DNA from: Tubulanus polymorphus
Lineage: Eukaryota > Animalia > Nemertea
Direction of reading: 5' to 3'
Assembly (NCBI RefSeq): GCF_964204645.1
Contig: NC_134031.1
Span: 11,224,088 to 11,288,087, forward strand
DNA: 64,000 bases
Translations under genes and position numbers: made by a program
In this document: positions 1 to 64,000 of the stretch, piece by piece
How positions within the stretch are numbered: position 1 is the first letter of the stretch
Layout of the letters: the number at the start of each line of letters is the position of its first letter
Notes under the pieces: generated by a model
Databases searched by the model: none
Seen by the model: only the letters and a program-made list of their open reading frames with translations
Told to the model about the DNA's origin: nothing

Positions 1-566
1 TGCAAGTCGGTTGCGATACGATTGTGTGCGACTAGTTTCTGCCAGTCGCAAGAGCGCGTCGGTTAGTTGTGACAGTCGTGTCGCATCACAGAAAGTAGAA
101 CACGTGCGACTCCTTGTGACTGGCGTTGCCGAAAGTCGCAACCCGTCGCAAGGGAGCGTATGTCGATGAGTTGTGGCGACACAATCGTCGCTGGCGGTCG
201 CAGTGATTGGCGTCGCTGGCGATCGCAGTGATTGGCGTCGCAGTGAGTCACAAGCCGTCGCAAGGCCGAACTACGCCCTGCTTATCGTGTCGCATCGCAA
301 GTTTCGGTTGAAGTCGGTTGCGATACGATTGTGTGCGACTAGTTTCTGCCAGTCGCAAGAGCGCTTCGGTTGGTTGTGACAGTCGTGTCGCGTCGCAGAA
401 AGTAGAACACATGCGACTCTTGTGACTGGCGTTGCTGAAAGTCGCAACCCGTCGCAAGGGAGCGTAGGTCGATGAGTCGTTGCGACACAATCGTCGCTGG
501 CGGTTGCTGTGATTGGCGTCGCAGTGAGTCACAAGCCGTCGCAAGGTCGACCTACGCCCAGCTTAA
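1..566. mobile_element. GTCGCA-rich MITE-like element, tandemly duplicated and cut by the window start (possibly PIF/Harbinger-like)
   Basis: Two tandem ~280-bp copies ending ...CAAGGTCGACCTACGCCCAGCTTAA. A complete copy at 14958-15285 has imperfect TIRs (AGCCGGACGTAGGTCAGCCTTG / CAAGGCCGACCTACGCCCTGC). The superfamily call is tentative. Confidence 0.55.
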
Positions 567-1211
567 GTCATTAGGAATTAATGAAATACCAGTTTCATTT
601 ATGATGAAAAAACTCAAATGAAAAGTCTGGCTCATAAAGCTATCTGCTCAGACGAAATTTTCAAATAAATCTTCATTTTTGGCAATAAAATTGATAATTG
701 TGATTGATAGTTGCAAATCACAACGTTAATCACTAATTAACATGCATTTTAATAAATCTGATTCCTCCTTTACAGTGAACTTAGCTTTAACCTAGTAGAG
801 GCTACTAGCCTATGTAGGCCTATGTATATGCGTAGGCCTATGTATATGCGTAGGCCTAACATCCGGACAGATTGGTCGTAGGCCTATTGAATAACAACCC
901 ACCTAAATATCGTAAATTTTGTTTTGAAGTTCAATCCAATGAGTCCGTTAATAAACGCAACAATTATACTGTGTTTGTTTGAGACAGTAAAGCTCAGTAC
1001 CGGTAGGCCTAAAGCCACGTAAAACTCGATAAACACTTCAAGCGACACAGCGAACGATTCCTTTCCCCCACACAGCGAACGCTTACTCCGAATGTGACGA
1101 GTCCAGCATACGGAAAGGAGTGTGTTATATACTCGTATTTAGTAAATACCTTGTGCATTTGAAAATGATCGGTATGTACTGTAGGAAATATCGAGTATTG
1201 ATGGTATTGAT

Positions 1212-4200
1212 CGGTTCCTGAACTTCGCTGAAAAAGCTGAATCACTGAAACGCTGAAATAAAAACGCTGAAATTTCAGGGAATTTCCGAAAAACGCTGAA
1301 ATTTCAGGGAATTCCCGAAAAACGCTGAAATCGTGCTAGGTACCAATAATACACGTTTTGAAATATTTTCCGGGCCGGTGTCCGCTGCCGAGTCCTGAAC
1401 CGTGTTTTAGTCTCTACCTTCGGTTACAGAGACATGCATGGACAGTATGTGTGGAGTATTCTTCTACTGTCTGTCACACCTACTCTCCGTGCGACGTTTT
1501 GGTCCTTAATTTCGTTAATAATCGGTTTATCTACCTTTATTACCCATCAATTTGTTCAGTGAGGAATTTGCATTCAGAAATAAACAACAATTTTCACTAA
1601 AGTTGTTTTTGTTTTCATTTATCAGCGATAGTTTACTCAGCATACGCTCGCGTAATGCTGAAAAACCCGCTCCGCTGACGCTCGGAAACGTTACAGTGAC
1701 GTCATCACCTGCTCATTAGCATATCAAAATACAGTAGGTGGCGCCACGTGACGGGCCATAAAAGCCGTTTTTCAGCATTACGCGAGCGTATGCTGGGTAA
1801 ACTTTCGCTGATAGATGAAAACACAAACAAATTTATGCCAGTTCATGTTTTATTTCTGAATGCAAATTACTGAACAAATTGATGCATAATATTTACAGAT
1901 CAACCGATTATTAACGCAATTACGGATCAAAACGTCGCACGAAGAGCAGGTGTGACAGACAGTAGAGGGCCACTTGTTGGACAAATTAATTCGCTTGAAA
2001 TCCGGATTTTTAATGCATACAGGCAGCATAATGAGGAAAACCCATTCACACACCGTGCAAGCCAACTTAAACACTATGCTCAATATTCCCTGCAAGACGC
2101 AAAATATCTTATTTGAACGTTCATGTATAAAACATGGAGCAACTTTTCTTTTGTCAACACGTTGATGGGCGACGGACTATGTCACTATGGTATTCTCTGA
2201 AGGAGGTAAATTAAATTTGACAGCTAGTTATATAAATGATGCAGCTTTTGGACAAAAGGGATCTAACTAAATTTCTTTTTAATTCACTGTGGAATGGAAT
2301 GGAATGGAATGGATTGACGCCAATGGCATGCAGTAGGCCCCTACGTATGGGTCATACTGATTAGCGTCAACCAATTAATCTAAATCGGGCAAACCATTCA
2401 ACAACTGTGAATAATTTATTTCCTGTGGCGTGATAATAATTAGTTTTTTTGAAGAAATGACATACCAACTGTTAGAACAAGAAAATTAACTTTAATAAAT
2501 TATTTGACGCCTGCGAAAAAATGTAGAATTTCTGGTATAAGCTAATGTGGAATTGCAAATTTGAAATCGAAGTTTTAAGAAATTTCGGGAATTATGAGAT
2601 TTGGCGATTGGGTAGATGATACAGTCTTCGACTGGTCTAATCAAAAAAAAAAATTGTCAACTTGTGACTTCGATTCACTTTTGCCTCTAAGCTGGTCTGC
2701 AACTTCATTGCCTACATGGTTGAAGAAAGAGCTCTTCTGATGTCTGCTTCATCATGACTTTGAGCATATCGTGTAGCCAGCCAGCCCGGTCCTGAGGCCC
2801 GGTCTGGCTGTCACTTGATATCCTAGACTTGAGTCTGGGTTGAAGTAGCCATTGTCATATAATTAACTTATTCATGTTATTCTGTATGAATTACTCGTGT
2901 GTCTTGTATTTTCTTATTTTAAAATTTGTAAATGTATTGATTTTTGGAATTTTATCCCCGAATTTCAATGTAATAAGGATCAATAAAGTATTGAATTTAA
3001 TTGTCACCTTATACACATGCCATCAGTGGACGCGGAGCCGTATATGACAGCTATGCTATTATAAATTGCTAATCTCATGAAACCTGCATACGTCTAATAT
3101 CGAACATATTTTCTAAAACATTTGAATATTGAAATTATATGTTTACACGTTTTTATATAGACCGCTTGTAGCCGCCGATGAAATTCACGCCGGCCCAACT
3201 CAGATCGTAGATAGCTTCGTCATTCCACTAGCATCCCCATGTCAGGGTCTGACTTTTATATCAGACTTCCAAATCGTGTATACATCCGCCATTTAACCGA
3301 ATAATCCGATTTACTTATCATTTCTATTTATCCCTGCCGCCCCTGATATAATCATACATCCTTTACTATTACAATACGTCTTCTCATGATATTCAATGCG
3401 ATATAACATTTCGACATTCAAATAGAGGTCATTATATAATCCCAGGGAGCCATTCTACATCTTTATCAATAATATTTTGCCAAATAGCTTGTGTACACAT
3501 AAACCTGTGACGTTTTGCACATCGATTTACGGTTGTCGTTTGTAAAATGACGCTGAATGGTTATCATTGTTTAGGTTTCATAATGGTAACGTTTTATAAG
3601 GCGTCAAAAAATGTACCGATTCTTATTTTTAGACTACTACTGAATCTATAAAAGGAGGAGTCATAGACAAAGTTGATTTGCTTAGCTGGTGACACTTCTT
3701 GTCAAGTACATCATCTCAAGTACTGGGTGTTTTGTAAGTTTAATTTCAGTATTTATTTACTAAGTGCTGTTCTCTCGGACCTCAGTGCTTTCAAACTAGG
3801 CCCACCCCATAGGCTATATAGTCCAGGGTGTATTAGCCACTATTCTTTTATATCCGACTAAAATGCACCTTTTTCTATTTTTAGATTCAGGCTTAGAATG
3901 TGCAAATTTTTTGAGATACTGAGAAATCAGATGGCACCAGTAAACTTCAACTGCGAAATTTGCAGCAGGATAGCTGAACGACACAATCTTTAAAAATAAA
4001 ATGGCTATTCGAATGCTATTTCAATAATAACTTGATTCAACCAGAGAGAAATAAGTCAATTGCGGATGTACAGTACACCCACTTTTCTTCCCTGTTTCCT
4101 GGTACCAAATTTTTAGTCTTAAGCTAAGCGATATTCTAAGGTATGCTTGTGGATTTCATTACAATATGAAGCAATGGAACCAGAATTCTAGCCAGAGTTA

Positions 4201-5205
4201 AGCGAACTATTGATTCTGATTAATGTAAGAACTGATTTCCTTTGTGTACTCTTGCAGAATGTGTTATGTATTATTTCAAGCTGTTAAATAATATAGTTAG
4301 ACAAATGTCCAATTATTGGATCTTTCTTGTTGACTCGTTTAATTTTGTGAGTTAAGAGTTCCAGTCAATCCACAATGTGCAGTGCCTAGCCTTCATCTAC
4401 ACTAAAGCCAAGCCTGTGTATGGGAAAAAAATATCGTTCGACTCCTATAGGCCAGACACATCAAAGCATGCAATACATTGCAGATAGTAGTCTCCGGCAA
4501 GTCGAAAGAGAAAGTAAACCAGGTTTTACCCCGTACCCTACCCGGGAACAAAGACACTTAAAGATTCCTTCCTCAGTGTAGAAATTGTAGAAATATGGCA
4601 CCCAATTGTAGCAATGCTAAGTACAGTATACTATGACGGTTGAACCTTTATTAACGAATTTCAATGACACCGAAAATAGAATCAAAATAATCATTAGTTC
4701 CATGCTAGCACTTAATTTGGGTTATCAGGTTCAGCCTAACTGTACTTTCATTCAGCTACTACTTGTATGAGACTTGGCAATGATAAGTTGCAAGAAATCA
4801 CCAAACATAAGAAAAAATATTGTGAATTAATATTACTGTAATTGAGAATTTATTCAAATGAAGTGATAACTTCATTGTTAGATCGTACCGGTATATGCAC
4901 ATAAAACTATGGCAAAAAACACATCTAACAATCCACGCAATCCGCAATCGATCAAGTCGATCATGACGACGACCTTAAGGCATGTCTCTGTAACCGAAGG
5001 TAGAGCATAAAACACGGTTCAGGACTCGTCAGCGGACACCGGCCCGGAAAACATTTCAAAACGTGTATTGTCGGTACCTAGCACGATTTCTGCGTTTTTC
5101 GGGAATTCCCTGAAATTTCGGCGTTTTTCGGAAATTCCCTGAAATTTCAGCGTTTTTATTTCAGCTTTTCAGTGTTTCAGCTTTTTCAGCGAAGTTCAGG
5201 AACCG
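1212..5205. mobile_element. Non-autonomous TIR DNA transposon, Mutator/MULE (foldback)-like, 3,994 bp
   Basis: ~226-bp TIRs (1212-1437 and 4980-5205) built from GCTGAAA subrepeats. 9-bp TSD GGTATTGAT at 1203-1211 and 5206-5214. Paralogous empty sites (e.g. ~15909) have a single GGTATTGAT. No transposase ORF seen. Confidence 0.85.
1463..1966. mobile_element. ~500-bp palindromic MITE-like element nested in the MULE-like element
   Basis: TCTACTGTCTGTCACACC... at 1463 pairs with ...GGTGTGACAGACAGTAGA ending at 1966. Inner arms 1611-1666 and 1767-1822 are also complementary. Confidence 0.65.
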
Positions 5206-5988
5206 GGTATTGATATAGAGGTTGAAGCCCGCGGCCGAAGAAAGTAATATATTCTTTTATTTTGATACTTCGTCGACATAACAGCTTTTCTCCGGTATAC
5301 TTATGATTATCATAGTAAATACACGGTTAATTTGGTAAAGAAAAATAGGTATTGTTAAACTAACTGCTTGAAGCCCGCAACCAAATCACTGGTAGTAATA
5401 AATTAATTTGTACTCGATTCGATTCTCATGATGAGGAGAAACTCGCAGCTGATCCCCGGAACGACGATGTAGTGACACACGTCGATTCGTCGATGTTTAC
5501 GGCTCGACAGTGCTTTTAAAATCTAAAGTAGTAAATTTCCTGTATATCGGTAATATGATTTGATGAGGAAAATGGGCTATTGTTAAAATTAGTTTTTAAA
5601 AACCGCGACAGACTGTGCAATCACTGGGTAATAAATTTGTTAATTTACGCTTGAATTGATAATCGACGTGACAAGAAACGTGAGGTAGATTTCGTAAAGA
5701 CGACTTAGAAAAACATGTCGGCTCTTTGAATGGGGCTCAATTTTCGATGTTTACGGCCCGACAGCGCTTTTGTAACGTTGATTCTTCAAAATTCGCACGG
5801 AGTATTCGTAGATCGAAGTGAGCTGAATGATATCAGACGGATTGTATCGGCAACAGTAGTAATGTAAAAAAGCCTATGTACTTTTGACAAAAAAAGTGTG
5901 GAGAAAAATAATAATAATAATAATAAATATAGCTGCAAAGCAGCGATAACGGGTTTTCTGCACAGTCTTAGAATCCTGTTCAACGGTG

Positions 5989-6225
5989 GATTTCAACAAA
6001 GCATTTGATAAGGCTCAACATCAGCCATTACTAAAGAGGCTATTAGGAATCAGTATCAATGATAGGTCGCCCAAATGGCTCAGCAGTTATCTCTGAACGG
6101 AAACTTGTAACCGAAATCAACGGAACGCCTCATCTTGGAATGAGACGGTCTAACTAGTGGAGTCACGCAAGGTAGTATCCTAAGTCGTCTTCTGTTTAAA
6201 GTCCTAACAAATGACATACACAGTA
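5989..6225 (+). pseudogene. Degenerate CR1/L2-type LINE reverse transcriptase fragment
   Basis: Translates, with frameshifts, to DFNKAFDKAQHQPLL...TSGVTQGSILSRLLF...NDI, matching the CR1 RT motifs DFSKAFD and SGVPQGSVLGPLLF...NDL. Further short copies at ~10160-10395, 16725-16960, 24178-24413, 31632-31867 and 39086-39321. Confidence 0.75.
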
Positions 6226-6299
6226 ATGCAAAATATACCAGACCGAGTAAATATCCAAAACGACCTTAACACACTGTTCGACCAAAAAACTTAATGTTC

Positions 6300-6543
6300 C
6301 GACAAAACCACGGGCTACAAATCCAAAATTATCAATAGTCGCGGGTGACAAAACCAAAATATTGAATTGTCACGGGCGACAAAACAAAAATAATGAATTG
6401 TCGCGGTTGTTATAACCAAAATATTGAATTGTCGCGGCGATAAAACCAAAATAATGAATTGTCGCGGACGACAAAAACAAAATATTGAATTGTTGCGTGC
6501 GACAAAACCAGAATAATGAATTGTCGCGGGCGACAAAACCAAA
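6300..6543. repeat. 31-bp palindromic minisatellite, left part of an array split by a HINE insertion
   Basis: Consensus GAATTGTCGCGGGCGAYAAAACCAAAATAAT. Equivalent left segments at ~10470-10697, 17035-17340, 24488-24793, 31942-32247 and 39396-39701. Confidence 0.9.
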
Positions 6544-7470
6544 CTAGGGGTCCAGGGACACCATGCTCACTTGGGAAGTGGTTTCAAATGCTCAACAATC
6601 TAACAATTTCAATACATAACGCCCTCTAGTGACCATATACAAAAACCAATGACCTTGAAACCCACCACAATCATAGAACATGTGAGCAGCTATGATTTTG
6701 TAATTGATTGTGATAACAAAATATGCCTCGTTACCAATTTAATATGGAAATACTAAGTTATTCTACTATTCAACGCCCCTGGTGACCATATGCAAAACCC
6801 AATGACCTTAAAACTCACCACAATCGTAGTACATGTCATTAAAAACAACTTTGCAATTGATCATAGTAACAAAATATGCCTAGGTACCAATCTTATAAGG
6901 AAATACTAAGCCATTCTACTATTCAACGCCCCCTAGTGACTCTATGGAATAACTAATGTCCTTAAAAACTCACCACAATCATAGACGATGTCATGATCTA
7001 CAACTTTGCAATGGATCATGGTAACAAACTATGCCTAGGTACCAATCTAATAAGAAAAAACTAAGCTTTTCTACTATATAACGCCCCCTGGTGACTATAT
7101 GGAATAACTAATGTCCTTAAAAACTCACCACAATCATAGACGATGTCATGAACTACAACTTCGCAATTGATCATGGTAACAAAATATGCCTTGGTACAAA
7201 TATAATATAGCAATACTAAGTTATTGTATTATTCAGTGCTGATTTTGGCAAACAACAATGGCTGCCAGTCGGCCATCTTGAATCTGACAGGGCCAGTTTT
7301 TGGGCTGACGATGTGTCTAGGGTAGATACATGTATAAACCAAATATCAAGACATTACCTTGAAGCGTCTTCAAAACTTCCCAAAATAATTGGATTCCGTG
7401 TATGGACGGACGGACGGACGAAAAGTGAACACAATAGCCCGCTGGGACTAAAGTCCCAAGTGGACTGAAA
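6542..7470 (-). mobile_element. Helentron-associated non-autonomous element (HINE/DINE-1-like), internally deleted copy
   Basis: Minus-strand start TTTTCAGTCCACTTGGGACTTTAGTCCCAG... followed by a (GTCC)n microsatellite. Central ~155-bp tandem repeats. Opposite end ...CCCAAGTGAGCATGGTGTCCCTGGACCCCTAGTT has a subterminal IR and short hairpin. Inserted in an A/T run with no TSD. Confidence 0.65.
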
Positions 7471-7471
7471 A

Positions 7472-9050
7472 AGAATTGTCGCGGGCGACAAAACCAAACT
7501 AATGAATTGTCGCGGGCGATAAAACCAAACTAATGAATTGTCGCAGGCGATCAAACCAAACTAATGAATTGTCGCGGGCGATGAAACAAAAATTGTGAAT
7601 TGTCGCGGGCGATAAAACCAAAATAATGAATTGTCTCGGGCGATAAAACCAAAATAATGAATTGTCGCGGGCGACAAAACCAAAATAATTAATTGTCGCG
7701 GGCGATCAAACCAAACTAATGAATTGTCGCGGGCGATGAAACAAAAATTGTGAATTGTCGCGGGCGATAAAACCAAAATAATGAATTGTCTCGGGCGATA
7801 AAACCAAAATAATGAATTGTCGCGGGCGACAAAACCAAAATAATTAATTGTCGCGGGCGATAAAACCAAAATAATGAATTGTCTCGGGCGACAAAACCAA
7901 AATAATGAATTGTCGCAGACGATAAAAACAAAATATTGAATTGCCGCGGGCGATAAAACCAAAATAATGAATTATCGCGGGCGATAAAACCAAAATATTG
8001 AATTGTCGCGGGTGATAAAACCAAAATAATGAATTTTCGCGGGCAACAAAACCAAAATATTGAATTGTCGCGGGCGACAAAACCAAAAAAAAAATTGTCG
8101 CGGGCGACAAAAACAAAGTATAAAACCAAAATAATGAATTGTCGCGGGCGTCAAAACCAAAAACAAGAATTGTCGCGGGCGACAAAACCAAAATAATGAA
8201 TTGTCGCTGGAGATAAAACCAAAGTAATGAATTGTCGTGGGCGATAAAACCAAAATATTGAATTGCCGCGGGCGATAAAACCAAAATAATGAATTGTCGC
8301 AAGGGATAAAACCAAAGTAATGAATTGTCGTGGGCGATAAAACCAAAATATTGAATTTCCGCGGGCGATAAAACCAAAATAATGAATTATCGCGGGCGAT
8401 AAAACCAAAATATTGAATTGTCGCGGGTGATAAAACCAAAATAATGAATTTTCGCGGGCAACAAAACCAAAATATTGAATTGTCGCGGGCGACAAAACCA
8501 AAAAAAAAATTGTCGCGGGCGACAAAAACAAAGTATAAAACCAAAAATTTGAATTGTCGCGGGCGACAAAACCAAAAAAATAATTGTCGGGGCGACAAAA
8601 CCAAAATAATGAATTGTCACGGGCAATAAAACCAAAATAATGAATTGTCGCGGGCGATAAAACCAAAATAGTGAATTGTCACGGGCAATAAAACCAAAAT
8701 AATGAATTGTCGCGGGCGATAAAACAGTAATAATGAATTGACGCGGGCGATAAAACCAAAATAATGAATTTTCTCTGGCGACAAAGTCAAAATAATGAAT
8801 TATCGCGGGCGATAAAACCAAAATATTGAATTGTCGCAGGCGATAAAACCAAAATATTGAATTGTTGCGGGCGACAAAACCAAAAAAGAAAATTGTCACG
8901 GGCGACAAAAACAAAATATAAAACCAAAATAATGAATTGTCGCGGGCGACAAAACCAAAATAATGCATTGTCGCTGGCGATAAAACCAAAGTAATGAATT
9001 GTCGTGGGTAATAAAACCAAAATAATGAATTGTCGCGGTCGACAAAATCA
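7472..9050. repeat. 31-bp minisatellite array (~50 units)
   Basis: Tandem GAATTGTCGCGGGCGAYAAAACCAAAATAAT. It is the source of the spurious VLSPATIHYFGF ORFs. Confidence 0.95.
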
Positions 9051-10696
9051 AAATCATTGTTTTCTCGCGTTATTTTAGTTTTGTCGTAATGTCGCCCTCA
9101 TTTGCATATTCGTGTTTTTTATCTAATCAGCCACCATACTAAAGCTTTAAGGTCGCGTAAACTCGATAAACACTTCAAGCGACACAGCGAACGATCTCCT
9201 TTCCCCCACAGCGAACGCTTACTCCGAATGTCAAGTGTGAGTCCAGCATACGGATAGGAGTGTGTTATATACTTGTATTTAGTAAATACCTTGTGGATTT
9301 GACAATGATCGGTATGTACTGTAGGAAATATAGAGTATTGATGGTATTGATATAGAGGCCCGCGGCCGAATAAAGTAATATAGTCTTTTATTTTGATACA
9401 TCGTCGATATAACAGCTTTTCTCCGCTATATCTCTTCGGCGTGTTTAGTTTAGGCCTTCGACTCCCCGGTACTTTTATGATTTATCTTAGTAAAAACACG
9501 ATAAATTTGGTAAAGAAAAATAGGTATTGCTAAATTAACTGCCTGACGCCCGCAGCCAAATCACTGGTAGTAATAAATTAATTTGTACTCGATTTGATTC
9601 TCAGAATGAGGAGAAACTCGCAGCTGATTCCCGGAACGACGATGTAATGACACGCGTCGATTTGTCGATGTTTACGGCTCGACAGTGCTTTTAAAATCTA
9701 AAGTAGTAAATTTCCTGTGTATTGGTATTATAATTTGATGAGGAAAATGGGTTATTGTTAAAATTAATTTTTAAAAACCGCGACAGAATGTGCAATCTTT
9801 GGGTAATAAATTTGTTCATTTATGCTTGAATTGATAATCGATGTGACAAGAAACGTGCGGTAGATTTCGGAAAGACGACTTAGAAAAACATGTCGGCTCT
9901 TTGAATGGGGCTCAATTTTCGATGTTTACGGCCCGACAGTGCTTTTGTAACGTTGATTCTTCAAAATTTGCACGGAGTATTTGTAGATCGAAGTGAGCTG
10001 AATGATATCAAACGGATTGTATCGGCAACAGCGGTAATGTAAAAAAGCCTACGTACTTTTGACAAAAAAAGTGTGGAAAAAATAATAATAATAATAAATA
10101 TTGCTGCAAAGCAGCGATAACGGGTTTTCTGCACAGTCTTAGAATCCTGTTCAACGGTGGATTTCAACAAAGCATTTGATAAGGTTCAACATCAGCCATT
10201 ACTAAAGAGGCTATTAGGAAACAGTATCAATGATAGGTCGTTAAAATGGCTCAGCAGTTATCTCTGAACGGAAACTTGTAACCGAAATCAACGGAACGCC
10301 TCATCTTGGAATGAGACGGTCTAACTAGTGGAGTCACGCAAGGTAGTATCCTAAGTCGTCTTCTGTTCAATGTCCTGACAAATGACATACACAGTAATCC
10401 AAAATATACCAGACCGAGTAAATTTCGAAAACGACCTTAACACACTGTTCGACCAAAAAACTTAATGTTCCGACAAAACCACGGGGACAAAACCAAAATT
10501 ATGAATTGTCGCGGGTGACAAAACCAAAATATTGAATTGTCACGGGCTACAAAACAAAAATAATGAATTGTCGCGGGCGATAAAACAAAAATAATGAATT
10601 GTCGCGGGCGATAAAACCAAAATAATGAATTGTCGCGGGCGATAAAACCACAATAATGAATTGTCGCGGGCGTTAAAACCAAAATATTGAATTGTC

Positions 10697-11596
10697 ATAC
10701 TAAGCCATTCTACTATTCAACGCCCCCTGGTGACTATATGGAATAACTTATGTCCTTAAAAACTCACCACAATCATAGACGATGTCATGAACTACAACTT
10801 TGCCATTGATCATGGTAACAAAATATGCCTTGGTACAAATATAATATAGCGATACTAAGTTATTGTATTATTCAACGCGCCCTGATGGCCACATACAAAA
10901 ACCAATGACCTTGAAACTCACCAAAATCATAGAACACGTTATGGGCTACAACTTTCCAATTGAATATAGTAACACAATATGCTTAGGTATCAATTAATTG
11001 TGGAAAAACTTTTTCCCACCTACGAATGAGTACTGATGACACCAAGATGGCCGCCAATTGCGTCATAATTGGCTGATCAAAAATACCTGTCCCAGGTATA
11101 AAACATCCCTCTCTAAAGAATATCCATCAGCAATTGCAATGAGAAATGGCAAACCAGTAGGAAGCTACAGGACCTAGAATTCTGGCCAAAATTGACATTT
11201 TTGGGCACTAAAAAGGTCATAGGACGGCCATCTTGAGTCAGATCGACCCAATTTTATTATGCTGATGGGCCTATGGTAGATTCAAATGTAAACGAAAGAT
11301 CAAGGTAATTGATCAAAGCGTCTTCAAAATTTCCCACGAAAACTTCGAAAGTGTTTAAAAAGTGCTGATTTTGGCAAACAACAATGGCTGCCAGTCGGCC
11401 ATCTTGAATCTGACAGGGCCAGTTTTTGGGCTGACGATGTGTCTAGGGTAGATACATGTATAAACCAAATATCAAGACATTACCTTGAAGCGTCTTCAAA
11501 ACTTCCCAAAATAACTGGATTCCGTCTATGGACGGACGGACGGACGAAAAGTGAACACAATAGCCCGCTGGGACTAAAGTCCTAAGTGGACTGAAA
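10697..11596 (-). mobile_element. HINE/DINE-1-like element, truncated copy
   Basis: Same (GGAC)n end and 155-bp repeats as 6542-7470, but lacks the CTAGGGGTCC end. Confidence 0.6.
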
Positions 11597-11597
11597 A

Positions 11598-12860
11598 AGA
11601 ATTGTCACGTGCGACAAAACCAAACTAATGAATTGTCGCGGATGATAAAACCAAAATAATGAATTGTCGCGGGCGACAAAACCAAACTAATGAATTGTCG
11701 CGGGCGATAAAACCAAACTAATGAATTGTCGCGGGCGATAAAACAAAAATATTGAATTGTCGCAGGCGATAAAACCAAAATAATGAATTGTCTCGGGCGA
11801 TAAAACCAAAATAATGAATTGTCGCGGGCGACAAAACCAAAATAATGAATTGTCGCGGGCGATAAAACCAAAATAATGAATTATCGCGGGCGATAAAACC
11901 AAAACATTGAATTGTCGCGAGCGATAAAACCAAAATAATGAATTGTCGCGGGCGACAAAACCAAAAACAAGAATTGTCGCGGGCGACAAAACCAAAATAA
12001 TGAATTGTCGCTGGAGATAAAACCAAAGTAATGAATTATCGTGGGCGATAAAACCAAAATATTGAATTGTCGCGGGCGACAAAACCAAACTAATGAATTG
12101 TCGCGGGCGACAAAACCAAAAAAAGAATTGTCGGGGCGACAAAACCAAAATAATGAATTGTCGCGGGCGACAAAACAAAAATGGTGAATTGTCCAGGTGA
12201 CAAAACCAAAATAATGAATTGTCGCGGGCGATAAAACCAAAATAATGAATTGTCGCGGGCGATAAAACTAAAATAATGAATTGTCGCGGGCGACAAAACC
12301 AAACTAATGAATTTTCGCGGGCGACAAAACCAAAAAAAGAATTGTTGGGGCGACAAAACCAAACTAATGAATTGTCGCGGGCGACAAAACCAAAAAAAGA
12401 ATTGTCGGGGCGACAAAACCAAAATAATGAATTGTCGCGGGCGACAAAACAAAAATGGTGAATTGTCCAGGCGACAAAACCAAAATAATGAATTGTCGCG
12501 GGCGATAAAACCAAAATAATGAATTGTCGCAGGCGATAAAACTAAAATAATGAATTATCGCGGGCGACAAAACCAAACTAATGAATTTTCGTGGGCGACA
12601 AAACCAAAAAAAGAATTGTTGGGGCGACAAAACCAAAATAATGAATTGTCGCAGGCGATAAAACCAAAATAATGAATTGTCGCGGGCGACAAAACCAAAA
12701 TATTGAATTGTCGCGGGCGACAAAACCAAAATATTGAATTGTCGCAGGCGACAAAACCAAAATAATGAATTGTCGCGAGCGATAAAACCAAAATAATGAA
12801 TTGTCTTGTCGTGGGCGATAAAACCAAAATAATGAATTGTCGCGGGCGACAAAATCAAAA
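11598..12860. repeat. 31-bp minisatellite array (~40 units)
   Basis: Same consensus. It is 827 bp longer than the corresponding arrays at 19878-20310, 27332-27765 and 34786-35220. Confidence 0.95.
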
Positions 12861-14039
12861 TCATTGTTTTCTCGCGTTATTTTAGTTTTGTCGTTTTGTC
12901 GTAATGTCGCCCTCATTTGCATATTCGTGTTTTTTAATCTTATCAGCCACCATACTAATGCTTTAAGGTCGCGTAAAACTCGATAAACACTTCAAGCGAC
13001 ACAGCGAACGATCTCCTTTCCCCCACAGCGAACGCTTACTCCGAATGTCAAGTGTGAGTCCAGCATACGGATAGGAGTGTGTTATATACTTGTATTTAGT
13101 AAATACCTTGTGGATTTGACAATGATCGGTATGTACTGTAGGAAATATAGAGTATTGATGGTATTGATATAGAGGCCCGCGGCCGAATAAAGTAATATAT
13201 TCTTTTATTTTGATACCTCGTCGACATAACAGCTTTTCTCCGCTATATCTCTTCGGCGTGTTTAGTTTAGGCCCACGACTCCCCGGTACACTTATGATTT
13301 ATCTTAGTAAAAACACGATAAATTTGGTAAAGAAAAATAGGTATTGCTAAATTAACTGCTTGACGTCCGCAGCCAAATCACTGGTAGTAATAAATTAATT
13401 TGTACTCGATTTGATTCTCAGAATGAGGAGAAACTCGCAGCTGATTCCCGGAACGACGATGTAGTGACACACGTCGATTTGTCGATGTTTACGGCTCGAC
13501 AGTGCTTTTAAAATCTAAAGTAGTAAATTTCCTGTGTATTGGTATTATAATTTGATGAGGAAAATGGGTTATTGTTAAAATTAGTTTTTAAAAACCGCGA
13601 CAGAATGTGCAATCTTTGGGTAATAAATTTGTTCATTTATGCTTGAATTGATAATCGACGTGACAAGAAACGTGCGGTAGATTTCGTAAAGACGACTTAG
13701 AAAAACATGTCGGCTCTTTGAATGGGGCTCAATTTTCGATGTTTACGGCCCGACAGTGCTTTTGTAACGTTGATTCTTCAAAATTTGCACGGAGTATTTG
13801 TAGATCGAAGTGAGCTGAATAATATCAAACGGATTGTATCGGCAACAGCGGTAATGTAAACAAGCCTTTGTACTTTTGACAAAAAATGTGTGGAAAAAAA
13901 TAATAATAATAATAATAATAATAATAAGAAACACGCGAATCTCAATAGCGTTTTCTGTGATGTAACAGAAAACCCTAAATATAGCTGCAAAGCAGCGATA
14001 ACGGGTTTTCTGCACAGTCTTTGAATCCTGTTCAATGGT

Positions 14040-14400
14040 TAATAAAGTTTTATAAGAGGAAGCTCGACAAACAGTCAATTAGACCTTCTTGAAACCATGG
14101 ACAACTGAACCAGATGTCCTATTTGACTCTGGAAAATCGACTGTTAGGCGATAATTACTCTTTATGATTTCGACAAAGCATTTAATAAGGTACAACATCA
14201 GCCATTACTAAACAAGGCTATTAGGAAACAGTATCAATGATAGGTTGCCGAAATGGCTCAGCATTATCTCTGAACGAAAACTTGTAGCCGAAATCAACAG
14301 AACGCTTCATCTTGGATTAAGTCGGTCTAACTAGTCGAGTCAAGCAAGGTAGTATCCTAAGTCGTCTTCTGTTTAATGTCCTGACAAATGACATACACAG
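14040..14400 (+). pseudogene. Longer CR1/L2-type RT fragment (repeated at ~21493, 28947, 36401)
   Basis: FIRGSSTNSQLDLLETMDN*...DFDKAFNKVQHQPLL...QGSILSRLLFNVLTNDI resembles GFRxGRSCxTNLL...DFxKAFD...QGSVLGPLLF. Stops and frameshifts present. Confidence 0.75.
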
Positions 14401-14957
14401 TAATCCAAAATATACCAGACCGAGTAAATTTCCAAAACGACCTTAACACGCTGTTCGACCAAAAAACTTAATGATCCGACAAGAAAATCTTGTACGCTTT
14501 TTGTTTGAACCAAAACTTTTCTTCATTCTTAAAGCTATGTTATTGTTGAAATGAAAAACTTTTTGTCCCGGCAAAAAAATTTGGTTGAGCATAAACAATT
14601 TTTTCGAACGAATGTTTGAATGAAAACAATTCTGTTCAAAATACTTAATACTTTTGGTTCGGAGAAAAAACTTTTTACAATATACTTGTTCGAACGAAAA
14701 ACTTTATGTTCTGAAAAGAAAATTCTGATCAAATTCAAACGATTCTGTTCAATCGAACAATTGTTCGAACAAAAAACCTTTCGTTTGGACAAAAAAAGTT
14801 TGTTCAACTTTGTTCTTACGTTTTTTTCGAATTGGTTCAATCGAACAGAATATCATTGGTTGGTACGAAACAAATTTTGTTCCGACAAAAGAATTTTCAA
14901 GCGAAAGGTCTTTTGAACGAAAAAAAAAGATATTTCTGGGGCTCCGCAGTAACTTAA

Positions 14958-15285
14958 AGCCGGACGTAGGTCAGCCTTGTGACGCGTTGCGATCCTCGCG
15001 TTGCATCGCAAGTTTCGGTGCAAGTCGGTTGCGATACGATTGTCAGCGACTGTATGCGACTAGTTTCTGCCAGTCGCAAGAGCGGGTCGGGTGGTTGTGA
15101 CAGTCGTGTCGCGTCGCAGAAAGTAGAACACGTGCGACTCCTTGTGACTGGCGTTGCTGAAAGTCGCAACCCGTCGCAAGGGAGCGTAGGTCGATGAGTT
15201 GTGGCGACACAATCGGCGCTGGCGGTCGCAGTGATAGGCGTCGCAGTGAATCACAAGCTGTCGCAAGGCCGACCTACGCCCTGCA
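14958..15285. mobile_element. GTCGCA-rich MITE (copies at 22411-22738, 29865-30192, 37319-37646)
   Basis: Imperfect ~22-bp TIRs with TAA/TTAA-like flanks. Homologous to 1-566. Confidence 0.6.
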
Positions 15286-17339
15286 ATAAATCATAAGAAA
15301 TTAATGATGTACCAGTTTCATTTATAATGAAAAAACTCAAATGAAAAGTCTGGCTTATAAAGCTGTCTGCTCAGACGAAATTTTCAAAAAAATCATCATT
15401 TTTGGCAATAAAATTGATAATTGTGATTGATCGTTGCAAGTCACAACCAGTTAATCACTAATTAACATGCATTTTAATAAATCTTGATTCCTCCTTTACA
15501 GTGAACTTAGCTTTAAACTAGTAGAGGCTACAAGCCTATGTAGGCCTATGTATATGCGTAGGTCTAAAATCTGGACAGATTGGTCGTAGGCCTATTGAAT
15601 AACAACCCACCTAAATATCGTAAATTTTGTTTTGAAGTTCAATCCAATAAGTCCGTTAATAAACGCAACAATTATACTGTGTTTGTTTAGTAAAGCTCAG
15701 TACCGGTAGGCCTAAAGCCGCGTAAAACTCGATAAACACTTCAAGCGACACAGCGAACGATCTCCTTTCCCCCACAGCGAATGCTTACTCCGAATGTCAA
15801 GTGTGAGTCCAGCATACGGAAAGGAGTGTGTTATGTACTTGTATTTAGTAAATACCTTGTGCATTTGACAATGATCGGTATGTACTGTAGGAAATATAGA
15901 GTATTGATGGTATTGATATAGAGGTTGAAGCCTGCGGCCGAATAAAGTAATACATTTTTTTATTTTGATACCTCGTCGACATAACAGCTTTTCTCCGCTA
16001 TATCTCTTTGGCGTGTTTAGTTTAGGCCTACGATTCCCCGGTACACTAAAGATTTATCTTAGTAAATACACGGTTAATTCGGTAAAGAAAAATAGGTATT
16101 GTTAAACTAACTCCTTGAAACCCGCAGCTAAATCACTGGTAGTAATAAATTAATTTGTACTCGATTTGATTCTCATGATGAGGAGAAACTCGCAGCTGAT
16201 CCCCGGAACGTCGATGTAGTAACACACGTCGATTCGTCGATGTTTACGGCTCGACAGTGCTTTTAAAATCTAAAGTAGTAAATTTCCAGTGTATCGGTAA
16301 TATGATTTGATGAGGAAAATGGGCTATTGTTAAAATCACTGTTTGAAGACCGCGACTGAATGTGAAGTCTGCGGCAATAAATTAGTTCATTTATACTTGA
16401 ATTGATAATCGAAGTGACAGTCGGCCTGCGGGTTGATTTCGGGATGACGACTCGAAAAACATGTCGCCCCATTGAATGGGGCTAAATTTTCGATGTTTAC
16501 GGCCCGACAGCGCTTTTGTAACGATGATTCGTGAAAAAACACGCGGGCTATTTGTAGATCTCAGTGAGCTGAACGATATTATATGGATTGTATATGAAAC
16601 AGCGATAAGGTAACAAAGCCTATGTTCTTTTGGTAAAATAGTGTGGAAGAAAATAATAATAAATATAGCTGCAAAGCAGGGATAACGGGTTTTCTGTACA
16701 GTCTTAGAATCCTGTTCAACGGTGGATTTCAACAAAGCATTTGATAAGGCTCAACATCAGCCATTACTGAACAGGCTATTAGGAAACAGTATCAATGATA
16801 GGTCGCCCAAATGGCACAGCAGTTATCTCTGAACGGAAACTTGTAACCGAAATCAACGGAACGCCTCATCTTGGAGTGAGACGGTCTAACTAGTGGAGTC
16901 ACGCAAGGTAGTATCCTAAGTCGTCTTCTGTTTAATGTCCTGACAAATGACATACACAGTAATCCAAAATATACCAAACCGAGTAAATTTCCAAAACAAC
17001 CTTAACACACTGTTCGACCAAAAACTTAATGTTCCGACAAAACCACGGGCGACAAAACCAAAATTATGAATTGTCGCGGGTGACAAAACCAAAATATTGA
17101 ATTGTCACGGGCGACAAAACCAAAATAATGAATTGTCGCGGGCGATAAAACCAAAATAATGAATTGTCGCGGGCGATAAAACCACAATAATGAATTGTCG
17201 CGGGCGTTAAAACCAAAATATTGAATTGTTGCGGTCGATGAAACCAAAATAATGAATTGTCGCGGACGACAAAAACAAACTATTGAATTGTAGCGTGCGA
17301 CAAAACCAGAATAATGAATTGTCGCGGGCGACAAAACCA

Positions 17340-19876
17340 AACTAGGGGTCCAGGGACACCATGCTCACTTGGGCAGTGGTTTCAAATGCTCAACAATCTA
17401 ACAATTTCAATACATAACGCCCTCTAGTGACCATATACAAAAACCAATGACCTTGAAACCCACCACAATCATAGAACATGTGAGCAGCTATGATTTTGTA
17501 ATTGATTGTGATAACAAAATATGCCTCGTTACCAATTTAATATGGAAATACTAAGTTATTCTACTATTCAAAGCCCCCTGGTGACCATATGCAAAACCCA
17601 ATGACCTTAAAACTCACCACAATCGTAGTACATGTCATGAAATACAACTTTGCAATTGATCATAGTAACAAAATATGCCTAGGTACCAATCTAATAAGGA
17701 TATACTAAGCAATTCTACTATTCAGCGCCCTCTGGTGACTATATGGAATAACTAATGTCCTTAAAAACTCACCACAATCATAGACGATGTCATGAACTAC
17801 AACTTTGCAATGGATCATGGTAACAAACTATGCCTAGGTACCAATCTAATAAGGAAAAACTAAGCTTTTCTACTATTCAACGCCCCCTGGTGACTATATG
17901 GAATAACTAATGTCCTTAAAAACTCACCACAATCATAGACGATGTCATGAACTACAACTTTGCCATTGATCATGGTAACAAAATATGGCTTGGTACAAAT
18001 ATAATATAGCGATACTAAGTTATTGTATTATTCAACGCCCCCTGATGGCCACATACAAAAACCAATGACCTTGAAACTCACCAAAATCATAGAACACGTT
18101 ATGGGCTACAACTTTAAATATAGTAACACAATATGCTTAGGTATCAATTAATTGTGGAAAAACTTTTTCCCACCTATGAATGAGTACTGATGACACCAAG
18201 ATGGCCGCCAATTGCGTCATAATTGGCTGATCAAAAATACCTGTCCCAGGTATAAAACATCCCTCTCTAAAGAATATCCATCAGCAATTGCAATGACAAA
18301 TGGCAAACCAGTAGGAAGCTACAGGACCTAGAATTCTGGCCAAAATTGACAATTTTGGGCACTAAAAAGGTCATAGGACGGCCATCTTGAGTCAGATCGA
18401 CCCAATTTTCTTATGCTGATGGGCCTTTGGTAGATTCAAATATAAACGAAAGATCAAGGTAATTGATCAAAGCATCTTCAAAATTTCCCACGAAAACTTC
18501 GAAAATGTTTAAAAAGTGCTGATTTTGGCAAACAACAATGGCTGCCAGTCGGCCATCTTGAATCTGACAGGGCCAGTTTTTGGGCTGACGATGTGTCTAG
18601 GGTAGATACATGTATAAACCAAATATCAAGACATTACCTTGAAGCGTCTTCAAAACTTTAATATGGAAATACTAAGTTTTTCTACTATTCAACGCCCCCT
18701 GGTGACCATATGCAAAACCCAATGACCTTAAAACTCACCACAATCGTAGTACATGTCATGAAATACAACTTTGCAATTGATCATAGTAACAAAATATGCC
18801 TAGGTACCAATCTAATAAGGAAATACTAAGCAATTCTACTATTCAGCGCCCCCTGGTGACTATATGGAATAACTAATGTCCTCAAAAACTCACCACAATC
18901 ATAGACGATGTCATGAACTACAACTTTGCAATGGATCATGGTAACAAACTATGCCTAGGTACCAATCTAATAAGGAAAAACTAAGCTTTTCTACTATTCA
19001 ACGCCCCCGGTGACTATATGGAATAACTAATGTCCTTAAAAACTCACCACAATCATAGACGATGTCATGAACTACAACTTTGCCATTGATCATGGTAACA
19101 AAATATGCCTTGGTACAAATATAATATAGCGATACTAAGTTATTGTATTATTCAACGCGCCCTGATGGCCACATACAAAAACCAATGACCTTGAAACTCA
19201 CCAAAATCATAGAACACGTTATGGGCTACAACTTTCCAATTGAATATAGTAACACAATATGCTTAGGTATCAATTAATTGTGGAAAAACTTTTTCCCACC
19301 TACGAATGAGTACTGATGACACCAAGATGGCCGCCAATTGCGTCATAATTGGCTGATCAAAAATACCTGTCCCAGGTATAAAACATCCCTCTCTAAAGAA
19401 TATCCATCAGCAATTGCAATGAGAAATGGCAAACCAGTAGGAAGCTACAGGACCTATAATTCTGGCCAAAATTGACATTTTTGGGCACTAAAAAGGTCAT
19501 AGGACGGCCATCTTGAGTCAGATCGACCCAATTTTATTATGCTGATGGGCCTATGGTAGATTCAAATGTAAACGAAAGATCAAGGTAATTGATCAAAGCG
19601 TCTTCAAAATTTCCCACGAAAACTTCGAAAGTGTTTAAAAAGTGCTGATTTTGGCAAACAACAATGGCTGCCAGTCGGCCATCTTGAATCTGACAGGGCC
19701 AGTTTTTGGGCTGACGATGTGTCTAGGGTAGATACATGTATAAACCAAATATCAAGACATTACCTTGAAGCGTCTTCAAAACTTCCCAAAATAACTGGAT
19801 TCCGTCTATGGACGGACGGACGGACGAAAAGTGAACACAATAGCCCGCTGGGACTAAAGTCCTAAGTGGACTGAAA
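17340..19876 (-). mobile_element. HINE/DINE-1-like element with a ~1.12-kb internal tandem duplication (copies at 24794-27330, 32248-34784, truncated 39702-41975)
   Basis: Both termini present. Duplication junction CTTCAAAACTT|TAATATGG at ~18657. Nine ~155-bp subrepeats per copy. Confidence 0.65.
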
Positions 19877-22800
19877 AAGAATTGTCACGTGCGACAAAAC
19901 CAAACTAATGAATTGTCGCGGATGATAAAACCAAAATAATGAATTGTCGCGGGCGACAAAACCAAACTAATGAATTGTCGCGGGCGATAAAACCAAACTA
20001 ATGAATTGTCGCGGGCGATAAAACAAAAATATTGAATTGTCGCAGGCGATAAAACCAAAATAATGAATTGTCTCGGGCGATAAAACCAAAATAATGAATT
20101 GTCGCGGGCGACAAAACCAAAATAATTAATTGTCGCGGGCGACAAAACCAAAATATTGAATTGTCGCGGGCGACAAAACCAAAATATTGAATTGTCGCAG
20201 GCGACAAAACCAAAATAATGAATTGTCGCGAGCGATAAAACCAAAATAATGAATTGTCTTGTCGTGGGCGATAAAACCAAAATAATGAATTGTCGCGGGC
20301 GACAAAATCAAAATCATTGTTTTCTCGCGTTATTTTAGTTTTGTCGTTTTGTCGTAATGTCGCCCTCATTTGCATATTCGTGTTTTTTAATCTTATCAGC
20401 CACCATACTAATGCTTTAAGGTCGCGTAAAACTCGATAAACACTTCAAGCGACACAGCGAACGATCTCCTTTCCCCCACAGCGAACGCTTACTCCGAATG
20501 TCAAGTGTGAGTCCAGCATACGGATAGGAGTGTGTTATATACTTGTATTTAGTAAATACCTTGTGGATTTGACAATGATCGGTATGTACTGTAGGAAATA
20601 TAGAGTATTGATGGTATTGATATAGAGGCCCGCGGCCGAATAAAGTAATATATTCTTTTATTTTGATACCTCGTCGACATAACAGCTTTTCTCCGCTATA
20701 TCTCTTCGGCGTGTTTAGTTTAGGCCCACGACTCCCCGGTACACTTATGATTTATCTTAGTAAAAACACGATAAATTTGGTAAAGAAAAATAGGTATTGC
20801 TAAATTAACTGCTTGACGTCCGCAGCCAAATCACTGGTAGTAATAAATTAATTTGTACTCGATTTGATTCTCAGAATGAGGAGAAACTCGCAGCTGATTC
20901 CCGGAACGACGATGTAGTGACACACGTCGATTTGTCGATGTTTACGGCTCGACAGTGCTTTTAAAATCTAAAGTAGTAAATTTCCTGTGTATTGGTATTA
21001 TAATTTGATGAGGAAAATGGGTTATTGTTAAAATTAGTTTTTAAAAACCGCGACAGAATGTGCAATCTTTGGGTAATAAATTTGTTCATTTATGCTTGAA
21101 TTGATAATCGACGTGACAAGAAACGTGCGGTAGATTTCGTAAAGACGACTTAGAAAAACATGTCGGCTCTTTGAATGGGGCTCAATTTTCGATGTTTACG
21201 GCCCGACAGTGCTTTTGTAACGTTGATTCTTCAAAATTTGCACGGAGTATTTGTAGATCGAAGTGAGCTGAATAATATCAAACGGATTGTATCGGCAACA
21301 GCGGTAATGTAAACAAGCCTTTGTACTTTTGACAAAAAATGTGTGGAAAAAAATAATAATAATAATAATAATAATAATAAGAAACACGCGAATCTCAATA
21401 GGGTTTTCTGTGATGTAACAGAAAACCCTAAATATAGCTGCAAAGCAGCGATAACGGGTTTTCTGCACAGTCTTTGAATCCTGTTCAATGGTTAATAAAG
21501 TTTTATAAGAGGAAGCTCGACAAACAGTCAATTAGACCTTCTTGAAACCATGGACAACTGAACCAGATGTCCTATTTGACTCTGGAAAATCGACTGTTAG
21601 GCGATAATTACTCTTTATGATTTCGACAAAGCATTTAATAAGGTACAACATCAGCCATTACTAAACAAGGCTATTAGGAAACAGTATCAATGATAGGTTG
21701 CCGAAATGGCTCAGCATTATCTCTGAACGAAAACTTGTAGCCGAAATCAACAGAACGCTTCATCTTGGATTAAGTCGGTCTAACTAGTCGAGTCAAGCAA
21801 GGTAGTATCCTAAGTCGTCTTCTGTTTAATGTCCTGACAAATGACATACACAGTAATCCAAAATATACCAGACCGAGTAAATTTCCAAAACGACCTTAAC
21901 ACGCTGTTCGACCAAAAAACTTAATGATCCGACAAGAAAATCTTGTACGCTTTTTGTTTGAACCAAAACTTTTCTTCATTCTTAAAGCTATGTTATTGTT
22001 GAAATGAAAAACTTTTTGTCCCGGCAAAAAAATTTGGTTGAGCATAAACAATTTTTTCGAACGAATGTTTGAATGAAAACAATTCTGTTCAAAATACTTA
22101 ATACTTTTGGTTCGGAGAAAAAACTTTTTACAATATACTTGTTCGAACGAAAAACTTTATGTTCTGAAAAGAAAATTCTGATCAAATTCAAACGATTCTG
22201 TTCAATCGAACAATTGTTCGAACAAAAAACCTTTCGTTTGGACAAAAAAAGTTTGTTCAACTTTGTTCTTACGTTTTTTTCGAATTGGTTCAATCGAACA
22301 GAATATCATTGGTTGGTACGAAACAAATTTTGTTCCGACAAAAGAATTTTCAAGCGAAAGGTCTTTTGAACGAAAAAAAAAGATATTTCTGGGGCTCCGC
22401 AGTAACTTAAAGCCGGACGTAGGTCAGCCTTGTGACGCGTTGCGATCCTCGCGTTGCATCGCAAGTTTCGGTGCAAGTCGGTTGCGATACGATTGTCAGC
22501 GACTGTATGCGACTAGTTTCTGCCAGTCGCAAGAGCGGGTCGGGTGGTTGTGACAGTCGTGTCGCGTCGCAGAAAGTAGAACACGTGCGACTCCTTGTGA
22601 CTGGCGTTGCTGAAAGTCGCAACCCGTCGCAAGGGAGCGTAGGTCGATGAGTTGTGGCGACACAATCGGCGCTGGCGGTCGCAGTGATAGGCGTCGCAGT
22701 GAATCACAAGCTGTCGCAAGGCCGACCTACGCCCTGCAATAAATCATAAGAAATTAATGATGTACCAGTTTCATTTATAATGAAAAAACTCAAATGAAAA

Positions 22801-25800
22801 GTCTGGCTTATAAAGCTGTCTGCTCAGACGAAATTTTCAAAAAAATCATCATTTTTGGCAATAAAATTGATAATTGTGATTGATCGTTGCAAGTCACAAC
22901 CAGTTAATCACTAATTAACATGCATTTTAATAAATCTTGATTCCTCCTTTACAGTGAACTTAGCTTTAAACTAGTAGAGGCTACAAGCCTATGTAGGCCT
23001 ATGTATATGCGTAGGTCTAAAATCTGGACAGATTGGTCGTAGGCCTATTGAATAACAACCCACCTAAATATCGTAAATTTTGTTTTGAAGTTCAATCCAA
23101 TAAGTCCGTTAATAAACGCAACAATTATACTGTGTTTGTTTAGTAAAGCTCAGTACCGGTAGGCCTAAAGCCGCGTAAAACTCGATAAACACTTCAAGCG
23201 ACACAGCGAACGATCTCCTTTCCCCCACAGCGAATGCTTACTCCGAATGTCAAGTGTGAGTCCAGCATACGGAAAGGAGTGTGTTATGTACTTGTATTTA
23301 GTAAATACCTTGTGCATTTGACAATGATCGGTATGTACTGTAGGAAATATAGAGTATTGATGGTATTGATATAGAGGTTGAAGCCTGCGGCCGAATAAAG
23401 TAATACATTTTTTTATTTTGATACCTCGTCGACATAACAGCTTTTCTCCGCTATATCTCTTTGGCGTGTTTAGTTTAGGCCTACGATTCCCCGGTACACT
23501 AAAGATTTATCTTAGTAAATACACGGTTAATTCGGTAAAGAAAAATAGGTATTGTTAAACTAACTCCTTGAAACCCGCAGCTAAATCACTGGTAGTAATA
23601 AATTAATTTGTACTCGATTTGATTCTCATGATGAGGAGAAACTCGCAGCTGATCCCCGGAACGTCGATGTAGTAACACACGTCGATTCGTCGATGTTTAC
23701 GGCTCGACAGTGCTTTTAAAATCTAAAGTAGTAAATTTCCAGTGTATCGGTAATATGATTTGATGAGGAAAATGGGCTATTGTTAAAATCACTGTTTGAA
23801 GACCGCGACTGAATGTGAAGTCTGCGGCAATAAATTAGTTCATTTATACTTGAATTGATAATCGAAGTGACAGTCGGCCTGCGGGTTGATTTCGGGATGA
23901 CGACTCGAAAAACATGTCGCCCCATTGAATGGGGCTAAATTTTCGATGTTTACGGCCCGACAGCGCTTTTGTAACGATGATTCGTGAAAAAACACGCGGG
24001 CTATTTGTAGATCTCAGTGAGCTGAACGATATTATATGGATTGTATATGAAACAGCGATAAGGTAACAAAGCCTATGTTCTTTTGGTAAAATAGTGTGGA
24101 AGAAAATAATAATAAATATAGCTGCAAAGCAGGGATAACGGGTTTTCTGTACAGTCTTAGAATCCTGTTCAACGGTGGATTTCAACAAAGCATTTGATAA
24201 GGCTCAACATCAGCCATTACTGAACAGGCTATTAGGAAACAGTATCAATGATAGGTCGCCCAAATGGCACAGCAGTTATCTCTGAACGGAAACTTGTAAC
24301 CGAAATCAACGGAACGCCTCATCTTGGAGTGAGACGGTCTAACTAGTGGAGTCACGCAAGGTAGTATCCTAAGTCGTCTTCTGTTTAATGTCCTGACAAA
24401 TGACATACACAGTAATCCAAAATATACCAAACCGAGTAAATTTCCAAAACAACCTTAACACACTGTTCGACCAAAAACTTAATGTTCCGACAAAACCACG
24501 GGCGACAAAACCAAAATTATGAATTGTCGCGGGTGACAAAACCAAAATATTGAATTGTCACGGGCGACAAAACCAAAATAATGAATTGTCGCGGGCGATA
24601 AAACCAAAATAATGAATTGTCGCGGGCGATAAAACCACAATAATGAATTGTCGCGGGCGTTAAAACCAAAATATTGAATTGTTGCGGTCGATGAAACCAA
24701 AATAATGAATTGTCGCGGACGACAAAAACAAACTATTGAATTGTAGCGTGCGACAAAACCAGAATAATGAATTGTCGCGGGCGACAAAACCAAACTAGGG
24801 GTCCAGGGACACCATGCTCACTTGGGCAGTGGTTTCAAATGCTCAACAATCTAACAATTTCAATACATAACGCCCTCTAGTGACCATATACAAAAACCAA
24901 TGACCTTGAAACCCACCACAATCATAGAACATGTGAGCAGCTATGATTTTGTAATTGATTGTGATAACAAAATATGCCTCGTTACCAATTTAATATGGAA
25001 ATACTAAGTTATTCTACTATTCAAAGCCCCCTGGTGACCATATGCAAAACCCAATGACCTTAAAACTCACCACAATCGTAGTACATGTCATGAAATACAA
25101 CTTTGCAATTGATCATAGTAACAAAATATGCCTAGGTACCAATCTAATAAGGATATACTAAGCAATTCTACTATTCAGCGCCCTCTGGTGACTATATGGA
25201 ATAACTAATGTCCTTAAAAACTCACCACAATCATAGACGATGTCATGAACTACAACTTTGCAATGGATCATGGTAACAAACTATGCCTAGGTACCAATCT
25301 AATAAGGAAAAACTAAGCTTTTCTACTATTCAACGCCCCCTGGTGACTATATGGAATAACTAATGTCCTTAAAAACTCACCACAATCATAGACGATGTCA
25401 TGAACTACAACTTTGCCATTGATCATGGTAACAAAATATGGCTTGGTACAAATATAATATAGCGATACTAAGTTATTGTATTATTCAACGCCCCCTGATG
25501 GCCACATACAAAAACCAATGACCTTGAAACTCACCAAAATCATAGAACACGTTATGGGCTACAACTTTAAATATAGTAACACAATATGCTTAGGTATCAA
25601 TTAATTGTGGAAAAACTTTTTCCCACCTATGAATGAGTACTGATGACACCAAGATGGCCGCCAATTGCGTCATAATTGGCTGATCAAAAATACCTGTCCC
25701 AGGTATAAAACATCCCTCTCTAAAGAATATCCATCAGCAATTGCAATGACAAATGGCAAACCAGTAGGAAGCTACAGGACCTAGAATTCTGGCCAAAATT

Positions 25801-28800
25801 GACAATTTTGGGCACTAAAAAGGTCATAGGACGGCCATCTTGAGTCAGATCGACCCAATTTTCTTATGCTGATGGGCCTTTGGTAGATTCAAATATAAAC
25901 GAAAGATCAAGGTAATTGATCAAAGCATCTTCAAAATTTCCCACGAAAACTTCGAAAATGTTTAAAAAGTGCTGATTTTGGCAAACAACAATGGCTGCCA
26001 GTCGGCCATCTTGAATCTGACAGGGCCAGTTTTTGGGCTGACGATGTGTCTAGGGTAGATACATGTATAAACCAAATATCAAGACATTACCTTGAAGCGT
26101 CTTCAAAACTTTAATATGGAAATACTAAGTTATTCTACTATTCAACGCCCCCTGGTGACCATATGCAAAACCCAATGACCTTAAAACTCACCACAATCGT
26201 AGTACATGTCATGAAATACAACTTTGCAATTGATCATAGTAACAAAATATGCCTAGGTACCAATCTAATAAGGAAATACTAAGCAATTCTACTATTCAGC
26301 GCCCCCTGGTGACTATATGGAATAACTAATGTCCTCAAAAACTCACCACAATCATAGACGATGTCATGAACTACAACTTTGCAATGGATCATGGTAACAA
26401 ACTATGCCTAGGTACCAATCTAATAAGGAAAAACTAAGCTTTTCTACTATTCAACGCCCCCTGGTGACTATATGGAATAACTAATGTCCTTAAAAACTCA
26501 CCACAATCATAGACGATGTCATGAACTACAACTTTGCCATTGATCATGGTAACAAAATATGCCTTGGTACAAATATAATATAGCGATACTAAGTTATTGT
26601 ATTATTCAACGCGCCCTGATGGCCACATACAAAAACCAATGACCTTGAAACTCACCAAAATCATAGAACACGTTATGGGCTACAACTTTCCAATTGAATA
26701 TAGTAACACAATATGCTTAGGTATCAATTAATTGTGGAAAAACTTTTTCCCACCTACGAATGAGTACTGATGACACCAAGATGGCCGCCAATTGCGTCAT
26801 AATTGGCTGATCAAAAATACCTGTCCCAGGTATAAAACATCCCTCTCTAAAGAATATCCATCAGCAATTGCAATGAGAAATGGCAAACCAGTAGGAAGCT
26901 ACAGGACCTATAATTCTGGCCAAAATTGACATTTTTGGGCACTAAAAAGGTCATAGGACGGCCATCTTGAGTCAGATCGACCCAATTTTATTATGCTGAT
27001 GGGCCTATGGTAGATTCAAATGTAAACGAAAGATCAAGGTAATTGATCAAAGCGTCTTCAAAATTTCCCACGAAAACTTCGAAAGTGTTTAAAAAGTGCT
27101 GATTTTGGCAAACAACAATGGCTGCCAGTCGGCCATCTTGAATCTGACAGGGCCAGTTTTTGGGCTGACGATGTGTCTAGGGTAGATACATGTATAAACC
27201 AAATATCAAGACATTACCTTGAAGCGTCTTCAAAACTTCCCAAAATAACTGGATTCCGTCTATGGACGGACGGACGGACGAAAAGTGAACACAATAGCCC
27301 GCTGGGACTAAAGTCCTAAGTGGACTGAAAAAGAATTGTCACGTGCGACAAAACCAAACTAATGAATTGTCGCGGATGATAAAACCAAAATAATGAATTG
27401 TCGCGGGCGACAAAACCAAACTAATGAATTGTCGCGGGCGATAAAACCAAACTAATGAATTGTCGCGGGCGATAAAACAAAAATATTGAATTGTCGCAGG
27501 CGATAAAACCAAAATAATGAATTGTCTCGGGCGATAAAACCAAAATAATGAATTGTCGCGGGCGACAAAACCAAAATAATTAATTGTCGCGGGCGACAAA
27601 ACCAAAATATTGAATTGTCGCGGGCGACAAAACCAAAATATTGAATTGTCGCAGGCGACAAAACCAAAATAATGAATTGTCGCGAGCGATAAAACCAAAA
27701 TAATGAATTGTCTTGTCGTGGGCGATAAAACCAAAATAATGAATTGTCGCGGGCGACAAAATCAAAATCATTGTTTTCTCGCGTTATTTTAGTTTTGTCG
27801 TTTTGTCGTAATGTCGCCCTCATTTGCATATTCGTGTTTTTTAATCTTATCAGCCACCATACTAATGCTTTAAGGTCGCGTAAAACTCGATAAACACTTC
27901 AAGCGACACAGCGAACGATCTCCTTTCCCCCACAGCGAACGCTTACTCCGAATGTCAAGTGTGAGTCCAGCATACGGATAGGAGTGTGTTATATACTTGT
28001 ATTTAGTAAATACCTTGTGGATTTGACAATGATCGGTATGTACTGTAGGAAATATAGAGTATTGATGGTATTGATATAGAGGCCCGCGGCCGAATAAAGT
28101 AATATATTCTTTTATTTTGATACCTCGTCGACATAACAGCTTTTCTCCGCTATATCTCTTCGGCGTGTTTAGTTTAGGCCCACGACTCCCCGGTACACTT
28201 ATGATTTATCTTAGTAAAAACACGATAAATTTGGTAAAGAAAAATAGGTATTGCTAAATTAACTGCTTGACGTCCGCAGCCAAATCACTGGTAGTAATAA
28301 ATTAATTTGTACTCGATTTGATTCTCAGAATGAGGAGAAACTCGCAGCTGATTCCCGGAACGACGATGTAGTGACACACGTCGATTTGTCGATGTTTACG
28401 GCTCGACAGTGCTTTTAAAATCTAAAGTAGTAAATTTCCTGTGTATTGGTATTATAATTTGATGAGGAAAATGGGTTATTGTTAAAATTAGTTTTTAAAA
28501 ACCGCGACAGAATGTGCAATCTTTGGGTAATAAATTTGTTCATTTATGCTTGAATTGATAATCGACGTGACAAGAAACGTGCGGTAGATTTCGTAAAGAC
28601 GACTTAGAAAAACATGTCGGCTCTTTGAATGGGGCTCAATTTTCGATGTTTACGGCCCGACAGTGCTTTTGTAACGTTGATTCTTCAAAATTTGCACGGA
28701 GTATTTGTAGATCGAAGTGAGCTGAATAATATCAAACGGATTGTATCGGCAACAGCGGTAATGTAAACAAGCCTTTGTACTTTTGACAAAAAATGTGTGG

Positions 28801-31800
28801 AAAAAAATAATAATAATAATAATAATAATAATAAGAAACACGCGAATCTCAATAGGGTTTTCTGTGATGTAACAGAAAACCCTAAATATAGCTGCAAAGC
28901 AGCGATAACGGGTTTTCTGCACAGTCTTTGAATCCTGTTCAATGGTTAATAAAGTTTTATAAGAGGAAGCTCGACAAACAGTCAATTAGACCTTCTTGAA
29001 ACCATGGACAACTGAACCAGATGTCCTATTTGACTCTGGAAAATCGACTGTTAGGCGATAATTACTCTTTATGATTTCGACAAAGCATTTAATAAGGTAC
29101 AACATCAGCCATTACTAAACAAGGCTATTAGGAAACAGTATCAATGATAGGTTGCCGAAATGGCTCAGCATTATCTCTGAACGAAAACTTGTAGCCGAAA
29201 TCAACAGAACGCTTCATCTTGGATTAAGTCGGTCTAACTAGTCGAGTCAAGCAAGGTAGTATCCTAAGTCGTCTTCTGTTTAATGTCCTGACAAATGACA
29301 TACACAGTAATCCAAAATATACCAGACCGAGTAAATTTCCAAAACGACCTTAACACGCTGTTCGACCAAAAAACTTAATGATCCGACAAGAAAATCTTGT
29401 ACGCTTTTTGTTTGAACCAAAACTTTTCTTCATTCTTAAAGCTATGTTATTGTTGAAATGAAAAACTTTTTGTCCCGGCAAAAAAATTTGGTTGAGCATA
29501 AACAATTTTTTCGAACGAATGTTTGAATGAAAACAATTCTGTTCAAAATACTTAATACTTTTGGTTCGGAGAAAAAACTTTTTACAATATACTTGTTCGA
29601 ACGAAAAACTTTATGTTCTGAAAAGAAAATTCTGATCAAATTCAAACGATTCTGTTCAATCGAACAATTGTTCGAACAAAAAACCTTTCGTTTGGACAAA
29701 AAAAGTTTGTTCAACTTTGTTCTTACGTTTTTTTCGAATTGGTTCAATCGAACAGAATATCATTGGTTGGTACGAAACAAATTTTGTTCCGACAAAAGAA
29801 TTTTCAAGCGAAAGGTCTTTTGAACGAAAAAAAAAGATATTTCTGGGGCTCCGCAGTAACTTAAAGCCGGACGTAGGTCAGCCTTGTGACGCGTTGCGAT
29901 CCTCGCGTTGCATCGCAAGTTTCGGTGCAAGTCGGTTGCGATACGATTGTCAGCGACTGTATGCGACTAGTTTCTGCCAGTCGCAAGAGCGGGTCGGGTG
30001 GTTGTGACAGTCGTGTCGCGTCGCAGAAAGTAGAACACGTGCGACTCCTTGTGACTGGCGTTGCTGAAAGTCGCAACCCGTCGCAAGGGAGCGTAGGTCG
30101 ATGAGTTGTGGCGACACAATCGGCGCTGGCGGTCGCAGTGATAGGCGTCGCAGTGAATCACAAGCTGTCGCAAGGCCGACCTACGCCCTGCAATAAATCA
30201 TAAGAAATTAATGATGTACCAGTTTCATTTATAATGAAAAAACTCAAATGAAAAGTCTGGCTTATAAAGCTGTCTGCTCAGACGAAATTTTCAAAAAAAT
30301 CATCATTTTTGGCAATAAAATTGATAATTGTGATTGATCGTTGCAAGTCACAACCAGTTAATCACTAATTAACATGCATTTTAATAAATCTTGATTCCTC
30401 CTTTACAGTGAACTTAGCTTTAAACTAGTAGAGGCTACAAGCCTATGTAGGCCTATGTATATGCGTAGGTCTAAAATCTGGACAGATTGGTCGTAGGCCT
30501 ATTGAATAACAACCCACCTAAATATCGTAAATTTTGTTTTGAAGTTCAATCCAATAAGTCCGTTAATAAACGCAACAATTATACTGTGTTTGTTTAGTAA
30601 AGCTCAGTACCGGTAGGCCTAAAGCCGCGTAAAACTCGATAAACACTTCAAGCGACACAGCGAACGATCTCCTTTCCCCCACAGCGAATGCTTACTCCGA
30701 ATGTCAAGTGTGAGTCCAGCATACGGAAAGGAGTGTGTTATGTACTTGTATTTAGTAAATACCTTGTGCATTTGACAATGATCGGTATGTACTGTAGGAA
30801 ATATAGAGTATTGATGGTATTGATATAGAGGTTGAAGCCTGCGGCCGAATAAAGTAATACATTTTTTTATTTTGATACCTCGTCGACATAACAGCTTTTC
30901 TCCGCTATATCTCTTTGGCGTGTTTAGTTTAGGCCTACGATTCCCCGGTACACTAAAGATTTATCTTAGTAAATACACGGTTAATTCGGTAAAGAAAAAT
31001 AGGTATTGTTAAACTAACTCCTTGAAACCCGCAGCTAAATCACTGGTAGTAATAAATTAATTTGTACTCGATTTGATTCTCATGATGAGGAGAAACTCGC
31101 AGCTGATCCCCGGAACGTCGATGTAGTAACACACGTCGATTCGTCGATGTTTACGGCTCGACAGTGCTTTTAAAATCTAAAGTAGTAAATTTCCAGTGTA
31201 TCGGTAATATGATTTGATGAGGAAAATGGGCTATTGTTAAAATCACTGTTTGAAGACCGCGACTGAATGTGAAGTCTGCGGCAATAAATTAGTTCATTTA
31301 TACTTGAATTGATAATCGAAGTGACAGTCGGCCTGCGGGTTGATTTCGGGATGACGACTCGAAAAACATGTCGCCCCATTGAATGGGGCTAAATTTTCGA
31401 TGTTTACGGCCCGACAGCGCTTTTGTAACGATGATTCGTGAAAAAACACGCGGGCTATTTGTAGATCTCAGTGAGCTGAACGATATTATATGGATTGTAT
31501 ATGAAACAGCGATAAGGTAACAAAGCCTATGTTCTTTTGGTAAAATAGTGTGGAAGAAAATAATAATAAATATAGCTGCAAAGCAGGGATAACGGGTTTT
31601 CTGTACAGTCTTAGAATCCTGTTCAACGGTGGATTTCAACAAAGCATTTGATAAGGCTCAACATCAGCCATTACTGAACAGGCTATTAGGAAACAGTATC
31701 AATGATAGGTCGCCCAAATGGCACAGCAGTTATCTCTGAACGGAAACTTGTAACCGAAATCAACGGAACGCCTCATCTTGGAGTGAGACGGTCTAACTAG

Positions 31801-34800
31801 TGGAGTCACGCAAGGTAGTATCCTAAGTCGTCTTCTGTTTAATGTCCTGACAAATGACATACACAGTAATCCAAAATATACCAAACCGAGTAAATTTCCA
31901 AAACAACCTTAACACACTGTTCGACCAAAAACTTAATGTTCCGACAAAACCACGGGCGACAAAACCAAAATTATGAATTGTCGCGGGTGACAAAACCAAA
32001 ATATTGAATTGTCACGGGCGACAAAACCAAAATAATGAATTGTCGCGGGCGATAAAACCAAAATAATGAATTGTCGCGGGCGATAAAACCACAATAATGA
32101 ATTGTCGCGGGCGTTAAAACCAAAATATTGAATTGTTGCGGTCGATGAAACCAAAATAATGAATTGTCGCGGACGACAAAAACAAACTATTGAATTGTAG
32201 CGTGCGACAAAACCAGAATAATGAATTGTCGCGGGCGACAAAACCAAACTAGGGGTCCAGGGACACCATGCTCACTTGGGCAGTGGTTTCAAATGCTCAA
32301 CAATCTAACAATTTCAATACATAACGCCCTCTAGTGACCATATACAAAAACCAATGACCTTGAAACCCACCACAATCATAGAACATGTGAGCAGCTATGA
32401 TTTTGTAATTGATTGTGATAACAAAATATGCCTCGTTACCAATTTAATATGGAAATACTAAGTTATTCTACTATTCAAAGCCCCCTGGTGACCATATGCA
32501 AAACCCAATGACCTTAAAACTCACCACAATCGTAGTACATGTCATGAAATACAACTTTGCAATTGATCATAGTAACAAAATATGCCTAGGTACCAATCTA
32601 ATAAGGATATACTAAGCAATTCTACTATTCAGCGCCCTCTGGTGACTATATGGAATAACTAATGTCCTTAAAAACTCACCACAATCATAGACGATGTCAT
32701 GAACTACAACTTTGCAATGGATCATGGTAACAAACTATGCCTAGGTACCAATCTAATAAGGAAAAACTAAGCTTTTCTACTATTCAACGCCCCCTGGTGA
32801 CTATATGGAATAACTAATGTCCTTAAAAACTCACCACAATCATAGACGATGTCATGAACTACAACTTTGCCATTGATCATGGTAACAAAATATGGCTTGG
32901 TACAAATATAATATAGCGATACTAAGTTATTGTATTATTCAACGCCCCCTGATGGCCACATACAAAAACCAATGACCTTGAAACTCACCAAAATCATAGA
33001 ACACGTTATGGGCTACAACTTTAAATATAGTAACACAATATGCTTAGGTATCAATTAATTGTGGAAAAACTTTTTCCCACCTATGAATGAGTACTGATGA
33101 CACCAAGATGGCCGCCAATTGCGTCATAATTGGCTGATCAAAAATACCTGTCCCAGGTATAAAACATCCCTCTCTAAAGAATATCCATCAGCAATTGCAA
33201 TGACAAATGGCAAACCAGTAGGAAGCTACAGGACCTAGAATTCTGGCCAAAATTGACAATTTTGGGCACTAAAAAGGTCATAGGACGGCCATCTTGAGTC
33301 AGATCGACCCAATTTTCTTATGCTGATGGGCCTTTGGTAGATTCAAATATAAACGAAAGATCAAGGTAATTGATCAAAGCATCTTCAAAATTTCCCACGA
33401 AAACTTCGAAAATGTTTAAAAAGTGCTGATTTTGGCAAACAACAATGGCTGCCAGTCGGCCATCTTGAATCTGACAGGGCCAGTTTTTGGGCTGACGATG
33501 TGTCTAGGGTAGATACATGTATAAACCAAATATCAAGACATTACCTTGAAGCGTCTTCAAAACTTTAATATGGAAATACTAAGTTATTCTACTATTCAAC
33601 GCCCCCTGGTGACCATATGCAAAACCCAATGACCTTAAAACTCACCACAATCGTAGTACATGTCATGAAATACAACTTTGCAATTGATCATAGTAACAAA
33701 ATATGCCTAGGTACCAATCTAATAAGGAAATACTAAGCAATTCTACTATTCAGCGCCCCCTGGTGACTATATGGAATAACTAATGTCCTCAAAAACTCAC
33801 CACAATCATAGACGATGTCATGAACTACAACTTTGCAATGGATCATGGTAACAAACTATGCCTAGGTACCAATCTAATAAGGAAAAACTAAGCTTTTCTA
33901 CTATTCAACGCCCCCTGGTGACTATATGGAATAACTAATGTCCTTAAAAACTCACCACAATCATAGACGATGTCATGAACTACAACTTTGCCATTGATCA
34001 TGGTAACAAAATATGCCTTGGTACAAATATAATATAGCGATACTAAGTTATTGTATTATTCAACGCGCCCTGATGGCCACATACAAAAACCAATGACCTT
34101 GAAACTCACCAAAATCATAGAACACGTTATGGGCTACAACTTTCCAATTGAATATAGTAACACAATATGCTTAGGTATCAATTAATTGTGGAAAAACTTT
34201 TTCCCACCTACGAATGAGTACTGATGACACCAAGATGGCCGCCAATTGCGTCATAATTGGCTGATCAAAAATACCTGTCCCAGGTATAAAACATCCCTCT
34301 CTAAAGAATATCCATCAGCAATTGCAATGAGAAATGGCAAACCAGTAGGAAGCTACAGGACCTATAATTCTGGCCAAAATTGACATTTTTGGGCACTAAA
34401 AAGGTCATAGGACGGCCATCTTGAGTCAGATCGACCCAATTTTATTATGCTGATGGGCCTATGGTAGATTCAAATGTAAACGAAAGATCAAGGTAATTGA
34501 TCAAAGCGTCTTCAAAATTTCCCACGAAAACTTCGAAAGTGTTTAAAAAGTGCTGATTTTGGCAAACAACAATGGCTGCCAGTCGGCCATCTTGAATCTG
34601 ACAGGGCCAGTTTTTGGGCTGACGATGTGTCTAGGGTAGATACATGTATAAACCAAATATCAAGACATTACCTTGAAGCGTCTTCAAAACTTCCCAAAAT
34701 AACTGGATTCCGTCTATGGACGGACGGACGGACGAAAAGTGAACACAATAGCCCGCTGGGACTAAAGTCCTAAGTGGACTGAAAAAGAATTGTCACGTGC

Positions 34801-37800
34801 GACAAAACCAAACTAATGAATTGTCGCGGATGATAAAACCAAAATAATGAATTGTCGCGGGCGACAAAACCAAACTAATGAATTGTCGCGGGCGATAAAA
34901 CCAAACTAATGAATTGTCGCGGGCGATAAAACAAAAATATTGAATTGTCGCAGGCGATAAAACCAAAATAATGAATTGTCTCGGGCGATAAAACCAAAAT
35001 AATGAATTGTCGCGGGCGACAAAACCAAAATAATTAATTGTCGCGGGCGACAAAACCAAAATATTGAATTGTCGCGGGCGACAAAACCAAAATATTGAAT
35101 TGTCGCAGGCGACAAAACCAAAATAATGAATTGTCGCGAGCGATAAAACCAAAATAATGAATTGTCTTGTCGTGGGCGATAAAACCAAAATAATGAATTG
35201 TCGCGGGCGACAAAATCAAAATCATTGTTTTCTCGCGTTATTTTAGTTTTGTCGTTTTGTCGTAATGTCGCCCTCATTTGCATATTCGTGTTTTTTAATC
35301 TTATCAGCCACCATACTAATGCTTTAAGGTCGCGTAAAACTCGATAAACACTTCAAGCGACACAGCGAACGATCTCCTTTCCCCCACAGCGAACGCTTAC
35401 TCCGAATGTCAAGTGTGAGTCCAGCATACGGATAGGAGTGTGTTATATACTTGTATTTAGTAAATACCTTGTGGATTTGACAATGATCGGTATGTACTGT
35501 AGGAAATATAGAGTATTGATGGTATTGATATAGAGGCCCGCGGCCGAATAAAGTAATATATTCTTTTATTTTGATACCTCGTCGACATAACAGCTTTTCT
35601 CCGCTATATCTCTTCGGCGTGTTTAGTTTAGGCCCACGACTCCCCGGTACACTTATGATTTATCTTAGTAAAAACACGATAAATTTGGTAAAGAAAAATA
35701 GGTATTGCTAAATTAACTGCTTGACGTCCGCAGCCAAATCACTGGTAGTAATAAATTAATTTGTACTCGATTTGATTCTCAGAATGAGGAGAAACTCGCA
35801 GCTGATTCCCGGAACGACGATGTAGTGACACACGTCGATTTGTCGATGTTTACGGCTCGACAGTGCTTTTAAAATCTAAAGTAGTAAATTTCCTGTGTAT
35901 TGGTATTATAATTTGATGAGGAAAATGGGTTATTGTTAAAATTAGTTTTTAAAAACCGCGACAGAATGTGCAATCTTTGGGTAATAAATTTGTTCATTTA
36001 TGCTTGAATTGATAATCGACGTGACAAGAAACGTGCGGTAGATTTCGTAAAGACGACTTAGAAAAACATGTCGGCTCTTTGAATGGGGCTCAATTTTCGA
36101 TGTTTACGGCCCGACAGTGCTTTTGTAACGTTGATTCTTCAAAATTTGCACGGAGTATTTGTAGATCGAAGTGAGCTGAATAATATCAAACGGATTGTAT
36201 CGGCAACAGCGGTAATGTAAACAAGCCTTTGTACTTTTGACAAAAAATGTGTGGAAAAAAATAATAATAATAATAATAATAATAATAAGAAACACGCGAA
36301 TCTCAATAGGGTTTTCTGTGATGTAACAGAAAACCCTAAATATAGCTGCAAAGCAGCGATAACGGGTTTTCTGCACAGTCTTTGAATCCTGTTCAATGGT
36401 TAATAAAGTTTTATAAGAGGAAGCTCGACAAACAGTCAATTAGACCTTCTTGAAACCATGGACAACTGAACCAGATGTCCTATTTGACTCTGGAAAATCG
36501 ACTGTTAGGCGATAATTACTCTTTATGATTTCGACAAAGCATTTAATAAGGTACAACATCAGCCATTACTAAACAAGGCTATTAGGAAACAGTATCAATG
36601 ATAGGTTGCCGAAATGGCTCAGCATTATCTCTGAACGAAAACTTGTAGCCGAAATCAACAGAACGCTTCATCTTGGATTAAGTCGGTCTAACTAGTCGAG
36701 TCAAGCAAGGTAGTATCCTAAGTCGTCTTCTGTTTAATGTCCTGACAAATGACATACACAGTAATCCAAAATATACCAGACCGAGTAAATTTCCAAAACG
36801 ACCTTAACACGCTGTTCGACCAAAAAACTTAATGATCCGACAAGAAAATCTTGTACGCTTTTTGTTTGAACCAAAACTTTTCTTCATTCTTAAAGCTATG
36901 TTATTGTTGAAATGAAAAACTTTTTGTCCCGGCAAAAAAATTTGGTTGAGCATAAACAATTTTTTCGAACGAATGTTTGAATGAAAACAATTCTGTTCAA
37001 AATACTTAATACTTTTGGTTCGGAGAAAAAACTTTTTACAATATACTTGTTCGAACGAAAAACTTTATGTTCTGAAAAGAAAATTCTGATCAAATTCAAA
37101 CGATTCTGTTCAATCGAACAATTGTTCGAACAAAAAACCTTTCGTTTGGACAAAAAAAGTTTGTTCAACTTTGTTCTTACGTTTTTTTCGAATTGGTTCA
37201 ATCGAACAGAATATCATTGGTTGGTACGAAACAAATTTTGTTCCGACAAAAGAATTTTCAAGCGAAAGGTCTTTTGAACGAAAAAAAAAGATATTTCTGG
37301 GGCTCCGCAGTAACTTAAAGCCGGACGTAGGTCAGCCTTGTGACGCGTTGCGATCCTCGCGTTGCATCGCAAGTTTCGGTGCAAGTCGGTTGCGATACGA
37401 TTGTCAGCGACTGTATGCGACTAGTTTCTGCCAGTCGCAAGAGCGGGTCGGGTGGTTGTGACAGTCGTGTCGCGTCGCAGAAAGTAGAACACGTGCGACT
37501 CCTTGTGACTGGCGTTGCTGAAAGTCGCAACCCGTCGCAAGGGAGCGTAGGTCGATGAGTTGTGGCGACACAATCGGCGCTGGCGGTCGCAGTGATAGGC
37601 GTCGCAGTGAATCACAAGCTGTCGCAAGGCCGACCTACGCCCTGCAATAAATCATAAGAAATTAATGATGTACCAGTTTCATTTATAATGAAAAAACTCA
37701 AATGAAAAGTCTGGCTTATAAAGCTGTCTGCTCAGACGAAATTTTCAAAAAAATCATCATTTTTGGCAATAAAATTGATAATTGTGATTGATCGTTGCAA

Positions 37801-40800
37801 GTCACAACCAGTTAATCACTAATTAACATGCATTTTAATAAATCTTGATTCCTCCTTTACAGTGAACTTAGCTTTAAACTAGTAGAGGCTACAAGCCTAT
37901 GTAGGCCTATGTATATGCGTAGGTCTAAAATCTGGACAGATTGGTCGTAGGCCTATTGAATAACAACCCACCTAAATATCGTAAATTTTGTTTTGAAGTT
38001 CAATCCAATAAGTCCGTTAATAAACGCAACAATTATACTGTGTTTGTTTAGTAAAGCTCAGTACCGGTAGGCCTAAAGCCGCGTAAAACTCGATAAACAC
38101 TTCAAGCGACACAGCGAACGATCTCCTTTCCCCCACAGCGAATGCTTACTCCGAATGTCAAGTGTGAGTCCAGCATACGGAAAGGAGTGTGTTATGTACT
38201 TGTATTTAGTAAATACCTTGTGCATTTGACAATGATCGGTATGTACTGTAGGAAATATAGAGTATTGATGGTATTGATATAGAGGTTGAAGCCTGCGGCC
38301 GAATAAAGTAATACATTTTTTTATTTTGATACCTCGTCGACATAACAGCTTTTCTCCGCTATATCTCTTTGGCGTGTTTAGTTTAGGCCTACGATTCCCC
38401 GGTACACTAAAGATTTATCTTAGTAAATACACGGTTAATTCGGTAAAGAAAAATAGGTATTGTTAAACTAACTCCTTGAAACCCGCAGCTAAATCACTGG
38501 TAGTAATAAATTAATTTGTACTCGATTTGATTCTCATGATGAGGAGAAACTCGCAGCTGATCCCCGGAACGTCGATGTAGTAACACACGTCGATTCGTCG
38601 ATGTTTACGGCTCGACAGTGCTTTTAAAATCTAAAGTAGTAAATTTCCAGTGTATCGGTAATATGATTTGATGAGGAAAATGGGCTATTGTTAAAATCAC
38701 TGTTTGAAGACCGCGACTGAATGTGAAGTCTGCGGCAATAAATTAGTTCATTTATACTTGAATTGATAATCGAAGTGACAGTCGGCCTGCGGGTTGATTT
38801 CGGGATGACGACTCGAAAAACATGTCGCCCCATTGAATGGGGCTAAATTTTCGATGTTTACGGCCCGACAGCGCTTTTGTAACGATGATTCGTGAAAAAA
38901 CACGCGGGCTATTTGTAGATCTCAGTGAGCTGAACGATATTATATGGATTGTATATGAAACAGCGATAAGGTAACAAAGCCTATGTTCTTTTGGTAAAAT
39001 AGTGTGGAAGAAAATAATAATAAATATAGCTGCAAAGCAGGGATAACGGGTTTTCTGTACAGTCTTAGAATCCTGTTCAACGGTGGATTTCAACAAAGCA
39101 TTTGATAAGGCTCAACATCAGCCATTACTGAACAGGCTATTAGGAAACAGTATCAATGATAGGTCGCCCAAATGGCACAGCAGTTATCTCTGAACGGAAA
39201 CTTGTAACCGAAATCAACGGAACGCCTCATCTTGGAGTGAGACGGTCTAACTAGTGGAGTCACGCAAGGTAGTATCCTAAGTCGTCTTCTGTTTAATGTC
39301 CTGACAAATGACATACACAGTAATCCAAAATATACCAAACCGAGTAAATTTCCAAAACAACCTTAACACACTGTTCGACCAAAAACTTAATGTTCCGACA
39401 AAACCACGGGCGACAAAACCAAAATTATGAATTGTCGCGGGTGACAAAACCAAAATATTGAATTGTCACGGGCGACAAAACCAAAATAATGAATTGTCGC
39501 GGGCGATAAAACCAAAATAATGAATTGTCGCGGGCGATAAAACCACAATAATGAATTGTCGCGGGCGTTAAAACCAAAATATTGAATTGTTGCGGTCGAT
39601 GAAACCAAAATAATGAATTGTCGCGGACGACAAAAACAAACTATTGAATTGTAGCGTGCGACAAAACCAGAATAATGAATTGTCGCGGGCGACAAAACCA
39701 AACTAGGGGTCCAGGGACACCATGCTCACTTGGGCAGTGGTTTCAAATGCTCAACAATCTAACAATTTCAATACATAACGCCCTCTAGTGACCATATACA
39801 AAAACAAATGACCTTGAAACCCACCACAATCATAGAACATGTGAGCAGCTATGATTTTGTAATTGATTGTGATAACAAAATATGCCTCGTTACCAATTTA
39901 ATATGGAAATACTAAGTTATTCTACTATTCAAAGCCCCCTGGTGACCATATGCAAAACCCAATGACCTTAAAACTCACCACAATCGTAGTACATGTCATG
40001 AAATACAACTTTGCAATTGATCATAGTAACAAAATATGCCTAGGTACCAATCTAATAAGGATATACTAAGCAATTCTACTATTCAGCGCCCTCTGGTGAC
40101 TATATGGAATAACTAATGTCCTTAAAAACTCACCACAATCATAGACGATGTCATGAACTACAACTTTGCAATGGATCATGGTAACAAACTATGCCTAGGT
40201 ACCAATCTAATAAGGAAAAACTAAGCTTTTCTACTATTCAACGCCCCCTGGTGACTATATGGAATAACTAATGTCCTTAAAAACTCACCACAATCATAGA
40301 CGATGTCATGAACTACAACTTTGCCATTGATCATGGTAACAAAATATGGCTTGGTACAAATATAATATAGCGATACTAAGTTATTGTATTATTCAACGCC
40401 CCCTGATGGCCACATACAAAAACCAATGACCTTGAAACTCACCAAAATCATAGAACACGTTATGGGCTACAACTTTAAATATAGTAACACAATATGCTTA
40501 GGTATCAATTAATTGTGGAAAAACTTTTTCCCACCTATGAATGAGTACTGATGACACCAAGATGGCCGCCAATTGCGTCATAATTGGCTGATCAAAAATA
40601 CCTGTCCCAGGTATAAAACATCCCTCTCTAAAGAATATCCATCAGCAATTGCAATGACAAATGGCAAACCAGTAGGAAGCTACAGGACCTAGAATTCTGG
40701 CCAAAATTGACAATTTTGGGCACTAAAAAGGTCATAGGACGGCCATCTTGAGTCAGATCGACCCAATTTTCTTATGCTGATGGGCCTTTGGTAGATTCAA

Positions 40801-41977
40801 ATATAAACGAAAGATCAAGGTAATTGATCAAAGCATCTTCAAAATTTCCCACGAAAACTTCGAAAATGTTTAAAAAGTGCTGATTTTGGCAAACAACAAT
40901 GGCTGCCAGTCGGCCATCTTGAATCTGACAGGGCCAGTTTTTGGGCTGACGATGTGTCTAGGGTAGATACATGTATAAACCAAATATCAAGACATTACCT
41001 TGAAGCGTCTTCAAAACTTTAATATGGAAATACTAAGTTATTCTACTATTCAACGCCCCCTGGTGACCATATGCAAAACCCAATGACCTTAAAACTCACC
41101 ACAATCGTAGTACATGTCATGAAATACAACTTTGCAATTGATCATAGTAACAAAATATGCCTAGGTACCAATCTAATAAGGAAATACTAAGCAATTCTAC
41201 TATTCAGCGCCCCCTGGTGACTATATGGAATAACTAATGTCCTCAAAAACTCACCACAATCATAGACGATGTCATGAACTACAACTTTGCAATGGATCAT
41301 GGTAACAAACTATGCCTAGGTACCAATCTAATAAGGAAAAACTAAGCTTTTCTACTATTCAACGCCCCCTGGTGACTATATGGAATAACTAATGTCCTTA
41401 AAAACTCACCACAATCATAGACGATGTCATGAACTACAACTTTGCCATTGATCATGGTAACAAAATATGCCTTGGTACAAATATAATATAGCGATACTAA
41501 GTTATTGTATTATTCAACGCGCCCTGATGGCCACATACAAAAACCAATGACCTTGAAACTCACCAAAATCATAGAACACGTTATGGGCTACAACTTTCCA
41601 ATTGAATATAGTAACACAATATGCTTAGGTATCAATTAATTGTGGAAAAACTTTTTCCCACCTACGAATGAGTACTGATGACACCAAGATGGCCGCCAAT
41701 TGCGTCATAATTGGCTGATCAAAAATACCTGTCCCAGGTATAAAACATCCCTCTCTAAAGAATATCCATCAGCAATTGCAATGAGAAATGGCAAACCAGT
41801 AGGAAGCTACAGGACCTAGAATTCTGGCCAAAATTGAGATTTTTGGGCACTAAAAAGGTCATAGGACGGCCATCTTGAGTCAGATCGACCCAATTTTCTT
41901 ATGCTGATGGGCCTTTGGTAGATTCAAATATAAACGAAAGATCAAGGTAATTGATGAAAGCATCTTCAAAATTTTCT

Positions 41978-42780
41978 TCGGGCGACAAAACCAAAATGAT
42001 AAATTGTCGCGGGCGATAAATCCAAAATAATGAATTGTCTCGTGCGACAAAACCAAAATAATAAATTGTCGCGGGCAATAAAACCAAAATAATGAATTAT
42101 CACCGGCGATAAAACCAAAATATTGAATTTTCGCGGGCGACAAAACCAAACTAATGAATTGTCGCGGGCGACGAAACCAAAAAAAGAATTGTGGGGGCGA
42201 CAAAACCAAAATAATGAATTCTCGCGGGCAACAAAACCAAAATGGTGAATTGTCCAGGCGACAAAACCAAAATGGTGAATTGTTGCGGGTGACAAAATCA
42301 AGATAATGAATTGTCGTGGCCGATAAAACCAAAATGATGAATTGTCTCGGGTGACAAAACCAAAATAATGAATTGTCGCGGGCGATTAAACCAAAATAAT
42401 GAATTATCGCGGGCGATAAAACCAAAATATTGAATTGTCGCGGGCGATTAAATTAAAATAATGAATTGTCGCGGGCCACTAAAACAAAATATAAAACCAA
42501 AATAATGAATTGTCGCGGGCGACAAAACCAAAAAGAAGAATTGTCGCGGGCGACAAAACCAAAATAATGAATTGTCGCTGGAGATAAAACCAAAGTAATG
42601 AATTGTCGTGGGCGATAAAACCAAAATATTGAAATTTCGCGGGCGACAAAACCAAAATAATGAATTGTCGCAAGGGATAAAACCAAAATAATGAATTGTC
42701 GCGGGCGATAAAACCAAAATATTGAATTGTCGCGTGTGACAAAACCAAAATAATGAATTGTCGCGGGCGACAAAATCAAA
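41978..42780. repeat. 31-bp minisatellite array, diverged, at the distal edge of the macrosatellite
   Basis: Same consensus with more variant units. Followed by a diverged partial monomer up to ~43670. Confidence 0.9.
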
Positions 42781-44413
42781 ATCATTGTTTTCTCGCGTTA
42801 TTTTAGTTTTGTCGTTTTGTCGTAATGTCGCCCTCATTCGCATATTCGTGTTTTTTTATCTTATCAGCCACCATACTAAAGCCTTAAGGTCGCGTAAAAC
42901 TCGATAAACACTTCAAGCGACACAGCGAACGATCTCCTTTTCCCCACAGCGAACGCTTACTCCGAATGTCAAGTGTGAGTCCAGCATACGGATAGGAGTG
43001 TGTTATATACTTGTATTTAGTAAATACCTTGTGCATTTGACAATGATCGGTATTTACTGTAGGAGAGAGTATTGATAAATGGTTGAAGCCCGCGGCCGAA
43101 TAAAGTAATATATTCTTTTATTTTGATACCTCGTCGACATAACAGCTTTTCTCCGCCATATCTCTTCGGCCTGTTTAGTTTAGGCCTACGATTCCCCGGT
43201 ACACTAAAGATTTATCTCAGTAAATACACGGTTAATTCGGTAAAGAAAAATTGGTATTGTTAAACTAACTCCTTGAAACCCGCAGCTAAATCACTGGTAG
43301 TAATAAATTCATTTGTACTCGATTTGATTCTCATGATGAGGAGAAACTCGCAGCTCTTCCCCGGAACGTCGATGTAGTAACACACATCGATTCGTCGATG
43401 TTTACGGCTCGACAGTGCTTTTAAAATCTAAAGTAGTAAATTTCCAGTGTATTGGTAATATGATTTGATGAGGAAAATGGGCTATTGTTAAAATCACTGT
43501 TTGAAGACCGCGACTGAATGTGAAGTCTGCGGCAATAAATTAGTTCATTTATACTTGAATTGATAATCGAAGTGACAGTCGGCCTGCGGGTTGATTTCGG
43601 GATGACGACTCGAAAAACATGTCGCCCCATTGAATGGGGCTAAATTTTCGATGTTTACAGCCCGACAGCTCAGTAAGTCAATTAAGACCTTACATTGAGA
43701 TGAGAAATAGTTTGGAAATTATACATAATACATTGACATCGAAAGAGAATAACGCAGTTTTCATAATGATTTCTTACTTAATATTCTTCAGTGCTTGAGC
43801 TTTTTTAAAATCAGATGCTCCAAACAGATCAAGGTAGACGATTTCATAGTTTTTGGGCTTGATCATCTAATATGAATAAAAAAATGCATTATTTCTAAAT
43901 ACATATTTGACGAATAAATACCGAAATTATCAAATAATTATAATTCTACTTACAACCAGAACCCAATGATTACTATCCTTGTTGTAGCCGCCAATGATCA
44001 TATATTTGTTTTCAAAATTTATCTAGTAATCAAATAGATTTTATGAGGAGTCGCAAGAGTAAATGAAAAACGAGAAAAGTTATCAAAGTACTACATACTT
44101 TCTTGAAGAGACTATATTTGTATCGTGATTTGTTTCCTGCGACAATCGGGGTTATTATATAAGAATCAATAACCGTACAGTCATACATACTTTTTTCAGC
44201 TTCAAGGGCTAGGGCCATGTTTAGGAATTTAATTTCAAGGACCGCAATCCCTCATCGGTCAAGAGATGACTACCAGATTTGGCAACTACTGTTCTGAGTA
44301 TTGGATCTTCCTTTTTGTCCAAAATACATTTGACATGAAAAAACATCATTTGTGGCACACGTATTTCATATAGAAGAAAGAGAGAAAAGAATTAATTTCA
44401 ATTGCGACTTACA

Positions 44414-45814
44414 TGTGCTGAACTTTACTTCCGCGTACGTCACGGTTTGTTTACTTCCGGTATATTCAGAACATGCCCAGAGCGAAACCTAACTGTGGCC
44501 GGTAGAAAAAATCGCTTACCTAACGATGTAAGTCGGTCTGGGGACAGCGCCGCCTGGCGGCGTTTCGGGTCTTGCACCCGTTCGTCTCTGTTCCTTCTTT
44601 CCGAGTTGAAAATCAAGGGCCTTAAGCCCACAGAATCCCTCCTATTGTAAATACGTTGTTGGCCTACGCGTTATTATTCGCTAATACTTATGTATTACGG
44701 CGAATTCAATTATTGTTTATTGTGTATATATATATATGCCCGTAAGCTTTAAGCATTATAGCTCCCGTCCATACTTATGTATTACAGACGGGTTTCGGTC
44801 GTGTTTCTATTTCGGCTATAGGATCTTTGAACTATAGTCCGTCAATACTTATGTATTAGAGACGGATTGATTCGTATCGTTATGTATAAGTCTTATATTC
44901 TCTCCCCGTTCATACTTAAATATTTAACACGGGTCTAATATACATTGCTTTTGATATCATTATAAGCTATTATCGTCTTCGTTGTCGTTTTTATTATAGG
45001 CCTCTAAGGCCGGTTTCTATGTGCGCGTACTTAAGTTTAAATGAAATTCATATAGGCCATATGTAATGTCTACGGTCTATATGTGTTCGTTGTGTAAGGT
45101 TAAAGTTTAATAGCAAGTGTCAATCGCATAGTCTTTTCCCTTTTTGTAAGTATGTAAGCATTTGCAGAGTATGAACCTATCCTGTCTTTGAGCATGACGT
45201 ATGTTGGTTTCTTGTGGTTAAATAAAAGCTGCTGTCGCAGAACGTGAAATTATATTGACCTTTTCGTATGAGTATGTTGGGTAGTAAAACCGTGGATTTG
45301 GTCTACGCGTCCATGGTCTGCGTAGAGGCTCGCTCTCGGACCGGATAGAGTCCAGCGGAACGTAGTGCAATCCCGTTCGGGTGACGGGCGGTGTCCGTTT
45401 ATTCCGCTATCCAATTTAGGCTCAGGCGAGGAAATTCCACATCGGGGTGGGTGACGTGGTGTGTTTTACGGTCGACTCGGGTCCATGTATAACCACGAGA
45501 TCGTGAGTTATTTGGTGGACAGAAGGGTGCGCATCGCTATCTGTAGGTTCTAATATAGGGTTGGGGTCCGATCCTTGGTTCCCGGAGGGTAGTTTTCGAG
45601 TCGTCCCAGTCGTTGCGTTCCTGGATCTATCAGCAATCTACACCCGGGGTTGCGGGAAATGCTTACTCGTGTGCTAGGTCGAGTTAAGCCTGAGAGCCAT
45701 TTGTTATTCTACACACAAACATATCTTCCTGTGGTGGTCGTATACCCCTTCATAAACATCTTTCCCGTTGTTTACGCGAAGCAGGCGAACCCTTAGTAGC
45801 GACGCCATTTTACA
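44414..45814. mobile_element. Candidate solo LTR (Gypsy-like)
   Basis: TG...CA ends with TACA on both sides (44410-44413, 45815-45818), a compositional shift, ACTTCCG motifs near the start and AATAAA at ~45222. An alternative left end at 44331 (TACATT flanks) is possible. Confidence 0.35.
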
Positions 45815-46021
45815 TACATTATTACATACGTACACGTTTACACATATATACTCTGAGGATACAAAAGAGGATCACGCTACCACGATGATTAAACCTGGTA
45901 CGAGCGAGTGCACACGCTCGTCCGGTGAGTATTTTTCAGGTACCATGTAGATGCAGAGACATGCCAGAGTTTTAATGTATACTAACTACGAAACGCTACA
46001 TTACTACGACCACATACATAA

Positions 46022-46526
46022 TAAGGGTTTTCTGACTTTCGTCGAAAACCCTCTTGAAATTCTGTTGATTATTATTATTATATATTTTCCGCCGATTTCG
46101 TCAAATAAAATTCATCTTCATTCAGATTCGGCAACTGACAGCATCGAAACGAAATGTAAAAATTGATACTGTAATAACGGTCTCTCTGAACCAACAGATT
46201 GTCTGAATGTACTTTCCATCCTATTTGAAACTTAAAATTACTCATTAGGTTACTGTAAATAAAGAATTGAATTGAATTGTTAGACAACAAGCACCGGCGA
46301 AATAACAGTTTGTGACGTCATTTAGTAAGTAAATAAAGGAGGGCTCCGAGAATTTCCAAATCACGGGGACTATACTGGGGTTAGACCATTCAACCAAAAA
46401 GAGGATTGCTCCGATAATATCCAAATCATCTCATTTTATTTTTTCCATCGAATACCCGGTAATTAATTTTTCCTTTCGATCACATGCATCCAGAAAACCA
46501 GTTATCGCTGCTTTGCAGCTATATTT
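46022..46526. mobile_element. Second HINE-like family with (ATT)n microsatellite
   Basis: Starts TAAGGGTTTTCTG...GAAAACCCT (hairpin) plus (ATT)n and ends GAAAACCAGTTATCGCTGCTTTGCAGCTATATTT. Both ends match, in reverse complement, the termini at 13900-14015 in the macrosatellite monomer. Confidence 0.55.
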
Positions 46527-47106
46527 ACATATATAATTTGCGACCAGTCACCGTAGATTTCGAGTTTATCCTCCAGAAAAAAACCCAACTTACACTAATG
46601 TATCTAGATAATATCATAAGGCCACCACAAAATAATTGTCTGTTTGCTGTAACCCGAACGATCCGACTTCAAAGGCATCGAGTGAAAATATTTTTTCTGG
46701 GATTCATTGAAATAAATTTTATTTCCGACAAAAAACGGCCGACCGACCCACTGCTGGTCTATGCGCTCCATATGTCTGTACTCAGTGTTTATCAATGCAT
46801 TTGTTTGATTTAGAACAAGTGGATGATGCTACGGATGACATTAAAACAATAAAATTATTCTTGAAATACATTGTATAGGTTTTTAGACACATTTCCGGAC
46901 GGTGTTGTCATATCGCGGAAAGACGAAATCGCGGAATTTTCCAAAAACGCGGAATTTCTTCATTTTTACTTTAAATAGTAAACGGGTTTTCCCACGGGGA
47001 TACCCACTGTCGGACAGGGGACCGGACCGATCGATGCAACGACTTAGGTTCGAATCCCATTATTTGCAGGCAATTTTATATGGAATTATTATATTACGAT
47101 ACCGTT

Positions 47107-47490
47107 AGTAATAGGGGTAATGGGCTTTCAGATCAAAGGTCGAAGGGTCGAGCTCGTAAAAAAATGAAAATAACAATAATTTACAGTTGAATTAGTCGTG
47201 CACACTCCTAATTCAACTGTAAATTATTGTTATTTTCATTTTTTTACTCACTCACCCCTTCAACCTTTAACCTGAAAGCCCATTACCCCTATTACTCTTA
47301 AAATATTCATATAAATGAATAACATTTAAATCATTGAACTTCTAAAATCTATTTTAATAAAAAATTTAGTATTAAAATGGAAGCAAATAAGTACTACTGT
47401 CCAACATGTAATATCAATGTAGATAAATCCCAAAAAGCAAGACACAATAAAACTAAAACACATTTAGAGAATAAATTGAAACTAGAATAT
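47107..47490 (+). repeat. Left terminal inverted repeat (384 bp), containing a 190-bp hairpin (47107-47296) and the first 38 codons of polB
   Basis: Reverse complement of 63169-63552, with 2 mismatches by manual comparison (47199, 47350). Confidence 0.95.
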
Positions 47491-47766
47491 AAAGATGATA
47501 TATTAGAAACTAAATTAGAAGAATTAAAGAATGAAAAAGAAACATACAAATGTGATACATGTAATCAATCATTCAGTGATAAAAGATATTATAAAGAACA
47601 TTTAAAATCTATAAGTCATATTAGAAATAAGAATAATGATATTTTAGGTGAAGATTATTTTGATAATGATAACGATAAGAAACAGAAGACAATTAAAAGC
47701 ATAAAAAATAAATTAAACAATAAAAGACCATACATGGAAGATGTAAGAAATTATATTAATTCATAA
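47377..47766 (+). pseudogene. N-terminal C2H2 zinc-finger segment of pPolB, separated by a premature TAA
   Basis: CPTC..H..H and CDTC..H..H fingers. After the TAA the frame stays open for 40 codons and runs into the 47887 ATG. Confidence 0.8.
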
Positions 47767-47886
47767 GATAATAAAAAAGATATAGAGATAACCGAAGCAT
47801 TTAAAAGTGATATTGGTCCAGCAGCTATCGAGTTTAAATTTCATAAAGGAAAAACATTAGAAGAAAATAAAAAACATTTAGAAAAT

Positions 47887-50800
47887 ATGAAAGAAATAAT
47901 AAAAATAATAACTGATGTTGAATATCCTAAAATAAGTATATCTTCTAAAGTAAAGTTTATAAAATCTGAAGATAAACCAATATATAATATAAATTCTCAT
48001 TCACAACATATTATATCAAAACAACATATAGATGATAAATTAGATAAATGTTATAATGAAGTAAAAACTAAAATAGAAGAGAAATATTTTGAAGGATCTG
48101 GTTTAATATTTGATGAAATAATATTTATAACTTTACATGTTTATAACACAAAATATAATAAGTTAACTAAATCAAAACCAATAGATGAAAATAATGTATC
48201 ATATTATAAAGATGAGAGTATAAATGGAACAAGTTATATTAAACTACCATTTAAAACTAATGCTGTAATAAATGTACAAAATTTTGATGATAAATGTTTT
48301 CTATGGGCTATAATAAGTTGTTTACATCCTGCAACTTATAATATTTGTAGATTAACTCATTATAAACCATTTGAAAATAATTATAAGATAGATAAGTATC
48401 CTGTTATAATTAAAAACATCCCAAAAATAGAAAGAGATAATAATATAAAGATAAATGTATTTGATTTAATCAAATTACCAAATACAAAAGGTAACAACAT
48501 AAAACATTATACATTAGAACCTTTATATCTATCAAAAGATTATGATTCAAACGATGTTATAGATATACTATATTATGAGAATCATTATATGTGGATTAAA
48601 CAAATCGATTTATTTTTTAAATCAGAAAATGATCACCATAAAATATATCTTTGTAGAAAATGTTTACATAGATTCAGTAATGAAAGTACGTTATTAAATC
48701 ATAAACAATTATGTGAAAATCATGATTATTGTAAATTAGTTTTACCAAATGAAAAAGATAAAATATTAGAATTCAAAAAATATGACTACAAAAATAAAGT
48801 ACCATTTGTTATATATGGAGATTTTGAATCATTAAATAAAGAACTAACTGATCAAGATAGAAAAGATATATATTATAAAAGAAAGAAATTAAATTCTAAT
48901 GAAAATGATTTTTCAGATGAACCACCAAAAACAAATACTATTAAAAAGATTCATCAATCAGCTGCTGCTTTCGGGTTATATATAAAATCTGATTATCCAG
49001 AACTAATTGAAAGTGAATATTATGATTATAGAAATGAAAATGTTATCAATCATTTTTGTGACTTATTAATTGAATATGAAATAAGATTTAGTAAATTATT
49101 GAATACAAATATAGAAATTATAATGACAGAAAAAGATAAAGAAGAATTTGCGTTTGCAGATAAATGTTATTATTGTGGAAAGATATTTAATTATAAAGAT
49201 AAAAAAGTAAGAGACCATGATCATTTGAACGGAAAGTTTAAAGGCGCTGCACATGAGAATTGTAACTTACAAGCTAAGAAAATTAACTTTGTACCAGTTA
49301 TATTTCATAATCTATCAGGATATGATGCACATTTATTTATCAAACAGTTATGCCATAAAATAGAAGAAATCAATAACGAAATAGAAATATTAAATTCAAA
49401 TAGATCAAAAGATAAAATACCAACTTATAAATTTAGAATGTTAGCTAAAACATCTGAGAATTATATATCATTCCAATTTGGGTGTTTAAGATTTATAGAT
49501 TCATATAGATTTTTAAATAGTTCATTAGATAACTTATCAAAATCATTAGTTGATGATGAATTAAAGATATTAAAAGAATATTACCCAAATAATGATGATT
49601 TTAAATTAATGAGATATAAAGGAGCAATTCCATATTCTTTCTATAAAAATCATAATGATTTTAAAATAACTGAATTATTGAAAGAACAATTTTATGATGA
49701 ATTAAAAAATGAATATGTTAAAGATGAAGTCTATAATAGAACATTGAATATTTGGAATCATTTCAAAATAGAAAATCATGGGCAATTAGTAGATTTATAT
49801 TTAAAATCAGATGTATTAATATTAACCGATATATTCGAAAGGTTTAGAGATGTTAACCTAAAATATTTCAATATTGATCCTTGTCATTGTTATTCATCAC
49901 CAGGATTCACATGGGATTGTGGATTAAAATTTACAGATATAAAAATGGATTTGTTAACAAATATAGATCAATTACTATTATTTGAAAAATCTATAAGAGG
50001 AGGTGTTTCAGGTGTATTAGGTGATAGATATTTCAATGTAAATGATAACCCCGGATATAAGTTATTATATATAGATGCAAATAATTTGTATGGTTGGGCA
50101 ATGATGGAACCACAACCTTATGGTGTATTTGAATTAACTGAAGTTTTACAGAATGAAAATAATGATAAATTTGATTGGAAGAAAAGAATCCTAGATATTG
50201 CAGATGATTCAGATATTGGTTACTTCTTTGTTGTAGATTTAGAATATCCTGAACATATTAAATTTAAATCTAGAAATCTAGCTTACTGTCCAGAACATAA
50301 AACTGTAACTCATGAAGAATTATCAAATTACCAAAAAAGAATTAAACCTGAAAATCATATTCATACAGAAAAGTTAATGGTAACTCAAGAAGATAAATAT
50401 AATTATGTAGTACATTATAGAATGTTAAAGTTTTATCTAAAACAAGGAATGATTCTAAAAAAAGTACATAGATATATTTCATTTAGTCAATCTAAATGGT
50501 TGGAAAAATGTATAGATTTTAACACCAAACAGAGAACTGAAGCTAAAACTGATTTCGAGAAAGATTTCTTCAAGTTAATGAATAATGCATTCTATGGTAA
50601 GACTTGTGAAAATATTAGAAATAGAAATGATATTGAGTTAGTTAGTAATGGTAAAAGAATTAGACATTTACAAACATATCCTAAGTTCATTGGTAACAGA
50701 ATATTTGATGAAAATTTAGCCGCAGTTAAGATGAGAAGAACATCAATGAAATTTAATAAACCAATCTATGTTGGCGCTTCAGTTTTAGAATTATCAAAAT

Positions 50801-51330
50801 TACTAATGTATGAATTCTATTATAATGTATTACAACCACTTTTTGGAGAAAAACATATAGAAATATTATATTTTGATACAGATTCTTACATATTAAAGAT
50901 AAAAACTGATAACATAACTGATGATTTAAAAACATTAAAACATCATTTCGATTTTAGTAACTATCCTAAAAATCATGAATTGTTTAGCAATGATAATAAA
51001 AAAGTTCCCGGTAAATTCAAAGATGAATTAGGCGGTGAAGAAATGATTGAATTCATAGGTATTCGATCTAAAATGTATTCATATAAAACTAAAGAACATG
51101 AAGCTAAAAAGTTAAAAGGAATAACCAAAAGTGTAGTAGAAAAGAATATTCATTTCAAAGATTACATAAATTGTATATTCAATGAAGAAGTTAGAAAACA
51201 TAAAATGAGATGTTTAAGATCTGAGTACCACGAAATGTTTATTGAAGAAATAGAGAAGATAAGTTTGAATCCATTTGATGATAAACGATATATATTAGAT
51301 GATGGTATACACACAGTCGCGTATGGTTGA
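47887..51330 (+). CDS. polB: Protein-primed family B DNA polymerase (ancestral ORF 47377-51408; TGA at 51328 is probably TGT>TGA)
   Basis: Exo motifs YGDFES, FHNLSGYD and FIDSYRF. Pol motifs YIDANNLYGWAM, KLMNNAFYGK and YFDTDS. Endonuclease VII-like insert CYYC..RDHDHLNG..AHENCN. N-terminal DKCFLWAI...HYMWI. Confidence 0.97.
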   Translation: MKEIIKIITDVEYPKISISSKVKFIKSEDKPIYNINSHSQHIISKQHIDDKLDKCYNEVKTKIEEKYFEGSGLIFDEIIFITLHVYNTKYNKLTKSKPIDENNVSYYKDESINGTSYIKLPFKTNAVINVQNFDDKCFLWAIISCLHPATYNICRLTHYKPFENNYKIDKYPVIIKNIPKIERDNNIKINVFDLIKLPNTKGNNIKHYTLEPLYLSKDYDSNDVIDILYYENHYMWIKQIDLFFKSENDHHKIYLCRKCLHRFSNESTLLNHKQLCENHDYCKLVLPNEKDKILEFKKYDYKNKVPFVIYGDFESLNKELTDQDRKDIYYKRKKLNSNENDFSDEPPKTNTIKKIHQSAAAFGLYIKSDYPELIESEYYDYRNENVINHFCDLLIEYEIRFSKLLNTNIEIIMTEKDKEEFAFADKCYYCGKIFNYKDKKVRDHDHLNGKFKGAAHENCNLQAKKINFVPVIFHNLSGYDAHLFIKQLCHKIEEINNEIEILNSNRSKDKIPTYKFRMLAKTSENYISFQFGCLRFIDSYRFLNSSLDNLSKSLVDDELKILKEYYPNNDDFKLMRYKGAIPYSFYKNHNDFKITELLKEQFYDELKNEYVKDEVYNRTLNIWNHFKIENHGQLVDLYLKSDVLILTDIFERFRDVNLKYFNIDPCHCYSSPGFTWDCGLKFTDIKMDLLTNIDQLLLFEKSIRGGVSGVLGDRYFNVNDNPGYKLLYIDANNLYGWAMMEPQPYGVFELTEVLQNENNDKFDWKKRILDIADDSDIGYFFVVDLEYPEHIKFKSRNLAYCPEHKTVTHEELSNYQKRIKPENHIHTEKLMVTQEDKYNYVVHYRMLKFYLKQGMILKKVHRYISFSQSKWLEKCIDFNTKQRTEAKTDFEKDFFKLMNNAFYGKTCENIRNRNDIELVSNGKRIRHLQTYPKFIGNRIFDENLAAVKMRRTSMKFNKPIYVGASVLELSKLLMYEFYYNVLQPLFGEKHIEILYFDTDSYILKIKTDNITDDLKTLKHHFDFSNYPKNHELFSNDNKKVPGKFKDELGGEEMIEFIGIRSKMYSYKTKEHEAKKLKGITKSVVEKNIHFKDYINCIFNEEVRKHKMRCLRSEYHEMFIEEIEKISLNPFDDKRYILDDGIHTVAYG

Positions 51331-51437
51331 AATTTAGATGAATACTTAAAATTTAAAAGGGAAGAAGGGAAAGAAAAGGAAATAATGAACAGGATTATAA
51401 CGCGTTAATTCAGTTTTAATAAAGATATATATTATAA

Positions 51438-52289
51438 ATGGAGCCGGAACAATCACAAACTATCAATATTACAAATAGTGTTATAAATATATATCATAAA
51501 ACATGTTGCAAATGTAAAATAAGTAAGCCATTTACAGATTATTATAAACGTAAGATTCGTAAAGATGGTTTACGCCATAATTGCAAAAGCTGTTATAATC
51601 AGAATAATCAACAATATTATAGAGATAATATTGAAGCACGCAACGATAAAATTAAGCAATGGAAGGAAAATAATCCAGAACGCATTAAAGCATATCAAAA
51701 TAAATATCATAAAGAAAGATATCAAACAGATTTTAATCTTAAAATAAAACAATGTCTAGGTAATAGATTATCACAATTATTCAGTACACTATCTAATCAT
51801 TCAGTTACACTATCTAATTTATTGGGTTGTTCAGATGAATTTCTCAAATCATGGATTGTATATCAATTCAACGATAAAATGAATGAAAAAAACTATGGTG
51901 AATACTTTCATATTGATCACGTGTTACCGATATCTAAATTTAACATGAATGATGAACACAATCAGAAATTAATTTGATATTGGAAGAATCTAAGACCTCT
52001 TGAAAAGAAAGAAAATCAAATCAAATCTAATAAACTAGATTTTCAGTTATATTTGGATCAATTAGATAAAGCAAAGAAATTCATTGAATTTTGGAACAAT
52101 GAACCAAATAATGAACAATATGTTGAAGAAATTGAAAAGATAAGTCTAAACCCATTTGATGATAAAAGATATATTTTAGATGATGGAATTCATACAGTTG
52201 CTTATGGTTGTAATTTAGATGAATACTTAAAATTTAAAAGAGAAGAAACAAAAGAGAACGAGATAATGAAAAGAATTCTAACGTGTTAA
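51438..52289 (+). pseudogene. HNH endonuclease (giant-virus/phage-type, N-terminal CxxC..CxxC) fused in frame to a duplicate of the PolB C-terminus; one internal TGA at 51975
   Basis: KTCCKCKISKP..KDG..CKSC and LGCS..QF..MNEKNYGEYFHIDHVLPISKF..*YWKNLRPLEKKENQIKSNK. Same frame as ORF 52053-52289. Confidence 0.85.
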
Positions 52290-52318
52290 TCAAATTTTAA
52301 TAAAAATATGTATTATAA

Positions 52319-52614
52319 ATGGAGAGTAAACAAGCACACAGTGAGAACAACAAATTATTTCTAGATAGAATAAAAGATACTACAAATGTAAAATCTGTAG
52401 ATTATAAATTCAAAAAGTTAACAGAATTAACAATCCATAAGAAATATCTAATAACAAATATTGATACAGTTACTAACAAATATGGAGAACATATTTACCA
52501 AATAGATTTCGTAGATTATCAAGTGAAGATCTAGAAGAATTATGTTCTGGAGATTTCTATTTCGTATACAAAGGTAAGAATGAAAAAGGTCACCATGAAA
52601 TAGATTTCGAATAA
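52319..52614 (+). pseudogene. Small hypothetical protein, frameshifted
   Basis: ..KLTELTIHKKYLI..TNKYGE, then the alternate frame YLPNRFRRLSSEDLEELCSGDFYFVYKG..FE*. Starts at TAAATG. Confidence 0.55.
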
Positions 52615-52631
52615 GAAAATATGTAAAATAA

Positions 52632-53387
52632 ATGGTAGAATTAAAAGGATACAGAATATTTGTAGATTCTAGAAAACTTACAAATTATAAATCACATAAT
52701 TCATTAGTACAATTAGATAGAGAATTCAAAAATTGTGTTGATTTAAAATTAGTTAATATAAGTTTATGTAATTCTTTTTACAATGTATCGGATAAAACTT
52801 TTGAACATAGAGGGTTTATGATTTATATGAGAAATAAAGATAAATGGTTTCATATCTTTTTAAAACCAGGATGATATAATTTAGAATCATTAGCGCAGGA
52901 AATTAATAGAAGAGCTCGGTTGAAAATCGGGGGCACTTCTGTATTTGAAATTAAATTTAATAAAATTGATAGTACTAATAAAATTAGAATAAAGATATCT
53001 AATGAACAACATAAATTTATGGTAAACAAACCACTGGCTAAAATGTTAGGAATTAAACCGCTTACAGTTACTGGAAACGCAGAAGGCAGCTCAAATATAA
53101 TACCTTTTACGCACTTTTATATTTATTGCAATTCAATCGAGCCTACAAAAACTTTCGAAGCGACTAAAGAAACAATTTGTAATTCTAGGATACTAAATAT
53201 TTTACCGCTGAAAAATGTTAAACAATTTGGAACGCAAATAAATTATAATTTAACAGAATGTGATTTTAAACCTTGCATTCCTAAATTTAATAATTTTAAA
53301 TTAGAAATAAGAAATCACAATGGTTATTTAATTGATTTGAATAACTTTCCTGTAATTTATGAATTAATTATAAGATGTAAAGAGTAA
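52632..53387 (+). pseudogene. Minor capsid (penton, single jelly-roll) protein, one internal TGA at 52872
   Basis: IFVDSR..LVNISLCNSFYNV..PG*YNL..FYIYCNSIE..ILPL..LEIRNHNGYLIDLNN pattern typical of Polinton/PLV mCP. The two ORFs share a frame. Confidence 0.8.
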
Positions 53388-53403
53388 TTTTTTCATTATA
53401 TAA

Positions 53404-53759
53404 ATGAATATAACTGTTGGCCCGAGTATATGTTTTGGGTTTGATTTTAAACATGAGAAAGAAATGAAATTTAACATTAATGATGTAATTACACATATCA
53501 AAAATATTGCATTTTCTAATGAAACAACATTTGAGTATGAAACAACAATAGATAAAGAAACTTTAAATGTAAAAAGATTACTAATTTAATTAGAGAATCT
53601 TTAAGATTTTATGAATTAGATGAAGATTTTATCATCGATGATATTAAAAAAATAATAATTGAAATATATACAAATGAAACTAGTAATGAAATAAATGTTG
53701 AATTAATCATAAATAAGATAACTAAATATTTTGATGATAGTAATTTTTTTGATAAATAA
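53404..53759 (+). pseudogene. Hypothetical protein, frameshifted near 53575
   Basis: ORF 53404-53589 continues in another frame (KITNLIRESLRFYELD...FFDK*) up to the next ATG. Confidence 0.5.
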
Positions 53760-53980
53760 ATGAGTGATAATAAGTGGATAATAACTGGATTATATAATGG
53801 CGCATTACTATCAGTTGGAACTGTTGGTTATTCAATGGTATTAAAAAAGTATTCAAAATGGGAAGTGTTAATGTTGATAGATTTGATATAAATGATATCT
53901 TAAAATTAACGTTAGCAGTTACTTTATCTAATTTAACTATTGATTATTTAGAAAAACAAAAATATATTCCTCCCATATAA
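53760..53980 (+). pseudogene. Small hydrophobic putative virion protein, frameshifted
   Basis: MSDNKWIITGLYNGALLSVGTVGYSMVLKK / VFKMGSVNVDRFDINDILKLTLAVTLSNLTIDYLEKQKYIPPI*. Preceded by the TAATTTTTTT..TAAATG motif. Not in the ORF track. Confidence 0.55.
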
Positions 53981-53985
53981 ATTCA

Positions 53986-54007
53986 TAATTTTTTTGCTAA
54001 ATAAATG
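53986..54007 (+). promoter_or_regulatory. Example of the conserved TAATTTTT(TT)-N-TAAATG start/promoter motif of the structural gene block
   Basis: TAATTTTTTTGCTAAATAAATG here and identically before 54447. Variants precede 53404, 53760, 54898, 56300 and 57906. Confidence 0.6.
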
Positions 54008-54427
54008 GCTTCTGCAATTATAACTATTATAGGATCAGCAATTGTTAACGCTTTGGCATTTACTGGTGGTGGTTATTTATTTAAGCATATTGATAAAAAT
54101 AGTTCATTAGGAGAACAAAGAAGACATAACTTAGCGTTAGAGAAATATAATAAAGCTGCAGAAGAATATAGAGAAAAGAGACAAAACTATATGGATTACA
54201 TCAATAAAGAATTATATGATCAGAAGATTTCACATAGAGATTTTCAATCAGTTGATGATGCAATGAGTTTATATAACGCGGTAACCAATAAAGAAAAATT
54301 ACATCTATACAAACCTAAATTATCAGATTATTATACCCCAAGTAAAGAACAACAGAAATATGAAATAATATGGATTTTAGGTGGAACTGTTATTGTTATA
54401 TTTGTTGCTTATAATTTTACTAATTAG
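54005..54427 (+). CDS. Hypothetical protein with hydrophobic N-terminus, coiled coil and C-terminal TM helix
   Basis: Intact 140-aa ORF with the structural-class upstream motif. Confidence 0.75.
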   Translation: MASAIITIIGSAIVNALAFTGGGYLFKHIDKNSSLGEQRRHNLALEKYNKAAEEYREKRQNYMDYINKELYDQKISHRDFQSVDDAMSLYNAVTNKEKLHLYKPKLSDYYTPSKEQQKYEIIWILGGTVIVIFVAYNFTN

Positions 54428-54446
54428 TAATTTTTTTGCTAAATAA

Positions 54447-54881
54447 ATGGTAGATAAAGTTGATAGTATTGATATTATTCCTCATGATATAAATAAAACT
54501 AAATTAAAAACATATTTAGAAAAACAAATATTAGAATTTGAAAGTGACTTAAAGATAAAAAAGAAAAAATATTTAAAAAGTAAAATTATATATTATCTTA
54601 TTATCAGTGGTTCAGTTACAATTAGTTCTGTAATAACATTTTTAGCAATATTCAGTCCATTAACACCTTTAGCTATATCAATTGGTGTGTTAGGATTAAG
54701 TTCAAGTGTTTTAACCGGAATAAGTTCAAAATTGAATATAAAAAGTAATAAAGAAAAAATTAAAACTAATATAAAAGAAATTAATAAATTAAAGAATACA
54801 CTAGATTATATAATAAGTTTAAATGGTCATATAACAGTTGAAGAACAAGACAAATTATTAAAAGAATTAATAAATTATTAA
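54447..54881 (+). CDS. Hypothetical two-TM membrane protein
   Basis: Intact 144-aa ORF with a central hydrophobic hairpin flanked by basic coiled coils. Confidence 0.7.
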   Translation: MVDKVDSIDIIPHDINKTKLKTYLEKQILEFESDLKIKKKKYLKSKIIYYLIISGSVTISSVITFLAIFSPLTPLAISIGVLGLSSSVLTGISSKLNIKSNKEKIKTNIKEINKLKNTLDYIISLNGHITVEEQDKLLKELINY

Positions 54882-54897
54882 TTTTTTAATTATATAA

Positions 54898-56283
54898 ATG
54901 GTAGATAGTTTTCCAAAAGCTTTCCAATATAATAAATCAATTAAATATAATATTCCAGCAATAGATTTTAATAAAGATATTACATATAGAAATAAAGTTT
55001 TAGATTCAATAACTAATTTAGAAATTTATTTTACTGAAACTAATAATTTTAATGCAAAGGAAAATATATTTCATGTACATTTAATTAATTTTTAAAAATT
55101 GAAAGATGAAAAACAATGGTTATTAAAATCTAATATGAAGTATTGGCAGAACCAATTAAATTTTGCTGTTTATTGTGCAACAACAGGATGTGGAATAAGT
55201 TGGAATGATCATTTGAATAATTCTAAATATAAATTAATTCAAAGTTTATTTAGATTTCATACATACTTTCAAATCAGAATAATATTAAATGAATTAGAGT
55301 GTGCTTTACCAGGATCAAGATATTTTAAAGAATTAGATAATAATATTAATTTATCTAAGTTTTATAAAATTTGTAATGAATTTAATATAGATATAAATAA
55401 TTCTGATTTTAGAACAAAAATTGGAACAATAAGATCACTTCCTTGCCCTAAAAAGATTGCAGAATATTGTGCACTTCCCATACCATCTAATAGTTTTTAT
55501 AATATCTATAATAATAAATTAGGTTATGGTAGAATAGAAACAAAGGATTTAGAAACATTAAATTTCAATAAATTACCGAAATTTTATGATCATTTAAAAC
55601 AAGAAAACAATAATGGTTGGGTTTATTTTATTTTAGAAAATAGTGAAGGTTTTACTAAATCAGGTATAGAAAGAATAAATCAATCAATTAGAACTTATTT
55701 GATATGTATTCTAGGTGCGCAAGTTGAAACAAGATCACCAATAATTGGAAATTTGAATACATCATTCGATACACAAAAACAATTTAAAGTTTTATTTAAT
55801 GATTCCATACATAATGATAAAAATAGATCAATTCCAGAAAACATTATAAGATATCAAAATTATTTAGATAAATCACATATTAGATTAAATTATTGTATAG
55901 GCCCTAATCTATTAATTATTTCTAATGATTTAGTATTAAAGATGGGAAATATAATTGGTTATAATAATCTAATTAAAACTGCAACAATAAATAATTCATT
56001 TGGATTAAATGATATAAATAAAAAGATTATCACTGCTCCAAAATTAATGGAAGGTGAAAAAAATAAAAAACACATTCAATCAACTGAAACTAAAACTAAA
56101 AATATTAAATTAAATAATGATTCTAAAATAAAAGATTATAATACATCAGAAAATATAAAAACTGATATTATTCAACATGATATAATTAAACTAAATGATG
56201 ATAATAAATCCCATGAAAATACTAAATTAGCTATAACTTGTATTGGAATTGTAATCGGAGGAATATTATATTTTAAATTTTAA
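54898..56283 (+). pseudogene. Hypothetical Polinton protein (WQNQLNFAVYCATTGCG motif, C-terminal TM), one internal TAA at 55093
   Basis: ORFs 54898-55095 and 55099-56283 share a frame. Confidence 0.7.
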
Positions 56284-56299
56284 TTTTTGTATTATGTAA

Positions 56300-57889
56300 A
56301 TGGCAGAAGGTGGAGAAGGTTTTCCAATGGATCCTTTTGGTGATGAACCCGGTATAAGTGATGAACCACAACCTGATTTTAATGAAACTAATATTGATAA
56401 TGATGATGAATCAGCATATAATTCTAATATAGCAGATAGTGGTTCTAAAGTCCCATCAACAGATGAATTTGATAGAAGAACTAGATCGAGAATACCTGCT
56501 GAATATGAAAATCAAGGTTTAAAAAAGGAAGATTTAGAAAATATTAAATTTATATATGAATTTCAACATGTATTTAAAGAATCTGGATATAATATAAATG
56601 ATAGAGGCGCTAGACTTTTAGTACAAGAATTAAAATCTTTAGATGGTGAATATTATTATCGTTTGAAAGATGATTATTATATTGATATCTCTTATAAAAA
56701 AGAAGAAAAAATATTAGCAAAATCAACTTTGCTTAAGTCTGACTCATTACTATCTAGAATTAAAAGAATAAGAAATGGTAATGAAATAGAAGATGTAACA
56801 CAAGAAGAAATTTATAAAAATGAAAGAGTATTTAAACAAAGAATCAATAAATTATTTGAAACAATCGATAATAATTTAGAAACAGAAATGGAAGAGAATA
56901 GAAATCGATTAGATAGATTAAGATCTTCAACACCCGAAACATCTAGAAGAGATATTCAACAAATTGATAAGGATTCAAATCAATTAAATTATGGTAAAAT
57001 AATTGATACAATGAATTCATTTGAAGAAGATATGATTAGTATTTTAGATACGCCCGTTACTGAAACTGGAATAAATCGAATACAATCTTTACTAGAAAAA
57101 GGAATACTTGATTTAACTGATGAAGAATTAGAAGCATTTCCTGAACAAGCACGTAGAGAAATTAAAGGTATGCAAGAATCGGCTGGTGAAATTGCTAATA
57201 TTAAGATGAGATTTTCTAAAATAACCATGTTAGAAAAAGAATTAACTGATGCAAATGAAGAATTAAAACAATTAGAATTAAATAGAGATCTTTAATTAAT
57301 CGAGGAAGCTGATTATGAAAGCAGAAAGTTAGCTTTAGAAAAAGAAATAGATGATTTAAAATATAACAAAGAATTACAGGAAAAAGAAAGAGATACATTA
57401 TTAAAATCATATGATCTTAATCATATTGAAAAATTAAAAGTTATTTTTAAAGATTTGTTGATAAAACCAGATTCTAGAATATCATTGAAAGATAGAATAA
57501 AGTTATTATTTAAATTAGAAGGAATAACAATTCTTTCAATTCTAACAGCTGTAACTATGTTATTTACAACAATAGGTTTAGCTATATCAAATGCTTTGAA
57601 ATCTACTCCTACTCCCACTCCCAATAAACCAGATAAACCTCCAGATAATAATTCTATACAAGATAAAGTTAAGGATGGTTTAAAGAAATTAGCAAAATAT
57701 TTATGGGAACTATCTAAAAAATCTGCTGCAGCATTGCCAGGAGTTATTGCATCAATTGTTGGTTTTATATTGAAATCTGCAGGAAACATTATTAACTTTG
57801 CTGCTGAACATATTATTTTATTTTTAATTACAGTTGTAAGTGCTATTATTTTTGGGTTAGTAAACATGATATCAAAAATAAATAATTAA
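56300..57889 (+). pseudogene. Acidic/coiled-coil protein with C-terminal hydrophobic helices, one internal TAA at 57293
   Basis: ORFs 56300-57295 and 57455-57889 share a frame and the gap is open. C-terminus EGITILSILTAVTMLF...AAALPGVIASIVGFIL. Confidence 0.7.
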
Positions 57890-57905
57890 TTTTTTTGTTA
57901 AATAA

Positions 57906-59153
57906 ATGAGTGGGAGTTATATCAATCCTTCTAAGAATCATAGAATATCTAATGCTATTAAAGCAGAAAGATCACATCGTATAATTACTCATAACCCTTC
58001 AAATATTAATCCCGATGAAACTTTATACGTTAGAATCCCTCGATTAACACAAAATACTTTTTATGTTCCAAATAGTATTTATTTATCGGCCGATATAAAA
58101 GTAATCGGTAATAATAATAATTATGTTGTTGATAATGTTGGAAGATATTTGATTTAAAAGTTAACAATAAAAATTGGTCCAGAAACAGTTTTCTCATTAG
58201 ATGATTATAATTTATTTATGCATTATAAAGATTTATGGTTAACTAAAGAAAATAGAAATAATATGATATTTCAAGGCATCCAATCAGAAAACCAAAATAA
58301 ATTAAGATCAGAAGCTAATAGCGCAATATTAACTAATGCTGTAGATAAATTGATAAAAAGTATATATGGAAGCAAATATAAAATTCCATTAGATTTTGAA
58401 TTGATAAATAATAATGCACCTTTATATAAATACGCAATTCAAGAAGACGTTATATTCGAAATAACATTTGCTCCTGTAAATGAAATTGTATTATCTAGCG
58501 TTGTTAAAGATATGAGTTATAAATTATCGAATATATGTTTAGAATATGATACAGTAACTGATGAAAATATTTCAAGTATAATTCAAACTAAATACAATCA
58601 AGGATTTTCATTATTATATGATTATATTGATAAATTTAAAACCGTAACTATTAATGCAAATGATGAAATAATTAATGAGAATATTAACTTCCCAAGAAGA
58701 TCTATTAAAGGCATATTAATATTTTTTACCATTGCAACATATACTAATGGCGCAATAAATGTTGATAATTATTATAATCCTGAAATAACAAAAGTAGAAA
58801 TAACTATCGAAGGAATAGCAAATAAAATATTTTGTCAAGGAATGAGAATGATTGATCAATGGCCAGAAATTAGAAAACATTTTATGAATGAAAAAGTAAA
58901 ATCATCTGACAATTGTAACATTAATCAAATTGATTATTATACCGGCAATAAATATGCATTATGGTTAGATTTTAGAACAACAGAGGATAATTCATTACAT
59001 GGTTCTGGAAAAAAACTACAAAACACTAAAGATGGAATACAATTATTCATGACAAAGAATAAAGGAATCAAAAATTTTAAAATGCACATTTATATTATAT
59101 CTGACGCGCAATTAAATATTATAAATTCACAATTAGATAGTGTTATGTATTAA
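57906..59153 (+). pseudogene. Major capsid protein (double jelly-roll), one internal TAA at 58155
   Basis: ~415-codon beta-rich protein (ITHNPSNINPDETLYVRIP..KIPLDF..YKLSNICLEYD..LWLDFRTTEDNSLHGSG..YIISDAQ) of MCP size and position. The two ORFs share a frame. Confidence 0.8.
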
Positions 59154-59185
59154 AATTTTAACTTTAATAAAAATTTATTATATAA

Positions 59186-60016
59186 ATGGAAGGAGGTAAA
59201 GTATATAAACATATTCCATACATCGATACACATGAAAATAATGATGGTTTATATTATGTAATACCTTGTAATATAGTTTTGATATTTGATCCTATTTTCA
59301 AAATTTATAAAACTAAACTAATAGAAATCGATAATAATAAAAGTGAAGTTGTTGATAATTTAAGTAATGTAATTGATAATAATGTAATACCTACAACATC
59401 TAATAATGTAATACCTACTACATCTAATAATGTAATACCTACTACATCTAATAATGTAATACCTACTACATCTAATAATGTAATACCTACTACATATAAT
59501 AATGTAATACCTACTACATATAATAATGCAATAATATTAAATGTTAGTAAAAATAGAAATTATTGTGATTATTGTAAAGGTGAATTTTCAAACGCTCCAT
59601 CAAATTGGAATAAACATATGAATACAAATTCACATATTACTAATGTTATAGAACGTGTTGGCAAAAAAGAATTGATAGAACACCCATTTAGATATGTTAC
59701 AAAATTTGTTTCAAATCAAAAAGTAAATGGTAAAGAATTATATAAAGATTTATTATTAGCAACACCTAATAAAGATGAATTAGATTTAACCGATGCTAAT
59801 GAAATATTAGAATCAAACACTGTAAATGAAATATTAGGAGCAAACACTAATAAAGATTCTATGAAACATAAAGTAGAAAATAATGATAACTTTGATTGGA
59901 TGAATAAGCATAACAATGAAACAACTATTGATGATGCGGTAAAAAAGGCGAAGAATAAGTACAAAAATAATGAAGAATTAGAAGAAGATTCGGTAGAGAA
60001 ATTGAGAAATTGTTAG
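59186..60016 (+). CDS. Hypothetical protein with (NNVIPTTS/Y)x6 repeat and a C2H2-like zinc finger
   Basis: Intact 276 aa; YCDYCKGEF..WNKHMNTNSH. Confidence 0.7.
   Translation: MEGGKVYKHIPYIDTHENNDGLYYVIPCNIVLIFDPIFKIYKTKLIEIDNNKSEVVDNLSNVIDNNVIPTTSNNVIPTTSNNVIPTTSNNVIPTTSNNVIPTTYNNVIPTTYNNAIILNVSKNRNYCDYCKGEFSNAPSNWNKHMNTNSHITNVIERVGKKELIEHPFRYVTKFVSNQKVNGKELYKDLLLATPNKDELDLTDANEILESNTVNEILGANTNKDSMKHKVENNDNFDWMNKHNNETTIDDAVKKAKNKYKNNEELEEDSVEKLRNC
59378..59521 (+). repeat. 24-bp coding tandem repeat x6
   Basis: AATAATGTAATACCTACWACATMT units. Confidence 0.9.
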
Positions 60017-60130
60017 GGGGGTCTGATAGTGAAAGTGATTAAGATATTAATTATATTCAACACAAATAATAATATTGGTTGAAAATTGTATAAAATAATA
60101 GTAAATAAAAAGGGGGTTTTAAGTATTTAA

Positions 60131-60209
60131 GGTATCTAATAGGGTATCAGGTATTAGGGTATCAGGTATTAGGGTATCTAATGGGGTATCAGGTATTAGG
60201 GTATCTAAT
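60131..60209. repeat. GGGTATC(AGGTATTA/TAAT) short tandem repeat between the convergent transcription units
   Basis: Repeated GGTATC/GGTATT motifs between the stops of 59186-60016(+) and 60228-60839(-). Confidence 0.75.
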
Positions 60210-60227
60210 ACATAGTCATATAAATAG

Positions 60228-60839
60228 TTATTTTATAAATTTATATTCATAGGGAAATTGTAGTCTCAGCAATAATTTTGAACCTTTATTATTCTTTAAT
60301 TTATTCATATATTCATCATGTAATTCAGTAGGTATAATTTGATTTTCTTCCAATGATTGTTGCATAGATTTTTTATCTTTGTTATAAAATAAAACTAGAA
60401 ATCTAATGTTTTCTCTAAAGTCTTTAACAATTGAATTATATTTTTGATTTAAAACCCAAGTTGTTATCCCAAAATGTCTCCCGGAGAAAGCTAGATAACA
60501 TAACTCACTTTCTCTAACTTTTGAATTATGTAAATTTGCGCAATCATCTATAATGAATAATGTATTTGATCCTTTATAAGTATCAATTGCTATTTTAATA
60601 CAATTATCTAAATTTTCTTTTACTGTTTTAGGATTTGATATAATAAACTTTTTCATCTTAACTATATCTCTATTATATGTTTTATTCATTTCATATCTAG
60701 GACAAAATAATATTATATTATCAAAATGATTCTTATAAATAGTTTCTAACAAATCTAATATGAAATGTGTTTTACCACAATTGGTTACTCCAGTTATTAA
60801 CATATTATGCGGTTCAAATATAAATAAATCTTTATTCAT
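60228..60839 (-). CDS. A32-like (FtsK/HerA superfamily) genome packaging ATPase
   Basis: Walker A GVTNCGKT, Walker B LFIIDD, SGRH motif and following VLNQ. Intact ORF. Confidence 0.92.
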   Translation of the reverse strand: MNKDLFIFEPHNMLITGVTNCGKTHFILDLLETIYKNHFDNIILFCPRYEMNKTYNRDIVKMKKFIISNPKTVKENLDNCIKIAIDTYKGSNTLFIIDDCANLHNSKVRESELCYLAFSGRHFGITTWVLNQKYNSIVKDFRENIRFLVLFYNKDKKSMQQSLEENQIIPTELHDEYMNKLKNNKGSKLLLRLQFPYEYKFIK

Positions 60840-61940
60840 TTATTCTTTTAATTTTACTAGATAAAATCCATTCATTAAATTTAACATCGTATCCTTTATA
60901 TTTCACCAAAGAATACTTTTTATCCTTTAAGAGTTTTTGTTTTCAATACTTTTTCTATTTTGTATTCTATTTCATCTGGATTTGGTACAAGTGATAATTC
61001 TTGTTCATAGAAATAACCTAATATTTCTTCATCTTTTAAATCTTCTAATTTATAAACAAAAGGTTTAGTTAATATTATCTTTTTAATCTTGAATATTTCT
61101 TCAGTAAAATTAGGGGTATAACCTTTATAAAATGTTTTTCTATATTTAGATATTCTTACGTGTTGTCCTATTTTAAATTTAGGTTCTCCGAAATCATGTG
61201 TAACAAACGCTCCATATAAATTATTCCAAACTATTTCTGAATTATCTTCTTTTCTAGCTTGTATAGGTTTCATATTTATAGAACTATGTTTAGAATTATT
61301 ATAACCTTTCACTAAATCATCTAACACATCGATATATTTATATGTTTCATTAGCAGTAAAATATTTCCACATTCTAGTTTTCAATGTTTTATTAAATCTT
61401 TCTATAATAGATGCTTTTTTATCTGAATGTGTTGAAAGATAATCTACATCGTTATCAGATTATAGTTTTTTTAAATGTTTGTTATAGAATTCCTTACCTT
61501 CATCAAATTGTATCTTATCTGGAATAGCTTCTTTAAATATAGATTTAAAAGCATTTGTCACTTCTATTCCAGTTTTATTTTTGATTGGAATTGACCATGC
61601 GTATCGACTGAATATGTCTATAACATTCAGTATCCAGAAATATCCTTTGTTGTATTCCTCTAAGTTCTTCATGTCAATTAAATCTGCTTGCCATTGTTGA
61701 TCAATATATGAAACCATCAATATATGAAACCATAACTTTTCTTGTTAAATAAGTTTTATCCATTTTCTTGTGGATTTGATATGTTGGTTGATTTTGTAAC
61801 CATGATTTCAATTCACTATATTTTATACCACCATTTTCTTTATCAGATTTAATTTTATTCCATAATTCTGAAACGTTAGAATATGATACTTCACTCTCTG
61901 GGTTATAATATTAATCTCTTAAATATTGTTCTTTTTTCAT
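60832..61940 (-). pseudogene. int: Retroviral-like (RVE, DDE) integrase with C-terminal chromodomain, disrupted
   Basis: MKKEQYLRD*YYNP..WQADLIDM..IQFDEGKEF..IIERFNKTLK..EYKIEKVL../KYSLVKYKGYDVKFNEWI. Stops at 61911 and 61460, a 16-bp tandem duplication at 61702-61733 and a frameshift at ~60920. Confidence 0.93.
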
Positions 61941-61946
61941 CTTATT

Positions 61947-62303
61947 TTAATCCATTAATAATAATTTACATTTAGTTTCAATGACTTTATGATTTGACTT
62001 TTTTTCTGGTATGATAGGTTTATCATCGGAATCATCTTTATCATCAGATTTGAATTTTGATTTATATATTACACTGGATAATATAATAACTGTTACTAAT
62101 CCAATTGTAATATATAATTTATAATTACTTCCTGCATTAGAAGAATTAGATGGATTATCATTCGAATCAATATCAGGTGATTCATTTATATCAGTTAATT
62201 TCTTTTTCTTAGCTTTTTTTAATTCTGAAGATCTTTTACCTAATTCTCTTGCCCATTTAATTTGTTTCTCGGATCTAGCCTTTTTCTTAACGCTATCACT
62301 CAT
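61947..62303 (-). CDS. Hypothetical basic protein with one TM helix
   Basis: Intact 118 aa with TAAATG start; KKARSEKQIKWARELG and LYITIGLVTVIILSSVIY. Confidence 0.65.
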   Translation of the reverse strand: MSDSVKKKARSEKQIKWARELGKRSSELKKAKKKKLTDINESPDIDSNDNPSNSSNAGSNYKLYITIGLVTVIILSSVIYKSKFKSDDKDDSDDKPIIPEKKSNHKVIETKCKLLLMD

Positions 62304-62739
62304 TTATTTTACTTAATTTTTGTTCTGATTCATTTTCTGTTTCGACGTTTGGTTGTAGTACATCTGTTTCGTTCTTACCTGATTTATATTCCATAGGCTT
62401 GATATTCGAAAATGTTATGACGCCAGTAGAAATTAATGTCATAACCGATCCTAATTGAAATGAAGCATATCCAACCCATTTTTGTAATTCAGTCATAACT
62501 AAGTAGTCATTTTTCAAATCACTATATAATTTATTTTCATCATCCATTGGTATTAACTGGTTACATAACTTAGAATAACATTTGATAATACCATTCGAAA
62601 TAGAATCATTTATTTTAGCTAATCTTGCCTCTTCATAAATCTTAAAATATTTTATTACTTTATCTGGTTTCATAACATCTAATTCTTGAAAAGTAATAGT
62701 CTTAGTTAAAAACTCTTTAGTTTTTCCACCGGCAATCAA
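62296..62739 (-). CDS. Hypothetical Polinton protein, 5' end degraded
   Basis: 147-aa open frame overlapping the next ATG. The frame extends upstream without an ATG. Confidence 0.55.
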   Translation of the reverse strand: MIAGGKTKEFLTKTITFQELDVMKPDKVIKYFKIYEEARLAKINDSISNGIIKCYSKLCNQLIPMDDENKLYSDLKNDYLVMTELQKWVGYASFQLGSVMTLISTGVITFSNIKPMEYKSGKNETDVLQPNVETENESEQKLSKINE

Positions 62740-63030
62740 TAGTTCTAGATGATGCTTACAATATAAATAGTATTCATAATCAATATTACAATTAACTTAT
62801 GCGTATGATTATGCCACGTCATCTGGTTCCGGCGCGCCTTTCTAGAATATTCTACACGTTTCTGATTATGATGTGTCATCTCTATTCAGAGTTCCAGCAC
62901 ACCTTTCTAGAATTTTCTCTACACGTTTGTAATATTATGTGTCATAATGTCTCGGCGTCATAGTAACAGCTGTAACAGCTGTGAATTTATAGATTTATTC
63001 CATAGCTCTGTACATTGAATGTATATAGGT

Positions 63031-63282
63031 TCAAATAGAATCATGTTCTAGTATAAACATCAGATCCTTGATATCAAATTCCTCAACGTATTGTTCATTA
63101 TTTGGATCATTATTCCATAATTCAATAAATTTTTTTCCCTTTGTTAACTGTTCTGAATATAACTGTAAATATTCTAGTTTCAATTTATTCTCTAAATGTG
63201 TTTTAGTTTTATTGTGTCTTGCTTTTTGGGATTTATCTACATTGATATTACATGTTGGACAGTAGTACTTATTTGCTTCCAT
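63031..63282 (-). CDS. Chimeric ORF: TIR-encoded zinc finger (PolB residues 1-38) fused to an HNH C-terminal remnant
   Basis: First 38 aa are identical to ORF 47377. The rest, LQLYSEQLTKGKKFIELWNNDPNNEQYVEE, matches FQLYLDQLDKAKKFIEFWNNEPNNEQYVEE at ~52041-52130. Confidence 0.7.
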   Translation of the reverse strand: MEANKYYCPTCNINVDKSQKARHNKTKTHLENKLKLEYLQLYSEQLTKGKKFIELWNNDPNNEQYVEEFDIKDLMFILEHDSI

Positions 63283-63552
63283 TTTAATACTAAATTTTTT
63301 ATTAAAATTGATTTTAGAAGTTCAATGATTTAAATGTTATTCATTTATATGAATATTTTAAGAGTAATAGGGGTAATGGGCTTTCAGGTTAAAGGTTGAA
63401 GGGGTGAGTGAGTAAAAAAATGAAAATAACAATAATTTACAGTTGAATTAGGAGTGTGCGCGACTAATTCAACTGTAAATTATTGTTATTTTCATTTTTT
63501 TACGAGCTCGACCCTTCGACCTTTGATCTGAAAGCCCATTACCCCTATTACT
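63169..63552 (-). repeat. Right terminal inverted repeat (384 bp), hairpin at 63363-63552
   Basis: Reverse complement of 47107-47490. Confidence 0.95.
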
Positions 63553-64000
63553 ACCGTTGACTGGCTGCCACCTGTAGAAGAAGTCAGAATCAAGTGAGGT
63601 GAAAGAGACCAGGCACCTAATGTCTATTTCTATTAGGCAAACTTCGGTTATCGAAGTTCATCGACTTTTTGAGAACTTCAGAAACGAATATTATCAGATA
63701 AATATTAAGCACGTTCGCGGTGTCGGACCGTAGTTGTAGATGGTTGCAAACATGAAATCCTACGACCAAACAAGTACCGGTTCAAATTCCTTTGAAATTA
63801 TTACAATTTTACGGCCGTCCAGTACCGGTACCAATGAGATCCAAATAATCAGCATAGGAACATATATGTTATAGCAGTCACAAAGTAAACATTAAAAAAA
63901 ACGAAACCATTTTATAATCTTTCATATCATTTAATTCTAAAAGATAAACCACATTATTTCGCTTATAACAACAATGTAGACACACAACACGCATGAACAA

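What the first reader, a model, noticed from the sequence alone, without database searches (positions are those of the whole stretch)
51242..52324. Intron-less homing-like HNH cassette that replaces the 3' end of polB with a recoded copy
Seen: ~200 bp (51242-51443) recur exactly 881 bp later (52123-52324) with no indels. The duplicate covers the last ~54 codons of PolB, its stop, the intergenic motif and the next ATGGAG, and an HNH endonuclease lies between the two copies. Over the 28 codons EEIEKISLNPFDDKRYILDDGIHTVAYG the proteins are identical, but 11 codons differ and all changes are synonymous. The upstream, in-use copy has the less AT-biased codons (GAG, CAC, GTC, GCG); the downstream copy fits the element's A/T bias. 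Established: free-standing homing endonucleases in fungal mitochondria (atp6/atp9) insert into conserved genes while supplying a cleavage-resistant replacement 3' end. Inference: a selfish HNH invaded a Polinton polymerase gene this way, so the downstream copy is the displaced native tail. This implies homing between co-replicating Polinton genomes; I know of no description of this in Polintons.
Basis: partly seen in the sequence, partly recalled or inferred. Interest (0 to 1): 0.9.

Follow-up and report, generated by a model that had tools for sequence, protein, structure and literature searches.

The report
Polinton polymerase tail swapped by endonuclease
In a virus-like mobile element (a Polinton), a piece from a sister lineage that carries a DNA-cutting gene has replaced the end of the polymerase gene and pushed the original end 881 bases downstream, which likely records a homing endonuclease invading a new site and is a layout so far described in fungal mitochondria.

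Summary
The duplicate is real: 84% identity over 216 nt at offset 881, and 11 of 28 codons differ, all silently. It lies in a 16.4-kb Polinton. In a same-species run at 94% likeness, depth is 237-394 over the polB body, 7-22 over the upstream tail plus HNH, and 148-355 from the downstream tail on; 66 reads join the polB body directly to the downstream tail. So the upstream tail plus HNH is foreign and the downstream tail is native. Corrections: the HNH is an old resident of this family, and relatives carry polB-HNH with one tail. The tail is a sister-lineage allele, not purposely recoded. The right join is a 13-nt microhomology that fuses the HNH in frame to the native tail. Both foreign parts carry stops in this copy. 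Giant-virus relatives of the HNH lie in group I introns. Best reading: one-sided homing (0.55); rival: passive template switch (0.35). Cleavage is untested. The scan noted the same layout before in another genome's viral polB (e1-3286570, unchecked).

The parts
47101..47106 (.). 6-bp target-site duplication, left (repeated at 63553-63558)
47107..47490 (+). left terminal inverted repeat, 384 bp, includes the first 38 codons of the zinc-finger/polB frame
   Evidence: 2 differences of 384 to the right repeat
47377..51408 (+). zinc finger plus protein-primed family B polymerase frame (pPolB2-like, endonuclease VII domain inside); in-frame stops at 47764 and 51328
51205..51241 (+). approximate left boundary of the foreign tract (homologous crossover inside polB, inferred); foreign letters seen at 51225-51231
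   Evidence: depth drop, and 50 of 63 reads differ at 51225-51228
51242..51437 (+). upstream, foreign polB tail and intergenic promoter-like motif
51438..52122 (+). HNH endonuclease gene (N-terminal zinc ribbon, D-H...N...N motif), in-frame stop at 51975-51977, own last codons missing
52123..52135 (+). right junction: 13-nt overlap that belongs to the native polB tail and matches the HNH's own 3' end at 11 of 13
52123..52318 (+). downstream, native (displaced) polB tail, in frame with the HNH, and its intergenic motif
52319..52603 (+). next gene of the recipient backbone (in-frame stop at 52532); homolog at L009 338-724
57906..59153 (+). likely major capsid protein, in-frame stop at 58155
60228..60839 (-). 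A32-like packaging ATPase
60920..61717 (-). rve integrase, in pieces
63074..63170 (-). 3' remnant of the recipient's resident HNH, joined to the right terminal repeat at a second short homology; followed by the 62673, 62303 and integrase genes as in L008
63169..63552 (-). right terminal inverted repeat

Best explanation
A roughly 900-bp piece from a sister Polinton lineage, made of that lineage's polB tail and its HNH gene, sits inside the polB 3' end of the abundant lineage and has displaced the native tail, likely through one-sided homing after the HNH cut the recipient's polB. Inferred steps: donor and recipient replicate in one nucleus; the donor's HNH, which normally lies right behind polB, breaks the recipient near 51225-51242; the left broken end invades the donor's homologous polB and copies its tail and HNH; because the two lineages have different genes behind polB, the right end finds no homology and rejoins at a 13-nt microhomology with the native tail. 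This gives a complete hybrid polB, an HNH fused to the stranded tail, and a destroyed target. The product then multiplied to several copies. The window holds a decayed copy. Shown: anatomy, polarity, donor-type gene order in relatives, junction homologies. Inferred: the break, its cause, and any later two-sided homing.
For: Polarity: X5 depth at 94% likeness 237-394 (50200-51200), 7-22 (51292-52110), 148-355 (52111-52656); 66 reads carry polB-body letters before 52123; joint 51224 to 52123 in 4 reads; same junction in X2 and X3 contigs. Exit from and return to the recipient lie within about 17-37 nt of each other, as expected if both ends come from one break. Donor-type order polB-HNH-62673-62303-integrase in L008 and polB-HNH in L009. 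Junction overlap 11 of 13. HNH catalytic D-H and N invariant in 101 of 101 aligned relatives and kept in the window protein; purifying selection vs L008 (dN 0.26, dS 1.11). 5 of 8 viral loci scanned have an Rfam group I intron overlapping the HNH end; best structural neighbours include a Bodo saltans virus 'intron encoded endonuclease'. An X1 contig is identical across 52061-52151 at depth 265, where 7 of 8 long pieces listed have depth 31-42. One-sided homing with microhomology junctions is reported for T4 (PMC2988022, passages); the same hybrid layout for fungal mobile ORFs (PMC3630166, passages).
Against: No enzyme data. The HNH is a standing gene of the family: core depth about 800 vs polB 600-750 at 80% likeness, 285 reads leave at 52135, so adjacency to polB existed before and needs no cutting. 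The cassette is rare (depth 7-22 against 237-394) and only one junction is seen. No tail duplication in 94 of 94 loci with a tail hit (61 have 1 kb or more behind it); only L008 and L009 among them are close relatives with DNA behind polB. A 12-of-14 match of this kind arises in 23 of 60 codon shuffles. Other short-homology joins not explained by homing exist: right repeat to HNH remnant, and 45 nt shared by the L008 HNH end and the polB interior. The X1 junction contig has only 29 letters right of 52122, under the tool's 31-letter bridging rule; in X5, 14 of 18 reads at 52103 differ from the window, so the junction is not shown there. Depth is not a copy count.
Confidence: 0.55

Rival explanations
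1. Passive template switching. During protein-primed replication a stalled strand left a recipient-type genome in polB, copied 900 nt from a donor-type genome and returned at a microhomology. The HNH rode along as the neighbouring gene and made no cut; the chimera then multiplied clonally.
For: Same anatomy and polarity. HNH already lies behind polB in relatives. Two further short-homology joins in this family. Low frequency and a single visible junction. Mosaic exchange is described as common in these viruses (10.64898/2026.10.13.758929, passages).
Against: The captured gene belongs to a family whose giant-virus members lie in group I introns, and the join falls just before the conserved C-terminal polB motif and removes the recipient-type sequence across it. 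The layout matches cases where the endonuclease is reported to drive mobility.
Confidence: 0.35
2. A long-standing mobile cassette (tail plus HNH) that travels as a unit between Polintons and always duplicates the tail.
For: Several different polB-tail-to-HNH junctions occur in same-species runs (joints 52310, 52323, 52332 and 52338 back to 51415-51495), which could be separate insertions. A GIY-YIG gene follows polB in L102.
Against: L008 and L009 have the HNH behind polB with no second tail; most HNH reads do not enter a tail and summed tail depth is about one per polB. What follows those other HNHs could not be read.
Confidence: 0.07
3. Assembly artefact, local tandem duplication, or an intron that splices the insert out.
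For: The family has very many similar copies in this species, which invites chimeric assembly.
Against: The tails differ at 24 of 162 nt, mostly silent, which a fresh duplication cannot give; an independent contig is identical across the junction; matching terminal repeats and a target-site duplication bound one element; no Rfam match in 51100-52500 and no 881-nt GT-AG cut.
Confidence: 0.03

Closest known systems
Mobile-ORF gene hybrids of fungal mitochondria (Allomyces macrogynus atp6; Glomus sp. atp6, atp9, cox2, nad3; PMC3630166, passages read)
   Same: Foreign C-terminal piece in frame with the resident gene, then an endonuclease ORF, then the native tail, which matches insertion-free relatives.
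   Different: Here the host is a nuclear Polinton polymerase gene, the enzyme is HNH (there LAGLIDADG or GIY-YIG), the donor is a sister lineage in which the HNH is a standing neighbour of polB, the HNH is fused in frame to the stranded tail, and neither expression nor cleavage is shown.
Free-standing homing endonucleases of T-even phages (seg, mob; intronless homing; one-sided events; PMC2988022, passages read)
   Same: Intron-less HNH gene next to a conserved replication gene; a junction with homology on one side and microhomology on the other, as reported for one-sided events.
   Different: T4 genes sit between genes without duplicating a gene end in the passages read; the nuclease domain is N-terminal in mob genes and C-terminal here; activity is shown there, not here.
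Group I intron-encoded HNH endonucleases of giant viruses (loci L004, L138, L140, L144, L145; Bodo saltans virus, PMC5871332, passages)
   Same: Same protein family, about 30-37% identity in most hits, same zinc ribbon and D-H...N...N motif.
   Different: No intron surrounds the Polinton gene.
Putative homing endonuclease genes listed in Polinton-like viruses and virophages (PMC12220804, PMC11296320, 10.64898/2026.10.13.758929; passages)
   Same: HNH or GIY-YIG genes near polB or other replicase genes, with homing proposed.
   Different: The passages read list the genes and propose homing; none describes a replaced gene end with donor, recipient and junctions. The HNH domain inside pPolB2 (10.1101/2023.08.22.554363) is a different thing: this polB has such a domain too (PF02945).

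Membership tests
Polinton/Maverick | terminal inverted repeats and 6-bp target-site duplication | tested here: met
   384-bp repeats, 2 differences; 6-bp duplication
Polinton/Maverick | protein-primed family B polymerase | tested here: met
   5362 homologs of residues 800-1147, some named DNA-directed DNA polymerase or carrying PF03175; Pfam on the window protein itself hit only PF02945
Polinton/Maverick | rve integrase and A32-like ATPase | tested here: met
   PF00665 E 4e-8, PF04665 E 6e-12; integrase in pieces
Polinton/Maverick | double jelly-roll major capsid protein | tested here: inconclusive
   Atlas look-alikes at 0.96-0.98 are viral; Capsid_NCLDV on 13-18% of members; recognition value low
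Polinton/Maverick | cysteine protease and minor capsid protein | tested here: inconclusive
   no Pfam hit among the 21 element ORFs scanned; no dedicated search
mobile-ORF gene hybrid (Allomyces/Glomus type) | foreign C-terminal piece in frame with the resident gene | tested here: met
   in this copy it carries a stop at 51328
mobile-ORF gene hybrid (Allomyces/Glomus type) | endonuclease ORF between the two tails | tested here: met
mobile-ORF gene hybrid (Allomyces/Glomus type) | downstream tail matches insertion-free alleles | tested here: met
   66 reads and contigs of X2, X3
mobile-ORF gene hybrid (Allomyces/Glomus type) | hybrid gene expressed; endonuclease drives mobility | not testable with these tools
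free-standing homing endonuclease | nuclease motif of a homing family, no intron or intein around it | tested here: met
   this copy has a stop at 51975
free-standing homing endonuclease | site-specific cleavage of alleles that lack it | not testable with these tools
   needs an enzyme assay
free-standing homing endonuclease | patchy presence and spread across backbones | tested here: inconclusive
   cassette in several copies but rare; HNH itself about one per element; backbones could not be phased
group I intron-encoded endonuclease | group I ribozyme core around the ORF | tested here: not met
   no Rfam match in window 51100-52500 or L008; core motifs absent from window, L008, L009

The most novel reading that the evidence does not exclude
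An HNH endonuclease descended from giant-virus intron homing enzymes lives intron-free in animal-type Polintons, cuts the polymerase gene of rival Polinton lineages in the same nucleus, and has been caught at the birth of a new homing cassette that now has homology on both sides to empty alleles. This would mean that Polintons co-replicate as free genomes and fight with homing endonucleases as phages do.
Probability: 0.35. Interest if true: 0.8.

Novelty: new variant of a known kind. Interest (0 to 1): 0.58.

Why it matters
Whether Polintons of eukaryotic nuclear genomes replicate as free genomes that meet, recombine and compete is open, and homing endonucleases have been proposed, not shown, to drive their replicase turnover. 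This locus supplies donor-type order, recipient allele, both junctions and a predicted target of about 40 bp, so the idea becomes a simple cleavage test. Even under the passive rival it is a base-resolved record of exchange between two lineages that differ at about 60% of silent sites.

Tried and rejected
No whole genome is held for this window, so sibling copies could not be read at full length. No RNA holder listed. Degenerate tail-motif scans of viral contigs found 0 matches and 0 in 7 loci: no close relatives there. Single-sequence fold of the L008 HNH failed (pLDDT 35); with 101 sequences pLDDT 90, but solved-structure searches gave only weak HNH-type rows (Foldseek best E 0.07; VIA-align best Z 4.1; sequence searches). 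Gene directly behind polB: of 52 ORFs scanned (from 85 distinct loci with 500 nt or more behind polB), 1 GIY-YIG by Pfam, plus the L008 HNH that Pfam misses, so a nuclease behind polB is not general. Repeats near HNH genes in viral loci looked at first like more tail duplications but are group I intron cores. A TGA-reassigned code was considered and dropped: breaks include other stops and most related reads have a sense codon at the two stops near the finding. Intron removal of the insert rejected. Look-ups of earlier findings by sequence and place were empty. One paper search returned nothing; PMC10448965 and PMC12721341 passages added nothing on tail replacement. No supplements were read.

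Full report
Observation. The repeat is real: 51242-51457 recurs at 52123-52338, offset 881, 84% identical without gaps. Over 53 codons dS is 1.17 and dN 0.048, so both tails come from polymerase genes that were under selection. The upstream tail is richer in G+C at third positions (13 of 52) than the polB frame (124 of 1121; p 0.003), though not significantly richer than the downstream tail (7 of 53; p 0.14). Three things were missed. The upstream tail has an in-frame stop at 51328. The downstream tail is in frame with the HNH, which therefore ends in polB sequence at 52289. A second HNH remnant lies at 63074-63170 on the minus strand.

Setting. The locus lies in a 16,446-bp element (47107-63552) with 384-bp inverted ends, a 6-bp target-site duplication, polB, A32 ATPase, rve integrase and a likely capsid gene: a Polinton. 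At least seven frames carry in-frame stops, so this copy is decayed.

Which tail is native. Raw reads of a same-species run (X5, about 12% read) were laid at 94% likeness. Depth is 237-394 along the polB body to 51200, 60 at 51201-51291, 7-22 from 51292 to 52110, and 148-355 from 52111 to 52656. Sixty-six reads match the downstream tail and carry polB-body letters before 52123; a joint from 51224 to 52123 is seen in 4 reads; contigs of X2 and X3 show the same. So the backbone on both sides is the abundant type, insertion-free alleles use the downstream tail, and the upstream tail plus HNH is the foreign piece. The foreign tract starts about 17-37 nt before the visible repeat (50 of 63 reads differ from the window at 51225-51228).

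Where the piece came from. The two closest relatives obtained as DNA with sequence behind polB, L008 and L009 (79% polB identity; near-identical to each other), have the HNH directly behind polB, with its own stop and one tail; in L008 it is followed by homologs of the 62673, 62303 and integrase genes. None of 94 loci with a tail hit has two tails (61 have 1 kb or more behind it; 137 loci examined). In X5 at 80% likeness the HNH core is as deep as polB (about 800 vs 600-750), the two tail positions together give about one tail per polB, and 285 reads leave the window at 52135 into letters that begin like the window's own right-end remnant. The HNH is thus a standing gene of the family under purifying selection (dN 0.26, dS 1.11 vs L008). 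Silent divergence is alike for tail vs tail (pS 0.59), window polB vs L008 polB (0.61), HNH vs L008 HNH (0.58) and HNH vs remnant (0.62): the donor is a sister lineage and no special recoding is needed.

Junctions. The left one lies in homologous polB sequence. The right one is 52123-52135, which belongs to the native tail and matches the HNH's own 3' end at 11 of 13. A match of that quality is common by chance in such A+T-rich DNA (23 of 60 shuffles); what counts is that the join falls on it. An X1 contig is identical over 52061-52151 at depth 265, and another covers 51501-51731 with 3 differences at depth 308, while 7 of 8 long pieces listed have depth 31-42. That suggests about seven near-identical cassette copies other than the window's. 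Caveats: the contig has 29 letters right of 52122, two short of the tool's bridging rule; depth is no copy count; X1 may be related to the window's source; and in X5 the junction is not shown (14 of 18 reads at 52103 differ from the window).

The enzyme family. The L008 protein has 31,759 relatives at E 0.001; D-H and N of the motif are invariant in 101 aligned sequences and present in the window protein. PHROGs places it with endonuclease VII/HNH. The model (pLDDT 90) matches giant-virus proteins including a Bodo saltans virus intron-encoded endonuclease; solved-structure matches are weak. In viral contigs, 5 of 8 loci scanned have an Rfam group I intron overlapping the end of the HNH, and at least one typed core motif lies at or just behind the end of an HNH in 12 of 12 loci, both motifs in 10. 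The Polinton gene has no intron. This raises the odds that it is a homing-type enzyme but does not show activity.

Mechanism. Best reading (0.55): one-sided homing. The donor's HNH breaks the recipient's polB near its conserved end; the left end copies the donor's tail and HNH; the right end, lacking homology because the lineages differ in gene order, rejoins by microhomology. Exit and return points nearly coincide, and the recipient-type sequence across them is lost. One-sided events with microhomology junctions are reported for T4 (PMC2988022, passages). Once formed, the cassette has homology on both sides to empty alleles and could home normally; its low share (depth 7-22 against 237-394) gives no sign of a sweep. 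Rival (0.35): a passive template switch, which gives the same product; other short-homology joins in this family favour it. A standing cassette that always duplicates the tail (0.07) is contradicted by L008 and L009; other tail-to-HNH junctions in the runs could not be followed. Artefact or intron (0.03) is rejected.

Comparison. The layout is that of fungal mitochondrial gene hybrids (PMC3630166, passages; the Allomyces paper itself was not read). HNH and GIY-YIG genes are listed in Polinton-like viruses and homing is proposed (PMC12220804, PMC11296320, 10.64898/2026.10.13.758929; passages); polB displacement by recombination is proposed for nematode Polintons with no mention of homing (10.1101/2023.08.22.554363, passages). 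Searches (listings, and passages of the papers named) showed no description of a replaced polB end in a Polinton; the library lacks most subscription papers and no supplements were read. The scan noted the same layout in a viral polB of another genome (e1-3286570); I could not check it and do not count it as support.

Verdict. Observation confirmed; interpretation partly supported; new variant of a known kind; interest 0.58. The structure and its polarity are well supported; the role of the endonuclease is the open, testable step.

Noticed in passing
window 63074-63180 (-): The right terminal repeat extends 38 codons into the polB zinc finger and joins the last part of a second HNH at a short homology, so this copy has lost most of its resident HNH while carrying a foreign one behind polB.
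   Followed up: partly
window 47107-63552: In-frame stops at 47764, 51328, 51975, 52532, 52872, 57293 and 58155, and a broken integrase, yet the terminal repeats differ at only 2 of 384; the element may have been defective before it inserted, or its ends were homogenised later.
   Followed up: no
L008 4772-4816 and 1504-1545: The end of the L008 HNH shares 45 nt (89%) with an insertion inside its own polB that close polB relatives lack; the HNH copy holds a 22-nt perfect palindrome.
   Followed up: partly
L009 338-724; L008 337-7154: Gene order differs between relatives: the 52319-like gene precedes polB in L009, and the 62673, 62303 and integrase genes follow polB-HNH in L008 but lie on the opposite arm in the window.
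   Followed up: partly
L004 2560-5841, L138 2237-7620, L144 3346-5706, L145: Viral contigs with many group I introns (in L004, L138 and L144 they split a giant-virus major capsid gene), several carrying this HNH family.
   Followed up: partly
L102 8439-9125, L103: A GIY-YIG endonuclease gene lies between polB and the integrase in a distant Polinton-like contig; no tail duplication seen.
   Followed up: partly
window 6300-43000: Host flank is a nested satellite: 31-bp and 155-bp arrays inside a unit of about 7.45 kb repeated several times.
   Followed up: no
window 59377-59533 and 60127-60209: A 24-bp coding tandem repeat (6.5 copies) in the 59186 gene, and short GGGTATC-type repeats between the converging arms of the element.
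   Followed up: no
window 52486-52488: Many same-species reads carry extra letters here (169 reads, 117), so the window's 52319 gene has a deletion relative to most copies.
   Followed up: no
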